Assembly: GCA_051531975.1 (NCBI GenBank)
Contig: JAOPTT010000005.1
Location: forward strand, 32,001-96,000
From: Spirochaetaceae bacterium
GTDB lineage: Bacteria; Spirochaetota; Spirochaetia; DSM-2461
Length of the DNA stretch: 64,000 bases
Direction: 5' to 3'
This document shows positions 1 through 64,000 of this stretch, one piece after another (the stretch's first letter is position 1; each line of letters starts with the position of its first letter). The translations under genes and the position numbers were made by a program. Below the pieces are notes generated by a model, which was not told the DNA's origin, ran no database searches, and saw only the letters and a list, made by a program, of their open reading frames with translations.

Positions 1-400
1 CATTTTTTTTATTATATACATGAATTGAATCGATAAGATCGGAATTGAGGGAGGCCATTTGATTTAAATAGTCCGAGGCTGGTTTTATTTTTGCGTAATT
101 CCCTTCAAGAGGCAGATCAAACAGTTCCAACAAGTCAAAATTATCCTTGTTTATCAGGGCTATATTTTTTTAAAGAGATTTCCCCCTTATCAGAACGCTT
201 CCGTCTATGATCTTATTCAGATGATAGAGCATTTTTTGATTCACATTTATAAGTTCCCTATCATATACCCTTGAGAAATAATTTGTAGTGAACGTCCCCA
301 GAAAAAGAGTAATGAAAATCACCAGAACGGCATAAGAAACAACTAGTCTGAAATAATATTTGCTGCTTTTTTTAATTAATCCCCAAATCCAAACCTTTTT
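1..400 (-). pseudogene. 5' part of a membrane-anchored sensor/regulator (YesS/YesM-like), interrupted by an in-frame stop; continues beyond window start
   Basis: Minus-strand reading LIKKSSKYYFRLVVSYAVLVIFITLFLG (TM helix)...IRGKSL*KNIALINK...LIDSIHVYNKKN; TAA at 170-172; divergent from ABC operon; no clear start codon. Confidence 0.55.
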
Positions 401-467
401 AAAAATGTAATTTGTAGGTTTATATTAACATATTCCATGGATAACTAAAAATTAATAATTGTAGATA

Positions 468-593
468 AACCTTCTATAAACCTCTCAGAAGGTTCAAATC
501 GGGAAAATTTATCATTTTTCTGAAAATTTCATATCCCCGAATTTTCGGATTTGATATCTTTGCCGTTTTTTGTCATAGATCTTCTGAAGATCT
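468..593. promoter_or_regulatory. Candidate operator inverted repeats in divergent promoter region
   Basis: AACCTTCT-N11-AGAAGGTT (468-494) and palindrome AGATCTTC-T-GAAGATCT (577-593). Confidence 0.35.
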
Positions 594-662
594 GAGGCAT
601 TATTAAATTATCACTTGCAGGATATGCAAAGTAAATTATATTAAAAGGAGATTAATGTTTAT

Positions 663-1591
663 ATGAACCAGAATTATTCAAAAAAGCGAAAGAGTTTATT
701 CAAACAATATTTTGATCAAAGACATCTGGTTTTACTTTTTTTACCGGCGCTGATCTATTATCTGATATTTCACTACGGCCCCATTTACGGGATTCAGATT
801 GCATTCAAGAAATACAATTTAATTAAAGGGATGATGGCCAGTCCATGGATTGGTCTTGAAAACTTTAAGTTTTTATTTGAACTGGGTAGTTTTTGGGAAG
901 TCTTTAGAAATACCTTCATTATAAGTATTATGAAACTTGCCTGGGGATTTCCGGCTCCTATCATTTTTGCTCTTATATTAAATGAAATACGTAATATACA
1001 TTTTAAGAAAGTAGTTCAGACGCTGAGTTATCTTCCCCACTTTCTTTCGTGGGTCATAATGGCCGGTTTTTTCATGCAGTTTCTTTCTCCCTCAACAGGA
1101 CCGATAAATATTTTGCTTAAATCTTTTGGATTGGATCCAATTTATTTCATAGCTGATCCCAAGTGGTTCAGGTCGGTATTGGTATCTACGAAAATATGGA
1201 AGGAGATAGGATGGGGTTCCATTGTATATCTGGCAGCCCTGTCTAATATTGATTCCGCATTATATGAAGCAGCCGGTATGGACGGAGCGAGCCGCTTTCA
1301 GAAAGCAATTTACATCACTTTACCTTCACTGACACCGGTAATCATGATAATGCTCATTTTGTCCATCGGTAGACTGCTAAATGACGACTTCGATCAGATC
1401 CTAAATCTTTATAATGCTGCGGTATATAGTGTGGTGATGTACTTGGAACCTATACCTATAGGGTGGGTCTTATAAAAATGCAGTACAGTCTGGCTACTTG
1501 TGTCGAATTATTCAAAAACGTCATTGGTTTTACCTTGATTATAGGAGCCAATAAAATTGCCAAGAGGGTAGGTGAATATGGTATTTGGTAA
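663..1591 (+). pseudogene. Carbohydrate ABC permease (LplB/YteP-like), frameshifted near 1431
   Basis: EAA motif LYEAAGMDGASRFQ; the expected C-terminus GDVLGTYTYRVGLIKMQYSLATCVELFKNVIGFTLIIGANKIAKRVGEYGIW* continues in another frame to TAA 1589-1591. Confidence 0.85.
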
Positions 1592-2471
1592 AAAAACTTT
1601 GAAAATAAAAAAAATAAAAGTTTCCGGATGGGATCTGCTTAATTATAGCTTTCTGATACTTTTTTGTATTTCAACATTGTATCCGTTGCTTCATCTTTTG
1701 GCAGTATCTGTCAGTACGGAAAACGTGGCTTTGTCACAGTTGAAATTAATACCATCGGAAATGACATTTGATAATATTAAAGACGTATTATCTGATGAAG
1801 GCATTCAGTTCGGTTTTATATGGACAGTTTTCAGGACGGTTCTAGGAACAACACTTTCACTTATTGTTACTATTGCCTGTGCCTATCCATTATCAAAAAA
1901 AGAGTTTCCTCATAAAGGATTCTGGACCGCATTGATCGTCTTCACTATGTTTTTCAAGGGTGGATTGATCCCTATGTATATGGTGGTTAGAGGTCTGGGT
2001 TTGACTAACACTATCTGGTCATTGGTTTTACCGAGGATGATCGATACTTTTGCACTGCTGATAATGCGGAATTATTTTATGGCCATACCCGATAGTTTGG
2101 AGGAGTCAGCCAGAATAGATGGTGCGGATCCTATAACCATTCTCTTGAGAATTATTATTCCAATCTCAACACCGATAATCGCCACAGTAACTTTATGGGT
2201 TGCCGTATGGCACTGGAACAGCTGGTTCGACAGTATGATCTATATACAGGATATGGATAAACAGGTTCTACAGGTCATGTTACGGAGAATCGTACTGGAA
2301 GGGACTTCGAAAATGACAGATTTAGCGAATATGGCTGATGATGAAGTTGTCAATCCCGAGACTATAAAAGCGGCGACAGTTATCGTCGCTACCACCCCTA
2401 TCCTTCTGGTATACCCATTTCTACAGAAATATTTTGTAAAAGGGGTCATGGTGGGATCGTTAAAAGGTTAA
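1578..2471 (+). CDS. Carbohydrate ABC permease (LplC/YtcP-like)
   Basis: SLEESARIDGA EAA loop, WNSWF, YPFLQKYFVKGVMVGSLKG terminus. Confidence 0.92.
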   Translation: MVFGKKTLKIKKIKVSGWDLLNYSFLILFCISTLYPLLHLLAVSVSTENVALSQLKLIPSEMTFDNIKDVLSDEGIQFGFIWTVFRTVLGTTLSLIVTIACAYPLSKKEFPHKGFWTALIVFTMFFKGGLIPMYMVVRGLGLTNTIWSLVLPRMIDTFALLIMRNYFMAIPDSLEESARIDGADPITILLRIIIPISTPIIATVTLWVAVWHWNSWFDSMIYIQDMDKQVLQVMLRRIVLEGTSKMTDLANMADDEVVNPETIKAATVIVATTPILLVYPFLQKYFVKGVMVGSLKG

Positions 2472-2513
2472 TATCCGGTCGTTGACCGGTTGAATATAAA
2501 ATTGGAGGATTAA

Positions 2514-3525
2514 ATGAAGAAAGGATTATTTACATTGTTAATCTCAATGCTCATGTGTAATGGCGCATTATTTGCCACAGGACAGAAGGAAGCAGAATCA
2601 ACAGAACCTGAAGTCAAAGAGACTATGGTCTTAAACTGGACAGCATATCAGAAAAAGCCCGTTGAACAGGATGCATATCTTATTAAGTATGTGGAAGATA
2701 TGTTTGATGTTGATGTTAACTATATAAATATTGATAATACTAAAGCTGATGAAATCTTAGGTATTAAGTTTGCATCTGGAGAAATTCCTGATTATTTCAC
2801 AACTGGAGCAGGTAACCGTTTCGAAAAACTGCAACAGTTCTATGATCTGGGTGTTTTAGCAGAAATCCCTATGGAAATGGTTAAGAAATATGCGCCGCAT
2901 TATTATAGCAGCATGCTTAAAGATGTTCCAGGAACACCAACTCCCTTTGATTATTCAAAAATAGATGGGAAACTCATGGCTCTGCCTGATTTTAATAAAG
3001 GAACAGAATTCAGACTTGCTCTTGCATACCGTGGAGACTGGATGGAAGCTGTTGGAGTTACAGAAACTCCAAATACTGGACTGGTCTGTATCTTCCTTTG
3101 AGAATAATACATTGGCTCAGTGGGGAGTAGAAGGTGAACATTGGGAATATAAAGCAGAATCAAAATCACCAAGTTTTATCAAGGCTGATGATGGATTTTC
3201 TTACGAAGATGTCGGTGGTGGATCTATGTGGGTTCCAAACGGTCCATTTGAGTTCCAGAACAAAAGAGCTAGTGCAGTTAAGATGGATTGGATGTATGAG
3301 AATGAGATGGATAAGTATGGAATCAACTCTCAATTAATGGCTCCTTTACCTTCAGCTATCAAATATCAGGAAGAGCTGAAAAAAATCCAGGAAGAAGCAT
3401 TTATTTCAATCATTACCGGCGACAAACCGCTCTCTTATTACGATGAGTATATGGATAAATGGTGGACTTCAGGTGGTGAAATACTATCAAAAGAAGCCAA
3501 TGCTTGGTATTCAAGCTTAAAATAA
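2514..3525 (+). pseudogene. Extracellular solute-binding lipoprotein (LplA/YtcQ-like) with internal deletion and frameshift near 3075
   Basis: N-part ends ...DWMEAVGVTETPNT and joins directly, in another frame, ILDWSVSSFENNTLAQWGVEGEHW...GGEILSKEANAWY; total ~337 codons, shorter than the ~500 aa typical of this family. Confidence 0.8.
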
Positions 3526-3569
3526 TATTTCATTTGGCATGAAGCTTTTCAGCTGCATGTGAATCTTTC

Positions 3570-3612
3570 GAGCCGCCTGATTAAATTTATAGAAATCAGG
3601 TGGCTCTCTTTT
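3570..3612 (+). terminator. Stem-loop / intrinsic terminator after SBP
   Basis: GAGCCGCCTGATT...AATCAGGTGGCTC followed by TCTTTT. Confidence 0.7.
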
Positions 3613-3639
3613 AAATTAAAATAAATTGGAGAATTTGTA

Positions 3640-5629
3640 ATGTCTGACCTAATTGAACAGCCTCATAAACTGTTCTGGAAACAGCTTTGTAAGTGGGATA
3701 ATTCTGATTATCAGGAACTTATCAATACCGAAAAACAAAACAGGAATACCCGTATAGAAAATGCCTTTAAAACAGGGACCGAAGTTGAAACTACAGGAAT
3801 CGATCAACAGCTTTTTGACAGAATGTGGATAGGAGAAAATCTTCAGGAAGTAAATAAAGAGTTGTTACAGGATTTTAACATCGACCTTAATACAACAAAA
3901 GCACGTAAAAAAGACTCTACAGTATCGCCGGCTTATGATCTCTACCATCTTATGAGGAATTCCCGATTGATCTCCTTTTATTACTGTTTTGGAAAAAAGA
4001 GTAAATATTTCCCGGGGCGATTGAACGTGGAAAATGAAGATCTGCTGCTGGAACTGCTGTGGTGGCGGACCATGGATAAAAATGATATAGCCATAACAAC
4101 AAAAAGCACCTGGTGGATGTCAGGCAGTGAAAATCATGACCTTAACTCAAAACAACTAATCTACTTACTTCAGCAATATTCGCCTCTGAACCTGCTTATG
4201 CCTCGAAAGTTCATGCAGATTATGGTTACGGTTGTTCTCCCGGTTATATGAGCGCTGGTTTTAATCAGTCTGGTATAGAAAATTCAGAAAGAAGAGGGAC
4301 TGAAAGAGCAAACTGGTCCGACGGAAAGCAGTATAAACCTGCTGACCATTACGAAGCATGGGTAGCCTATTTTAAAGAGTATTTTGCAGAAAGAGCCAGG
4401 AAAGGGTTCTTTCTGGAAAATGGCTCCCCTGGTTATATGAAGTTCACTATAGCTTACATACTTCTACTTTATAATTTTTGCCCCGATGGACAATTGAAAC
4501 TTCAAGTAAAGATGTTTTTAGATCTGTTCTGGACCGACTGGGCTCTACAGCAACTCGGTGGACTTAGAGGTGGACCAAAAACAAGGCATCACAACAGTGC
4601 CGGTTCTTACGATTCTATGTCAGACTGGGCCAGGTTTTATCTTGGTGGGCCGGGATTGACCACTTTCAATTATTCTCAGCAGATGATTGGTGATTACCAG
4701 TTCAGCCCACTTATTTGGGAACTTGTTTTAGACAGAAAAGGCCTTGGTTCATTTGCTTATACTGCAAGGGGCATAGGAGAGGAAGAAGAGACTCTTCCAC
4801 GACCTTTTGGTGTGGAACGGACCATGACAGGTGACAGAGAATCCCGTATGACAAAATACAGCTGGATTACCCCCGATTATGTACTGGGGACCCAGATGGA
4901 TCATCCCTTGGCTGTTCACAATCATCTGTCGGCTCATGGCCGGTGGCAGGGTTTGATCACATCGGATCTTAATTCACGTATTCTTACAGTATCACTTGAG
5001 CAGTTCCGGGGAAAAACCGATCCCGGGAACGGTTATTCTATAGAGCTTATGTATCACAGTGCTCAGAATAAGCAGGTGCTCATTACCCAGCAGAAGAGAC
5101 GGTGGACTCAGATAAATCCCGACTGGTTTCCCACTTACGACCAGCTCTATGATGTGGGTTTTGGTGTGTTTATAGGCACTGGATGGCAGACCAGAAAGGA
5201 ACAGACCGTTACGCAAACCATGTGGAACTGGAAGTAGAGTGTTATAAGTGGAATGATAACTCTACGATTCTCCAGCTTGTCAATAAATACAGCCCTATTA
5301 TCATTGAAGCGGGTAGACGGGCCGATTATCCCACTCTAGTAGATTTTCAGAAACAGATTCTTTCAAACAAGTTGGAAATTCACAAAACCGTAGCCACCCA
5401 TGAAACAAAAATTATTGTGGTCTACAAGGGATCACAATCTGAGGAGATCGTTTTTAATGCTGCTAATCAGGCGGATATTCCAACAATAGGTGGAGAGTAC
5501 ATTAATTACAATTATCCCAAAACATTTGATGCTCCCTACATTCAGGCAGACTATGAAAGTGGTGTTGTGGAGATTAGCAAAGGTGATAATAAGCAGATTT
5601 TTGATTTTAACAGGATCTCTACTGATTAG
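3640..5629 (+). pseudogene. Unknown large protein (paralogue of 14555-16619), split into three ORFs by a frameshift (~4150) and a deletion (~5200)
   Basis: Collinear with the 626-aa ORF: WWMSGSENHDLN, KGFFLENG, RGGPKTRHH, WITPDYVLGTQMDHP, RRWTQINPDW, KGTD. Confidence 0.85.
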
Positions 5630-5640
5630 TGGCATAAACA

Positions 5641-5673
5641 ACACTTATCTGATGCATGACAGATGATAAGTGT
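5641..5673 (+). terminator. Intergenic stem-loop
   Basis: ACACTTATC...GATAAGTGT inverted repeat. Confidence 0.45.
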
Positions 5674-5711
5674 CTGTTTATAATATAATTATTTAAATGA
5701 AGGTAGGTAAA

Positions 5712-6773
5712 ATGAAGCTAAGAGAAGATATTGATGACCTTATGGATCGGACAACCCGGTTTACAACAAATGGAAAAAGTGGGGATGCTCTGGTTAAAGT
5801 GAATCTAATACAGAAACCCTACAAAGTAAAAGGATTGGACCAGTGGAACTTTCCAGTTGAAATGAAACAGTTCCTCGATGAAAATATTAAAGCCCTGGAG
5901 TACACCTGGCAGAAACAAAAGCTCATTCCCGACGATTCCATTCCTGCTCTGTATCCACGATACGGTATAGCCGAACACTCAGCCTTTTTAGGTGGTGAGG
6001 TGGATTTCAGTGAAGATACGAGTTGGCACCATCAAATATTAAACAGTTATGATGATGTAGCTAAACTGGAGCTGAGAGAAGATAATGTCTGGCTGCGTAT
6101 GGTTATAGACGGCCTGGCTTATTACAGGGAGAAGGGTGTCGGAAATTTTGCTGTTAAACAGAGGGGTGCTATGGCTCCAATGGATCTGGCCAATGCCCTG
6201 CGTGGTAACGATATATTTATGGATTTCTACGATCATCCTGAAGAGCTACATAGACTTTTGACTTTTTGTACCGAGGCCTGCGAATGGTATATTTCACGGC
6301 AGAAAAGTGTAATTGGTGATTTTTACGGTGGAACCATAAGCGGAACTGATGTATGGATGAAGGGAAATGCCATAGGGCACCTGTCGGAAGACGCTTCTGT
6401 TATGTGTTCTCCTGATATTTTTACAGAGTTTGGAAAACCATATACTACTAAACTTGTAGAAAAGTATGATGCTGCTTTTATGCACCTTCATACCGCGGGA
6501 ACCCAGGCTTTTAAAGAGATTCTGGATATCGATAAGCTACAGTATTTTGAACTGGCGCCAGATCCTAATCAGCCCCGGGGAATAGATGTATATAAAAATC
6601 ATAAAGATCTGTTTGGAAACAAAATTATGAAACTGTTTATAACTTTTGATGAGATAAAAGATAATATAAGTTTTCTAAAAACTGCTAAAACAACATTGGT
6701 TTGTGATGCAGAAAGTGTGGAAGAGGCAAAGGCTATTACAGCTTTTGTTAGACGTGAACTACCTGTATTATAA
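5712..6773 (+). CDS. Uroporphyrinogen decarboxylase / MtaA-CmuA-fold protein
   Basis: ALRGNDIFMDFYDHPEELHRLL, LSEDASVMCSPDIFTEFGKPY, FMHLHTAG. Confidence 0.75.
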   Translation: MKLREDIDDLMDRTTRFTTNGKSGDALVKVNLIQKPYKVKGLDQWNFPVEMKQFLDENIKALEYTWQKQKLIPDDSIPALYPRYGIAEHSAFLGGEVDFSEDTSWHHQILNSYDDVAKLELREDNVWLRMVIDGLAYYREKGVGNFAVKQRGAMAPMDLANALRGNDIFMDFYDHPEELHRLLTFCTEACEWYISRQKSVIGDFYGGTISGTDVWMKGNAIGHLSEDASVMCSPDIFTEFGKPYTTKLVEKYDAAFMHLHTAGTQAFKEILDIDKLQYFELAPDPNQPRGIDVYKNHKDLFGNKIMKLFITFDEIKDNISFLKTAKTTLVCDAESVEEAKAITAFVRRELPVL

Positions 6774-6801
6774 TAAGAGATAATGATAAGGAAACAATAA
6801 T

Positions 6802-7647
6802 ATGATTGGAACAAGAGGACATGATATTAACACGGGCACTACCAGCGCCCGTGCTTTAGCCCAGGAAATGCTTGATGCCGGGATGGAAGCAGTTCAGCTT
6901 GTTGTTTATAAAAGCATAAAAGGTGTAAGTGAAAAACCGGGATGTCTATCACCGGGACTGGCCTGGAGTATCGGCCGGGAATTCGAAAAAAGGGACATTC
7001 ATATAGCCCTTTTAGGCAGCTATTTCAATCTGCTTGAACAGGATTCACTGAAATTGAAAGAGAATATGGACAGGTTTAAAGAGTATCTGCGTTTTGCAAG
7101 TGATTTTGGTTGCCCCATTGTAGGGACTGAAACCGGTTCCTACAATGCCGATATGTCTTATCATCCACATAATCACGGTGAAGAGGCTTTGCAGACTGTC
7201 ATTGGAATTTTTAAGGAATTCGCTGTGGAAGCAGAGCACCATGGTGTGTTCGTCGGTGTAGAGGGATTGTATAATTTTGTCATCTCCACTCCAAAAAGGA
7301 TGAAAACTCTTCTTGATTCTGTGGATTCCAGTAACCTGCAGGTGATTCTCGATCCTGTGAATCTACTTCATATGGGCAATTACACAAAAGTAAAAGAGAT
7401 TATCGAAGATTCATTTGAACTCTTTGGAAATAGAATCGTATTAATTCATGCTAAGGATTTTATTATTGAAGACCATCAGATAAAAACCGTCCCTTTAGGC
7501 CGTGGATTGATGGATTATGAACATCTGCTGACTATGGTAAACAGATACAAACCGGGTATAGATATCATTATTGAAGACCTAAGGGGCGACGAACTGCAGG
7601 AAAGTCAGTTGTATTTACAAAGTATTATAGACAAACTAGATAATTGA
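6802..7647 (+). CDS. Sugar phosphate isomerase/epimerase (xylose isomerase-like TIM barrel)
   Basis: VGTETG, VGVEG, ILDPVN, IHAKD, IIIED metal-ligand pattern. Confidence 0.85.
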   Translation: MIGTRGHDINTGTTSARALAQEMLDAGMEAVQLVVYKSIKGVSEKPGCLSPGLAWSIGREFEKRDIHIALLGSYFNLLEQDSLKLKENMDRFKEYLRFASDFGCPIVGTETGSYNADMSYHPHNHGEEALQTVIGIFKEFAVEAEHHGVFVGVEGLYNFVISTPKRMKTLLDSVDSSNLQVILDPVNLLHMGNYTKVKEIIEDSFELFGNRIVLIHAKDFIIEDHQIKTVPLGRGLMDYEHLLTMVNRYKPGIDIIIEDLRGDELQESQLYLQSIIDKLDN

Positions 7648-7667
7648 ATAGAAAGGAAGAAATCTTT

Positions 7668-8729
7668 ATGAGCAAAAAAAAAGACACAGACATTAATGCG
7701 GAAACTATCAAAAAATATATAGACCTAGTTGCAAAACGAACCATGGCCATGGATTTTGCCTGGGACTGGCCTGCTGGTGTGGCTTTTTACGGAATCTGTC
7801 GGGCATGGGAAGTTCTCCAGGAGCAGAAATATCTCGACTTTCTAGTAAACTGGGTGGATAACTACCTGGATAAGGGAATACCTAAGCTCACTGTAAATGC
7901 TGTATCCATAGGGCATACTCTGATAACCCTCCATGAAGCTACAGGTGATGAGAAATATCTGAATCAGGCTAAAGATATGGCGGAATTCCTGACCAATGAT
8001 GCGTTGCGTTTTGCAGACGGTGTCTTTCAGCATACGGTTTCCCAGAACTACGACTTTCCAGAACAGGCATGGGCGGACACTCTATTTATGGCAGCCTACT
8101 TCCTTGTACGTATGGGTGTTAAAACAGAGAACGAAGCTTATCTGAAAGACGGTCTGAAGCAGTATTACTGGCATGAAGAATTCCTGCAGAATACCACTAC
8201 AAACGTTTATTATCATGCCTGGGATAACATCAATAAAAACAATCTTTCGGGAGTGTACTGGGCCAGGGCAAATGCCTGGGCTACCGCGACTTCCGCCGGG
8301 GCTCTGACATTAATTGATGCCTTTAACCCTTCTTTTATGACCATCCTGGATGCCCTACGTGATCAGCTTTCTGCTTTAGTAAGGCTGCAGTCTGAAAACG
8401 GTCTGTGGCATACAGTCCTGGACGATCCAACTTCTTATGAGGAAGTATCGGCGACCGCAGGTATTCTGGCTGGTTTGATCGGTTATGAAAAAGTGCTGGG
8501 TCAAAGTGTTTACAGAGAACAGATAGACAAAGGGATTAACGGTTTAATTAAGAATATAGCACAAGACGGCAGAGCTATGAATGTTTCTGCGGGAACAGCG
8601 GTTATGAAAAGTACCGGGGATTACAAACTAGTTCCAAAAAAGCGGATTCAGGGTTGGGGTCAGGGACTTGTTCTATCTGCCCTGGCTGAAGCGTATCTAC
8701 TGAGCTCTGGAGATAACTATGACGAATGA
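7668..8729 (+). CDS. GH105 unsaturated rhamnogalacturonyl/glucuronyl hydrolase (YteR/YesR-like)
   Basis: WDWPAGVAFYG, WADTLFMA, YYHAW, WARANAW, GLWHTVLDDPTSYEEVSATA. Confidence 0.88.
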   Translation: MSKKKDTDINAETIKKYIDLVAKRTMAMDFAWDWPAGVAFYGICRAWEVLQEQKYLDFLVNWVDNYLDKGIPKLTVNAVSIGHTLITLHEATGDEKYLNQAKDMAEFLTNDALRFADGVFQHTVSQNYDFPEQAWADTLFMAAYFLVRMGVKTENEAYLKDGLKQYYWHEEFLQNTTTNVYYHAWDNINKNNLSGVYWARANAWATATSAGALTLIDAFNPSFMTILDALRDQLSALVRLQSENGLWHTVLDDPTSYEEVSATAGILAGLIGYEKVLGQSVYREQIDKGINGLIKNIAQDGRAMNVSAGTAVMKSTGDYKLVPKKRIQGWGQGLVLSALAEAYLLSSGDNYDE

Positions 8730-9444
8730 TGAAGAATTTAATAAATTACTTGAGTTGAACTGGTCTGAACTGTTTTTTGACAGCGGTAGTGAAGACTGGC
8801 GGAAGAATTGGTTTCTCGATGGGAAAAAGGCTGATTTGAAAAATACGGACAGAGGTTTGGACTTTTATGCAGGTCCTACCTTTAGAGATGATTCCTGTCA
8901 TGCCGTGTTGTGGACAAAAGAAGAATACTCAGGTGACCTGAAAATCGAATATAATTTTACCCGGCTTGATAAGGAACACCGCTGCGTAAATATACTCTAC
9001 CTTCAGGCAACAGGCTGCGGAGAAGGACCTTATGAGAAAGATATCAGCAAATGGAATCACTTGAGGCAGGTTCCTGCCATGAGTGAATACTTCGACCATA
9101 TGAATACTTATCATATCTCCTATGCCGCCTTTAACAATACCGATGAAATAGAACCGGGATACATCCGTGCCAGACGTTATATGGCCGCCGGACTTGACGC
9201 CACGGAGCTGGAGCCGGACTACGATCCAACGGGATTCTTTGAATATGATATTCCCCACAAGATGACCATAATCAAATCAGGAGACCATATCTATTTTAAA
9301 ATTTCCAATGAAAAGAAAGAGCAGTTATGCCACTGGCATAATACAAAATTCCCCTCTATAAACGAAGGGAGAATCGGACTGCGGCAGATGTTTACAAGAG
9401 CTTCCAGGTACGGAAATTTTAGAATTTCCAAGCTGAGAAAATAA
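8719..9444 (+). CDS. DUF1961 (YesU-like) beta-sandwich protein
   Basis: HAVLW, YHISYAA, C-terminal GRIGLRQM motif. Confidence 0.75.
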   Translation: MTNDEEFNKLLELNWSELFFDSGSEDWRKNWFLDGKKADLKNTDRGLDFYAGPTFRDDSCHAVLWTKEEYSGDLKIEYNFTRLDKEHRCVNILYLQATGCGEGPYEKDISKWNHLRQVPAMSEYFDHMNTYHISYAAFNNTDEIEPGYIRARRYMAAGLDATELEPDYDPTGFFEYDIPHKMTIIKSGDHIYFKISNEKKEQLCHWHNTKFPSINEGRIGLRQMFTRASRYGNFRISKLRK

Positions 9445-9454
9445 GGAATAACTT

Positions 9455-10756
9455 ATGAATATTGTCTATATACATACCCATGATACGGGAAAATACATTG
9501 AACCATACGGCTACGCTATTCCCACTCCCAATCTTATGAAATTTACCGGGGAAGGGACACTATTCCGCAATGCATTTTGCACAGGTCCGACATGTTCTCC
9601 CAGTAGGGCGGGTCTGCTTACGGGTATGGCACCCCATTCATGTGGAATGACAGGATTGTCCCACAGGGGATTTGCGATTAATGATTATGATAAACATCTG
9701 GTTCGGTTTCTGAACAGGCAGGGTTATGAGACAAGCTTGTGCGGTGTGCAGCATGAAGCGGCGGATGAAAAGACTATCGGATATCAGAATATCCTCCATG
9801 ATGAACAGTATACACTTGAAAATTTCAAGGCGTGGGATCTGGCCAATGCACATAAAGCGTCGGATTATATAAAAGAGAAAAAAGATAAACCCTTCTTTCT
9901 CTCCTTCGGTATGGTAAATACCCACAGACCATATCCTGTTATTGATGATGATATAAATCCGGATAATATCATGCCCCCTTTTCCTGTTCCCGATACGGTT
10001 GAAAACAGGGAGGATATGGCGGCTTATATTACATCGGTGAAAGTTGTGGACCAATGTGTCGGAATGGTAATAAAATCCTTGGAAGATTCAGGTATTCGCA
10101 ACGAGACTCTTATCATTTTTACAACCGATCATGGGATCGCTTTTCCCAGAATGAAGTGTAATCTCTACGATACGGGGATGGGAGTTTCTCTTATTATGGA
10201 TTATCCCGGAAACAGACAGAAAGGGATAGCCAGTGATGCCCTGGTATCCCATTTGGATATATTCCCTACAATCTGCGGTATCCTGGATTTTAAAAAACCG
10301 GATTGGCTTCAAGGAATCTCCATGGTGTCCCTTTTCAAAGGTCAGAACAAGGAAATACGGGAAACTCTGTTTTCCGAAGTAACTTTTCACGCTGCTTATG
10401 AGCCAATGCGCTGTATTCGAAGTAAAAGATACAAATATATCCGTATTTTCAGCGGTTATGACAGATATATACACTTTGGTGGAGACGGAGGGAGATCCGA
10501 TCAGTTTTTTAAGGAACATGGCGGAGGCGATCTACACAGGAATGAAGAGATGCTTTTTGATCTCTATCTGGATCCGGTTGAACGGAATAATCTGATTGAA
10601 GTTCCATCCTATAAATCAGTTTATAACAAAATGAAACAGGATCTTGAGACATGGATGGCTGGGACAAATGATCCCTTGCTAGATGGAGATATCTTATCTC
10701 CTCAAGGGGCAATTATTGGTAAACCCGAGAAGCTGAATCCAAGGATAAAAATATGA
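9455..10756 (+). CDS. Formylglycine-dependent (S1) sulfatase
   Basis: CSPSRAGLLTG signature, THD, TTDHG, LYLDPVERNNL. Confidence 0.92.
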   Translation: MNIVYIHTHDTGKYIEPYGYAIPTPNLMKFTGEGTLFRNAFCTGPTCSPSRAGLLTGMAPHSCGMTGLSHRGFAINDYDKHLVRFLNRQGYETSLCGVQHEAADEKTIGYQNILHDEQYTLENFKAWDLANAHKASDYIKEKKDKPFFLSFGMVNTHRPYPVIDDDINPDNIMPPFPVPDTVENREDMAAYITSVKVVDQCVGMVIKSLEDSGIRNETLIIFTTDHGIAFPRMKCNLYDTGMGVSLIMDYPGNRQKGIASDALVSHLDIFPTICGILDFKKPDWLQGISMVSLFKGQNKEIRETLFSEVTFHAAYEPMRCIRSKRYKYIRIFSGYDRYIHFGGDGGRSDQFFKEHGGGDLHRNEEMLFDLYLDPVERNNLIEVPSYKSVYNKMKQDLETWMAGTNDPLLDGDILSPQGAIIGKPEKLNPRIKI

Positions 10757-10840
10757 ATAAAAAACATTATGATGTAATTGTTATAGGTAGAGGGACCGCC
10801 GGGGTAGTCGCGGCCATACAGGCTGGTCGTACCGGAAATA
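10753..10840 (+). pseudogene. N-terminal stub of FAD-dependent oxidoreductase
   Basis: MNKKHYDVIVIGRGTAGVVAAIQAGRTG: Rossmann beta-alpha start, translationally coupled to the sulfatase; the motif ends after ~28 codons. Confidence 0.75.
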
Positions 10841-10861
10841 AAATAGATAAGGAAAATTTAT

Positions 10862-10963
10862 ATGAAACAATTCTGTATTACCCCTGCTATAGGGAAAACC
10901 AATTTTAATGGTTCAGGTGATCTGATAAAAAAGATCTCAGAGACGACGGTTTGTGATGTTTGA
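10862..10963 (+). pseudogene. 33-codon ORF, probable internally deleted remnant of a conserved hypothetical gene
   Basis: RBS AAGGAA, MKQFCITPAIGK...DLIKKISETTVCDV*; stop overlaps next start. Confidence 0.35.
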
Positions 10964-12989
10964 GAAAGAATCTGATTTAATTAGACTCCATATTAATAAT
11001 TTCAATCTGGAACTGACTCTCCGGTATTCCAGAGAGGGGGAATGGCACCAGCTGATTCCCGGTGAAAACAGTACTTGGTTTTCAAAAGGTGACAAAGATC
11101 TAAAAGTGGAACTCGTGCTTTCAGAAAGGCTGAGTTATATAGATTATGAGCTGGAATTCAGTTCATCATTTGAAACACAGATCAGAGTTCAGCTCTCACT
11201 GAAAGGGGAGGAGGATCTTTTCCATCTTATACCCTGTAATATTCACGGGGATAATAATCTGCAGAATTCCAGACCAAATGAATTTCCTATGCTCACCACA
11301 GAACATCCCAATAGTGTCTCCTGTGCCCCTCTTTGGGAATTCAGGGCAGACAGGGCGTCCCATCCCGTTTCCATTCTCTGTTGTCACAAAGGAGCGGTGG
11401 GGATTTCCACCGAACCATATTATGAAGAAAAAAACAGTGGACTTATCCGCAACGGAATATTTAGTGCCCTACCCGATAGCTTCGGCGTTTCTCTGGGTTA
11501 TACCAATGATCCTGTCACTTTTATCAATCATATTAAGATCAAAGAGGAGGGGCTGGACTTTTCTATGGATTGGGACCCTTCCACCAGTCACCGTAGTAGG
11601 AATATCAAAACAAAGGGCCAAATCTTCGGATCCAGAGGGGAAGGCAGACAGGAAGCCCATACAATTATCAGAGATGTATATAAAAACATTTCTGAACGGG
11701 CTGTCCCTAAAAAAACAATAAAAGAAGCTACTTTGGGGCTGCTGACAGCATTCTTGGAAGTGAACTACTCAAAGGAATATAAAAACTACACCAATATGGA
11801 CTGCAAGGTTCACGATAATCCAATTCTCAAGGCCTGGCGTCCACTAGTGGAAATTGGATGGACAGGAGGAGGGGTTATCGCCTATCCCCTGTTTATTGCC
11901 AGACATGCACTAGGTCTGCCTGAAGAACTATTTGATGATTATAAGAGCCCTCAGTCGATCATGGAAGATATTGTCACCGGTTTTAATGATAAATCAGGAC
12001 TGTTTTATGATGTAATACAGCCCTGGAGCAAACTGTGGCCTAAGAGCAGGGTAAACGGCTGGTGGTCAGGATTTCACTTGGCAGAAAACTGTCATACGGC
12101 TTATGCCAACGGATCGGCAGTGTACTACCTGCTCAAAATGCTGAACTTTATGGACGTAACAAAACAGACTGCCAAAAAACAGTGGCTGGAAACTGGCCTG
12201 AAAGTACTCGATACTGTAATGGATCTGCAGAGAGCCGACGGCGCTTACGGTTATTCCTTCAGCGAAAGTGAAAAGAAAGTAATTGACTGGGAAGGTTTTG
12301 CCGGCTGCTGGTTTGTTCCGGCTTTTGTCTATGCCTACAATTTGTCAGGAAATGCAGCCTACCTGGAATCTGCACGAAAAGCTTTGGATTATTACGGCAG
12401 TTTCGTTCGGGATCTCAATTGCTGGGGAACACCTATGGACACCTGGAAATCTGTGGATGAAGAGGGAAACCTGGCTTTTATCAAGGGAGCTAGACTTATG
12501 TTTGAAACTACTAAAGATAAAAAATATCTCACTATGCTGGAACAGGGGGCACATTACGAATATCTCTGGCGATACGGTTTTAATGCAAAACCGGAATGGG
12601 CGCCGCTGAAAGATTGTGGCTGGAAATCCTGCGGGGGATCTGTTACATCCGTTTCCAACCCCCATCTACATCCTATGGGATTGATTGTGACGGAAGACCT
12701 AGAATATCTGGCCGATGTAACAGGTGATGATTACCACCGGCAGAGGGCAGATGATGCCGTTGCCTGGGTAATGAGCTCCATGGAACTCTATCCTGAAATT
12801 ATGGGGTATGGCCGGTACGGTGTATTGTCCGAGAGGTTTTGTCCCAGCGACGGACTTACTATCGAGCGGTATTCTGACGGCTCTCCATGCAGCACATGGT
12901 TCAGCTATAACGGTTGGGCGGCGGCTAATGCACTGGAAGCCCTTGCTTTGAGAGTTTTGAAGGAGAAAAAAAATAATGATAGAAAATAA
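10956..12989 (+). CDS. Uncharacterised glycoside hydrolase-like protein, probable (alpha/alpha)6 barrel
   Basis: Helical repeats (GNAAYLESARKA, TKDKKYLTMLE, TGDDYHRQRA), Trp-rich loops, PUL context. Confidence 0.55.
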   Translation: MFEKESDLIRLHINNFNLELTLRYSREGEWHQLIPGENSTWFSKGDKDLKVELVLSERLSYIDYELEFSSSFETQIRVQLSLKGEEDLFHLIPCNIHGDNNLQNSRPNEFPMLTTEHPNSVSCAPLWEFRADRASHPVSILCCHKGAVGISTEPYYEEKNSGLIRNGIFSALPDSFGVSLGYTNDPVTFINHIKIKEEGLDFSMDWDPSTSHRSRNIKTKGQIFGSRGEGRQEAHTIIRDVYKNISERAVPKKTIKEATLGLLTAFLEVNYSKEYKNYTNMDCKVHDNPILKAWRPLVEIGWTGGGVIAYPLFIARHALGLPEELFDDYKSPQSIMEDIVTGFNDKSGLFYDVIQPWSKLWPKSRVNGWWSGFHLAENCHTAYANGSAVYYLLKMLNFMDVTKQTAKKQWLETGLKVLDTVMDLQRADGAYGYSFSESEKKVIDWEGFAGCWFVPAFVYAYNLSGNAAYLESARKALDYYGSFVRDLNCWGTPMDTWKSVDEEGNLAFIKGARLMFETTKDKKYLTMLEQGAHYEYLWRYGFNAKPEWAPLKDCGWKSCGGSVTSVSNPHLHPMGLIVTEDLEYLADVTGDDYHRQRADDAVAWVMSSMELYPEIMGYGRYGVLSERFCPSDGLTIERYSDGSPCSTWFSYNGWAAANALEALALRVLKEKKNNDRK

Positions 12990-13593
12990 TTCGAAAGTTG
13001 TGTTTTTTGGAGACAGTCTGACTCATAGAACAGGTGTTACAATGTCATCGAATCCTGCACAGAGATTCACTCTTGATTATGCAGGAAGTTATGTGGATAT
13101 ATTATTAAAAAAAATATTGGTTCATTTTCCCGATGTTAATTTTGAATCTTATAATATGGGAATTGGTGGAAATACAGTCCCTGATCTTCTGGACAGAATG
13201 GATGATGTTATAACACTATCTCCCGATTGGATCGTTTTGTTTATAGGTCAGAATGATGCCAATAGATACAGCCCTTCAGAATATAAAGATAATCTGGATA
13301 AACTGCTGAATCTATTTCAGGAGAAAGGAATTAGAGTTATTCAACTCTCAACGACCCCAAGTCCTGATAATAAGAAAAATGAGACACTGGCTGAATATGA
13401 TCAGATAATTCAAAGATTATCAAAAAAATACAATAATCCTTATATTGAAGTAAAAGAGTCTTTTAATAAAATACTTAAAATCAATGAAACCGCAGAGAAT
13501 CCCATAAAAGTATTTAATCAGGGCTGTCATATGTCACAATTGGGTAATATTTTAATTGCGGATCTGGTATTTGATGTTTTATCGGGTATTTGA
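12976..13593 (+). CDS. SGNH/GDSL-family esterase
   Basis: FFGDSLT, GIGGNT, IGQND, GCHMS blocks. Confidence 0.85.
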   Translation: MIENNSKVVFFGDSLTHRTGVTMSSNPAQRFTLDYAGSYVDILLKKILVHFPDVNFESYNMGIGGNTVPDLLDRMDDVITLSPDWIVLFIGQNDANRYSPSEYKDNLDKLLNLFQEKGIRVIQLSTTPSPDNKKNETLAEYDQIIQRLSKKYNNPYIEVKESFNKILKINETAENPIKVFNQGCHMSQLGNILIADLVFDVLSGI

Positions 13594-13613
13594 AACTGTA
13601 ATAGGAGAAATAG

Positions 13614-14543
13614 ACGTTAACCGAAGATTTTGAACAATTTAAATATTATCCCGACAGGAAAGAACTTGAAGATTGGATCTCTTCCATATGGGAACTTGCG
13701 GAACAGACTGAATGCACAGTGGAAACAGTGGATAACAACGGTTTTTCCTTTAGCTTGGGAGTAAACCATGTTGGGCAGGAGTTCCATTATGTAAAATTCA
13801 GTCCTAAGGGTATGGAGCCATTTTACGGATACTGGCAACCTGTTCTATCCGGGCCTGCACCTCTATTGTTTCATGTGCCCGGATATGGAGCTGAAATGAG
13901 TACACATCCAGAGCTTGTTGCCCAGGGTTTTAATGTACTGCATGTATCACCTTTGGGGTATGCTACCCCTGATGGTCCCGATGAGACAAAAAAGCGAAAT
14001 GAAGCCTGGCCTGTACTTCCTGATACTGTATTAAGCGGTGCACGGCAGGGATATAAAATCTGGCTGGTGAACTGCATTATGGCTATAAACTGGGCTATGA
14101 AACAGCGTGAGGTGATAGAAAACAGAATCTCATTTTTTGGAACCAGTCAGGGCGGTGGTGGTTCTCTACTGCTCGGTTCAATTTTTAAAGATAGAGGCCT
14201 GCGGTGTGTAGCAGCAGACGTTCCGTTCCTGACTAACTACCCTATGGCAAATGGCAGAGGAGCATATAGCCATGCAACAGAGGGGTTGGATCTTCTGGAA
14301 GACAAAGCAGCCGGATGGAAAGCTCTGGGATTTGTTGACACCATGACACATGTTAAAAGGTTGACCTGCCCGGTTTTATTGACTGCCGGAGGAAAAGATA
14401 CTGTCTGTCCCCCTGAAACGATACAGTCCCTATATGAAAAACTACCAGGGACAAAATCACTGACATATTTTGAGACATTAATACATCGTTATACCAGGGA
14501 GTTTATTCCTCTGGCAGGAGCATGGTTCAGGATTTATGCATAG
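13614..14543 (+). CDS. Acetylxylan esterase-like (CE7/AXE1) alpha/beta hydrolase; likely true start ACG at 13614
   Basis: GTSQGGG nucleophile elbow, DVPFL, GGKDTVCPP, terminal His; frame open back to ACG just downstream of AGGAG (13603-13607). Confidence 0.8.
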   Translation, partial: TLTEDFEQFKYYPDRKELEDWISSIWELAEQTECTVETVDNNGFSFSLGVNHVGQEFHYVKFSPKGMEPFYGYWQPVLSGPAPLLFHVPGYGAEMSTHPELVAQGFNVLHVSPLGYATPDGPDETKKRNEAWPVLPDTVLSGARQGYKIWLVNCIMAINWAMKQREVIENRISFFGTSQGGGGSLLLGSIFKDRGLRCVAADVPFLTNYPMANGRGAYSHATEGLDLLEDKAAGWKALGFVDTMTHVKRLTCPVLLTAGGKDTVCPPETIQSLYEKLPGTKSLTYFETLIHRYTREFIPLAGAWFRIYA

Positions 14544-14554
14544 GAGAAGAATAG

Positions 14555-16619
14555 GTGAAAAATAAAGAAGATCTTTTACTCTGGAACGAAATAGCTGAAG
14601 TTTTTTAAACCTGGAGAATACAGTATTTGAGGCAAGATTAAGCTGGAAAAAGATACAAGAGATCAAAGAGTACAAATAGCTTTCGAAAATTGTTCAGAAA
14701 CTGAGTTTTCAGGCCGGGATAGACAAATTTTTGACTTAATGTGGCTAGGCCGGGACTTAAAAAGTCTAAACGAAGAACTGCTTGTAGATTTAAACTTTGA
14801 ATTGAAACAATTGGCAGAAGAAGAAAACGACAAAAATGTTCATCTGAAATACGGTCATTACTGTTTAATGAGAAGTCTCAGGCTTATATCCTTTTATTAT
14901 TCTTTCGGTTCCAAAGGACATATTTCACCGGGAACACTGGAGATGGAAACTGAAAAGGTTTTATTGGAAGTTCTCTGGGAAAGAACTAAATATAAAAATG
15001 ATATTGCCGTAACCCGCAATAGCACCTGGTGGATGACGGGAAGCGAAAATCATGATCTGAATACTAAAGTCTGCAATCTAATTACTTCCCGAATTTTTAT
15101 GGAAGAGGAAGATTATAAATATAGAATCTATCCTGACCTTGGATTTGGTGATGGTATCGCTTACGGTGAAGGGTGCGATTTTACCCGGCCGGAAGCCGCC
15201 GCTCTTAATGCCGGTAGGGCAGATCTCGCAGATGGAAAAGAATATACAGCCTTTCACCATTATGAAGCCTGGAAAAACTTCTTTTTGCAGTACTTTGCAG
15301 AAAGGGCTAAAAAAGGTTTTTTTCTAGAGAATGGTGCCTGCGGATATATGAAGTGGACCATCAATTTTATTCTAGGTCTGTATAACTTTTGTGGAGATGA
15401 AAAGCTGAGGAACCAGATCCGCATGTTTCTGGATCTGATCTGGGCTGACTGGGCTTCCCAACAGCTTTCCGGTGTGCGCGGTGGACCAAAGACACGGCAT
15501 CATTATGAAGTAGGTGGTTATGATTCCATGTCTGAAATGGCCAAGTTTTATGGTGGAGGTAGTGGGAAAAGTACCTTTATCTATGTACAGCAATTAATAA
15601 GCGATTATCACTGGCCGGACGTGGTTTGGGATATGGTATTCGGCAAAAGGGCTTCTGAAGAATATGTTTATGTATCAAGAGGAATCGGCGAAGAGAACCC
15701 TCTATTTCCAAGACCAAAAGGTGTTGAAAGGACAATGCTGGGGGATGTGGAATCGAGGATTGTTAAATACAGCTGGGTAACTCCCGATTACATCTTGGGT
15801 ACCCAGATGGATCATCCGATGGTTGTATACAATCATCTGGCTACAGCGGGTCGCTGGCAGGGGCTTATAACAGCGGATCCCGGTGTACGGATTACTACAG
15901 TATCATTAGATCCACAGCCTGGTTCAAATAAAGATGGAAAGGAATACTCCCTGGAGCTTGTCTATAACAGCATCCAGCATAACAATGTCTTGATTACCCA
16001 GCAAAGCAGACGGTGGACCCAGATTAATCCCGACTGGTACCCGGCTTATGACGGTAAATATTATGAAAGACCTTTTGGAATCTATTTAGGTAACGGATGG
16101 GATAAAGTAATTGAGTCCGAAGGCTGGATTTTCGTGGCCTATAACAATACCTATGTCGCCATAAAAGTCCTGCAGTTGGAAACTGATGATGATCCTCTGG
16201 CCTGGGCAAAGGGAACAGATAAATTCCAGAACCAAATATTGCTTAAGCAAAACAGTTATAGCTGGAATGACGATAAATCCATTATCCGCTTTAACAACAA
16301 GTTCAGTCCAGCAATTATAGAAGCGGGCAGAAAAAAGGAATATAACTCTTTTAATAATTTTATGAACAAAATTACAAACAATACCATAGAGATGTTTAAA
16401 ACAGTCGTTACCGGTGAAACCGGATTCATTCTGGTATATAAAGAGATCACCTTTAATGCAGCCAATCCCCACGATGCAGCAAAAATCGGAGGAAAATATG
16501 TTGATTATACCCCCTCTAAAGTTTTTGACTGCCCGTTTATTAAGTCCGATTATGACAGTGGAGTGGTTTCTCTGAAATCATCGGAAAATGAAGTAACAAT
16601 GGAGTTTAATTATGAATAA
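14555..16619 (+). CDS. Unknown large protein (paralogue of 3640-5629); intact ORF 14739-16619 but 5' ~60 codons disrupted
   Basis: Homology to paralogue extends upstream (EKDTRDQRVQIAF...QIFDLMW vs EKQNRNTRIENAF...QLFDRMW); RBS and GTG at 14555 are out of frame; TGA at 14628. Confidence 0.7.
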
Positions 16620-16752
16620 AACGATATCAAACCCTATACTATCATTGAAAAAAGTGATGTCTATAAAATCTATACTGCAGAGATGTTTTCCGGTATATCT
16701 TATAGACATGCCATTTATTGGGTACTGTGGACTAGTACGTTCATAGGGAGGA

Positions 16753-17070
16753 GTGAAAATGAGAACTGCATTTAAAATGAAATTATATCCAGGATTTGCC
16801 CTGGAGTACAAAAAACGTCATGATGAAATCTGGCCGGAGTTAGTAACACTGTTAAAAGGTTCCGGGATTTACGATTACTCCATATTTATAGATGAAGAGA
16901 CAAATAGTCTGTTTGCTGTTCATAAAACCAAAAACAATGTTGGTGCCCAGGAGTTAGGAGAAACTGAAATTGTAAAGAAATGGTGGAAATTTATGTCTGA
17001 TATAATGGAATGTAATTCAGATAATTCACCGGTTACAGTTCCCTTAGAAGAAGTTTTTTTTCTAAGCTGA
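16753..17070 (+). CDS. rhaM: L-rhamnose mutarotase
   Basis: EYKKRHDEIWPEL, GIYDYSIF, KWWKFMSDIME, PLEEVF. Confidence 0.93.
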   Translation: MKMRTAFKMKLYPGFALEYKKRHDEIWPELVTLLKGSGIYDYSIFIDEETNSLFAVHKTKNNVGAQELGETEIVKKWWKFMSDIMECNSDNSPVTVPLEEVFFLS

Positions 17071-17093
17071 ATTAAAGTTGTTTTTAATAAAAT

Positions 17094-17137
17094 ATACCAA
17101 TCCTGTGTGAGTCTAAAGAATCCAATAGGGTTGGTAT
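17094..17137. terminator. Stem-loop between convergent genes
   Basis: ATACCAATCCT...AGGGTTGGTAT inverted repeat. Confidence 0.5.
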
Positions 17138-17150
17138 AGGTATCTATCCA

Positions 17151-17984
17151 TTATTTCATTGCATGCTTTTTGTACTGTCCCAATACGATACTGTCCATGA
17201 TTTTATCACTAAAAATATTTTTTATTCTCTTTAGTACTTTAGCATCCCGTGTTGTATCGTATGTAGTTCTTGGTCTTTTAATCGTACCTGCGTTAACCAT
17301 AGCTCGTACAGTACTTTCTGGACCTGGATTTGTATCGTTAGAACTGACAATCATATTCCTGAATCCCTTCATTAAGTGTTTATAATCATCTGGATAATCA
17401 ATTTTATCCATTGTCTCTACAGCAACATTGGCAAATTCAGTTTTAACAGCTCCCGGATGGATCATAATAACTTTGATACCAAGATCTTTTACTTCCTGTC
17501 TAAGGGCGATTCCCATAGCCATTAATGCGTGTTTAGTTGATGCATACCAACCTAATCCAGCAGTTGAAAGATGGCTTACAAGAGAAGCCGTAAGTATGAT
17601 TCTTCCACTCTTCTCTTTTCTCATATGGGGGAGAACCGCCTGAATTATTCTGGCCTGACCAAAAAGGTTTACATCGTACTGATATTTAATTTCATCTAAG
17701 GATATATTTTCTATGTTTCCATAAGTACCATATCCTGCATTTCCATATAGAATATCGATACGTCCTTCATTCTTTATTATCTGATCTACAGCTTTCTTAA
17801 CATCATCATCTTTTGTAACGTCTACTTTAATAAGTGTAGCTCCTAGTGCTTTAAGATCTTCCATTGGTTCTAGCCGCCTAGCAGTGGCATAAACTCTATA
17901 ACCTTTGTTTAATAGTTCTTTTGCTGTATCGTGACCAAAACCGGCTGATGCACCAGTAATAAATACTACATTGTTTTCTGTCAT
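17151..17984 (-). CDS. Short-chain dehydrogenase/reductase
   Basis: TGASAGFG, NAG, YASTK catalytic motif. Confidence 0.92.
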   Translation of the reverse strand: MTENNVVFITGASAGFGHDTAKELLNKGYRVYATARRLEPMEDLKALGATLIKVDVTKDDDVKKAVDQIIKNEGRIDILYGNAGYGTYGNIENISLDEIKYQYDVNLFGQARIIQAVLPHMRKEKSGRIILTASLVSHLSTAGLGWYASTKHALMAMGIALRQEVKDLGIKVIMIHPGAVKTEFANVAVETMDKIDYPDDYKHLMKGFRNMIVSSNDTNPGPESTVRAMVNAGTIKRPRTTYDTTRDAKVLKRIKNIFSDKIMDSIVLGQYKKHAMK

Positions 17985-18139
17985 ATTATTAATCTCCAAT
18001 AATTCCCATTGTTTTTTATTCTTATCTATTTATAATAATCAATTAATTTTGTAACGTCCTATATTTAGGTAAAAAAAATAACAAACCTGATATTGTTATA
18101 TGAACTAGAATATGAGATGTTTGAACCAAAGGAGACTAT

Positions 18140-18628
18140 ATGAAACAAATATTAAAAGTAATTTTCCCAAAAGAGATTAACAATACATTTAGAGGATATA
18201 AAGTAGCTTTATATCTGTTTTATGCATTAACTGCTGTTACATTATGGAGAAGCCAACATCATCTATTCGCTGCAGATGGTGGAGCACAATCCATAGCTAC
18301 TATACCTTTAGATACATTTACAACCTCTGGAGCACAGGCTGTAATAGGTATATTTAGTCTTTGGGGATTGTCACAACTTATTATTGGATTTATCTATCTA
18401 ATAACATCAATAAGGTATCGAGCTATGGTTCCTTTAATGTATCTTTTAATGTTTTTTGAATATCTTGTTAGAGCTACTTATATTCCTGCTTTTAAATCAA
18501 TTCCAACAGATGGAACTGCACCTGGAGCATTAATTAATATCCCTTTTATTCTTTTTACATTGGTAATGCTTATTCTATGTGTAGTTGGAGATCGAAAAAA
18601 GACAATTCTTCAAAGAAAAAGTAAATAA
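18140..18628 (+). CDS. Hypothetical 4-TM membrane protein
   Basis: Strong RBS GGAG, four hydrophobic segments. Confidence 0.7.
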   Translation: MKQILKVIFPKEINNTFRGYKVALYLFYALTAVTLWRSQHHLFAADGGAQSIATIPLDTFTTSGAQAVIGIFSLWGLSQLIIGFIYLITSIRYRAMVPLMYLLMFFEYLVRATYIPAFKSIPTDGTAPGALINIPFILFTLVMLILCVVGDRKKTILQRKSK

Positions 18629-18667
18629 TTATATCCACTATTGTGATAAAGTAATATAGGAGATTAT

Positions 18668-19111
18668 ATGCGAAACTTTTACCTTTTATTTTTATTAATA
18701 ATCACATCTTTCGGAATATTTGCTGAATATAATGGTAGGATTAGGTTCGTTGTATCTGAAAAGGAAGATGTTACAGGAAATGGTGAATTAGATAATTTAA
18801 TAGATAGCTATGTTGAAATACGTGTTGGTGCAGAGAGTCTATTAATTGCAAGAATGTTACTTAAAGGATTAATAATCGAATGTTATGGTAGGTTTGATCC
18901 TGTATTTGATTTGCACGGTTATGAACGATTTCATTTTTTTAAATATGGGAACAAACGTATATTAGTAAATGACAAGAGTGTACCATTTACAATAGAAGGA
19001 GCATTCGCAAAAGTCGATGTTGCTCAAAAAAATCAGATGTTATTTTATACCCCAAGACCCAATTCTCTATCGTGGGATCTAAAAGTTGATATGATTGAAA
19101 ATGATGAATAA
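18668..19111 (+). CDS. Hypothetical secreted protein
   Basis: RBS AGGAG, N-terminal signal peptide (..GIFA-E). Confidence 0.6.
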   Translation: MRNFYLLFLLIITSFGIFAEYNGRIRFVVSEKEDVTGNGELDNLIDSYVEIRVGAESLLIARMLLKGLIIECYGRFDPVFDLHGYERFHFFKYGNKRILVNDKSVPFTIEGAFAKVDVAQKNQMLFYTPRPNSLSWDLKVDMIENDE

Positions 19112-19189
19112 CTTTCCAATTATATCTATAGAGATATTAAATTAAAGCTTATCTAACTCTTCCTGAGTACATTTGCTGCTACTAGAGTG

Positions 19190-20140
19190 TTATAACAGTG
19201 GGTCGAATCTCAAAAGACGATAGTGCCCCTGGGCTGAACATCCTGTTACATATTGCTTAACAAGTTGAGAAATAGAATTTATTTGAGACCTGTGAGTATG
19301 TCCAGCAAGAACTGCAGAAAGATTTGAACTTTTTTTAACAGTTTCTAAAAACTCTAAAGTTGTTGTTAGGTTACCAGTTTTACTCCATCGTTCTCTTTTT
19401 TCTATTTTATAATTTCTGTCTATATTCCAGCCCCAACCAGGAGCCCCACATACTGTGGACTGCTTCTGCTTTGCCTCTTTCCCTAGGTATAAGGGGATAT
19501 GTAGCAGAAGAACTATTGGTAATCCTAGTTTTAATTGGGTTTTATAAAACCGTAACTGATCTTCATTAACCTGATATGTCGAATTATCAATTGCAACGAA
19601 ATTAATCCCTCCAATGATAAGTGATGAATAAAGGGGAGTTTCTCCGACATAGAGTGGCAGTAGACTTTTGTTTATCCAGGTTTGACGTTTGTTTTCATCA
19701 GATCCTTCCATTCCTTCATAATGCCAATCATGATTTCCAGAAATGTAAATATAAGGGATATCGACTAATTTAAGTGCCTGGTGAATAAAACTGATACTTG
19801 ATTGTGAGGGATTATTAACAATATCACCTGTCAAAACAATTAGGTCAACTTTCTCTTCTTTTGCAACTTCCAACAAGTTTAGAAACATTTTACTAGAAGT
19901 TGTTTTCTTCTTTGTTTTATAGTGTTTCACCGTTTTAAAAGCATTATCCATTCGGGAGCTATAACTATGATATTCTTTTTCATTTGTACTAAGAACACTT
20001 ACATGGGAATCGGTAATATGCAAAATTCGGAATGTTTTTAACAGACCTGGAATGGTTATAATATCTTCATTTAATGAACATGATGCTCCATTATTATTAG
20101 GTGTAATATTTAACTTATTTAGAATTTTTTGTCTGCTCAA
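19190..20140 (-). CDS. Calcineurin-like metallophosphoesterase
   Basis: DSH, GDIV, GNHD, HIP, GHTH motifs. Confidence 0.88.
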   Translation of the reverse strand: MSRQKILNKLNITPNNNGASCSLNEDIITIPGLLKTFRILHITDSHVSVLSTNEKEYHSYSSRMDNAFKTVKHYKTKKKTTSSKMFLNLLEVAKEEKVDLIVLTGDIVNNPSQSSISFIHQALKLVDIPYIYISGNHDWHYEGMEGSDENKRQTWINKSLLPLYVGETPLYSSLIIGGINFVAIDNSTYQVNEDQLRFYKTQLKLGLPIVLLLHIPLYLGKEAKQKQSTVCGAPGWGWNIDRNYKIEKRERWSKTGNLTTTLEFLETVKKSSNLSAVLAGHTHRSQINSISQLVKQYVTGCSAQGHYRLLRFDPLL

Positions 20141-20293
20141 ACATTTATCCTTTTAAAATAATTTGTGACTTCTATGACTTGATTCGAAGCTAAACTACCT
20201 TCGGTTTTAATTTCAAAAGTTGATGAATAAGTATACAATAAGATCTTAATGACTTAAACCAAGCATAATAAATATATAAGGAATGACTATACT

Positions 20294-21088
20294 ATGATTC
20301 AGAATATAGACGATAACAAAATTAACAAGGTGATATCATGTGTAATATTTGATCTTGATGGTACAATTTATAGAGGTGATAAGGTAATTCCAGGTGCCGC
20401 CCATTTTGTGAAGGGACTACAGGATAAGGGTATTCTTGTGATGTTTTATACCAACAGAGCCTATCGTACACCAACTCAAATTGCAGATAAGCTGAAGTCT
20501 ATGAATTTCCCAATTAAAGAGGATCAGGTTTATACCAGTGCAATTGTTACTGCCAATGCTCTTAGAGGTAGAAGAGTCTTTTGTATTGGTGAACCGGCAT
20601 TAACCGAGGCTCTGATATCAGAAGGAGCTATTATTACTGAAAATAACCCAGATGATGTTGTTCTTGGATATGTTGATACTCTTGAAATGAATACTATGAG
20701 CAAGGCTGTACAGTTTATCTCCCACGAACAAGCTCGGTTTGTCGCTACTAATCTGGACCCTTACATTCTTGTTGATGGTAAAAGAGTTCCTGAGAACGGA
20801 GCGATTGCAGCTGCTATTCAAATAGCAACAGGACAACTTCCAGTCGTTTATGGTAAACCGGAACCTTTTGGGATTAATATGATCCTGAAAAAATATAATT
20901 TGGAGGCTGAAGAAGTCCTGATTGTAGGAGATACTCTTGCAACAGATATACAGTGTGGGGTAAATGCCGGAATTCGAACAGCACTTATACTAACAGGTGT
21001 TTCATCTGCTTTGGAGGCATGTGCTTCAGAAGCTGAAATAATTGTGGATAATTACAATGATTTAAGGATCAAGATTTTTGGTTCTTAA
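20294..21088 (+). CDS. HAD-IIA hydrolase (NagD-like)
   Basis: DLDGT, TN, GKPEP, GDTLATDI. Confidence 0.9.
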   Translation: MIQNIDDNKINKVISCVIFDLDGTIYRGDKVIPGAAHFVKGLQDKGILVMFYTNRAYRTPTQIADKLKSMNFPIKEDQVYTSAIVTANALRGRRVFCIGEPALTEALISEGAIITENNPDDVVLGYVDTLEMNTMSKAVQFISHEQARFVATNLDPYILVDGKRVPENGAIAAAIQIATGQLPVVYGKPEPFGINMILKKYNLEAEEVLIVGDTLATDIQCGVNAGIRTALILTGVSSALEACASEAEIIVDNYNDLRIKIFGS

Positions 21089-21265
21089 GAGAAATTAAAC
21101 AGACTCCAGCAGGATGATAGACCAGTAATCAGTAGATTTACTAATTTGCTTATTATTACTAATAATAGTAAAATTATCTATCTATAAATGGAGAGTCATA
21201 AGATCGATGGGTCATAAATCAAAAATACATGGAGTATTACCATCCACACTAAGTGGGGATAAGCA

Positions 21266-22126
21266 TTGAGCCACTCTGCTTTAACTAGTTATAGGTCAAT
21301 AGAGCTAAGAGAGAATATCAACTCCCAAAACTCACCTCTAAGATTATTTTATGGTAATATGAACTTTTTCCCCATTCACTGGCATGAAAGAATAGAGATT
21401 ATTTATCAATTAGAGGGATCATCCACAATAAAAATAAATGATACAATGTACAATCTCTCCACTGGGGACATTCTTATTATTAATAGTAGAGATCTACACT
21501 CCTTTGAAAAGAGTGATAACAATAAAGCATTATTATTACAGATTGAACCTAGTTTCTTCTCTAAATTTAAAATAGATCAAAGCCTTCAGCTCTCCCCTGT
21601 AAAAATGTTCAATAAAAAGAAGTTAATTACAAGTATAGACAGGGAGTATAAAGGTATTAGCTATCAACTTAAACGGATGATGGTGGAATTTGATAATAGA
21701 TCACAAACTTATAACTACTCTGTAAGCTCCGCCCTTCTTGAGATCTTTTTGATATTTATCGGTATAGAAGAGGGGAATAGCAGTGATTTAGAACCTGTAA
21801 AGAATCTAGAGCGTTTAAGGTCTGTTATAGACTTTGTCTCTGAACACTACATGGATAAGATTACCCTGGAAGATGCTGCTAGATCCGCTAATTTTAGTCC
21901 ATATCATTTTGCAAGATTTTTTAAAAAATCAACAGGACAGACTTTTTTTGAATATTTAGAATCATTTAGAATAAATTATGCGATTAATCTACTTTTGTCT
22001 ACAGATTTATCTATTACCGATATAGCATTTAATTCTGGATATAATAATCTTAAAACTTTTAACAGACAGTTTCATAAACTAGAGGGCAAAAGTCCTAGTT
22101 CTTACCGTAAAGATTCCACTATTTAA
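21266..22126 (+). CDS. AraC-family regulator (cupin + HTH)
   Basis: HWHERIEI, SPYHFARFFKK, TFNRQFHKLEGKSPSSYR. Confidence 0.92.
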   Translation: MSHSALTSYRSIELRENINSQNSPLRLFYGNMNFFPIHWHERIEIIYQLEGSSTIKINDTMYNLSTGDILIINSRDLHSFEKSDNNKALLLQIEPSFFSKFKIDQSLQLSPVKMFNKKKLITSIDREYKGISYQLKRMMVEFDNRSQTYNYSVSSALLEIFLIFIGIEEGNSSDLEPVKNLERLRSVIDFVSEHYMDKITLEDAARSANFSPYHFARFFKKSTGQTFFEYLESFRINYAINLLLSTDLSITDIAFNSGYNNLKTFNRQFHKLEGKSPSSYRKDSTI

Positions 22127-22133
22127 ATAAATT

Positions 22134-22167
22134 AGCAATATCTGAGAACTATTGAGCAATTTCAGAG
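22134..22167 (+). promoter_or_regulatory. Probable AraC binding site (direct repeat, 21-bp period)
   Basis: AGCAATATCTGAG at 22134 and AGCAATTTCAGAG at 22155, upstream of ThuA operon. Confidence 0.55.
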
Positions 22168-22218
22168 GTGCACTATATGTAATTCAGCAGTAATCTTCTT
22201 ATAGTCGAAGGAGATTTT

Positions 22219-22938
22219 ATGAAGAAAGCAGTAGTTGTTTATGGTGGCTGGGATGGACATGAACCAGAAAAAATTGCCAACCGGTTTAATAAATTCTTAA
22301 GTGAATCGGGGTTTGAAGTTACAATGTCTGATAGTTTAACAGTATTTGAAGATCTTGAAACCTTAAAAAAATATGATCTTATTGTTCCTGTTTGGACAAT
22401 GGGAGAGATCACAGAAACCCAGTGTAATAATGTGTCTGAAGCGATAGCAGAGGGGACAGGTATAGCAGGGTGTCACGGTGGGATGTGTGATGCATTTAGA
22501 AACAGCGTATTATGGCAGTTTATTACTGGTGGAAACTGGGTTTCACATCCAGGTGGTGACGGTGTTGAATATACTGTTGAAATCACTGATGCTTCTTCAG
22601 AATTGGTAAATGGAATAGGTAACTTTAAAGTAACTTCGGAGCAGTACTATCTACACGTTGATCCAGCAGTTAAAGTACTTGCTACAACAAGATTTCCAAT
22701 AGCTACATGGTACCACTCTTCTAATGAGCCTGTGGATATGCCTATTGCATGGACAAAAAAATGGGGATTAGGCCATGTCTACTATAACTCTCTAGGACAC
22801 CATAATGATATTTTTGATATTCCTGAAGCTATGGATATGATGAGCCGTGGGCTGATCTGGGCATCAGAGGGAAAAGAGAGAGCAGCTGAAAATAGTATAA
22901 CTGCTGATATTTATCGTAGCACTGGAAAGATGTTTTAG
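22219..22938 (+). CDS. ThuA-like (trehalose utilisation) domain protein
   Basis: GGWDGHEP, GCHGGMCDAFR, SEQYYLH, YNSLGH. Confidence 0.85.
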   Translation: MKKAVVVYGGWDGHEPEKIANRFNKFLSESGFEVTMSDSLTVFEDLETLKKYDLIVPVWTMGEITETQCNNVSEAIAEGTGIAGCHGGMCDAFRNSVLWQFITGGNWVSHPGGDGVEYTVEITDASSELVNGIGNFKVTSEQYYLHVDPAVKVLATTRFPIATWYHSSNEPVDMPIAWTKKWGLGHVYYNSLGHHNDIFDIPEAMDMMSRGLIWASEGKERAAENSITADIYRSTGKMF

Positions 22939-22947
22939 GAGATAGAA

Positions 22948-24018
22948 ATGAATGTAGGAATAATTGGTACAGGAAATATAAGTGATATCTATCTTAAAAA
23001 TTTTACAGGAATGTTTAAAGATAGAGTTAACTTGTTAGGTTGCGCAGATCTTGTTAAAGAGAAAGCGGATGAAGCTGCAGAAAAGTACAACCTAAAAAAG
23101 AGATACAGTTCTGTAGAAGAACTTCTAAATGATGATGAGATCGATATTGTTGTTAACCTTACAATCCCATTAGCCCACTATGATGTAAATAGAATGGCTA
23201 TTGAGTACGGAAAACACGTCTATGTGGAAAAACCACTTTGTGGAACTGTAGAAGAGGCAAAAGCTCTATTAGAACTTGCAGATAAAAAAAAGCTACGAGT
23301 TGGTGGAGCTCCTGATACTTTTCTAGGGGCTGGAATACAGACCTGTAGAAAACTGATTGATGATGACTGGATAGGTAGACCAATAGCAGCAACAGCTTTT
23401 ATGACCTGTCCTGGACATGAGAGTTGGCACCCTGCTCCTGAGTTCTACTATAAAAAAGGTGGAGGACCGATGTTTGATATGGGACCTTATTATCTAACAG
23501 CACTTGTTAATCTAATTGGTCCTGTTAATTCTGTTATGGGTTCTACTTCTATGGTTCGAAAAGAACGTACTATAACCAGTAGTGAAAAATATGGCGAGAT
23601 TATTAAGGTTGAGGTACCAACCCATGTTACAGGTCTACTAAACTTTGAAAATGGGGTGATTGGAACAATTATTACAAGTTTTGATGTATGGGATGCTAAC
23701 CTTCCAAGAATTGAGATATATGGAACTAAGGGTTCACTCTCTGTTCCTGATCCAAATAGTTTTGGAGGACCTGTTCTTCTAAAGAGATTTGATGATACAC
23801 AGTGGAGAGAGATGCCGTTGTCTCATTCATTTCCAGAAAACAGTAGAGGTTTAGGTGTTGTTGATATGGCTGAAGCTATTGAAGCAGGTGAGGAACATCG
23901 TGCATCAGGAGTATTAACTTCCCATGTATTAGAGATAATGCACGGAATACATATCTCTTCAGATAAAGAGACCATGTATAAAATGGAATCTAAAGGTGTA
24001 AAACCTAAAGCATTATAA
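22948..24018 (+). CDS. Gfo/Idh/MocA-family oxidoreductase
   Basis: GIIGTGNIS, HVYVEKPL, GGGPMFDMGPYY. Confidence 0.92.
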   Translation: MNVGIIGTGNISDIYLKNFTGMFKDRVNLLGCADLVKEKADEAAEKYNLKKRYSSVEELLNDDEIDIVVNLTIPLAHYDVNRMAIEYGKHVYVEKPLCGTVEEAKALLELADKKKLRVGGAPDTFLGAGIQTCRKLIDDDWIGRPIAATAFMTCPGHESWHPAPEFYYKKGGGPMFDMGPYYLTALVNLIGPVNSVMGSTSMVRKERTITSSEKYGEIIKVEVPTHVTGLLNFENGVIGTIITSFDVWDANLPRIEIYGTKGSLSVPDPNSFGGPVLLKRFDDTQWREMPLSHSFPENSRGLGVVDMAEAIEAGEEHRASGVLTSHVLEIMHGIHISSDKETMYKMESKGVKPKAL

Positions 24019-24054
24019 AAAGAAGACACACAGATGGCTTTAGAGGGAAATCAT

Positions 24055-24122
24055 AAATAAGTCTTTTAACAAGATCATCTTCTAAAGTTACATCCAGTAT
24101 AATAGTATTCCATTGCTTTTTA
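24055..24122 (-). repeat. mmcQ/yjbR 3' remnant A
   Basis: Translates KKQWNTIILDVTLEDDLVKRLI vs gene KTHWVSLMIDGTLEDDLIKRLI. Confidence 0.8.
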
Positions 24123-24142
24123 GTGGAATACTTTTACAACAT

Positions 24143-24583
24143 TTATAGTTCAAGGTCTTTTTTGATATATTTAGTGGTATCTAACATTATATTTAGAAGG
24201 TCTTTTGAATACTCCATAACTTCTTCAAATAGCTCTTTTAGGTTTTCTTCTATATATTCATGGACTATTGTATTTCTTAAGTCCTTCATTAGTCTTATTT
24301 TTTCAATACTTTTAATAAGGCCCCTTTTATGAGCATTATTTACTACATCTACGAGTGTTCCTTGATTTTCAAACTCATACTCATCAATTGTTCTAAAAAT
24401 CTTTCTTATTAAAAAATCTATAGACCTGGAGTATCTACTACAAAGGGTTTCAAAATGAACAAACTCTTCCATTGTATACTCAGTTCTTTCTTTAAAAGCT
24501 TTACAACTGTTAATAGAGTATTCAAGTAGTTTTATCTGTTTGTTAAGAAGATCGTAGTCTTTAATAAGTTTCTCTTTTATCAT
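24143..24583 (-). CDS. HEPN-domain toxin (HI0074-like) of MNT-HEPN pair
   Basis: RNTIVHEY R-X4-H motif; ATGA-coupled to the upstream MNT. Confidence 0.8.
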   Translation of the reverse strand: MIKEKLIKDYDLLNKQIKLLEYSINSCKAFKERTEYTMEEFVHFETLCSRYSRSIDFLIRKIFRTIDEYEFENQGTLVDVVNNAHKRGLIKSIEKIRLMKDLRNTIVHEYIEENLKELFEEVMEYSKDLLNIMLDTTKYIKKDLEL

Positions 24584-24864
24584 AATTCTATTGCATCCTT
24601 AAATATAAGTTTAATAAATGGATCACTAAATAAGCCATCATCTAGTACTATATCTATTTTTTGTTCATCAAATTCAGAGAAGAAGTTAACTCTTACTAGT
24701 CTAAGATCTTTTTTTATCATACTTTTTGAGATTATTAGAAGATCAATGTCTCCACCTCTTTTACTATCATCTACTCTACTACCAAATAGATAAATTTTAG
24801 CATTTTTATCAATATTTAAAAGTGAGGTTTTAAAATTGGAAATTTCTTCTTCTGATAATCTCAT
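24580..24864 (-). CDS. Minimal nucleotidyltransferase (MNT) antitoxin
   Basis: YLFGSRVDDSKRGGDIDLL (GS-X10-DXD). Confidence 0.85.
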   Translation of the reverse strand: MRLSEEEISNFKTSLLNIDKNAKIYLFGSRVDDSKRGGDIDLLIISKSMIKKDLRLVRVNFFSEFDEQKIDIVLDDGLFSDPFIKLIFKDAIEL

Positions 24865-25040
24865 TAATTTATTATATATGTTGTTTTGATTATTTAAAAG
24901 TAATAGAGACAATGAGCTTATGTGGTGTTATAATTCTTTACGTATTCAGAATCATTATAATAACTATTTAAAACCTGTGAACAGTTGGTCTAAAGCTTCA
25001 GTGCATTTCTGTTACCCAATATACCTATCCCTGTTCTTAA

Positions 25041-25145
25041 TTCTTCTTTTATCATATTGTTTTTAACTTTCTTAGTAAGTTTGTTAAATACAATCTCATG
25101 GGATTCTGATATAAGCCTTTTAACTAAGTCATCTTCCAATGTTGT
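25041..25145 (-). repeat. mmcQ/yjbR 3' remnant B
   Basis: Translates TLEDDLVKRLISESHEIVFNKLTKKVK. Confidence 0.85.
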
Positions 25146-25255
25146 ATAGCTCAATAACCATTATTACACAGCCTGTAGAAGTAGTTTAAGAAGTCTTTTG
25201 CATAATATTAGTTCTATTTATATCAGTTGCTTAATGAATAGAAATGGGATTCCAC

Positions 25256-25325
25256 CAGTTTACTAGACTTATTTATGTTAATTTATTCATTATAGATTTT
25301 TTTTTGTTCTTTGAAAGTTATATTC
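25256..25325 (-). repeat. mmcQ/yjbR 3' remnant D with 28-bp dif-like site
   Basis: LSKNKKKSIMNKLT* vs gene LSKKDRESIVNKIS*; + strand CAGTTTACTAG ACTTAT TTATGTTAATT (25256-25283). Confidence 0.7.
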
Positions 25326-25532
25326 CGAATCCACAGTTTAATAGAATTAAAAATGAAATAGGTCAATTAAAAAAGTACATGGGCTATATTGCCCATATAC
25401 TTTCTAATATTTTATCGTAGGTTCTATAAGCGATTATCTCTTTTAAACATTTATTGAGGCTAAGATACCCAAAAGAACTAGTCTAACCAGGATTATGTAA
25501 CACTTCTTTGAGACATTATCTGAAAATCCTTT

Positions 25533-26735
25533 TTAAGATATCAATAATTTAATAAATTCAGGACCTTCTATTGTCCCGAATGCACCTCTGTCAGCTGCAT
25601 CTTCTGTATAAATTTCAACATCATCCGGCTCCTGTCCGGGTTTCATAATTATAAAAGGAACCGCTTCTCTTGTATGAGTTCGAAGCTCTACAGGGGTAGG
25701 GTGATCAGGAGTCACTGCTATGGTTAGTTCATCACCTATTTCATCTTTATGCTCTAGCAGATATTTTACAATTCTGTGGTCAAGGTACTCAATACATTTT
25801 ACCTTAAGATCTGTATCACCGTCATGTCCGGCTTCATCTGTCGCTTCAATATGAAGATATAAAAAATCATGTGTTTTAAGTGCTTCAATGGCAGCTTTTG
25901 CTTTCCCTTCATAGTTTGTATCATATAGTCCCGTAGCACCTTCGACTTTAATAATGTCCATTCCGGCGTAAACTCCGATTCCATTTATTAAATCAACTCC
26001 GGAAATTATTGAACCATTTAATCCATAAAGTTCTTTGAAAGTAGGCATAAGAGGTTTATTACCCGGGGACCATGGCCATATTAAATTTGCAGAATCTTTA
26101 CCAGCTTCAACTCTTTTTAAATTTATCGGGTGATTTTTAAGAATCTCATGGGATTTTAGTATAAGTTTATTAATAAGTTCTGCTGTATCTTTACCTTCTT
26201 CATCAATAGGTTTAGCAAGCAGAGTCTTGTAATCAATCCCGGGATAATCATGAGGAGGAAAGCACTCTATTTTTGAACTTCCACCTTTAATTACAAGCAG
26301 GTGCTTATAAGAAATACCCGGGTAAACTTTAACACCTTTAAATTCAGGAGAATTATTAAGTGCTTCTACTAGTTCTGCAGCTTCTTCGGTGGTGATGTGC
26401 CCTGCCGAATGACTTTTAATTTTTTCATCTTCAACACTTATAAAATTAAGACGTAATGCGAGGTCATCTTCATCTAGTTCTATACCCATATTCGCAGCTT
26501 CAAGAACGCCTCTTCCCTGAAAGAATTCATGGGAATCATACCCTAGAACTCCAAGGTTAGCTACAGCACTTCCCTTTGGCATATCATCGGGAATCGTTTT
26601 CAACTTTCCACTTATTCCCGCTTTCGCAATAGAATCAATATAGGGTTTATCTGCAACCATAAGAGGTGTTTTTCCATTTAGTTTTTTTACAGGCCGATCT
26701 GCCATCCCGTCGCCTAGAACAATTACATATTTCAT
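25533..26735 (-). CDS. apgM: Cofactor-independent phosphoglycerate mutase, ApgM type (proposed homoserine kinase subfamily)
   Basis: GDGMADRP, GKTPL, PKGSAVANL, DEAGHDGD, PDHPTP. Confidence 0.88.
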   Translation of the reverse strand: MKYVIVLGDGMADRPVKKLNGKTPLMVADKPYIDSIAKAGISGKLKTIPDDMPKGSAVANLGVLGYDSHEFFQGRGVLEAANMGIELDEDDLALRLNFISVEDEKIKSHSAGHITTEEAAELVEALNNSPEFKGVKVYPGISYKHLLVIKGGSSKIECFPPHDYPGIDYKTLLAKPIDEEGKDTAELINKLILKSHEILKNHPINLKRVEAGKDSANLIWPWSPGNKPLMPTFKELYGLNGSIISGVDLINGIGVYAGMDIIKVEGATGLYDTNYEGKAKAAIEALKTHDFLYLHIEATDEAGHDGDTDLKVKCIEYLDHRIVKYLLEHKDEIGDELTIAVTPDHPTPVELRTHTREAVPFIIMKPGQEPDDVEIYTEDAADRGAFGTIEGPEFIKLLIS

Positions 26736-28096
26736 AAACTCACTCCATAATTTTTTTTAAGATATTCTTTAAAACTTTTGTATTCCTGACCTATTCTGTC
26801 AAAACTTTCTTCTTTATCTTCAATGCCCTGAAGGGAAGGAGGTAACTCAGGATCTATACCTATCAATTTTATTATTTCTGAAGGGAATTTCGCCGGATGA
26901 GCTGTTTCAACAGATACAAAAAGTTTATCTGGATCATCATTTTCTTCCAGATAACTGGTAAGTCCTTTCCAGCCTACCGCACCATGTTGTTCAAGAATAA
27001 CATTATATTTTTTGTAAGCTTCAACTATTGTTTCTTTAGTCGTTTCATCGTCTACACTTATTGTGTAAATGAAGCGGCGTAATTTTTCCATGTCAGCGGT
27101 TTTTCCAATATTCCCTTTTTCATCCATCTGACCGCCAAAAAGATTTATAAGACGAGGCAGATTGCTAGGGTGCCCAACATTCATAGCGTTTGAAACACAT
27201 GCTATTGATGGTTCGATTTTATTATAATTACCAGTTTTAACGAATTTAGGGAATTCATCATTAGAATTTGTAGATATAACTAGCTTTTCTATTGGCAGAC
27301 CCATTCTAGAGGCTATAACAGCACCCATCATATCTCCAAAGTTCCCTGAAGGAATTGAAAAGGTTATTTTTTCTTTTGCTTTTGCCAGTCTAGAGTATGC
27401 CCAGAAATAGTATACCGTTTGAGGTAGAAGTCTTCCAAAATTGATTGAATTGGCGGAGGACAGGTTTAAATATTTTAGATCATCATCAACAAAAGCTTGT
27501 TTAACAAGAGCCTGGCAGTCATCAAATTTACCCTGTAAAGCAAGAGTTGAAATGTTCTTTTTAAGAGTGGTCATCTGTTTTCTTTGTCTTTCAGAGACTT
27601 CAGTTTCAGGAAAAAGAACAAGTACTTTTATATTGTCCAATCCATAATAAGCATTAGCTATAGCACTGCCTGTATCACCGGAAGTTGCAACAAGTATTAA
27701 TAATTTCTTATCATCTTTTTTGAGGAAATGCTGCATAAGACGAGCCATCATACGGGCTGCAAAATCTTTAAATGATGCTGTAGGTCCCTGATCGAGGCGC
27801 ATTATATATTTTCTTTCAAATACGTTTTCTAGAGGGACATCATAATTGTACGCATCTTTAGTAATAAATTTTAGATCATCATCTGAAACAAGATCTCCGA
27901 TAAAAGATTTTGTAACATGGTAGGCTACTTCGTGATATTCCATATCCTTAAATGATTCGATTAATTCATTGGAAAGTTGTGGGATACTTTCAGGCATATA
28001 TAAACCTTTATCAGGAGCAATTCCATTTAAAAGTGCATCTTCGAAATTTACTAATGGAGAATCCCCATTTGTTGAATAAAACATTATCTGGCTCAA
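26732..28096 (-). CDS. thrC: Threonine synthase
   Basis: GIAPDKGLYMP, GPTASFKDFAAR (PLP Lys), ATSGDTGSA, SANSINFGRLLPQ, PSGNFG, TAHPAKF; GGAGG + TTG start at 28096. Confidence 0.95.
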   Translation of the reverse strand: MSQIMFYSTNGDSPLVNFEDALLNGIAPDKGLYMPESIPQLSNELIESFKDMEYHEVAYHVTKSFIGDLVSDDDLKFITKDAYNYDVPLENVFERKYIMRLDQGPTASFKDFAARMMARLMQHFLKKDDKKLLILVATSGDTGSAIANAYYGLDNIKVLVLFPETEVSERQRKQMTTLKKNISTLALQGKFDDCQALVKQAFVDDDLKYLNLSSANSINFGRLLPQTVYYFWAYSRLAKAKEKITFSIPSGNFGDMMGAVIASRMGLPIEKLVISTNSNDEFPKFVKTGNYNKIEPSIACVSNAMNVGHPSNLPRLINLFGGQMDEKGNIGKTADMEKLRRFIYTISVDDETTKETIVEAYKKYNVILEQHGAVGWKGLTSYLEENDDPDKLFVSVETAHPAKFPSEIIKLIGIDPELPPSLQGIEDKEESFDRIGQEYKSFKEYLKKNYGVSL

Positions 28097-28250
28097 GTAT
28101 TCCTCCGGAAAAAAATTGTAAATCAAAATTAGTTAACTAGTAATACCATAAAAAACCCTTAATTTTCAAGTAAATTCAGGAAAGAGTGTATAAATCCAAA
28201 TATAATGAATTTTATTGTTCACTTATAGAGAACTTTTCATTTCCAATATC

Positions 28251-28413
28251 TCTCCCCAGTTTATTAGACATATTTATGTTAAATTGTTTTTTGTAGATTC
28301 TTTAACTTTCTTAAGAAGTTAATTAAATACAATATCATATAACTCTGATATAAGTCTTTTTACAAGATCATCTTCTAAGGTTCCATCTAATATTAGCGAG
28401 ACCAATGTGTTTT
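28251..28413 (-). repeat. mmcQ/yjbR 3' remnant C with 28-bp dif-like site
   Basis: About 115/150 nt identical (manual count) to 34591-34740; CAGTTTATTAG ACATAT TTATGTTAAAT at 28257-28284; internal TAA and 1-nt deletion. Confidence 0.92.
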
Positions 28414-28543
28414 AGTTGAAAAACCACTATTACAACATTTTAATGTTATATTATATATATAAAATTTAAATTGACTCTGTTAATTTACATTTAACTATCA
28501 ATCGATATATGTTATCTTTTTAATATGGATTATAGGAGATATT

Positions 28544-31500
28544 ATGTCTGAGAAAACTACATTACTTGAATCAATTAAGGCTCTAGAATCTCAGCGTGTT
28601 ATTCTTGGTGATCTTGTTGTCGATACAGCTGTAGGTCCACTTAAAAAGAGATTAGAAAAACTCGACTCTGAAGCAAATTCCAAAGTAGAACGAAAATATG
28701 CCACTGTTCTCTTTGCAGATGTTGTTAACTTTACAGCCATGAGTGAGACTATGGATGCAGAAGAAGTTAATGAAACTATCAATGAACTTTGGTCTTATCT
28801 TGATAAAATTATTATTGATCATGGTGGATTTGTCGACAAACATATTGGCGATGCAATTATGGCTCTATTTGGTGCTAAACAGAGCAACGAAAATGATCCC
28901 TCACAGGCTATAAAAGCCGCACTTGGAATGCAGGAAATCATGTTGGATCTGCCTATTAATAAAAGATTAAAAAAACCACTGAAGTTACGAATTGGTATAA
29001 ATACAGGCTCTTTAATTCTTTCCAATGTAGGTTCTAATAACGAATTTACTGCCATGGGAGATACGGTCAACGTTGCAAGCCGGCTGGAACATTCCGCACC
29101 AATTGGTGGTGTACTTATTTCTGATGAAACATTTGTTCATATCAGGAATTTTTATGAAACTGAAAAACAAGATCTTCTTAATGTTAAAGGGAAAAAAGAA
29201 CCAGTACAGACGTATAAGATAATTAATACGAAAGAGAGAGAATTCTATCAAACAAATAGAGGATTAAAAGGCATAGAACAAAAATTTGTAGGACGTGAAG
29301 AGCTCCTAAAAGAATTAAATAATTCTCTAACTATGTGCCAAAATAATAACATTCTAAGTTTTTCCTTAATTTCTGGTGAAGCTGGTGCTGGAAAAACAAG
29401 GCTTATGAAAGAGTTTTCAACTCGGTTCGTATCTAAATCAAATAGTCAAGTTTTATTCTGTAGGACTATGGAGTATGAAAAAAACCAACCTTTCTCTTTT
29501 ATTAGAAATATTTTAAGAAACTTATTTGAAATTCTTGAAAGTGATTCATCAGGAGTTGCTACCAAAAAAGTTGAACAGGGCTTTATTTCAGTTTTAGGTG
29601 AAGGAGGGATTGAAAAATCTCATTTTGTAGGGTTTTTAGCTGGATATGATTTTTCCCAAAGTCCATATCTTGAGGGAATTATTGATGACCCCAAACAGAT
29701 TCACGATATAGCCATCCACTACTTTATCTTGTTAATTAAATCTTTCTCTTCGGCAATAATATTTCTTGATGATATTCACTGGTTTGATGAGAAGTCTTTA
29801 TGGTTATTAGAATATATTATTGAACAGTGTAAAGATAGACCTCTCTATATTCTGGGATGTGTACGATCCAGTTTTCTTGAGAAGAAAACATTTTTAGATA
29901 GTTCAAAAGAATATATTAAAAATATACATCTTAAAAACCTGAATAAGGTTGATAGCAAAAAGTTAATACAAAATTTATTAAATAAGAAGGAAATTACAGA
30001 AGATCTTTTTTCTATATTATATACAAAATCACAGGGGAATCCATTCTATCTTGAAGAGTTAACAGGAAGACTCATGGAATTAAATATAATTGTTTATTCA
30101 GAAGGGGAAGTTGTAGTTCATCTAGATAAATTAGCTAATATTGATCTTCCGCCAACACTACATGGTTTATTACAATCCAAAGTAGAGAGTCTTACAAAAA
30201 ATGAGATTGATATATTACAAAAATCGTCAATTCTAGGTAATAATTTTTGGAATAAGGCATTATTAGAACTATCAGATAAATCAATAGCCCAGGATTTTAT
30301 AGATCAAAGCCTTATTTCATTGGATAATAAATCAATTTTAGAAAAAAACATCAGTTCTTCTTTTTTAGGAGCAAATGAATACATCTTTATTCAAAAACTT
30401 TTGAAAGATGTAGTTTATGAAAGAGTTCTTATAAAAGATAGAAAAAAATATCATTTAATGGCAGCTAAATGGCTTATAGACCAATGTGAAGGAAGAGAAT
30501 ATGAATATGCTTCTATAATAGCCAGGCACTTGGAGCTAAGTAAAGATAATTCTGCTATTAGATGGTTTATAAAAGCAGGAGAAGCATCTTTTAAGGTTAT
30601 GGCCTTGGACGAGGCGTATTTAAATTTTATTAAAGCAGATAAACTAAATATAGATCTAGAAGATACTAATTTACAAATAATTATTGCTTATAATTTGGGT
30701 AGAATTTATCAATTAAAATTTGAATTTAAGAAATCTCTTTCCCAATTTGAATCCATGGGCCACATTGCCCAAGAAATTAATAATCCATCTTATGAAATTG
30801 AGGCATTTTATTACATTGTCAGATTATATTCTGATATGGGGGAATTCCAAAAAATCCTAGAAATGTCCACAAGAATAGATACATTAGTAGAAACAAGTAT
30901 ATTACCAATTGATAAAATGCGTGTATTTATTAGTTATGCCAAGGCTCATTTTAGATTAGGTGACATAGACAAAAGTTTTGTATTTTGTACAAAGGTAATT
31001 GATTTGGCAATAAAAAACAGTGATTTAAAAATGGAATCAGAAGCATGTGGACTTAGTGGTATGTGTTCAAATATTCAAGGGCATTCTGATAAAGCTATTG
31101 AGTATTTAAATCGAGCCATTGTTATTGAAGATAAATTAGGGAACCGTGAGCGATTAATGGCTGTTCAAGGAAATATGGCTCTTACACAATATTATATGAA
31201 TAAAAATAATTTACAGCCTGTTATTTCTACATTCTTAAATATTATTAAAACAGCACAAGATATTGGATTTAAGAGTAGTGAATTAGCGTCTTATAGCAAT
31301 TTAGCTGAATTTTATCTTGAAAAAGGTGAGCTTAAAAAAGCGGAAAACAGCTGTGAAATTGTTATTAAGGGGGTAGATCAAAATCTAACTTTTTTTATTC
31401 CTGATACGTATCGAATACTTTCTATTACTTTATTAAATCAGAAACGTGTTGGTGAAGCTATAATAGCAATAAAAAAAGCAAAAGATCTTGCATTGAAGCA

Positions 31501-31819
31501 AGGCAATATTGAATATCTTGCTCTAATTTGGAGAGTCTTTGCTGAAATTGGAATATTTTTATTAGATGAAAACTTAAACAATGAATTTAAAGAAGAATAT
31601 ACAATAGAAAAAAGCTTTAAACTAAGCCTTCAAGAGTTTAAAAAGATTTCTCATCCAGTAGAACAGTTTAAAACATTAATTGGTTGGTCTAGATACGAGA
31701 GACAATATGGTGATATGGAAAAAGCCAATCAGCTTTGGAATGAAACAAAAGATATCTGTATTGAGTTTAAACTTGAAGACAGATTAATTGAAATGGAAAA
31801 GGAAAAAAAGAGGCACTAG
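28544..31819 (+). CDS. Class III adenylate/guanylate cyclase - STAND (AAA) ATPase - TPR protein
   Basis: FADVVNFT, KHIGDAIMALFG, GDTVNVASRLE; FVGRE, GEAGAGKT, IFLDDIHW, GNPFYLEE; C-terminal TPR-like helices. Confidence 0.9.
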   Translation: MSEKTTLLESIKALESQRVILGDLVVDTAVGPLKKRLEKLDSEANSKVERKYATVLFADVVNFTAMSETMDAEEVNETINELWSYLDKIIIDHGGFVDKHIGDAIMALFGAKQSNENDPSQAIKAALGMQEIMLDLPINKRLKKPLKLRIGINTGSLILSNVGSNNEFTAMGDTVNVASRLEHSAPIGGVLISDETFVHIRNFYETEKQDLLNVKGKKEPVQTYKIINTKEREFYQTNRGLKGIEQKFVGREELLKELNNSLTMCQNNNILSFSLISGEAGAGKTRLMKEFSTRFVSKSNSQVLFCRTMEYEKNQPFSFIRNILRNLFEILESDSSGVATKKVEQGFISVLGEGGIEKSHFVGFLAGYDFSQSPYLEGIIDDPKQIHDIAIHYFILLIKSFSSAIIFLDDIHWFDEKSLWLLEYIIEQCKDRPLYILGCVRSSFLEKKTFLDSSKEYIKNIHLKNLNKVDSKKLIQNLLNKKEITEDLFSILYTKSQGNPFYLEELTGRLMELNIIVYSEGEVVVHLDKLANIDLPPTLHGLLQSKVESLTKNEIDILQKSSILGNNFWNKALLELSDKSIAQDFIDQSLISLDNKSILEKNISSSFLGANEYIFIQKLLKDVVYERVLIKDRKKYHLMAAKWLIDQCEGREYEYASIIARHLELSKDNSAIRWFIKAGEASFKVMALDEAYLNFIKADKLNIDLEDTNLQIIIAYNLGRIYQLKFEFKKSLSQFESMGHIAQEINNPSYEIEAFYYIVRLYSDMGEFQKILEMSTRIDTLVETSILPIDKMRVFISYAKAHFRLGDIDKSFVFCTKVIDLAIKNSDLKMESEACGLSGMCSNIQGHSDKAIEYLNRAIVIEDKLGNRERLMAVQGNMALTQYYMNKNNLQPVISTFLNIIKTAQDIGFKSSELASYSNLAEFYLEKGELKKAENSCEIVIKGVDQNLTFFIPDTYRILSITLLNQKRVGEAIIAIKKAKDLALKQGNIEYLALIWRVFAEIGIFLLDENLNNEFKEEYTIEKSFKLSLQEFKKISHPVEQFKTLIGWSRYERQYGDMEKANQLWNETKDICIEFKLEDRLIEMEKEKKRH

Positions 31820-31855
31820 TTCTCTATTGTTAAAATTGATACTTTGGAATTAAAT

Positions 31856-31909
31856 CAGTTTACTAAACCAAATTATGATAATATCATAAGAATCTCCAAT
31901 AAATATTTT
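31856..31909 (-). repeat. mmcQ/yjbR 3' remnant E with 28-bp dif-like site
   Basis: CAGTTTACTAA ACCAAA TTATGATAATA (31856-31883); 31880-31909 matches 34671-34700 at 23/30 nt. Confidence 0.6.
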
Positions 31910-31913
31910 TATA

Positions 31914-32762
31914 TTACTGTGTGTGTATCTTCAAATAGTTCCTAGGTGATTTACCGAAGTTTTTTTTGAATACTCTGGAGAAGTAGTTATAATCATTAAA
32001 TCCGGATTCATAACATGCGTCGGTATAGGATACACCATTTTGAATGAGGCTCAGGGCTGTTAGACACCGCACTTCATTTATGTAGTGTAGAATAGTCTGA
32101 TTTGTGTGATGTTTAAAAACTCTGCATAAGTGGTTTTTGGTAACACTTAATTCTCGGCTCATATCATCTAGGGTAATCTGAGAGTTGGAATCCCGGGATA
32201 TATAGAATAAAATCTTTTTAACAAGATTTAATGATTCAGGATATTTTTCAGGAATATTTTTCTGCCCATTACCCCCAAGTCTAAGTAGGCGACCGATTAT
32301 CTGATAAATGTATGATCGGATCATATATGCACTCGCTGCATCCTTTTGATGGAATTCTTCTCTTAGAGAAAGAGCAAGTTCAATCAGACTTTTGTCCTGT
32401 TTTATATAAGTTGGGAAATTTTTATATTGTCCAAGAATCCGGTCATTCCCGTCGTTGTAGATACTTTTATCTAGAGAGGAGAGATCTATTTGTACAGTAA
32501 GAAATCTTGTATTATCCAGAAAACCGGTACCCTTATGAAGATCACACCACCCTATATAACCTGTATCACCGGTATAAAGCCACTGTTTTTTCCCATTACA
32601 GAGAACTTCAACCCCACCTTCAAGGACAAAATAGAATTCAATTGCTTCATGCCAATGCAGTTCTGATCCCATACTATTATTCATCCTCTTTTGTTCATTT
32701 ATATGGACGGGGACAACAGAGTCTTTGAGTTGGATATATTCAAACACAGGTAAATGTATCAT
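31914..32762 (-). CDS. AraC-family regulator
   Basis: HWHEAIEF cupin, SGFNDYNYFSRVFKKNFGKSP. Confidence 0.92.
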   Translation of the reverse strand: MIHLPVFEYIQLKDSVVPVHINEQKRMNNSMGSELHWHEAIEFYFVLEGGVEVLCNGKKQWLYTGDTGYIGWCDLHKGTGFLDNTRFLTVQIDLSSLDKSIYNDGNDRILGQYKNFPTYIKQDKSLIELALSLREEFHQKDAASAYMIRSYIYQIIGRLLRLGGNGQKNIPEKYPESLNLVKKILFYISRDSNSQITLDDMSRELSVTKNHLCRVFKHHTNQTILHYINEVRCLTALSLIQNGVSYTDACYESGFNDYNYFSRVFKKNFGKSPRNYLKIHTQ

Positions 32763-32878
32763 AAGAACTCCTTTGACATATCAATATTGTGCTATTATTG
32801 GGGTGTATTATACCTATTATTGATATTATATCAGAATATAATACTAATATAAATAATTAATATAAAGGGGTTAATGAT

Positions 32879-34336
32879 ATGAGAGTTTTATTTGTTGATA
32901 TAGATACACTTCGTCCTGACCATATGGGTTGTTACGGTTATCATAGAAACACTACTCCAAACATGGATAAAATATGTGAAGAGGGGATCAGATTTAACAA
33001 CTATTATACATCTGATGCACCTTGTCTGCCTTCAAGGGCGGCACTTATAAGTGGTATGCACGGATTCAGAAATGGTGCCGTTGGTCATGGTGGGACAGCT
33101 GCAGACCGACGATTAGTTGGTAAGGAGAGAGGTTTCAAAGATTACCGTGATGAAGGGAACTTTCATAATATTTTTAGAAAGGCGGGAATGCATACAGCAT
33201 CCATAAGTACATTCCCTGAACGCCACTCCATGTGGTGGTTTAATGGCGGATTAAATGAAACATACAATGTAGGTAAATGCGGTATGGAATCCGGAGAGGA
33301 AGTAATCCCTGTAGCACTAGACTGGCTTGATAGAAAAGGGTTGGAAGACGACTGGTATCTCCATGTTCATTTATGGGATCCACATACACCATACAGGGCT
33401 CCTGAATCTTTTGGAGAACCATTTGAGGGACAGCCAGTAAAACCATGGCTAACGAAAGAGGTCTTTGAACAGCACAAAAAACATACAGGACCCCATTCTA
33501 TATTGGAGACGGGTATGTATGATGACAATGTTGGGCCGGGAATTATTAGACAACCTGGTATGTGTAGAACTATGGATGAGTATACAAAATTCTTAAACGG
33601 TTATGATACCGGTATATCCTATGCCGACTATTTAATGGGCCAAGTCTTTGATAAGTTAAAATCTCTAGGTATATACGAGGAAACAGCTGTCATAATTACA
33701 TCTGACCATGGTGAGAATATGGGAGAATTGGGAATATATGCGGAACATGGAACTGCAGATAAAGGAACCTGTAACATACCAATGATAATAAAATGGCCAG
33801 GTATTGAAGGTAGCAAAGTTGATAATGGATACCACTATAATCTGGATCTGCTTCCGACTATGGCCGAACTACTATGTGTGGAAAAGTCAGATCATTGGGA
33901 CGGTGAGAGTTATAAATCATGCTTATTCAGTACCGATGAGTTTCCAGGAAGGAACCATCTTATTATTTCCCAGAATGCACATGTCTGTCAGCGGAGTGCT
34001 CTTTTTGACGGATGGCTCTATATTCGAACAATTCACGACGGCTATCATCTTTTTGACAGAGAGATGTTATTCAATCTCAACGAAGATCCATATGAACAAA
34101 ATAATGTTAGGGATGACAACCAAGAGATTTGTGCCAAAGGAGCCAAACTAATCCTTGATTGGCAGGAGGAGCAGATGAAAAAAGATCCATCCAACAGGGA
34201 TCCAATGTGGACAGTAATGAATGAAGGTGGTCCAATGCATACAAAGACAGATCTTAGGTCGTATATTAAACGTTTAAAAGAAACCGGACGGGATGAAGGA
34301 GCCCGGACTCTTGAGCAGAAATATTTGATGTCCTAA
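32879..34336 (+). CDS. Formylglycine-dependent sulfatase
   Basis: DIDTLRPDH, CLPSRAALISG, WDPHTPY, TSDHGE. Confidence 0.92.
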   Translation: MRVLFVDIDTLRPDHMGCYGYHRNTTPNMDKICEEGIRFNNYYTSDAPCLPSRAALISGMHGFRNGAVGHGGTAADRRLVGKERGFKDYRDEGNFHNIFRKAGMHTASISTFPERHSMWWFNGGLNETYNVGKCGMESGEEVIPVALDWLDRKGLEDDWYLHVHLWDPHTPYRAPESFGEPFEGQPVKPWLTKEVFEQHKKHTGPHSILETGMYDDNVGPGIIRQPGMCRTMDEYTKFLNGYDTGISYADYLMGQVFDKLKSLGIYEETAVIITSDHGENMGELGIYAEHGTADKGTCNIPMIIKWPGIEGSKVDNGYHYNLDLLPTMAELLCVEKSDHWDGESYKSCLFSTDEFPGRNHLIISQNAHVCQRSALFDGWLYIRTIHDGYHLFDREMLFNLNEDPYEQNNVRDDNQEICAKGAKLILDWQEEQMKKDPSNRDPMWTVMNEGGPMHTKTDLRSYIKRLKETGRDEGARTLEQKYLMS

Positions 34337-34353
34337 TTCAGATACAACATATT

Positions 34354-34384
34354 GGGCTCCCAAAAAGAGGGAGCTCTTTTTTAT
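34354..34384 (+). terminator. Intrinsic terminator
   Basis: GGGCTCCC-AAAAAGA-GGGAGCTC followed by T-run. Confidence 0.8.
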
Positions 34385-34408
34385 CTTTTTAATAACCGTT
34401 ATTACACC

Positions 34409-34590
34409 CTAGATCACTTTGTGTATTTTCCTGTATTCCCCGGGAGTAATTCCTTCCCGTTGTCTAAAACGTCTGATATAACTTGGGACATTCAGGTATC
34501 CAATAGATTCTGCAATATTTTTTAATAAACAGTCGGGCTTGATAAGTTCTTTTTTACTCTCCTCAATTCTTATAATGGACAGATATGGAA
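34409..34590 (-). pseudogene. C-terminal HTH remnant of an AraC-family regulator
   Basis: YLSIIRIEESKKELIKPDCLLKNIAESIGYLNVPSYIRRFRQREGITPG, then a frameshift before (E)YRKIHKVI*; no N-terminus. Confidence 0.8.
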
Positions 34591-34613
34591 TTCCCCCAGT
34601 TTAATAGACATAT

Positions 34614-34976
34614 TCATGATATTTTATTCACAATAGACTCTCTATCCTTTTTGGATAGTTTATTAAATACAATATCATAGGATTCTGATATAAGTCTTTT
34701 AATCAAATCATCCTCTAAGGTTCCATCTATCATAAGCGACACCCAATGTGTTTTGTTCATATGATACCCAGGAATAATTGCATCAAATAGGTTTCTAAGT
34801 ATTAAGTTATCTTCAGGATCACCTTTAACATTAATTCTAAGGTTTCCATCTGCTTCACCTATAAGGCCAAACATTTTACCACCAACTTTGTAAACTTCAG
34901 TAACATTATCGAAGGGATAGGTTAGTTCTGAACCTTTAAGGGAATCAAAATATTCCATAACTTGGGCTTTAGTCAT
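34614..34976 (-). CDS. MmcQ/YjbR-family DNA-binding protein
   Basis: YPFD, YKVGGKMF, INVKGDPE, IIPGYHMNKTHW, LISESYDIV. Confidence 0.92.
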   Translation of the reverse strand: MTKAQVMEYFDSLKGSELTYPFDNVTEVYKVGGKMFGLIGEADGNLRINVKGDPEDNLILRNLFDAIIPGYHMNKTHWVSLMIDGTLEDDLIKRLISESYDIVFNKLSKKDRESIVNKIS

Positions 34977-35149
34977 AATTACCTCTTTGTTTTACTATAA
35001 CCCCGTTTGTTACTAATTTACCAGTTAATATAGATATTGGCATCCTAGTTGGTAAGAGTACTGATAACATTCATATATATTAGTGAAGTTTATAATATAA
35101 AGCATCTAAATAATTGGCAAAGATGAAGTGAATCTTTTACAATTAATTT

Positions 35150-38100
35150 ATGACAAAAATTAATTATTTAACAAAGTTAAAATTTTTTTTAATCATATAT
35201 ATATTCTCAGCTAACTCTTTATTCTCTCAACAGATTGTAGATAACTTTACTATATTTGATGAAACTAATGGTTTAGTTCAAGCCATTGTATCAGCAACCC
35301 AGGATAACCAAGGGTTTTTATGGTTTGGTACTGAAGGAAATAATGGTGTTTTTAGGTACGACGGTGTAGAGTTTGTACAGTTTAAACATGAACCAGACAA
35401 TTCTAGCTCTATAGTTTCCGGAAGTATTTATAGTATTATAACTGATAGAAATGGATATATTTGGTTTGCATCAAATGGCGGAGGTCTTAGCCGATTAGAC
35501 CCAATTAATCTAAAATTCCATAACTTCAGCCACTCCCCAACTGATTTAAACAGTATAGCTGATAACTCGATATACTCTCTATTAGAAGATAAAGATGGTA
35601 ACATTTGGATTGCTACAGCAAAAAGTTTAGATCTGTATAATCCCTCTACAAATACTTTTACCCATAACTATCCAAATCGAAATACTAATGGGAAATTAAC
35701 AAACTCTCTTATTTACCATATGTACGAAAGTAGGGATGGAACTATTTGGATTGGGACATATGGCGGAGGATTAAATTATTATAATCCGGATACTCACAAA
35801 TTTAAGTCTTATACTAACGATCCAGGTAATCCTAAAACAATATCAAGTGATACTTGTGGAGCTATAACAGAGGATGTTGATGGTCATATATGGGTTGGAG
35901 GGAAGGCGGGACTTAATAAATTAGATCGAAATACAGGTGAGTTTTTCCATTTTAGGTACGATCATAATAATAACGAATCTATAGCTGATGATTATATATG
36001 GGATATAGAACAGGATTCATCTGGTAATTTGTGGTTAGCAGGTTTTGGAGGTGGTATTGGAAAGTTTGATATACAAACTGGGAAAGTACGTAGGTTTTTA
36101 AATAACTCAATCATCCAAAGTAGTTTAAGTAGTAATTTAGTTTTTTTTAACTTTATCGATACAGGTGGAGTATTATGGAGTGGGACTGTTGATGGTGGTT
36201 TAAATAAATATAACCTTCTTAATGAACAATTTATTAACTATAAAAGCATCGATCGTGATTCTAATAGCTTTTCCGTTTCATCTCTTTTTACTATTTATCA
36301 AACAACAGATAAAAATATTTGGATTGGAGGTCAAGGACATCAATCCGGTTTAAACAAATGGAATAGAAGTGAATCTAAAATTACCCACTATCTACCTAAT
36401 AAGGATATTAAAAATAGCCTACCTGAAGGAGAAGTTTTATCTATATATGAAGATTCTAGTGGTAACTTATATATTGGACAGTATGGATTAACATACTTTG
36501 ATAGAGATAACAGTTCATTTACAAGAATATTTCCGTCTGTGAAAGATGAAGAGATATATTCTGGTATAACTGTACGAAAGATAGTTGAAGATCGGGATAA
36601 AAACCTATGGCTAACGACTGAAAGAGGGTTAATAAAAATATCCCCGGGCAGAGATGACTATGAAATATTTTATGATAAAACTCCATTAACAACTCTATTT
36701 ATTGATAATAAAGATAGTTTATGGGTTGGAACAGCATCTGAGGGTCTTAAAAGAAAGGATTATAACACAGGAGAGTGGGAAAGTTTTATAAATAAAGTTG
36801 ATTCAAAAAACAGACATATATCAGGAATGATTACTTCTATCTATCAGGATAAAAAATCAAGAATATGGGTTGGAACTGATACAGGTCTTAAATTATTTAA
36901 TGAAATAGATAATACATTTTCCACTTTTACAGAATCTGATGGATTTATAAGTAATTCTATTTTGAGTATAGAAGAAGATTCTGGGGGAGCTTTCTGGTTA
37001 GGGACATCCCAGGGATTAGTTAATTTTAATTACGATACAAAAGAGATTAACAACTTTACTGTATCAGATGGAATTCAGGGAAATGAGTTCTCTATTAGAA
37101 ACGATAACTCTATAACTGATGATAATGGTTATATGTATTTTGTTGGAAAAAATGGTTTAACTATTTTTGACCCTTTGAACATAAAGAAAAATGAAAATAA
37201 GCCTAAAGTTGTATTAACTGCTTTCAAAACTTTTAATAAAAAATATGAGATGGATGTTGCTGCCTCTGGTATAAAAAGTCTGGATTTAAGTTGGAAAGAT
37301 AGTATGATAACTTTTGAATTTTCAGCATTAGATTATAATAATCCAGGTCAAAATAGCTATATGTATATGATGAAGGGTTTTGATAAAACTTGGATTGATT
37401 CTAAAAATAACTCTACTGCTACGTATACTAATCTTGATGGAGGAGAGTATACATTTTTGGTTAAAGCATCTAATAATCACGGTGTATGGAATGAAGATGG
37501 TATAAATATTCCAATAAAGATTACCCCACCTTGGTGGAAGAGGTGGTGGGCTAATACTCTGTATATTCTAGTAACTCTACTTCTTATAACACTGTTTATT
37601 AAGTATAGGTTATCAACTTTAGAGAGAGCAAAAAATAGATTAGAGTTAGAGGTTGGAGAGAGAACTAAAGAGCTAAATAACTCTTTAATAAATTTAAAAG
37701 AGACCCAAGAACAGCTGATTGAGTCAGGGAAAATGGCTGCGCTTGGTGGCCTTGTTGCAGGTGTGGCCCACGAAATTAATACTCCTATTGGTATTAGTAT
37801 AACTGCAGCATCGTATTTTAAAGGAATCACCGATGAAGTCTCCCACAAATTTACTGGGGGTGAGTTATCTAAAAAGGATTTTAATAAATATATTTTTGAT
37901 GCAACAGAAAGCTCCGATATAATTTTGACTAATGTTGTACAAGCTGCAAACCTCATTCAGAGTTTTAAAAAGGTTGCTGTAGATCAGACAAGTGAACACC
38001 TTAGAAATTTTAAAATTGGTGCCTATCTAGAAGAAGTTTTAATGAGTTTACATCCAAAAATTAAAAGGACAAAACATAAAATTTTAATAAATATGGAAAA

Positions 38101-38464
38101 AGAGTACACTGTGACAAGCTACCCTGGTGCTTTATCCCAGATAATCACTAACCTAATTATGAACTCTATAATTCATGGTTTTGAAGATATAGATTCAGGT
38201 CAAATTATTATTACTATTAAAAAGGCAGATACTAAAATACATATAGATTATATAGATACAGGTAGGGGTATTCCTTCTAACATAATACCAAATATCTTTG
38301 ATCCTTTTTTTACTACAAAAAGAGGAGTTGGAGGTAGTGGCCTTGGTATGCATATCCTATATAATTTAGTAGTACAAACACTTAAAGGTAGGGTAGAATG
38401 TATAGATACTTCAATGAAGGGTGCACATTTTAAAATTCAATTTCCAATTAATGTAGGAACATAG
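35150..38464 (+). CDS. Sensor histidine kinase with beta-propeller (Reg_prop) and Y_Y_Y domains
   Basis: Repeated EDxxGNIWI units, YTNLDGGEYTFLVKASN, PPWW TM, AHEINTP, NSIIHGF, FFTTK, GSGLG. Confidence 0.92.
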   Translation: MTKINYLTKLKFFLIIYIFSANSLFSQQIVDNFTIFDETNGLVQAIVSATQDNQGFLWFGTEGNNGVFRYDGVEFVQFKHEPDNSSSIVSGSIYSIITDRNGYIWFASNGGGLSRLDPINLKFHNFSHSPTDLNSIADNSIYSLLEDKDGNIWIATAKSLDLYNPSTNTFTHNYPNRNTNGKLTNSLIYHMYESRDGTIWIGTYGGGLNYYNPDTHKFKSYTNDPGNPKTISSDTCGAITEDVDGHIWVGGKAGLNKLDRNTGEFFHFRYDHNNNESIADDYIWDIEQDSSGNLWLAGFGGGIGKFDIQTGKVRRFLNNSIIQSSLSSNLVFFNFIDTGGVLWSGTVDGGLNKYNLLNEQFINYKSIDRDSNSFSVSSLFTIYQTTDKNIWIGGQGHQSGLNKWNRSESKITHYLPNKDIKNSLPEGEVLSIYEDSSGNLYIGQYGLTYFDRDNSSFTRIFPSVKDEEIYSGITVRKIVEDRDKNLWLTTERGLIKISPGRDDYEIFYDKTPLTTLFIDNKDSLWVGTASEGLKRKDYNTGEWESFINKVDSKNRHISGMITSIYQDKKSRIWVGTDTGLKLFNEIDNTFSTFTESDGFISNSILSIEEDSGGAFWLGTSQGLVNFNYDTKEINNFTVSDGIQGNEFSIRNDNSITDDNGYMYFVGKNGLTIFDPLNIKKNENKPKVVLTAFKTFNKKYEMDVAASGIKSLDLSWKDSMITFEFSALDYNNPGQNSYMYMMKGFDKTWIDSKNNSTATYTNLDGGEYTFLVKASNNHGVWNEDGINIPIKITPPWWKRWWANTLYILVTLLLITLFIKYRLSTLERAKNRLELEVGERTKELNNSLINLKETQEQLIESGKMAALGGLVAGVAHEINTPIGISITAASYFKGITDEVSHKFTGGELSKKDFNKYIFDATESSDIILTNVVQAANLIQSFKKVAVDQTSEHLRNFKIGAYLEEVLMSLHPKIKRTKHKILINMEKEYTVTSYPGALSQIITNLIMNSIIHGFEDIDSGQIIITIKKADTKIHIDYIDTGRGIPSNIIPNIFDPFFTTKRGVGGSGLGMHILYNLVVQTLKGRVECIDTSMKGAHFKIQFPINVGT

Positions 38465-38474
38465 GAGAAAAACA

Positions 38475-39461
38475 GTGTCAGATAATGACTTAATCACATT
38501 TAGTGACGATGATGAACTTATATCTTTTAAAGAAGACATTACAGAAGAAAAATCTTTACAGGATGATAAACAAGTATGGAATATTCTGATTGTTGATGAT
38601 GAACCTGAGATACATCGAATGACAAAAATGGTTTTAAGAGATTATCGATTTAAAAATCGTTCCTTGTCTATAACAAGTGCATACTCCAGGCGGGAAGCTA
38701 TTGAAATTTTGTCAAAAGAGAATGATATCGCACTAATACTACTTGATGTGGTTATGGAAAGTGATGATGCTGGTCTGTTATGTGTAAAAGATATACGAGA
38801 AAAACTAAAAAACCATAGTGTTAGAATCATCTTAAGAACTGGTCAGCCAGGACAAGCCCCAGAACAGAAAGTTATTGTTGATTATGATATAAATGATTAT
38901 AAACTAAAAACAGAGATTACATCTCAAAAATTATTTACATCAGTAGTTTCGTCTCTACGAACTTATCACCACATAAAAATCTTGAATCGTAGTAGGGTTG
39001 GGTTAGAAAGAATAATTGAGGGAGTAGGAAGTCTATATGATTATAAATCATTCAGTCTTTTTGCTTCAGGAATACTTGAGCAACTAATTTCAATTCTACA
39101 GCTAGAAGATGACTCCTTTTATCTGAAATTTTCAAGTTTATCTGCTTATTTAGATGAATCGGGAGATGATTATCAAATTGTAGCCGCTACAGGTGATTTT
39201 GCAGGAAAAGAAAAGATAAACCTTTGTGAAGCCATTAGTGATCCTTTAAGGTCAAACCTTTTAAAAGCTATAAAAGATAAAAGTAGTTCATTTGATGATA
39301 ACTCATATATCGGTTTTTTTGAAACAGCAACTGGAGGACATACCCTTTTATATCTTTCTTGTCATAGTGAATTATGTGACACAGATAAAAATTTAATTTC
39401 ACTTTTTATTAAAAATGTCTCAACAGTTTTTGAACACATTTCTAATAATAAGAAGCCTTAG
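38475..39461 (+). CDS. Response regulator with DUF3369-like domain
   Basis: LIVDDE, LLDVVME, RTGQPGQAPE, YDINDYKLK. Confidence 0.85.
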   Translation: MSDNDLITFSDDDELISFKEDITEEKSLQDDKQVWNILIVDDEPEIHRMTKMVLRDYRFKNRSLSITSAYSRREAIEILSKENDIALILLDVVMESDDAGLLCVKDIREKLKNHSVRIILRTGQPGQAPEQKVIVDYDINDYKLKTEITSQKLFTSVVSSLRTYHHIKILNRSRVGLERIIEGVGSLYDYKSFSLFASGILEQLISILQLEDDSFYLKFSSLSAYLDESGDDYQIVAATGDFAGKEKINLCEAISDPLRSNLLKAIKDKSSSFDDNSYIGFFETATGGHTLLYLSCHSELCDTDKNLISLFIKNVSTVFEHISNNKKP

Positions 39462-39524
39462 TAGTAGTTATTATTATGACGTATTTTCTTTACTTTAACA
39501 TAAAATAGACTAAAATTAGTATTA

Positions 39525-41462
39525 ATGAAAGAAATAAAAACTATCTCTATAAAAACTATTCTCATGATTGTTGTAGTATTTCTTGGTGCTGTGCCACTTG
39601 TTTCAATGTATACAATTGTCAGTAGTAGTATTAGAGATAACATTCTAAAAAACACAACTGTTCTAACCCAGGGTATTTTAGATCAGGCTCAAAAATATAT
39701 TAATGAAATTTTAAAAGATGTAGATTCATTATCATACGATTTAAGCAACAATAACGAACTACTAAGTTTATTAGAACAAAAGCAGATTTCTGAAAAAAGC
39801 AGTAAAATAATAAGTGATCTAAGGACTCATACTGATACTATTGGAGATTTAGTTTTAATCGATATTGATGCCAGTAATAAATCTTTAATTTTTAATAATA
39901 AGTATCCTAGGGGATTTTTTATGGAAAAAGGATCTACTAAAGAATTTCTTGAATCTCAAAAAGTTAGACTTTTAGAAGAAAATCATGAAAGAAGCTTGTG
40001 GTTAGGAACCCCGCCTAATAATAGTGGATTAAGTGGGTCTATATGGAACTATAGAATTATAGAATCAGATACAAAAATATACATATTAGGTGTATCTATA
40101 GACATTAATATATTAAAAGATCTTCTACATTCAATCGAAGAGTCTACACACTCTGAAGTTAGACTTATCACATCTGATAATGCTATATATCCTCCGGATG
40201 ATAAATTTTTCAATTATAGCTTTGCTCCTAAAAGTCTTAGCCGAAGTAATAAAGGCCGTTTTATTAGTTTTAGTGATAGTAGGTTAAAAAATGGTGATAT
40301 TGAAAAGTTGTTAATTCAGTTATATTCAGATCCTCTTTATTTTTATAACTTAATTGTACTTACACCTGAAAAAAGCTTATTAAGAGGACTTGCTGCTATA
40401 ACAAGAACCACAAATACTGCTCTAATCATTTTAATTTTTCTATCTGTAGTATTAGGATTAATAAGTATCCTGTTTTTACAATATAGAATTAAACAGCTAA
40501 TTACTGGCGTAAAAAGTATATCTATTGGTAGATATCATATATCTCTACCCTATAAAAGACTTGCTATCAAAGAGGATGTTTATTTAACTAATGCAATAAC
40601 AAAGGTAGCTGTCGAAGTAGCAGATAACCGTGAAAAACTTAAACATATAAATGATAACCTTGAAAAACGAGTAGAAGAGAGAACAATCGAATTAAATGTG
40701 ATGAGGGAAAGTCTTATACATTCAGAACAAATGGCAGTTTTAGGGCGACATGCAACTAAAATTGCTCATGAAATTAATAATCCATTAAGTATCTCAATTA
40801 CAGCGTCTTCCCATCTGTCTATGGTAATAAAAGACATTATTGATAATTTCGAAAATGACACTTTGAAAAAATCACAATTATCAGACTTTTCATCATCTGC
40901 TTTAGAAGTTACCGATATGATAGAAACTAATTTAAAAAGAGCATCTGATCTATCTACTAACTTTAAAAACTTTGCATCAGATCAATTTAGTAACGAAGTT
41001 AGAACTATTAATGTTAAAAGTTATATTACTGAAATAATAAAAGGTTATACTTACAAACTAAAAAACGAATCTTATATTATCAATCTTATATGTAAAGAAG
41101 ATCTTTCCATTGATATATATCCTTCTATCTTATATCAGATAATTACAAATCTCATAAATAATAGTATTCTTCACGGATTTGAAAATAGGACGGAAGGCAT
41201 AATAGATCTAATAATCGCTGAACAGAATAATTACATTGAGATAGTGGTAAAAGATAATGGAGTAGGTATTAGTAAAGAAAATATGTTTCAGTTATATCAA
41301 CCTTTCTTTACAACAAAAAATGGTAGTGGTGGTACAGGTCTTGGTTTAAATATAATTAGAGATCTTATTAAAAATAATTTAGAAGGAAATATAGAATGTC
41401 GTAGTACTCTTGGTAAAGGTACCAGCTTTACTATACATTTTCCAAAGGAGACTTCAAAGTGA
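39525..41462 (+). CDS. Membrane sensor histidine kinase
   Basis: Two TMs, AHEINNP, NSILHGF, DNGVG, FFTTK, GTGLG. Confidence 0.9.
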   Translation: MKEIKTISIKTILMIVVVFLGAVPLVSMYTIVSSSIRDNILKNTTVLTQGILDQAQKYINEILKDVDSLSYDLSNNNELLSLLEQKQISEKSSKIISDLRTHTDTIGDLVLIDIDASNKSLIFNNKYPRGFFMEKGSTKEFLESQKVRLLEENHERSLWLGTPPNNSGLSGSIWNYRIIESDTKIYILGVSIDINILKDLLHSIEESTHSEVRLITSDNAIYPPDDKFFNYSFAPKSLSRSNKGRFISFSDSRLKNGDIEKLLIQLYSDPLYFYNLIVLTPEKSLLRGLAAITRTTNTALIILIFLSVVLGLISILFLQYRIKQLITGVKSISIGRYHISLPYKRLAIKEDVYLTNAITKVAVEVADNREKLKHINDNLEKRVEERTIELNVMRESLIHSEQMAVLGRHATKIAHEINNPLSISITASSHLSMVIKDIIDNFENDTLKKSQLSDFSSSALEVTDMIETNLKRASDLSTNFKNFASDQFSNEVRTINVKSYITEIIKGYTYKLKNESYIINLICKEDLSIDIYPSILYQIITNLINNSILHGFENRTEGIIDLIIAEQNNYIEIVVKDNGVGISKENMFQLYQPFFTTKNGSGGTGLGLNIIRDLIKNNLEGNIECRSTLGKGTSFTIHFPKETSK

Positions 41463-42700
41463 AAAAGATTATAGTTCTATCTATTATATTATCCCTATTT
41501 TCCTGTAAAGAAGTTAATAAAGAGAGACCGTCAATTCAATTTCTGCACTATTTTACTGAAAGTCTCTCTTCAGGAATTGATAAATTAGCTGACACTGTAA
41601 ATTCTAATCAAAAGGAATTTAATCTAATCGCAACACCAATGGATCATGAAGAGTTCAAAATTAGTATTAGAACTCAATTAGAGAGCCAATATCCTCCGGA
41701 TCTTTTTACATATTGGGCTGGGTCTAGAACAAAATATTTAGTAGAACATGGTCAAATATCACCGATATCGGATCTATTTAAAACATTAGTAGATCCGTCT
41801 GTATTTGACAAATCAGTTCTTGATGCATGTTCATATAACAGTGAAATATATATGTTACCGATAACTAGACATTATGTAGGATTTTTTTATAATAAAAATC
41901 TTTTTAATAAGTATAATATCGATCCACCTCAGAACTGGGATGGTTTATTAGAGGTTGCTGATATCTTAAAAAACAAGGGAGTAGCCGCTTTTGCTTTAGG
42001 TGCAAAAAATAGGTGGCCAGCTCAATTTTGGTTTGATTTCATTATGTTAAGAACCGCCGGGTTCACATATAGAGAAAAGTTAATGAATAATGGTGGAAAA
42101 TATAATGATCCTGAAGTTCTAAAAACAATGGAAATTTGGAAAGAACTACTAGGAAAAGGTTTTTTTGGTAACAATATGCTGGAAGACGATTGGGATGATG
42201 CTGTTGTTAAAGTATCAACAGGAGAGGTCGCTATGACATTAATGGGAACATGGACAATTCCTGTGTTAGAGAGAGAGGGACAAGAACCAAATGTTGATTA
42301 TGGATTCTTCCGGTTTCCAGTAATTGATCCTTCCATCGATATAGCTTCATTAGGACCAATTGATGGTGTTTTACTTTCTAGTGGATCAAAAAAACATGGG
42401 TTATCAAAAGAAGTTCTAGTGGCATTTACAAAAGCTGGGGCTCAGGAGTCTTTTAATAGGGATTCAGGGGCAATTGCACCATTAGTTAATGTTAATGATA
42501 ATATATATAATCCAATACAGTTACAGATCAAAGAGTATATTTCCCAGAGTAAAAACTGGGCATTTAATTATGACTTAGCAGCTTCACCAGTAGTCTCAGA
42601 AGCTGGGCTGGATTTTTTTGTAGACTTTCTAGATAATCCAGAACAATATCCTGAACTCTTAGAATCTTTAGAAGTGTTTAGAAGTGAAAATACAAAATAA
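41459..42700 (+). CDS. Extracellular solute-binding lipoprotein (sugar SBP family)
   Basis: LFSC lipobox, PPDLFTYW, FYNKNLF, PPQNWD, AMTLMGTW. Confidence 0.85.
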   Translation: MKKIIVLSIILSLFSCKEVNKERPSIQFLHYFTESLSSGIDKLADTVNSNQKEFNLIATPMDHEEFKISIRTQLESQYPPDLFTYWAGSRTKYLVEHGQISPISDLFKTLVDPSVFDKSVLDACSYNSEIYMLPITRHYVGFFYNKNLFNKYNIDPPQNWDGLLEVADILKNKGVAAFALGAKNRWPAQFWFDFIMLRTAGFTYREKLMNNGGKYNDPEVLKTMEIWKELLGKGFFGNNMLEDDWDDAVVKVSTGEVAMTLMGTWTIPVLEREGQEPNVDYGFFRFPVIDPSIDIASLGPIDGVLLSSGSKKHGLSKEVLVAFTKAGAQESFNRDSGAIAPLVNVNDNIYNPIQLQIKEYISQSKNWAFNYDLAASPVVSEAGLDFFVDFLDNPEQYPELLESLEVFRSENTK

Positions 42701-42702
42701 TA

Positions 42703-43410
42703 TTATAGATTTAATTTTTTGCAGGAACAGTCAAATGGTGCACATTTCACTTCAACTTTTAGAGGATATAGTTTAGAGAATATTAATAAAGCTGATAACG
42801 CTCCTAATGTTTCTACAATAGTATAAAGTATTGCTGATACTGGGGATATGCCACATATAGCATATGTAAATATTCTAGCAAATGAGACTGCAGGATTTGC
42901 ATACATATTACTTGATGAGACTAGAATCATACCTCCAACTAATAACCCAATAACTAAAGAAGTATATTTAGACTTTCCTCGAACTAAGGATATAATTGCT
43001 CCCATTAATATAAATGTACATATAAATTCCGATAAAAGTTTAGGTGGAGTTATTAGAGTTTCTGATACTGATAATATTATAGGATTCACATCAAAAAATA
43101 TTAAATTAGTAATAATTATACCTATAAATGCTCCTGATAACTGAGCTAAAATATAAAGCCCAGCTTTCTTTTTATTCATTTCACCTGCAACAAACAATGA
43201 TATTGTTACAGCAGGATTAAAATGACTTCCAGAGAGGGGAGCAAACATCTCAATAAGACAAAATAGAACAAACGCAACAGCTATGCCATTAATAAAAACA
43301 GTTATATATATTGGTGCACCAAATACAAAGTCAGCTAAAATTGTAGAACCAATTGCTGTTAATACAAGAAATAGAGTTCCTAAAAATTCTGATATTATAT
43401 TTTTGCTCAT
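42703..43410 (-). CDS. MIP/aquaporin channel, AqpS-like
   Basis: EFLGT, SGSHFNPAVT, YANPAVSFAR; Cys-rich tail CAPFDCSC. Confidence 0.85.
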   Translation of the reverse strand: MSKNIISEFLGTLFLVLTAIGSTILADFVFGAPIYITVFINGIAVAFVLFCLIEMFAPLSGSHFNPAVTISLFVAGEMNKKKAGLYILAQLSGAFIGIIITNLIFFDVNPIILSVSETLITPPKLLSEFICTFILMGAIISLVRGKSKYTSLVIGLLVGGMILVSSSNMYANPAVSFARIFTYAICGISPVSAILYTIVETLGALSALLIFSKLYPLKVEVKCAPFDCSCKKLNL

Positions 43411-43420
43411 TTTCATCATC

Positions 43421-44341
43421 CTATACTGTATGATCTTTCTTAAAATTATCCCAACTACTCTCAAGTTCTTCCATATATGTTGCGATTAAAATAATAGTTA
43501 TTCCAGTATCTTGTTTCTTTTCTTCTGTAATCTCTTCAAGTTCTATTACTCCGTTATTATTACTTATATAATAATGGTCTGTACCAAATGAATAAAAACC
43601 TTTAATTCGAAGAGTTGTGGGAATAATTGAATTTAAATATTTAATAAATTCATCTTTAGGCAGATCTAATTGTGGTAAATTCAGACTAGAAGGTCTGTTT
43701 GATTTTGTATTACATGATGTGGCTGCACCATCTGGCATAAATTCTTTAGAATCCATTGATTTATAGTCAAATTCACAGTAGTTAGTAAATTCTAATCTTG
43801 CGGTCGAGTTCGTTCGTGCCATAACAGTTGTTATTTCATTTCTAATCTCTTCTGTTACTAAGTCACACTTATTTAATAGAATTGTATTAGATGACTCAAT
43901 TTGTCTATCTACAAAGGTCATATGTTTTCGTAATTTAAGTACATTAGTACAATCAGAAACACATAAAACATGTTTAATATTAAAAGCATCCCATAATTTA
44001 TATTCACCTAAAAGTCTTGCCATACTACTAGGATCTGACATTCCTGATGTCTCTATAAAAAGAATATCTGGAGCTTCTTTAATAAAAAATTGAAGCCCCA
44101 TAACAAAATCTGCAGTTAAACATGAACAAAAAATAGATCCATTCCCAATTTCATAAATTTTATTTTTGGGATCGGTACTGTTATTTCTAACAATACTTCC
44201 ATCTATTGGAACTTTACCAAAATCGTTTACTAAGAGACCTATTTTTTGGTCACTATAGGAAGTAACTAATTTATTTAAAAGTGTGGTTTTACCAGCTCCT
44301 AAGAAGCCTGTTATAATAACAATATCAATTTTTTTGTCCAT
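43421..44341 (-). CDS. CobW/COG0523 P-loop GTPase metallochaperone
   Basis: TGFLGAGKTT, NDFG, GSIFCSC, ETSG, NKCD, RIKG. Confidence 0.9.
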   Translation of the reverse strand: MDKKIDIVIITGFLGAGKTTLLNKLVTSYSDQKIGLLVNDFGKVPIDGSIVRNNSTDPKNKIYEIGNGSIFCSCLTADFVMGLQFFIKEAPDILFIETSGMSDPSSMARLLGEYKLWDAFNIKHVLCVSDCTNVLKLRKHMTFVDRQIESSNTILLNKCDLVTEEIRNEITTVMARTNSTARLEFTNYCEFDYKSMDSKEFMPDGAATSCNTKSNRPSSLNLPQLDLPKDEFIKYLNSIIPTTLRIKGFYSFGTDHYYISNNNGVIELEEITEEKKQDTGITIILIATYMEELESSWDNFKKDHTV

Positions 44342-44356
44342 GTTTTTTCTCCAGGG

Positions 44357-45703
44357 TTATAATTTCATGTTAATTGCTTTTGATAATTCATCTCTATTTG
44401 GAATTAAAGAGATAAACTCTACATCCCCGTTAATACAAATTGTAGGTAAGTTAGCAACACCTAGTTTACCTAGACGAATAATATTTTCTTTCTCAGTAAT
44501 TTTTCGTTCTATAATTTCAACTTTATCACCAAAAATAGCTGTCATATCATCTGCTGCTGCTTTCATGTAACCACAAGCTGCACAAGTTGCAGAGTCAATT
44601 GTTAAAACCTCGATCATAATTTTATCTAAGTTTTCATAATCTGGCATTTCGATATCAAAGTTTAAGTCATCTCTTACATAAGATTCTAAGAAAGTTCTAG
44701 TATTTTCAACATCTTGAACAGCCTGACCAATTCCAATAACATTTTCAATTGGAGTATCGTATGGCATGTCACAACCAGGTGCTAATATAAAGTTTGAATC
44801 ACCCATCTGATCAATTTTTTCGATTGCTGCTTTTTGACAATCTTTTTGGTTTCCAAGTAACATACAAACAGTTAACTGGATATTTCCACTTAATACTTTA
44901 CCATATTTGTCAGTAACTTTTTTAGCTGCTACTAAGTCGATATTTTCGTCGATACTAAGACAATCAGCTCCAGTTTCACACATTACTGCTAAGTTTTTAG
45001 TTGCATCACCACAAACAAAGAATGATGATAATGTTTCTTTTTCTCTTAAATGATCAAAGATCTTTTTATATGGAGCAGATATGAACTCTGCAAATGAGTC
45101 AGGTGAAATCTGAGATACTAAAGGATCAACTGCACCAATAACATCCATTCCTGCTTCAATAAAATAGTCTGACATTGCTATAAAAACATCGGCACAGTAG
45201 TCTAAAAGTGCTATTACATAATCAGGATCATCGTACATATCCATAAAAATGTTAGTTGATCTTAAGTGAGAAGCTAATGTAAAAGGTCCACAAGCTAAAC
45301 CATAAAGAGCTGTTGTATCACCAACAGATGCCTTCATTCTTTTCATAACATCTAAAATCATTGGGATTCTTCCCTCTGTTTTAGTTGGAATTTTAGTTGG
45401 AATTACTTTTGAATCTGCTAATGGGTGAGATTTTACTGTTGGTGGAGCATCGTTTGCCCAAAGTAGTTCACAATCTAATATTTCAGCTTCTACTTGTAAA
45501 TCAAATATAACTGGCATTCCATCAGGACTATACTGTTTATGAGACTCCATTAAACATTCATATAGTTTATCTGCATCTTTTAATAACTCTGTTGCAGTGT
45601 AATCTTTGAATTTACCTACCTGTATTCCTGTATATGGAACCCATGGAGTTCTTTCCAGCTTCTCGTTTCTAAATGCACTATAAATTAGTTCTTTTCCGTT
45701 CAT
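44357..45703 (-). CDS. MtaA/CmuA (URO-D fold) methyltransferase fused to C-terminal thioredoxin-like domain
   Basis: FDLQVEAE, GPFTLASHLR, FVCGD, GNI, LAPGCDMP; C-terminal TCAACGYM...LPTICING...IP. Confidence 0.82.
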   Translation of the reverse strand: MNGKELIYSAFRNEKLERTPWVPYTGIQVGKFKDYTATELLKDADKLYECLMESHKQYSPDGMPVIFDLQVEAEILDCELLWANDAPPTVKSHPLADSKVIPTKIPTKTEGRIPMILDVMKRMKASVGDTTALYGLACGPFTLASHLRSTNIFMDMYDDPDYVIALLDYCADVFIAMSDYFIEAGMDVIGAVDPLVSQISPDSFAEFISAPYKKIFDHLREKETLSSFFVCGDATKNLAVMCETGADCLSIDENIDLVAAKKVTDKYGKVLSGNIQLTVCMLLGNQKDCQKAAIEKIDQMGDSNFILAPGCDMPYDTPIENVIGIGQAVQDVENTRTFLESYVRDDLNFDIEMPDYENLDKIMIEVLTIDSATCAACGYMKAAADDMTAIFGDKVEIIERKITEKENIIRLGKLGVANLPTICINGDVEFISLIPNRDELSKAINMKL

Positions 45704-45826
45704 TTTTTTCCCCTTGGTTGCATAGGCATGGTAATCATTAGTGTCGACCAGCCTATTCGTTGATGATTAAATGTACCCCTAATTTAGTGGGAAATATTGA
45801 ACTAATTTACGACTTTTTGTTATTTT

Positions 45827-47116
45827 TTAATGAATTTCCTGATTTGTACTAAGTATTTTACCTCTTCTGTCTCTAAATTTACCAGGAGAGATCCCTGATA
45901 ATTTTTTAAAAACCTTACTAAAATAACTCTGATCTTCGTATCCTACTAAACCTGCAATATCTATTAACTGTATATCACTACTCTCAAGTAGGCTTTTACT
46001 TTTATCTATTCGTAATGTATTTAAATAATTTTTAAACGATATATTCATCTCTTCTTTAAATATTTTACTAAAATACGCAGGACTTAGGTAAACATGGCTT
46101 GCTACATCTTCTAAAGTTACCTTTTCTGTATAGTGTTCAAAAAGGTATTGTATAGACTTATAAATTGCATCGGCATGTTTTACTTTATCTAAGTCAAATA
46201 CAAAATCTATAAATCTAACCATTATTTTAGTTAACCAGTTGCATAAAGTCTCAATATTTTTAAATTGATTTATCTCTTTTAAATAGTTAAAGTTAAGACC
46301 AAATATCTGTTCTACGTTTGCTCCACCATCCATTGCAGCCCTCGATAGAAGTACTACAAGTTCAAGGATTCTAGACTTCATAATATCAAAATTTTGCCCT
46401 GTATTAAAAAATAGTTCACCTAATATCTCATTTAATAGCTTCTGTGCACCTTTTTTATCACCCTTTGATATTAATCTTAATAACTCTTTCTCTTTTTCTA
46501 TAGAGTATTTAGTTTCTGTAATACCTTGATCTTTAAGATTATGAATGTATTCAGATATTTGTGATTGTTGTGAACTTTCAAACTGTTCAGTAGCATATTT
46601 ATTTATATCTAAGTTAGATAACATAGAGGATGTTGCTAATAGTTGTTCTGATAAGGCTGTAGCTCTTTTAGGACTAAGTAGTGGTATTTTTCCAATAATA
46701 CCTCTCATCTTTGTAATCTGTTCACTATTTAAAGATACATCTTTAAGAATTTCGTCGGCAAAATATTCGTCATGGTTAATTAAAAGAACAGGACCACCAA
46801 CTAAAGCACCTCTAACAATTCCCTTTATAAGGATAGGAGCAGTAAAGTGTGTAAGTGATAAAGGACAAAAATATGTATATTTTCCACCAAAACGAAGGGC
46901 ATTATCACTTCCATATAGGTGGGCTTGTCTGCAATTTATCTCTTTACCTGTATAATGGTTTAATACAGTACAAAAAGTACATGAACTAGGGGCTACTCCC
47001 TGTGCACCTATTGTTTCTCCATTCTCGTTTGTTAGAAAACATTTAATACCTGTGGCAATCTCAAAGTCTTTTGCAGCTTTTAAAGCCTTAGTTATATCAA
47101 TACCATCTTGCCCCAT
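45827..47116 (-). CDS. PocR-sensor + AraC HTH transcriptional regulator
   Basis: N-terminal ATGI, CTFC, C, YFCPLSL..APIL..GGPV PocR pattern; YLSPAYFSKIFK, GYEDQSYFSKVFKK. Confidence 0.88.
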   Translation of the reverse strand: MGQDGIDITKALKAAKDFEIATGIKCFLTNENGETIGAQGVAPSSCTFCTVLNHYTGKEINCRQAHLYGSDNALRFGGKYTYFCPLSLTHFTAPILIKGIVRGALVGGPVLLINHDEYFADEILKDVSLNSEQITKMRGIIGKIPLLSPKRATALSEQLLATSSMLSNLDINKYATEQFESSQQSQISEYIHNLKDQGITETKYSIEKEKELLRLISKGDKKGAQKLLNEILGELFFNTGQNFDIMKSRILELVVLLSRAAMDGGANVEQIFGLNFNYLKEINQFKNIETLCNWLTKIMVRFIDFVFDLDKVKHADAIYKSIQYLFEHYTEKVTLEDVASHVYLSPAYFSKIFKEEMNISFKNYLNTLRIDKSKSLLESSDIQLIDIAGLVGYEDQSYFSKVFKKLSGISPGKFRDRRGKILSTNQEIH

Positions 47117-47261
47117 AATTGTAACCTATCTCCCTGTTCTTAATTACTCTATATTAGAGCATAGAATCTATACTAGATATAAATTTATAGAGATTTTTTG
47201 TAAAAAAGTACAAAAATTAGTAATATTTTCAAATACCGGAACATTATGAGCTTATATACTT

Positions 47262-47405
47262 TAAACATATAACAAACAGATATACTACAAAGGAAATGAG
47301 GTTAGATTCCTCTACGAGCCCGTCACTGTAATGGGGGACAACACTGAGATTACCACTGGTTTACCGGGAAGGCTCAGTAAAGATTGATCCCAAGTCAGGA
47401 AACTT
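47262..47405 (+). ncRNA. Cobalamin riboswitch
   Basis: AGGAAATGAGGTTAGATTCCTC...GCCCGTCACTGTAA...CCACTGG...CCGGGAAGG...B12-box AAGTCAGGAAACT; 5' boundary approximate. Confidence 0.88.
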
Positions 47406-47471
47406 TGGTATATGAAATTAGCAAGATGATTTCGTGGTTCTAGATCATTGCATATTAAAATAGGAGATTAT

Positions 47472-48104
47472 ATGGCTGATTTTGAAAAAATATCATTAGC
47501 ACTACAAAAAGGTAAAGCAAAAGAAGTAACTGAGATGGTAGCAGCAGCGATTGCTGAGGGTATAAGTGCCGAAGTAATTTTAAACAAAGGACTTATGTCA
47601 GGAATGAGTATTATTGGAGAGAAATTCAAAAATAATGAAGTTTATGTACCTGAAGTATTAATTGCAGCAAGGGCTATGAACCAGGGTGCAGCATTATTAA
47701 AACCTCTTTTAATTGAAGATGGAGTTGAAGCTGTTGGTAAAGTTCTTTTAGGTACTGTAAAAGGTGACTTACATGATATTGGTAAAAACCTTGTTAGAAT
47801 GATGATGGAAGGAAAAGGTCTAGAAGTTATCGATCTTGGTACTGACGTTTCTGCACAGCAGTTTTTAGATGCTTCTAAAGAGCACGGTGTTAATGTAATT
47901 GCATGTTCAGCACTTTTAACAACAACAATGAAAGAGATGGAAGCTGTTGTTAAGTTATTTGAAGCAGAAGGAATTAGAGCCAATACTAAAATAATGGTTG
48001 GTGGAGCCCCAGTTACACAAAACTATTGTGAATCTATTGGTGCAGATATCTATACTGCAGATGCAGCATCTGCAGCAACAGCCGCAGTAGAAATATTTCA
48101 ATAA
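47472..48104 (+). CDS. Corrinoid protein (MtaC/MtbC-type B12-binding)
   Basis: EVYVPEVLIAA cap, VKGDLHDIGKNLV (DxHxxG), SALLTTT, MVGGAPV. Confidence 0.95.
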   Translation: MADFEKISLALQKGKAKEVTEMVAAAIAEGISAEVILNKGLMSGMSIIGEKFKNNEVYVPEVLIAARAMNQGAALLKPLLIEDGVEAVGKVLLGTVKGDLHDIGKNLVRMMMEGKGLEVIDLGTDVSAQQFLDASKEHGVNVIACSALLTTTMKEMEAVVKLFEAEGIRANTKIMVGGAPVTQNYCESIGADIYTADAASAATAAVEIFQ

Positions 48105-48115
48105 ATATATTTAAA

Positions 48116-48139
48116 TAAGCTCCAGGAAACTGGAGCTTA
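48116..48139. terminator. Bidirectional terminator hairpin
   Basis: TAAGCTCCAG-GAAA-CTGGAGCTTA between convergent genes. Confidence 0.75.
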
Positions 48140-48799
48140 CATTATCGATCCATCGTGGATTATTCTTCTATTTTGACAATCTGTATTAGAACATTCTAGA
48201 CAACTAACAAAATCTTTATCTGATTCAAAAATAATACCTGAGACTGTTTTATTTGGTGACATTAATAAACTTTCTGATAGGGTAACTCCAATATTTTCTG
48301 TTATATTTGGAAACAGATTAAATAACTTCTTTTGGTCAGTAAAATCCCAACCATCACCACAGACATCAGACCCAGGATTCATCGAGTATAGTTTATCTAT
48401 TTTGTATTTGGATTTTATATAATCTCTAAAATAGTCAAAAGCACTATCCATTGCCATCTGTTTTATAGCATCTAACCAATATTCAGCTAACATATCATTT
48501 TTGTAATCTTCTAGGTTTTCTAATCCGGTACCACATGTAACAATATATGGGAAAACAATACTGTTATCCTGAAGTTTTTTTGTTAGAACTTCATCTTTAA
48601 AAATTTGAGACCCAATTGTTATAATATTTTCTTCTGGAGTAATTTTTGATTCTATAAATATAGCTTTTGCAGACACAAGAGGTATCACATTTTTTAACAG
48701 TTCCTCTATTTCATCTTCCATACCTTCATATAGTTCAATTTTTACTCTTCTATTAAATTCCTTAATATTAAATTCAAATGGTATTTCTAGTATCTTCAT
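48137..48799 (-). CDS. Stand-alone methionine synthase activation-domain-like protein
   Basis: VTCG, YWLDAI, MNPGS, IGVTLSESLLMSPNKTVSG, terminal CxxC-x4-C. Confidence 0.75.
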   Translation of the reverse strand: MKILEIPFEFNIKEFNRRVKIELYEGMEDEIEELLKNVIPLVSAKAIFIESKITPEENIITIGSQIFKDEVLTKKLQDNSIVFPYIVTCGTGLENLEDYKNDMLAEYWLDAIKQMAMDSAFDYFRDYIKSKYKIDKLYSMNPGSDVCGDGWDFTDQKKLFNLFPNITENIGVTLSESLLMSPNKTVSGIIFESDKDFVSCLECSNTDCQNRRIIHDGSIM

Positions 48800-50571
48800 T
48801 AAAACATCATTCCTTCTATATATTTATCTTGGAAATAAGGACTACTTGATAGTTCAATATATGTAGTTTTACCGACAATTTTATTACAAACTTCAATATT
48901 CTTAGAATGTAGAGAACAATGTATTGCACCAAGACCTGAGCTATTCCCTACCGATGTGGATATATCTACTAAATCTTTTGGTATTAAACCCATATTTGAT
49001 GCACTATTTATATTTATATAATTTCCAAATCCCCCGGCTATATAAAGATTTTTTATATCAGATCTTTCTATCCCAGCTCTGTTAATAAGTGTCTCAATTC
49101 CAGCTGATATAGACGCTTTTGCTAGTTGAACTTCTCTTATATCCTTCTGGGTAAAAAGTATCTGCTCTCCTGTTCCAGAATCTTGGGCGGAAACTATTAT
49201 ATATGCTCCTTCACCATCTGCTATGTAATTTTTGTCATCTACTAGATTATCTTCATCAAATCTACCTGTCTCATCTATTATTTTATGGGTGATAAATTCA
49301 GAAACAATATCTACTATTGCAGATCCACATATACCGATTGGTTTACCGTTATTTATTGTTGTGAATCTCTGGTTTTCTGATATCGAAAATCTATTGATAG
49401 CCCCTGTTATAGCTCCTATTCCATTAGATATATGAGCCCCCTCAAAAGCAGGTCCTGCAGCAGTTGAACAACTAAAATAAGATTGACTGTTTCCAAGAAT
49501 AATTTCACCGTTTGTTCCAAGGTCAACCAATAAGGATATATTCAGTGACTCATCCATAGAAGTAGCTAAAACTCCAGAAACAATATCAGCACCAACATAT
49601 GCAGATATTGAAGGTAATATAAATACTTCTAGGTCATTTTGCATATTCATAATCTCATTTATATTAAAGCTAAAACTATCTAAGAAAACTGGTGTAAATG
49701 GAGCAGTTGCAATTGTTGCAGGATCGGTACCTGTAAGTAGGTGTAACATTGTAGTATTTCCAGCAATTACTAAGCTAGTAATATCAGATTCATTAATATT
49801 GTTTTTAAACATTAACTCTCTAATCATCCCATCTAATTGTGTAGTTATTTTCTCCCCAAGAGTTTTAAGACCATTACTATTTTTAATACAGTAATCTATC
49901 CGAGATATAACATCTGCACCAAATGACTTTTGACTATTTAATTGACTAACAGATTCAACAATTGCACCTGTTGTACTGTTTAACAGATATAAAACCACCG
50001 TTGTAGTTCCTATATCTATAGCGACCGAATAATGGGCATACTTATTTGTAATTGCAGTTACAGAGATTATTTTATTATCTGTATAAGTTACCGCCAGTGA
50101 ATAATTGTTTTTGGACAAAACACCAGAAATATTCTGTCGAACTTTTAAAGGTATAAAAGGCTGGTTCAGATTTAATTCTTGGATAAGCCTAGTAATATCA
50201 TCTCTCTGGTCTTCTAAACTAGGTCTGGATAGTTTTATATCTTTTCTTTTTACTAATGTATCTATCTTTCCTGTATAACCTAAGTGACTTTCTAGGATCA
50301 AACTACTGTTTACATTATATTCAACTTCTAATTCAATATCTGTTATTGGCATAACATTACATGCAAGTCTAATTCCAGAATCTAGCTCATAATCTGTTAA
50401 TAATGACTTTTCTAAAGATTCAGGTTCTATGGCATTTCCATTTAATATTTTAACCTTACATTTTCCACAAGTCCCATTTCCACTACAAGATGCATCAAGT
50501 GGTATATTAAAGTCCTCTCTTAAAGAGTCTAATAAGTTTTTATCTCTATTTGTAATTATAATTTTATCCAT
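48799..50571 (-). CDS. ASKHA-family ATP-dependent reductive activator of corrinoid proteins (RACo/DUF4445) with 2Fe-2S domain
   Basis: CSGNGTCGKC..RLAC, DIGTTT, GADVISRI, DLGTNGEI, AAGPAFEG, GICGS. Confidence 0.92.
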   Translation of the reverse strand: MDKIIITNRDKNLLDSLREDFNIPLDASCSGNGTCGKCKVKILNGNAIEPESLEKSLLTDYELDSGIRLACNVMPITDIELEVEYNVNSSLILESHLGYTGKIDTLVKRKDIKLSRPSLEDQRDDITRLIQELNLNQPFIPLKVRQNISGVLSKNNYSLAVTYTDNKIISVTAITNKYAHYSVAIDIGTTTVVLYLLNSTTGAIVESVSQLNSQKSFGADVISRIDYCIKNSNGLKTLGEKITTQLDGMIRELMFKNNINESDITSLVIAGNTTMLHLLTGTDPATIATAPFTPVFLDSFSFNINEIMNMQNDLEVFILPSISAYVGADIVSGVLATSMDESLNISLLVDLGTNGEIILGNSQSYFSCSTAAGPAFEGAHISNGIGAITGAINRFSISENQRFTTINNGKPIGICGSAIVDIVSEFITHKIIDETGRFDEDNLVDDKNYIADGEGAYIIVSAQDSGTGEQILFTQKDIREVQLAKASISAGIETLINRAGIERSDIKNLYIAGGFGNYININSASNMGLIPKDLVDISTSVGNSSGLGAIHCSLHSKNIEVCNKIVGKTTYIELSSSPYFQDKYIEGMMF

Positions 50572-50729
50572 GTAGACATTATTCCACGGAATATACAAAA
50601 ATGTTTGTAATTTATATTATATTTTTGTATTTTTTTGTTATAGATTACAAAAATTAAAAATATATTTATATACTGGTCATACTAACATTGTCTAAAATGA
50701 ATTAACCTTTTAATTCCAGGAGATAAAAA

Positions 50730-51287
50730 TTGGGAAAGATAACATTAGTACTTGGTGGAATCAAATGTGGTAAAACCAGTTATGCTGAAAAATTGGCATC
50801 GGATAGAGAGTCTCGTGGTGGTGAAATACTATATTTAGCAACTGCAGAAGCATTAGATGATGAAATGAAACACAGAATAGACCGACATAGAGCTGATAGA
50901 CCTAAAAACTGGGATACTGCAGAAGAACCTCTAGATGTAAAATCTATATTCGAAAAAAAAGGGAATGTATATGACTTAATACTATTTGACTGTTTAACTT
51001 TATGGATAACAAATAAAATTGGACAAGCAGGTGAGAACTATATAAGAGAAGAACTAATGGACAATATAATTTCTTCCTGTAAAGAATTTATAAGTCAAAT
51101 TAAAGATATTGAAGCAGAAGTCGTTATAGTTTCTAATCAAGTTGAAGTTGGACTTATTTCTCCATATCCGTTAGGACGAGTTTTTCAAGATATTGCAGGT
51201 TTGTTACATCAGGAAATTGCTAGGTCTGCCAATAAAGTTGTTGTGATGCAAGCAGGTATACCAACGATTTTAAAAGAGGATGTATAA
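50730..51287 (+). CDS. cobU: Adenosylcobinamide kinase / guanylyltransferase
   Basis: GGIKCGKTSYAE, YLATA, RIDRHR, DCLTLW, VSNQVEVG. Confidence 0.92.
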   Translation: MGKITLVLGGIKCGKTSYAEKLASDRESRGGEILYLATAEALDDEMKHRIDRHRADRPKNWDTAEEPLDVKSIFEKKGNVYDLILFDCLTLWITNKIGQAGENYIREELMDNIISSCKEFISQIKDIEAEVVIVSNQVEVGLISPYPLGRVFQDIAGLLHQEIARSANKVVVMQAGIPTILKEDV

Positions 51288-51288
51288 A

Positions 51289-52365
51289 ATGGATCTATTA
51301 AGTAGTACAATAGCTAATATAAAACCCATATCTAGTAGTCTATTATCTGAAGCTCAAGATAAACAGGATAACTTAACAAAACCAAGAGGTGCTTTTGGGC
51401 GTTTAGAAGATCTTTCTATTAAAATAGCTGGAATTCAGAATACTCTAACTCCAAAAATTAAGGATAAAGCTGTTCTTCTTTTTGGTGGAGATCATCTGAC
51501 TGTCCACGAAGAGGGCATCGCATCTGCTCCTATAGAAGTTACAGCACAGATGATGCAGAATTTTGTAGAATCTAAGGGTGCAGGGGTAAATGTTATAGCT
51601 GACTCTATTGGTGCAAGAGTAGTTGTCACCGATGTTGGTGTTGCAACAGAGTATCCAGTAGATCTGCCAATATATAAAAAATCTATCCAAAAAGGTGCTA
51701 ATAATATTTGTAAAGGGCCAGCAATGACTTTAGAGCAGGCAACTAGGTCTGTTGAAGTTGGAATAGAGGTACTATTAGATCAAAAAAAGAGAGGTTTAGA
51801 TATTATTGCAGTAGGTGAGATGGGTATAGGAAATACAACACCCTCTAGTGCAATCTTTTCTTTTATTACAGGACAGGATGTTGATCTTGTAACAGGACCT
51901 GGGGCTGGAATAATAGACCAGAAAATAATGAAAAAAAGAGAAGTTATTAAAAAGGCTCTACTGATAAATAAAATAGACCCGAATAATGGATTAGATATAT
52001 TGGCAAAAATTGGTGGGTTTGAAATCGGAGCTATGGCCGGTGCCATGATAGGAGCCGCTTCTGTACAGATACCAGTTATGGTAGATGGCTTTATTGCTAC
52101 AGCTGCCGCATTAATTGCAATTAAAATAACCCCAAGCATAGAACCATATCTGATTTCAGCTCATCACTCTGCAGAAACAGGATATAATAAAGTAATAGAT
52201 TTTCTACAGCAAAAACCTCTATTAGATCTTGGTATGAGGTTAGGGGAAGGTACAGGTGCCCTTTTAGGGATCTCTTTAGCTGAAGTTGCTGTAAATATAT
52301 TCAATAATATGACTACATTTACAGACGCAGAAGTAATAAAGGCAGAGGAGAGGAATACTCTATAA
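51289..52365 (+). CDS. cobT: Nicotinate-nucleotide-dimethylbenzimidazole phosphoribosyltransferase
   Basis: LTKPRGAFGRLE, GEMGIGNTT, GGFEI, DGFI, LGMRLGEGTGA. Confidence 0.95.
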   Translation: MDLLSSTIANIKPISSSLLSEAQDKQDNLTKPRGAFGRLEDLSIKIAGIQNTLTPKIKDKAVLLFGGDHLTVHEEGIASAPIEVTAQMMQNFVESKGAGVNVIADSIGARVVVTDVGVATEYPVDLPIYKKSIQKGANNICKGPAMTLEQATRSVEVGIEVLLDQKKRGLDIIAVGEMGIGNTTPSSAIFSFITGQDVDLVTGPGAGIIDQKIMKKREVIKKALLINKIDPNNGLDILAKIGGFEIGAMAGAMIGAASVQIPVMVDGFIATAAALIAIKITPSIEPYLISAHHSAETGYNKVIDFLQQKPLLDLGMRLGEGTGALLGISLAEVAVNIFNNMTTFTDAEVIKAEERNTL

Positions 52366-53120
52366 TGAAAAGATTATTATATGCATTTAGATTTTTAACC
52401 ATATTACCAATACCTTGGAAACAGGATGAAGATCTAAATAAAGTAGCAGGTAGTATTATATATTTTCCATTTGTAGGACTATCAATCGGGATTATTTTAT
52501 CTTCTATTATTTATATACTAAATCCACTAATTAGTCCTTTAGCTACAGCTTCAATTTCAGTTCTACTGTGGATATTATTTACTGGAGGATTACATTTAGA
52601 TGGTCTATCAGATCTTTTTGATGGCTTTGGTGGAGGAAACAGAGAAGATAGACTTAGAATAATGAAGGATAGTAACATTGGTGCATTTGGTGCCCTCTCA
52701 TTAATACTTCTAATAATTTTAAAAATAATATTTGTAAGAGAATTAATTATTACCGATAGTTCTAAATTATTATTCCCATTAATTTTAGCACCAACGTGGG
52801 GAAGACTAATGCAGCTTATAGTTATACGTTTCTTTAAATCTGCTAGACCTGATGGTATGGGAAACTTCTTTAAAAAGAGTATTAAAGAGTGGTATTGGAT
52901 AACACCATTGGTATTAACTTTAGGTTTAACAATTTATCTGTTATCGCCTTTATCTATACTTTTTATATTACCACTAATATTAATATTAATTCTCTTTTCT
53001 ATCTCAGTATCAAAAAAACTAGAGGGTTTAACAGGTGATTGTTACGGTGCAATTTGTGAAATTACAGAGCTACTATTTATAGTTCTATATTTTATAATTT
53101 ACAGGAGTCATCTTGGATAA
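52365..53120 (+). CDS. cobS: Adenosylcobinamide-GDP ribazoletransferase (cobalamin synthase)
   Basis: FLTILP, TGGLHLDGLSD, IMKDSNIGAFG, GLTGDCYGA. Confidence 0.95.
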   Translation: MKRLLYAFRFLTILPIPWKQDEDLNKVAGSIIYFPFVGLSIGIILSSIIYILNPLISPLATASISVLLWILFTGGLHLDGLSDLFDGFGGGNREDRLRIMKDSNIGAFGALSLILLIILKIIFVRELIITDSSKLLFPLILAPTWGRLMQLIVIRFFKSARPDGMGNFFKKSIKEWYWITPLVLTLGLTIYLLSPLSILFILPLILILILFSISVSKKLEGLTGDCYGAICEITELLFIVLYFIIYRSHLG

Positions 53121-53183
53121 AACTCGTCTAATAAAATCTCAACTAATGAATTTGTCTTTATTCTTATCTCCAAGAAAATGCCT

Positions 53184-54542
53184 ATGAAAAGGATTTTAAT
53201 AGCAGGTACAAAAAGTGGGGTAGGTAAAACCACTGTTTCCATGGGAATTATGGCTGCATTATCCAAAAAAATGAATGTTCAACCATACAAAGTTGGTCCC
53301 GATTATATAGATTCCGCATATCATTCTTATATAACTGGTAATATTTGTAGTAATTTAGATTCATATCTTCTAGATAAGCAGATGATCGAGTATTTATTTG
53401 TCAAAAACAGTAGAAATAAAGATATAGCTATTATAGAAGGAGTAATGGGACTTTTTGATGGAGCTGAGATAAAAAGTGATATTGGAACCAGTGCATCTAT
53501 TGCAAAGATCCTAAATACTCCAATTATTTTAGTAGTGGATGGTAGTGGTGTTGCATCATCTATTGCGGCCACAATAAAAGGTTTTGAAGTTTTTGATCCA
53601 GATACTAAAATTACTGGAGTTATTATTAATAACGTAGGTAGTAGACAACATTATGAACTCTTAAAAAGTGCAATAGAGTATCATACCACTGTTATACCTT
53701 GTGGTTACCTAATAAGGGATAGTGTTATTAGTCTACCAGAAAGACATTTAGGTCTGGTACCTGCCTGTGAGCAGATAGAACTTGAAACTACATTTAAAAC
53801 TTTAGCCAATCAGGTTGAGTCTACTATCGACTTAGATAAAATAATTAAACTCTCGGAATCTACAGTCCTTACAGATTTCCCACTGTTTGAATTAAAAAAA
53901 GAGAACCCAATATCACTTAGAGTAGCAATTGCAAAGGATAGTGCGTTCAACTTTTATTACCAAGATAGTTTAGATATATTATCTGAAATGTATAATATTA
54001 TGTGGATACCTTATAGTCCTATTAGTGACAGAGAACTACCTAAAAATATTCATGGTTTATATCTTGGTGGTGGATTCCCTGAAGTTTTTGCCAAAGAGAT
54101 TTCAGAAAACAGAGAGATGAAATCTTCACTATTAAAAAATCTTAATAATGGCCTACCCTATATTGCAGAATGTGGAGGTCTAATGTATTTAGGTGAAACA
54201 TTAATAGATTTGCATGGATTAGAGTACTCAATGGTAGGGTGGTTTAAAGGTTATAGTAAAATGACACAAAAACTACAACGTTTTGGTTATGCGTCATTAA
54301 CTCAAAATAATAACACAATTAAAATACATGAATTCCATAGGTCAGAATCTTTTTTTAATGAAAAAACAGTATATAAATTAGAAAAAAGAAGAGAGAATAA
54401 AGTAATACAAAGTTGGAATTGTGGCTATACTAAAGGCGCTGGCATTGCTGGTTATGCCCACTTTCACTTTGGAAGTAATCTGACATTTGCCAATGACTTT
54501 GTTAATAAGTGTTTAGAGTATAAAAAAGTGAATAAGAGCTAA
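53184..54542 (+). CDS. cbiA: Cobyrinate a,c-diamide synthase
   Basis: SGVGKTT, KVGPDYID, EGVMGLFDG, LPERHLGL, AECGGLMYL. Confidence 0.93.
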   Translation: MKRILIAGTKSGVGKTTVSMGIMAALSKKMNVQPYKVGPDYIDSAYHSYITGNICSNLDSYLLDKQMIEYLFVKNSRNKDIAIIEGVMGLFDGAEIKSDIGTSASIAKILNTPIILVVDGSGVASSIAATIKGFEVFDPDTKITGVIINNVGSRQHYELLKSAIEYHTTVIPCGYLIRDSVISLPERHLGLVPACEQIELETTFKTLANQVESTIDLDKIIKLSESTVLTDFPLFELKKENPISLRVAIAKDSAFNFYYQDSLDILSEMYNIMWIPYSPISDRELPKNIHGLYLGGGFPEVFAKEISENREMKSSLLKNLNNGLPYIAECGGLMYLGETLIDLHGLEYSMVGWFKGYSKMTQKLQRFGYASLTQNNNTIKIHEFHRSESFFNEKTVYKLEKRRENKVIQSWNCGYTKGAGIAGYAHFHFGSNLTFANDFVNKCLEYKKVNKS

Positions 54543-54573
54543 AGAACAGTTAATTGATATATAGGAGAATTAA

Positions 54574-55107
54574 ATGGAAATAGATAGAGGTATAATTTTA
54601 GTAAATACAGGAAATGGTAAAGGTAAAAGTACAGCAGCATTTGGAACTGCCTTTAGAGCTTTAGGCCAAGGTTTTACTGTTGCCATTATTCAATTCATTA
54701 AAGGTAAATGGAAAACAGGAGAGATGGAAACATTTAAACTCTTTGATAATTTAACCCATATAATTTCAGGTGAAGGATTTACTTGGAACTCAGAAGATTT
54801 ACAAAAGGATAAAGATGCAGCTATAAAAGGTTGGAACATAGCAAAGGATATAATATTAGGTAAAGCAGATAAAGATTATCAGCTCATAGTATTAGATGAG
54901 CTTAATATTGCCCTTGATTTGAAGTTTGTGGATATAGATGACGTTTTAGAAGTACTAAAAAATAAACCAGACACTCTTAATATAATTATAACAGGTAGAA
55001 ATGCTCCTAAAGAGATAATTGAAATTGCAGACACTGTTACAAATATGACTCCAATAAAACATGCTTATGAACGTGGAATTAAAGCACAAAAAGGAATTGA
55101 GTTTTAA
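54574..55107 (+). CDS. cobO: Corrinoid adenosyltransferase (CobO/BtuR)
   Basis: TGNGKGKSTAAFG, QFIKG, LDEL, TGR, KHAY..GIEF. Confidence 0.95.
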   Translation: MEIDRGIILVNTGNGKGKSTAAFGTAFRALGQGFTVAIIQFIKGKWKTGEMETFKLFDNLTHIISGEGFTWNSEDLQKDKDAAIKGWNIAKDIILGKADKDYQLIVLDELNIALDLKFVDIDDVLEVLKNKPDTLNIIITGRNAPKEIIEIADTVTNMTPIKHAYERGIKAQKGIEF

Positions 55108-56594
55108 TGGGAAAATCCTTAATGATTATGGGGACAGCATCCTCAGTTGGTAAATCTGTTGTAACAACAGGACTGTGTAGACTCTTTTACAGAGAAGGGT
55201 ACAATGTTAATCCATTTAAATCTCAAAACATGGCTCTTAACTCTTTTATTACAGTTGATGGACACGAAATGGGTCGGGCACAGGTTGTACAGGCAGAAGC
55301 AGCTTGTAAAATACCAAATGTTAAAATGAATCCTATATTAATAAAACCATCTTCGGATGTAGATTCTCAAGTGATTGTAAATGGTAAAATTTTAGAGAAC
55401 ATGAATGCAGCCCAGTATCATAAACATAAACCAGAACTAAAAGAGCTGGTAAGAAAGTGTTACAAAGAATTAGAAGATGAATCCGACTTAGTCATTTTAG
55501 AGGGTGCTGGAAGTCCAGCAGAGATCAACCTAAGAGAAGGGGACTTGGTAAATATGGGAATGGCGGAAATATCAGATTCCCCAGTGCTCCTTGTTGGAGA
55601 TATTGATAAGGGTGGTGTTTTTGCATCTTTGTATGGAACGATAATGTTATTACAACCGGAAGAAAGAGCTAGAATTAAGGGTGTTATTATTAATAAGTTC
55701 CGGGGGGATGTTAAACTTTTAGAACCTGGACTAAAAATGTTAGAGGATTTAATACACATTCCTGTATTAGGGGTTATCCCTTGGAATAACATCGATATTG
55801 AAGATGAAGATAGTTTAACTGAACGTTTTAATATTAGCCAACAAAATGGATGTATCGACATTGCTATTTTACAGTACCCACATATGTCCAATTATACTGA
55901 CTTTACAATTTTAGAAGCTGTTTCAGATATTAATGTTAGGTATATATCAGGTGGCGAATCTATAGGTAATACTGATATCATAATCATCCCTGGTTCAAAA
56001 AGTGTAATATCAGACTTTCAGTTTTTAAAAAACTGTGGGTGGGATCAGGAAATATATAGACATAACAGAGAGCATAAACCGGTTATTGGTATTTGTGGTG
56101 GATATCAGATGTTAGGTAACAGAATAGAGGACCCAGACAACGTTGAAGGTAGTGTAAAAGGTATTAATGGTTTAGGTCTACTAAATATGACTACAACCTT
56201 TTTAAATAATAAATGTACAACTCAATCCAAAGGTGTAATTAATAAACTTGAAGGTGAATGGAATTGTATCTCTGGTTTTGAGGTAGAAGGATACGAGATA
56301 CATATGGGGGTAACGGAAAGTAAAGAGATTCCATTAATAACTAATGTGGATAAAAGCTCTGACGGTTCAATAAAAGATAATGTTATTGGTTCATACTTTC
56401 ATGGAATTTTTGATAATAGAGAATTTTTATCCTCTTTAGTTAATAAGATTAAAACAGATAAAGGAATAGAACATAATAACGATCAGGTTATGGATTTTAA
56501 AGTATATAAAGACAATGAGTTTAATAAACTTGCAGATCTATATAACAAATGTCTAGATATGAAAGCTATAAAAGGGATTATATCTAAGTGGTAA
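55107..56594 (+). CDS. cobQ: Cobyric acid synthase (CobQ/CbiP)
   Basis: GTASSVGKS, PFKSQNMALNS, EGAGSPAEINL, GICGGYQMLG. Confidence 0.95.
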   Translation: MGKSLMIMGTASSVGKSVVTTGLCRLFYREGYNVNPFKSQNMALNSFITVDGHEMGRAQVVQAEAACKIPNVKMNPILIKPSSDVDSQVIVNGKILENMNAAQYHKHKPELKELVRKCYKELEDESDLVILEGAGSPAEINLREGDLVNMGMAEISDSPVLLVGDIDKGGVFASLYGTIMLLQPEERARIKGVIINKFRGDVKLLEPGLKMLEDLIHIPVLGVIPWNNIDIEDEDSLTERFNISQQNGCIDIAILQYPHMSNYTDFTILEAVSDINVRYISGGESIGNTDIIIIPGSKSVISDFQFLKNCGWDQEIYRHNREHKPVIGICGGYQMLGNRIEDPDNVEGSVKGINGLGLLNMTTTFLNNKCTTQSKGVINKLEGEWNCISGFEVEGYEIHMGVTESKEIPLITNVDKSSDGSIKDNVIGSYFHGIFDNREFLSSLVNKIKTDKGIEHNNDQVMDFKVYKDNEFNKLADLYNKCLDMKAIKGIISKW

Positions 56595-57529
56595 TTCCAT
56601 TAACAATTGGTTATATTCTAGATCTTTTAATAGGTGACCCACACTGGTTACCCCATCCAATTAGGTTTATAGGTACTTTAATTAACAAATTAGAATCTTT
56701 GCTCAGAAAAAAAGAGAGATATCTGAAATTTAAAGGCCTAATTCTTTTAATTTTAACCTCTGGAATAAGCTTTTTAACTGTCTTTATAATTTTATATCTT
56801 TTAGAGAAAGTAAACATTTATATAGCAGACATAGTATGTGCTTTTATCATATTCCAGATACTGGCTACCAAAAGTCTATTTACCGAAACTAATAAAGTTT
56901 ATAAAGCTCTACTAGCCAATGACTTGGATCTTGCCAAAAAACAGTTGTCGTATTTAGTATCAAGAGATTGTGAAAGTATGAATAAGACTGATGTAATTCG
57001 TTCAACCATAGAGACCATTTCAGAAAATATTGTAGATGGTATTACATCACCTCTGTTTTATATCTTAATAGGTGGTGCACCATTAGGGATGTTTTACAAA
57101 GCAGTGAATACATTAGATTCAATGGTTGGCTATAAAAATGACAAATATATGGACTTTGGTTATTTCTCAGCTAAGTTTGACGATTTTGTTAACTATGTTC
57201 CTGCTAGAATCAGTTCAATCATAATAATATTCTCATCATTTTTATTAGGATTGGATTTTAAATTAGCTTTTAAAACATTAATAAAAGATAGAAGAAACCA
57301 TAGTAGTCCCAACAGTGGTTACGCTGAAGCTCCAGTAGCTGGAGCATTAGGAATACAATTAGGTGGAAAAGTCTCATATTTTGGTGTAATACATAATAAA
57401 CCAACTATGGGTCTAGATGTTAATGAACCAGAAAACATAGATATTAGAAAAACACACAAGATTATGTTTTTAACATCTCTTATATTTTTTAGTCTCTGTA
57501 TTGGAGTTTCACTTTTATGGAAAAATTAA
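56588..57529 (+). CDS. cbiB: Adenosylcobinamide-phosphate synthase
   Basis: GDP..PHP, ETISEN, NTLDSMVGY, SPNSGYAEA..AGALG. Confidence 0.95.
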   Translation: MVIPLTIGYILDLLIGDPHWLPHPIRFIGTLINKLESLLRKKERYLKFKGLILLILTSGISFLTVFIILYLLEKVNIYIADIVCAFIIFQILATKSLFTETNKVYKALLANDLDLAKKQLSYLVSRDCESMNKTDVIRSTIETISENIVDGITSPLFYILIGGAPLGMFYKAVNTLDSMVGYKNDKYMDFGYFSAKFDDFVNYVPARISSIIIIFSSFLLGLDFKLAFKTLIKDRRNHSSPNSGYAEAPVAGALGIQLGGKVSYFGVIHNKPTMGLDVNEPENIDIRKTHKIMFLTSLIFFSLCIGVSLLWKN

Positions 57530-58563
57530 AAGATTTTACCCATGGTGGTAATGTACATAAAGCATCTATAAATAATAAAATTTCAAAACATAAAATTCTG
57601 GACTTTAGTGCAAACATAAACCCATTAGGATTAAGCCCAAAAGGCTTAAGTAGCATAAAAAATGGAGTTAGAAATATTCTTAACTATCCAGATCCAGAGT
57701 ATATTGAACTAAGACAATCTTTAGCTGGTTATTACAATGTAGATATAGATCATTTAATCCCAGGTAATGGTGCTATAGAACTGATCTATAGCTATGTAAA
57801 AAACAGAGAGGTTGGTACCGCTTTAATTCCAGCTCCTGGATTTGTAGAGTACGAAAAGGCCCTTTTAAGTTATGGTTGGGAGGTTCTATATTATACAAAT
57901 AAAGATGAAATAAATACTACCAACGTAGATGTTATATTTATATGTAATCCTAATAACCCAACGGGATCTTCTTATTCTGAAAGCTACTTAACAGAATTAT
58001 TAAATAGATGTAGTAATAATAATACAGACCTGTTTTTAGATGAAGCATTTATAGAGTTTTCAAGTTATAAATCAATGTCATCCTATTTACACAAGTTTAA
58101 TAACCTATTTATTCTTAAATCTTTAACTAAGTTTTTTGCTATACCTGGCTTACGTTTAGGTGCACTATTAACATCGAATAAAACCTTCAAAGATAGTTTT
58201 AATAAAATTATAATTCCTTGGAGTATCAACTCTGTTGCACAGGATTATATAACAAGTGCAATTAAAGATAACAGATATATTAATAAATCTAAGTACTATA
58301 TAAAAAGAGAGCGTATATGGTTATTTAAACAATTAACTAACATTCCTAATCTTAAAGTATTTAGAACTCAAGGCAATTTTATGGTATTTAAAATTGATCT
58401 AGACATAGACCTTTGTTCAGTATTAATTAGTAAAGGAATATTAATAAGAAGTTGTTTTAATTATAATAGTTTAGATTCCTCCTACTATCGTATTGCAATA
58501 AAGAGACATGGTCAAAATAAAGTTCTACTTAGAAGTCTAAAAAAGGTTTTTACTAGTGGTTGA
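57517..58563 (+). CDS. cobD: Threonine-phosphate decarboxylase
   Basis: HGG, DFSANINPLG, NPNNPTG, DEAF, SLTKFFAIPGLRLG. Confidence 0.9.
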   Translation: MEKLKDFTHGGNVHKASINNKISKHKILDFSANINPLGLSPKGLSSIKNGVRNILNYPDPEYIELRQSLAGYYNVDIDHLIPGNGAIELIYSYVKNREVGTALIPAPGFVEYEKALLSYGWEVLYYTNKDEINTTNVDVIFICNPNNPTGSSYSESYLTELLNRCSNNNTDLFLDEAFIEFSSYKSMSSYLHKFNNLFILKSLTKFFAIPGLRLGALLTSNKTFKDSFNKIIIPWSINSVAQDYITSAIKDNRYINKSKYYIKRERIWLFKQLTNIPNLKVFRTQGNFMVFKIDLDIDLCSVLISKGILIRSCFNYNSLDSSYYRIAIKRHGQNKVLLRSLKKVFTSG

Positions 58564-58831
58564 ATTATGTAGTTATATTGTTATTACACATGGTGCTATA
58601 ATTACCCTATTACTTTCTATCGTAAATAATTGGGAATATTTCCCAAGGAAATGATACTTTAGCGAATTGCTCTATTAATAGAATAAATCTTTAGTATTTA
58701 TATTATTATTGTTGTTGCAAAACAGCTAACTAGACAATATAATTCGTATATACAATAATATTAAATATTATTTCATAAAGTTCTAAAATTAATTAACATA
58801 AATGTTTGAATAATGACTATGGGGAGCTTAT

Positions 58832-60661
58832 ATGAAAATAAAATCTAAACTTTTAATTTTAATACTTAGTATGGTAACAGCAATCATCGTATCATTAGGT
58901 GTTAATGTTTTTTCTCAGAATTTTGTGAGAACAATGCAAGCTGAAAATAATGAATTAATTATTCTTAAAGACTTAATGACAGAGCAAAATATCCAACTTT
59001 CAAAACTATTAAATAATAAAACTCCATTTTTAGTTCAGTCTGAAGTTTTTAATGATCTTGTTGCACAGTCAACAGTACAGTTAGAAATAGTCCGAAACTT
59101 AAAAATTCTGCCTTCATTAAATAGTAAAACTTCAGATGCCTTTGATTCTATTGGGCGTTTAGATGCACTTCTTCATACAGCATATCAAAAGTTTGCTGAG
59201 GAATCCGATGAATACAAAGTCCTATTTGATAAGGGAGACGGCTCATTTTCAGTTAGTAATTTAGACGTTTATAAGAGACGAGAAAACTATACAAAGTTAT
59301 TATTATCTTCATTTAATGTTACAAAAGCTGGTTTTGGTGTAGAACTTGGGTTAGATGCTGCAAGAGATATTTTAGCATCCCAAGATGCTGTTGTAGACGC
59401 AGTAATTAAAAGTTATGAATTTTTAGCATTAATTATATCTATGGGTGTCGCAGCCATATTTATAATAATATCAGTCACATTTGCTCTTATTATTACAAAG
59501 CAGATTACTTCTTCTATTAACAATGTAGGAGACGGTCTTTCTATAATGTGTACAGGAGATTTTACTAGTAAGATCCTTGTTAACTCTAAAGATGAACTTG
59601 GAGTCCTAAGCAGCCAAATAAATGAATTCCAGAATGATATGAATAACGCTTTAAATAAAATTAAACAATCATCAACAGAGAATGAAGACGCTAATATTGG
59701 ATTAATAGAGACTACTTCAGACGCATCAACTGTTACTGTACAAATAGCAGCTAATATTGATTCTATTAACGATCAAATGGAAAAATTAGATGAAACAATA
59801 ACTGTTTCTAATAAAGAGACTCAGGATATATCAGATTTTACTCAGGAATTAAATAGCTATACATCGGATCAGATGGCAATGGTTGAGGAATCAACAGCTT
59901 CTATAACAGAAATGATTGCATCAATAGGTAACATTGCTAATTTAACTCATAGAAATGAAGATACTATTAAAATTTTAGAAGCTACTGCAAAAGAGGGTGA
60001 TAATAAACTTTCAATAACTACTGATTTAATAGAAGAGATTAACTCTAGTGTTAACGAGATAAATAGTATGACTGAAATTATACAAAGTATATCTGATCAG
60101 ACGAACTTATTAGCAATGAATGCAGCTATAGAAGCCGCTCATGCAGGGGATGCAGGTAAGGGCTTTGCTGTTGTTGCAGATGAGATTCGTAAGCTAGCAG
60201 AAGCTTCAGCTATGAATAGCCAAGATATAACTAAAAACTTAAAAGAGATCACAACAAAATTTGAATCTGCACAAAAATCTGGTGAGAGTACCAGAGATGC
60301 TTTTTCAGATATAAACGAGAAGATTATCAATGTATCTAGGGCTTTAATGGTTATCACTTCTAGTACTTCAGAGTTAAATATTGGAGGTTCCCAAATCCTT
60401 GAAGCGATGGAGAGTTTAAAGGATATTTCTATCCAAGTTCAAGACAAAGCTCAGGATATGACAACTAAAGCAAATAATGTTACATCGTTATCTGGTAATG
60501 TTTCAGATATATCAAGAAGTGTAACAGAAGCAATATCAGAAGCTAATGTAGGTTTTGCAGGGGTAACTAACTCTATGAGTGGTTTAAAGGATGTATCAGA
60601 TAAAGTTGGAGTTGTGAGTAATCAGATTAATGATGAAATAAATAAGTTTAATACTATTTAA
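58832..60661 (+). CDS. Methyl-accepting chemotaxis protein
   Basis: Two TMs, HAMP (SKDELG), [35 protein letters not shown]. Confidence 0.95.
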
Positions 60662-60676
60662 TTTTTTTAATATCTA

Positions 60677-60958
60677 TATAAAGAAAAACCCGAACTACAA
60701 GTTCGGTTTTTTTATGCTTAAGACTTAATGGATGTTATACATCCCTTAATCTATATTACACGGTTTCCCCTAATATCTTATAGAAGTCCCATCATCTTTT
60801 AACATATACTGATATACTTTAACAATTATAAAAAGAAAAACCCGAACTATAAATTCGGGTTTTTTTATGCTAAAGAATTAAAGGATGTTAAACATCCCTT
60901 AATCTATATTACATGATTTCTCCCATTTTCTTATAGAAGTCCCATCGTCTTTTAGCAT
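60677..60958. repeat. Diverged tandem duplication (~153-bp period) of PFOR 3' end plus terminator
   Basis: 60677-60805 aligns with 60827-60958; both carry the AAAAACCCGAA..TTCGG(G)TTTTT terminator and GGATGT..ACATCC hairpin. Confidence 0.9.
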
Positions 60959-63900
60959 TAACTTCTGCCTGAGCGAATAGCTCTTCAGCTTGATCCGGTG
61001 CAGTTTTCTCTAATGCAGTATAACGTCTTTCACTTCTAATAAAGTCCTGGTAAGACTCTTTAGGTTCTTTAGACTCCCAAATAAATCTTTCACCTTCTGC
61101 TAGTGCAGGGTTGTATCTAAATAGAGGCCAGTAACCTGAATCAACAGCACGCTTCATCTCAGTAGAAGATTTAGACATGTCTATACCGTGGGCAATACAT
61201 GGAGAGTATGCGAAGATGATTGATGGACCATCCCATGCTTCAGCTTCTTCAAATACTTTCTGAGTTTGAGCTCTGTTAGCACCCATAGATATGGAACCAA
61301 CATAAACGTGACCATAACTCATACACATAAGAGCCATGTTCTTTTTATCGTTTCTCATACCTGCGTTTGCAAACTTCGCAACAGCTCCAACTGGAGTAGC
61401 TTTAGAAGCCTGTCCACCAGTATTTGAGTAAACTTCAGTATCAACAACAAGAATATTAACATTCTTAGTGTTTGAAACTACATGGTCAACACCAGAATAT
61501 CCGATATCGTATGCCCAACCGTCTCCACCGATAATCCATACAGATTTATCAATAAAGTAGTCAACTGATTGTAAAATAATTTCAAGATCCTCTTTTACTT
61601 GACCTTTTGCAGCAGCAATTGCAGCAGGAAGTTGTTTTTCAACTTCTTGTTGGTTAAAGAATTGTGCATCTTCTTTAGATGTCCAGTTCTCCATTGCAGT
61701 ATTTAATGCAGCAGTTAATTCAGTAGTAGTTCCCGCTTTTAATACAGCTTCAGTCTTCTTTTTAAGTAAAGATCTGTTTGAATCAACAGCTAATCTCATA
61801 CCAAAACCATACTCTGCATTGTCTTCGAAAAGTGAGTTACCCCATGTTGGACCACGACCATTTTCATCTTTAGTATAAGGAATAGATGGGAATGTTCCAC
61901 CGTAGATAGAAGAACAACCTGTTGCATTTGCAGCAACAATTCTTTTACCAAACAGTTGAGTCATTAACTTAACATATGGTGTTTCACCACAACCTGAACA
62001 AGCTCCTGAGAACTCAAATAGAGGTTTAATAAACTGAGCACCTTTGAATGTTTTTAAGTTAACACCTTCAAAGTTTTCAGGTAGAGCATTGAAATAAGTA
62101 GTTCTTGCAACTTCACCAGTAGCATTAACTTCTGCAATTGGTTTTAATTCAAGAGCCTTAACTTTCTTTTTACCAGGACATACATCAACACAAACACCAC
62201 AACCTGTACAATCTTCAGTATAAACTTGGATTCTGTACTGTAAGTCATTTTCGTTTTTAGAAGTTGATTTAAGTGTTGTAAATCCCTCTGGTGCTTTAGC
62301 AACATCAGCTGGTGTAACTTGAGCAGCTCTAATTACTGAGTGAGGACAAGCCATAACACACTGGTTACATTGGATACAATTCTCGTGTAACCATGTTGGA
62401 ACAGCTGGAGCAACAGCACGTTTCTCATATTGAGCTGTACCTGTTGGAACTGTACCATCATAAGACATTTTAGATACCGGAATATCATCACCTTTCATCA
62501 AAGAAACAGGTTTTAAAATATCTCTGATAAAATCTGGAGTATCTGCTTTAATAGGAATAAACACAGGAGGAGTAAATGATTCAACAATAGATGTAGGAAC
62601 TTTTACTTCTTCTAAACCAGCAGATGCATCATCGATACATTTCCAGTTCATGTCTACAATGTCCTGTCCTTTTCTGATAAACGATTTTTTAACAGCATCT
62701 TTCATTAACTGAATAGCTTCCTGCTCAGGAATAAGTCCAGTCAATTTAAAGAATATTGCTTGCATAACCGTATTGATCTTGTTTCCAAGTCCTGCAGCTT
62801 CAGCAATTTTTAATGCATCGATATTGTAGAACTTAATTTCATTTTCGATAATAAATTCCTGCATCTCTTTAGTTAACATATTAAATGCTTTTTCTGCACC
62901 AAAATCAGAGTTTAATACAAATGTACCACCTTTTTTAAGAGGAGTTAACATATCGTATTTACCGATATATGATGGTTGGTTACAAGATACAAAGTCTGCA
63001 CTGTTAATTAACCAAGGCATGTTACATGAATCTTCACCAAATCTTAGGTGAGAACAAGTAACACCACCTGATTTTTTAGAGTCATATACAAAGTATGATT
63101 GTGCATTAAGACCAGCGTTGTGACCAATAATTTTTGTAGAGTTTTTAGTAGCACCAATAGTACCATCTGAACCAAGACCCCAGAACATACATGATCTGAT
63201 TTTCTCAGGAGATACATCGAAGTGCTCATTAACTGGAATAGATAAGTTTGTAACGTCATCGTTGATACCAACAGTGAAGTTATGTGTACATTTACCATCC
63301 ATGTGATCAAACACTGCTTTAACATCTGATGGAGTAAACTCTTTAGATGAAAGACCGTATCGTCCACCAATAATAATTGGCATTTTACCAGACTGAGCAT
63401 AAGCTGTAATAACATCTTGGTATAATGGCTCACCTAATGAACCACACTCTTTAGTTCTATCAAGACAAGCAATTTTAGTAACAGTTGATGGAATAGCATC
63501 AATAAATGCTTTAACACTGAAAGGTTTAAAAAGTCTTACTTTAAGAACTCCAACTTTTTCGCCTCTAGCCTGTAAAAATTGTACAGCAAGATCAGCAGTA
63601 TCACATGCAGAACCCATTAAGATAACAATTTTTTCAGCATCTGGAGCACCAACATAGTCAAAAAGATTGTACTTTCTACCAGTTAATTCTCCAACTTGAT
63701 CCATATATTTTTGAACAATTCCAGGAATTGCTTCGTAGTGTCTGTTTGTAGTCTCTCTACCTTGGAAATAAACATCCTGGTTTTGAGCTGCAACTTTAAC
63801 AATTGGGTGTTCAGGTCTCATCGCTCGTTTTTTGAAACGTTCAATGTGCTCTGGAACTATTAAAGATTTAATATCTTTGTAATCAATCTCTTCAACTGTT

Positions 63901-64000
63901 TGGAATTCGTGAGAAGTTCTAAACCCATCAAAGAAACTCATAAATGGAACATCTGATTCTAATGTTGCTAAGTGAGCAACTAAAGCCATATCCATAGTTT
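60909..64000 (-). CDS. nifJ: Pyruvate:ferredoxin (flavodoxin) oxidoreductase, 5' end outside window
   Basis: FDGFRTSHE, GLGSDGT, YDSKKSGG, CIQCNQC, CTGCGVC, GACSGCGETPY, GGDGWAYDIG. Confidence 0.96.
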   Translation of the reverse strand, partial: TMDMALVAHLATLESDVPFMSFFDGFRTSHEFQTVEEIDYKDIKSLIVPEHIERFKKRAMRPEHPIVKVAAQNQDVYFQGRETTNRHYEAIPGIVQKYMDQVGELTGRKYNLFDYVGAPDAEKIVILMGSACDTADLAVQFLQARGEKVGVLKVRLFKPFSVKAFIDAIPSTVTKIACLDRTKECGSLGEPLYQDVITAYAQSGKMPIIIGGRYGLSSKEFTPSDVKAVFDHMDGKCTHNFTVGINDDVTNLSIPVNEHFDVSPEKIRSCMFWGLGSDGTIGATKNSTKIIGHNAGLNAQSYFVYDSKKSGGVTCSHLRFGEDSCNMPWLINSADFVSCNQPSYIGKYDMLTPLKKGGTFVLNSDFGAEKAFNMLTKEMQEFIIENEIKFYNIDALKIAEAAGLGNKINTVMQAIFFKLTGLIPEQEAIQLMKDAVKKSFIRKGQDIVDMNWKCIDDASAGLEEVKVPTSIVESFTPPVFIPIKADTPDFIRDILKPVSLMKGDDIPVSKMSYDGTVPTGTAQYEKRAVAPAVPTWLHENCIQCNQCVMACPHSVIRAAQVTPADVAKAPEGFTTLKSTSKNENDLQYRIQVYTEDCTGCGVCVDVCPGKKKVKALELKPIAEVNATGEVARTTYFNALPENFEGVNLKTFKGAQFIKPLFEFSGACSGCGETPYVKLMTQLFGKRIVAANATGCSSIYGGTFPSIPYTKDENGRGPTWGNSLFEDNAEYGFGMRLAVDSNRSLLKKKTEAVLKAGTTTELTAALNTAMENWTSKEDAQFFNQQEVEKQLPAAIAAAKGQVKEDLEIILQSVDYFIDKSVWIIGGDGWAYDIGYSGVDHVVSNTKNVNILVVDTEVYSNTGGQASKATPVGAVAKFANAGMRNDKKNMALMCMSYGHVYVGSISMGANRAQTQKVFEEAEAWDGPSIIFAYSPCIAHGIDMSKSSTEMKRAVDSGYWPLFRYNPALAEGERFIWESKEPKESYQDFIRSERRYTALEKTAPDQAEELFAQAEVNAKRRWDFYKKMGEIM

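Follow-up and report, generated by a model that had tools for sequence, protein, structure and literature searches.

The window analysed here is a 64,000-nucleotide stretch of a Spirochaetaceae bacterium contig. Within it, an intact mmcQ/yjbR gene is followed downstream by partial copies of its own 3' end, with cargo genes between them:

34614-34976, minus strand: intact mmcQ/yjbR, 120 aa (Pfam YjbR PF04237, E=6.8e-27)
34752-34754, minus strand: codon K75; putative attL within the gene, with the junction immediately 5' of this codon (gene-versus-remnant junction alignment)
34585-34625, minus strand: motif B, copy 1, a conserved block over and past the mmcQ/yjbR stop codon
34412-34585, minus strand: AraC-type regulator reduced to a C-terminal stub, the decayed cargo of interval one (blastx to the genome's AraC-type C-termini, best E=3.6e-10)
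34391-34409, minus strand: motif A alone, the yjbR 3' part after it lost (19-nt matrix site)
32879-34336, plus strand: sulfatase (PF00884; GC3 0.34)
31914-32762, minus strand: AraC/cupin regulator, divergent from the sulfatase (Pfam; GC3 0.33)
31844-31909, minus strand: weak 3' remnant, internally deleted, with motif B (marginal matrix, shuffle and alignment support)
28544-31819, plus strand: adenylate/guanylate cyclase-AAA_16 (STAND)-TPR protein, 1091 aa (Pfam)
28245-28437, minus strand: displaced junction preserved most fully, attR-like, with motif A, yjbR from codon 75 to the stop, and motif B (79% identity to the gene over 161 nt)
26732-28126, minus strand: threonine synthase, thrC (Pfam)
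25533-26735, minus strand: ApgM-type phosphoglycerate mutase (Pfam)
25244-25325, minus strand: remnant of the final ~55 nt of yjbR with motif B, motif A lost
25145-25256: spacer of ~110 bp between remnants
25040-25171, minus strand: remnant with motif A and yjbR codons ~86-116, a 28-nt deletion after the motif and no motif B
24580-24912, minus strand: minimal nucleotidyltransferase, MNT (Pfam)
24143-24583, minus strand: HEPN (HepT-like) partner of the MNT (Pfam)
24050-24140, minus strand: most distal remnant, a shortened motif A with yjbR codons 75 to ~97

Pfam searches upheld the cargo modules described in a first-pass annotation made from the sequence alone, and the spacer is also present as described. 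That annotation had counted five intervals; these stand, and the lone motif A at 34391-34409 defines a sixth, which holds the AraC tail. Neither motif A nor the AraC stub had been noticed in it. The cargo lies on both strands and includes a divergent regulator-enzyme pair, whose GC3 values compare with a genome GC3 of 0.208 ± 0.046. In the cyclase-STAND-TPR protein, only the cyclase domain matched PADLOC PycC models. The cargo thrC shares 39-41% identity with the other thrC of the genome and with the thrC genes of three relatives; as a second, distant copy, it led us to reject thrC-apgM as backbone. The MNT-HEPN pair also occurs in genome G002, at 75% identity and without yjbR flanks.

To evaluate the displaced copies, we aligned each one locally to the yjbR 3' part, using 500 shuffles per copy. 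Four of the five copies proposed earlier (at 28.3, 25.3, 25.1 and 24.1 kb) had scores matched by 0/500 shuffles. The fifth, at 31.9 kb, was weaker: its score was matched by 5/500 shuffles and 40/7890 intergenic windows, and with a matrix built without it, it ranked sixth genome-wide at 22.9 bits and was outscored by one background site (23.3 bits). This copy is probably genuine, with an internal deletion. All displaced copies lie on the strand of the gene, as had been claimed. They are indeed derived from its 3' end, but represent differently deleted parts of one junction rather than one identical piece. Copies farther from the gene were not consistently more decayed, whether in the window, in genome G014 or at metagenome locus L052.

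A non-gene motif of ~26 bp, motif A, precedes the displaced copies at one fixed junction, just 5' of K75. We aligned 6 intact genes with 11 well-preserved remnants, drawn from four genomes and a metagenome sequence; 8-11 of the 11 remnants agreed at 24/26 positions left of the junction; beyond these, agreement fell to mostly 4-7 of 11. Across the same region the intact genes diverged from the remnants. Immediately right of the junction an AA dinucleotide was near-invariant, but it also belongs to an invariant Lys codon. A well-preserved unit thus runs from yjbR codon K75 to the stop, through cargo, to motif A, and this junction and motif recur in three genera. When the genome was scored with a 19-nt matrix trained exclusively on other genera, the lone motif A in the window ranked second, and no yjbR likeness was detected there (125/500 shuffles reached its score).

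The copies were previously described as different alleles, not one recent duplication, and the substitution pattern agrees. pN/pS was below 1 in 42/42 copy pairs (range 0.05-0.68), which identifies the copies as imported alleles rather than decayed local duplicates. One remnant was 82% identical to another lineage's allele and 47-58% identical to five resident genes; the 24.1-kb remnant had a pN of 0.09 against the gene of G003 and 0.25 against the resident gene. These data bear on whether, with no dedicated recombinase, homologous recombination among the yjbR 3' ends exchanged the modules, or the copies arose by old local duplication. The copies do offer ~140 bp of homology, no recombinase was found, and the G014 gene end is identical to its first remnant over 54/54 nt. 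However, this reading leaves unexplained the non-gene motif fixed at one junction in three genera, as well as the uniformly low pN/pS and the foreign-lineage allele. As the origin of the arrays it is largely refuted and quite improbable, although it may act secondarily, deleting or shuffling units.

We then searched for the junction elsewhere. Genome-wide, the yjbR profile matched 9 loci at E<1e-14, with the next match at E=0.21. The copies are not confined to the window: four more lie on contigs C1 and C9, and these loci share the gene-cargo-motif-remnant layout. A generic scattered repeat was rejected; the 9 loci occupy only three places. Two more such arrays in the source genome lie at recQ and comM. 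Arrays with motif A at this junction also occur in public metagenomes and in two further genera of the family, and a DNA model trained only on other genera recovered the C9 (E=1e-6) and 24.1-kb (E=0.0014) copies. L052 carries the gene and 6 remnants, and G018 the gene and 3; a single contig of G014 bears five junctions. One unit of L052, 182 bp long and free of cargo, recurs in truncated form in G014. Overall, about 22 intervals hold units of 0.2-8 kb, mostly with one module each.

In G018, G014, G010 and L052, a shared backbone (HAD, kinase, regulator and MORN genes, then yjbR) carries differing cargo, and in G005 yjbR is missing at that position. The comparison of relatives proposed in the first-pass annotation therefore favoured insertion at these loci; congeners lack the gene order of the window locus, and the genomes compared included no close strain. 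Class-wide, the yjbR profile matched 54/401 genomes, with multiple 3' fragments per genome observed only in the window's family. A second class sample, queried with a remnant peptide, gave matches in 22/400 genomes and no new array. Single fragments in G004, G044, G024, G197 and G264 lacked motif A and were set aside. In an E. coli control, yjbR was essentially whole in 5424/5426 genomes, indicating that it is no general hotspot.

This distribution also speaks to the idea that motif A and the yjbR fragment together are one terminus of a transposon or MITE-like repeat clustering around the gene. Motif A starts near TGT and holds a short palindrome, copies are spread over three contigs, two junctions but no intact yjbR were found in G015, and one G018 interval contains IS3 and IS110 genes. 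Against this, the few copies are all direct and each follows a yjbR that is either whole or decayed, neither a second inverted end nor a transposase common to the arrays was found, and a phylum-wide motif search matched 32/401 genomes, the level of the reversed-pattern control. We consider the chance of this explanation to be very slim.

As initially noted, the window contains no integrase or tRNA, and no transposase was found among the 38/73 ORFs scanned against Pfam. In whole-genome family searches, no tyrosine recombinase or resolvase fell within the window, and PF07508 had no match anywhere in the genome; PF00589 matches lie on contigs C17, C8, C6 and C3. Neither the window cargo nor 51 chosen ORFs of other arrays and their flanks encoded a tyrosine or serine site-specific recombinase domain. 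No recombinase adjoining any yjbR junction was found, although the first G014 interval is cut by a contig gap that could hide one. PF07508 matched 3/38 family genomes and 0/5 array-bearing genomes. Conversely, a yjbR fragment or motif A was present in 0/68 recombinase-bearing loci, 30 of them from a class-wide search for large serine recombinases (LSRs). A viral collection yielded 3 chance matches to motif A and sets of 18 and 29 loci with yjbR-like or chance matches (serine-recombinase motif in 0/29), and phage records gave 4 weak matches. Thus, genome, family, class, viral and phage searches revealed no autonomous integrative and conjugative or mobilizable element (ICE or IME) as a partner of the units. 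As for excised circles, the assembled contigs of one DNA run, possibly the source, contained no circle or clean excision joint. That run covers the stretch evenly; the C1 paralogue and other strains at low depth best account for the three joints in it.

Evidence on the type of enzyme comes from the site itself and from published LSRs. The conserved element-side arm of ~26 bp compares with an expected LSR half-site of about 20-25 bp, and we counted its length in favour of a serine enzyme because it fits the ~40-50-bp LSR sites given in the accessible part of PMC12286644. LSRs cross over at 2 bp in the centre of symmetry of their sites; here the near-invariant AA coincides with the Lys codon. 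In the accessible part of PMC10083194, comM, one of the two other array sites of the source genome, is an enriched LSR target, and supplement row cluster11159 (Proteobacteria) lists an LSR with an attB whose target gene the table leaves unnamed. From its sequence, we read this attB as an mmcQ/yjbR gene, with 12 nt common to attB and attP on the H-M-N-K codons; the core would then lie on the same codons as here. Judging from that row, the cluster11159 element differs in disrupting the gene and carrying its own LSR; its attP has no replacement 3' end, and the core alone does not fix the crossover. In the material available, this row gives the only LSR at these codons, and no LSR was found in the five array-bearing genomes. 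At recQ, the other such array site, LSR genes adjoin a gene broken at residue 352/353 in 3 genomes.

A tyrosine recombinase that tolerates mismatches in a 7-bp overlap could instead have catalysed the same accretion; it might have come from an element since lost or be encoded elsewhere in the host. Tn916- and CTnDOT-style tyrosine recombinases tolerate such mismatches. The junction is straddled by a 9-bp inverted pair with an odd 7-bp spacer, at whose left edge the gene-like sequence begins, and this arrangement resembles a tyrosine-recombinase core. All five relatives tested carry tyrosine recombinases besides the XerC/D-sized ones, and most gene-restoring islands use such enzymes, as do 910/937 tycheposon-type elements in the available part of bioRxiv 2020.12.28.424599. 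However, the spacer varies between neighbours in a protein-coherent manner (K-K-H, K-E-H, K-R-H, K-V-H), so mismatch tolerance is indispensable to this reading; in addition, no long arm-type region is conserved, and motif A or a yjbR fragment was present in 0/30 tyrosine-recombinase loci of the array-bearing genomes and G003. We regard a tyrosine enzyme as possible but unlikely, and an LSR as the most likely.

Motif B raises a further alternative, in which host XerC/D acts there and the units resemble dif-module cassettes. Past the stop codon, motif B is ~86% alike among copies, whereas synonymous sites differ by 40-60%. On the plus strand it has an 11+6+11 layout, and one arm equals what we take to be the XerD-arm consensus at 28.3 kb and is one base off at 25.3 kb. 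This resemblance was noticed post hoc, however, and the other 3/5 copies match the XerD arm poorly. The second arm lacks inner symmetry, all copies are direct, and neither the arrays of other genera nor two of the alleles here have motif B. The stretch C5:299916-299943 is a stronger candidate for dif, yet it occurs in 0/4 relatives within 3 mismatches. Xer-mediated movement is accordingly highly improbable.

We conclude that cassettes accreted site-specifically at an attachment site inside mmcQ/yjbR, with a probability of roughly 85%. Repeated insertion, each event supplying a new 3' end as first proposed, is supported by the fixed junction with its element-side motif, the differing cargo on a syntenic backbone, the allele divergence and the proteobacterial LSR target that we read as the same codons. 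Under this model, a circular cassette would join motif A to its own yjbR 3' end, forming attP, which would recombine with the gene where Asn74 meets Lys75 or immediately beyond. The incoming 3' end would rebuild the gene and displace the old end downstream behind motif A as attR, leaving the rebuilt gene reusable as a target. Excision and the order of insertions belong to this model as well. More tentatively, the enzyme may be an LSR on an element absent from these assemblies, which was either lost by deletion or visited and acted in trans; carriage by an absent element would make the units similar to cis-mobilizable elements (CIMEs). We give somewhat better than even odds to this complete reading, with recombinase-less, CIME-like cassettes accreted in tandem and an LSR as the enzyme.

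The units resemble CIMEs in that direct att-like sites bound them, one with the target gene's end, and in that no integration or transfer genes were found in the window cargo and the 51 ORFs, apart from the IS3/IS110 genes in G018 and allowing for the gap-cut G014 interval. Compared with ICE/IME-CIME accretion as described in the accessible text of PMC5704250, no unit among about 22 intervals bears a recombinase, the units are small and mostly single modules, and the target lies midway within a small protein-coding gene, with ~140 bp of coding sequence replaced each time. The tandem ssrA islands of Dehalococcoides (PMC3146451, available portion), whose CcrB-like enzyme DsiB is a serine recombinase, are similarly bounded by displaced target fragments, and their insertion point is marked by a conserved motif, foreign to the target, that immediately precedes each repeat; they differ in their tmRNA target and 20-bp repeat, and many carry an integration module, whereas no unit here does. 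In tycheposons and tRNA-anchored islands (Islander, PMC4383910), judging from the portions accessible, new elements likewise push older ones inward, partial target copies mark old events and the target is restored, but the targets are tRNA genes and the integrases are self-encoded and mostly of the tyrosine type.

Integrons hold arrays of small cassettes with one entry site and with defence, toxin-antitoxin and metabolic cargo. These traits recur here, and the earlier label "integron-like" stands as an analogy only. In integrons, IntI adjoins the array and cassettes mostly share one orientation, whereas here the cargo runs both ways and the IntI-like gene, accompanied by a separate array, lies on C8. 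Modelling the attC-like family of this genome gave 0 sites in the window versus 18 genome-wide. Since no attC site of this family, adjacent integrase or serine integrase was found, we rejected an integron. In Xer dif modules (pdif), paired 28-bp XerC/XerD sites flank the cargo; one motif B arm resembles such a site in 2/5 copies, but the copies are all direct and the motif is absent in other genera.

Island building by target-restoring insertion is already known; the mmcQ/yjbR site appears to be undescribed. We found neither this integration site nor a spirochaete case in the literature, although the bioRxiv supplements or the TIGER/Islander database could list it. As an integration hotspot in a protein-coding gene, the locus would escape island finders that anchor on integrases, and its defined junction makes it testable how recombinase-less islands arise and move. 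The arrays are rich in toxin-antitoxin, candidate defence (PDC-S01, SoFic, cyclase-STAND) and metabolic genes, and motif A with the yjbR 3' end provides a precise signature for finding cassette arrays in free-living spirochaetes. As a speculative extension that we hold rather doubtful, a family-wide pool of natively non-autonomous cassettes, down to the 182-bp empty unit, might circulate among mmcQ/yjbR, recQ and comM, with visiting serine-recombinase elements or some unrecognised enzyme of the host moving them in trans. Each event would swap the C-terminal third of MmcQ, in an integron-like capture without a resident integrase. If so, the cassettes would form a separate class rather than being just islands in decay, and their movement in trans as a pool would be an independent solution to the integron problem.

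We searched the whole genome under study (5.46 Mb, 29 contigs) with an iterated DNA profile and recovered nine yjbR loci at E<1e-14, the next match having E=0.21: the intact gene, four displaced 3' copies (remnants) in the window, two loci on contig C1 and two on C9. The window corresponds to positions 32001-96000 of contig C5. The contigs of one sequencing run, which may be the source of the assembly, cover it evenly. The principal features, including motif A, a ~26-bp non-gene arm that precedes remnants, were as follows.

34614-34976, minus strand: intact mmcQ/yjbR, encoding an MmcQ/YjbR protein of 120 aa
34409, 28437, 25171 and ~24140: the four occurrences of motif A in the window
C1:218357-219755: decayed whole yjbR gene, HicA-type pair and a motif-A remnant cut by an IS-like end
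C9:312596-314066: internally deleted copy, PD-(D/E)XK pseudogene and motif-A remnant

An upstream block of 330 bp, together with decayed copies of ssb, is common to the C1 and C9 loci. The first-pass annotation had listed five copies in the window, with labels for the cargo genes between them that proved correct. Four of these copies outscored all 500 of 500 shuffles; the fifth, at 31.9 kb, was marginal, its score being reached by 5/500 shuffles and 40/7890 background windows, and ranked sixth genome-wide with a 41-nt matrix trained without it.

Alignment of genes and remnants revealed a single junction. In intact genes, H-M-N/S codons precede the Lys75 codon at this point; in remnants, motif A (TGTRYAATAAYGGTTATTCCAYT) leads into the same Lys codon. 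Left of the junction, 24 of 26 bases agreed in 8-11 of 11 well-preserved remnants (those with indels in the arm were excluded), and agreement further out was mostly 4-7 of 11. Four window copies and one copy on C9 also carry a second block, motif B, which extends across and beyond the stop codon. Motif A, the yjbR 3' part and motif B are all retained only at the 28.3-kb junction, one or two parts having been deleted at the other window junctions. The six window intervals measure roughly 0.36, 2.5, 3.5, 3.1, 0.18 and 1.0 kb, with some end points estimated, and the first contains a previously overlooked AraC stub. Alternatively, a single junction interrupted by the sulfatase module could account for both the solitary motif A at 34.4 kb and the weak piece at 31.9 kb.

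Integration of a circle carrying motif A and a yjbR 3' end would produce this layout. The attachment site of the circle would be motif A joined to the yjbR 3' end, and integration would rebuild the gene while placing its former 3' end behind motif A. Sequencing run X1 includes a contig and a joint of low depth (5.8) at window positions 25298-34657 and 31682-31812; this short sequence merely hints at a co-occurring strain in which the cyclase-STAND gene might end next to a more complete yjbR 3' part.

The copies had been interpreted as different alleles rather than one recent duplication, and codon comparisons bore this out. The uncorrected Nei-Gojobori ratio was below 1 in 42 of 42 copy pairs (0.05-0.68; 19-38 codons each; pairs mutually non-independent, copies with frameshifting indels excluded), at 61-88% nucleotide identity. 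Because neutral decay of local duplicates predicts a ratio of ~1, the yjbR ends diverged within working genes. One remnant in the metagenome locus L052 had 82% identity to a protein of another lineage, whereas its identity to five resident genes was 47-58%. Of the window remnants, the most distal was closer to the gene of a congener (G003) than the resident end was, as expected if the distal remnant is the older end. However, two observations run counter to this simple picture: the gene end in G014 equals its first remnant over 54/54 nt, and the copies do not become progressively more decayed away from the gene. L052 also contains a 182-bp cargo-free unit with a foreign-lineage yjbR allele (L052:10019-10200). 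Its tail recurs in G014 (L024:7460-7500), and public proteins P0017, P0023 and P0028 carry similar upstream peptides.

The motif-plus-junction pattern was matched in 5 of 38 family genomes at <=3 mismatches, with no control hits; two matches in G001, which sit within unrelated genes, were dismissed as chance. In genus g3, the backbone is common up to a MORN gene in all four genomes.

G018, after the MORN gene: yjbR gene and 3 remnants
G014, after the MORN gene: yjbR gene at a contig end and 5 junctions on another contig
G010, after the MORN gene: decayed yjbR gene and 1 remnant
G005, after the MORN gene: no yjbR
L052 (three near-identical contigs, counted once), after the MORN gene: yjbR gene and 6 remnants

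Cargo varies among these arrays and includes Phd-ParE, Fic, TetR-GNAT, amidohydrolases, AAA_14-DUF4143 ATPases, methyltransferases and a MalT-type regulator. The expectation that related strains would differ in modules at a common locus thus held at the family level but not at the strain level, where three congeners lacked this locus. G015 (genus g4) has two junctions, and the search found no intact yjbR gene there. In the samples searched outside the family, we found no yjbR arrays; E. coli yjbR was whole in 5424 of 5426 genomes. In G003, judging by eye from translations, yjbR is preceded by dinB and a gene resembling SRAP, is accompanied by no remnants (L062:3800-5902 and 13239-14453) and has an IntI-like gene 7 kb away. 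In three genera, ATPases with AAA_14 and DUF4143 (PADLOC PDC-S01) were found repeatedly within yjbR arrays or next to them (L024:6085-7284, L024:9906-11282, L061:7125-8360, L034:10781-11992). A public protein collection yielded 36 short matches; since 12 of the 18 fetched start with the motif-A-encoded peptide, gene callers evidently annotate junctions as small MmcQ proteins. One fetched protein was labelled Deltaproteobacteria and one was G014's own.

The genome encodes XerC/D-sized enzymes, one IntI-like gene, one phage-type integrase and two small resolvases, and, in agreement with the first-pass annotation, none of the first three types lies in the window. An integron was rejected, as there is no adjacent IntI, the attC family of this genome has no site in the window and cargo lies on both strands. 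A true integron occurs elsewhere (C8:31741-43311, C22, C3, C25), its attC-like family comprising 18 sites over several contigs. Other clustered repeat families were observed (C6:592203-678451, C2:472234-487600, C1:53525-59316), of which one adjoins a phage-type integrase and one adjoins resolvase genes.

The large serine recombinase (LSR) domain PF07508 had no match in this genome, G014, G018, G010 or G015, and motif A and yjbR pieces were absent from all 68 recombinase-bearing loci examined. Two further arrays are present in the genome.

C12:131701-145712: recQ array of displaced 5' halves, broken at residue 352/353
C6:150725-173282 (L171, L172): intact comM/yifB, then four displaced 3' pieces

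LSR genes adjoin recQ broken at this same residue in G050, G025 and G071. The comM/yifB pieces, which are up to 858 nt long and show 82-90% identity, begin close to the Walker A codons and are separated by cargo and IS fragments; the magnesium chelatase gene is the target of 12.4% of site-specific LSRs in the data cited from PMC10083194. A supplement row there lists a proteobacterial LSR with attB and attP but leaves the target gene unnamed; by eye, the attB translates as an mmcQ/yjbR gene. Its attB and attP have 12 nt in common over the H-M-N-K codons, spanning the K75 junction position (PMC10083194). The listed attP brings no new 3' end.

A tyrosine recombinase might act at the junction instead of a serine enzyme, as two inverted 9-bp sequences, separated by a 7-bp spacer, lie across it, a geometry typical of tyrosine recombinases; the spacer differs between neighbouring units, however, so such an enzyme would need to tolerate mismatches. 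Motif B could likewise be read as a dif-like arm, but the likeness is incomplete, was noticed post hoc and is seen in this genome alone. The genome's best dif-like site by likeness to a consensus, C5:299916-299943, was not found in four relatives.

The yjbR array is real, and its accretion principle is already known. Judged on sequence structure, it would qualify as an accretion of CIMEs, recombinase-less att-bounded units, and works like the accretion described in PMC5704250. The array also bears a close likeness to the ssrA islands of Dehalococcoides, whose repeats likewise each have a non-target motif on their upstream side (PMC3146451), and to tycheposon-built islands (bioRxiv 2020.12.28.424599); tandem att-delimited islands are treated as common in bioRxiv 2026.01.13.699239. 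Our literature searches, whose scope excluded bioRxiv supplements and island databases, returned no description of a yjbR/mmcQ site. What appears to be new is the lack of a recombinase-bearing member among what was searched, the small size and number of units (22 intervals plus C9), the 182-bp empty unit common to two genomes, mmcQ/yjbR as a target gene, and a junction motif conserved across three genera.
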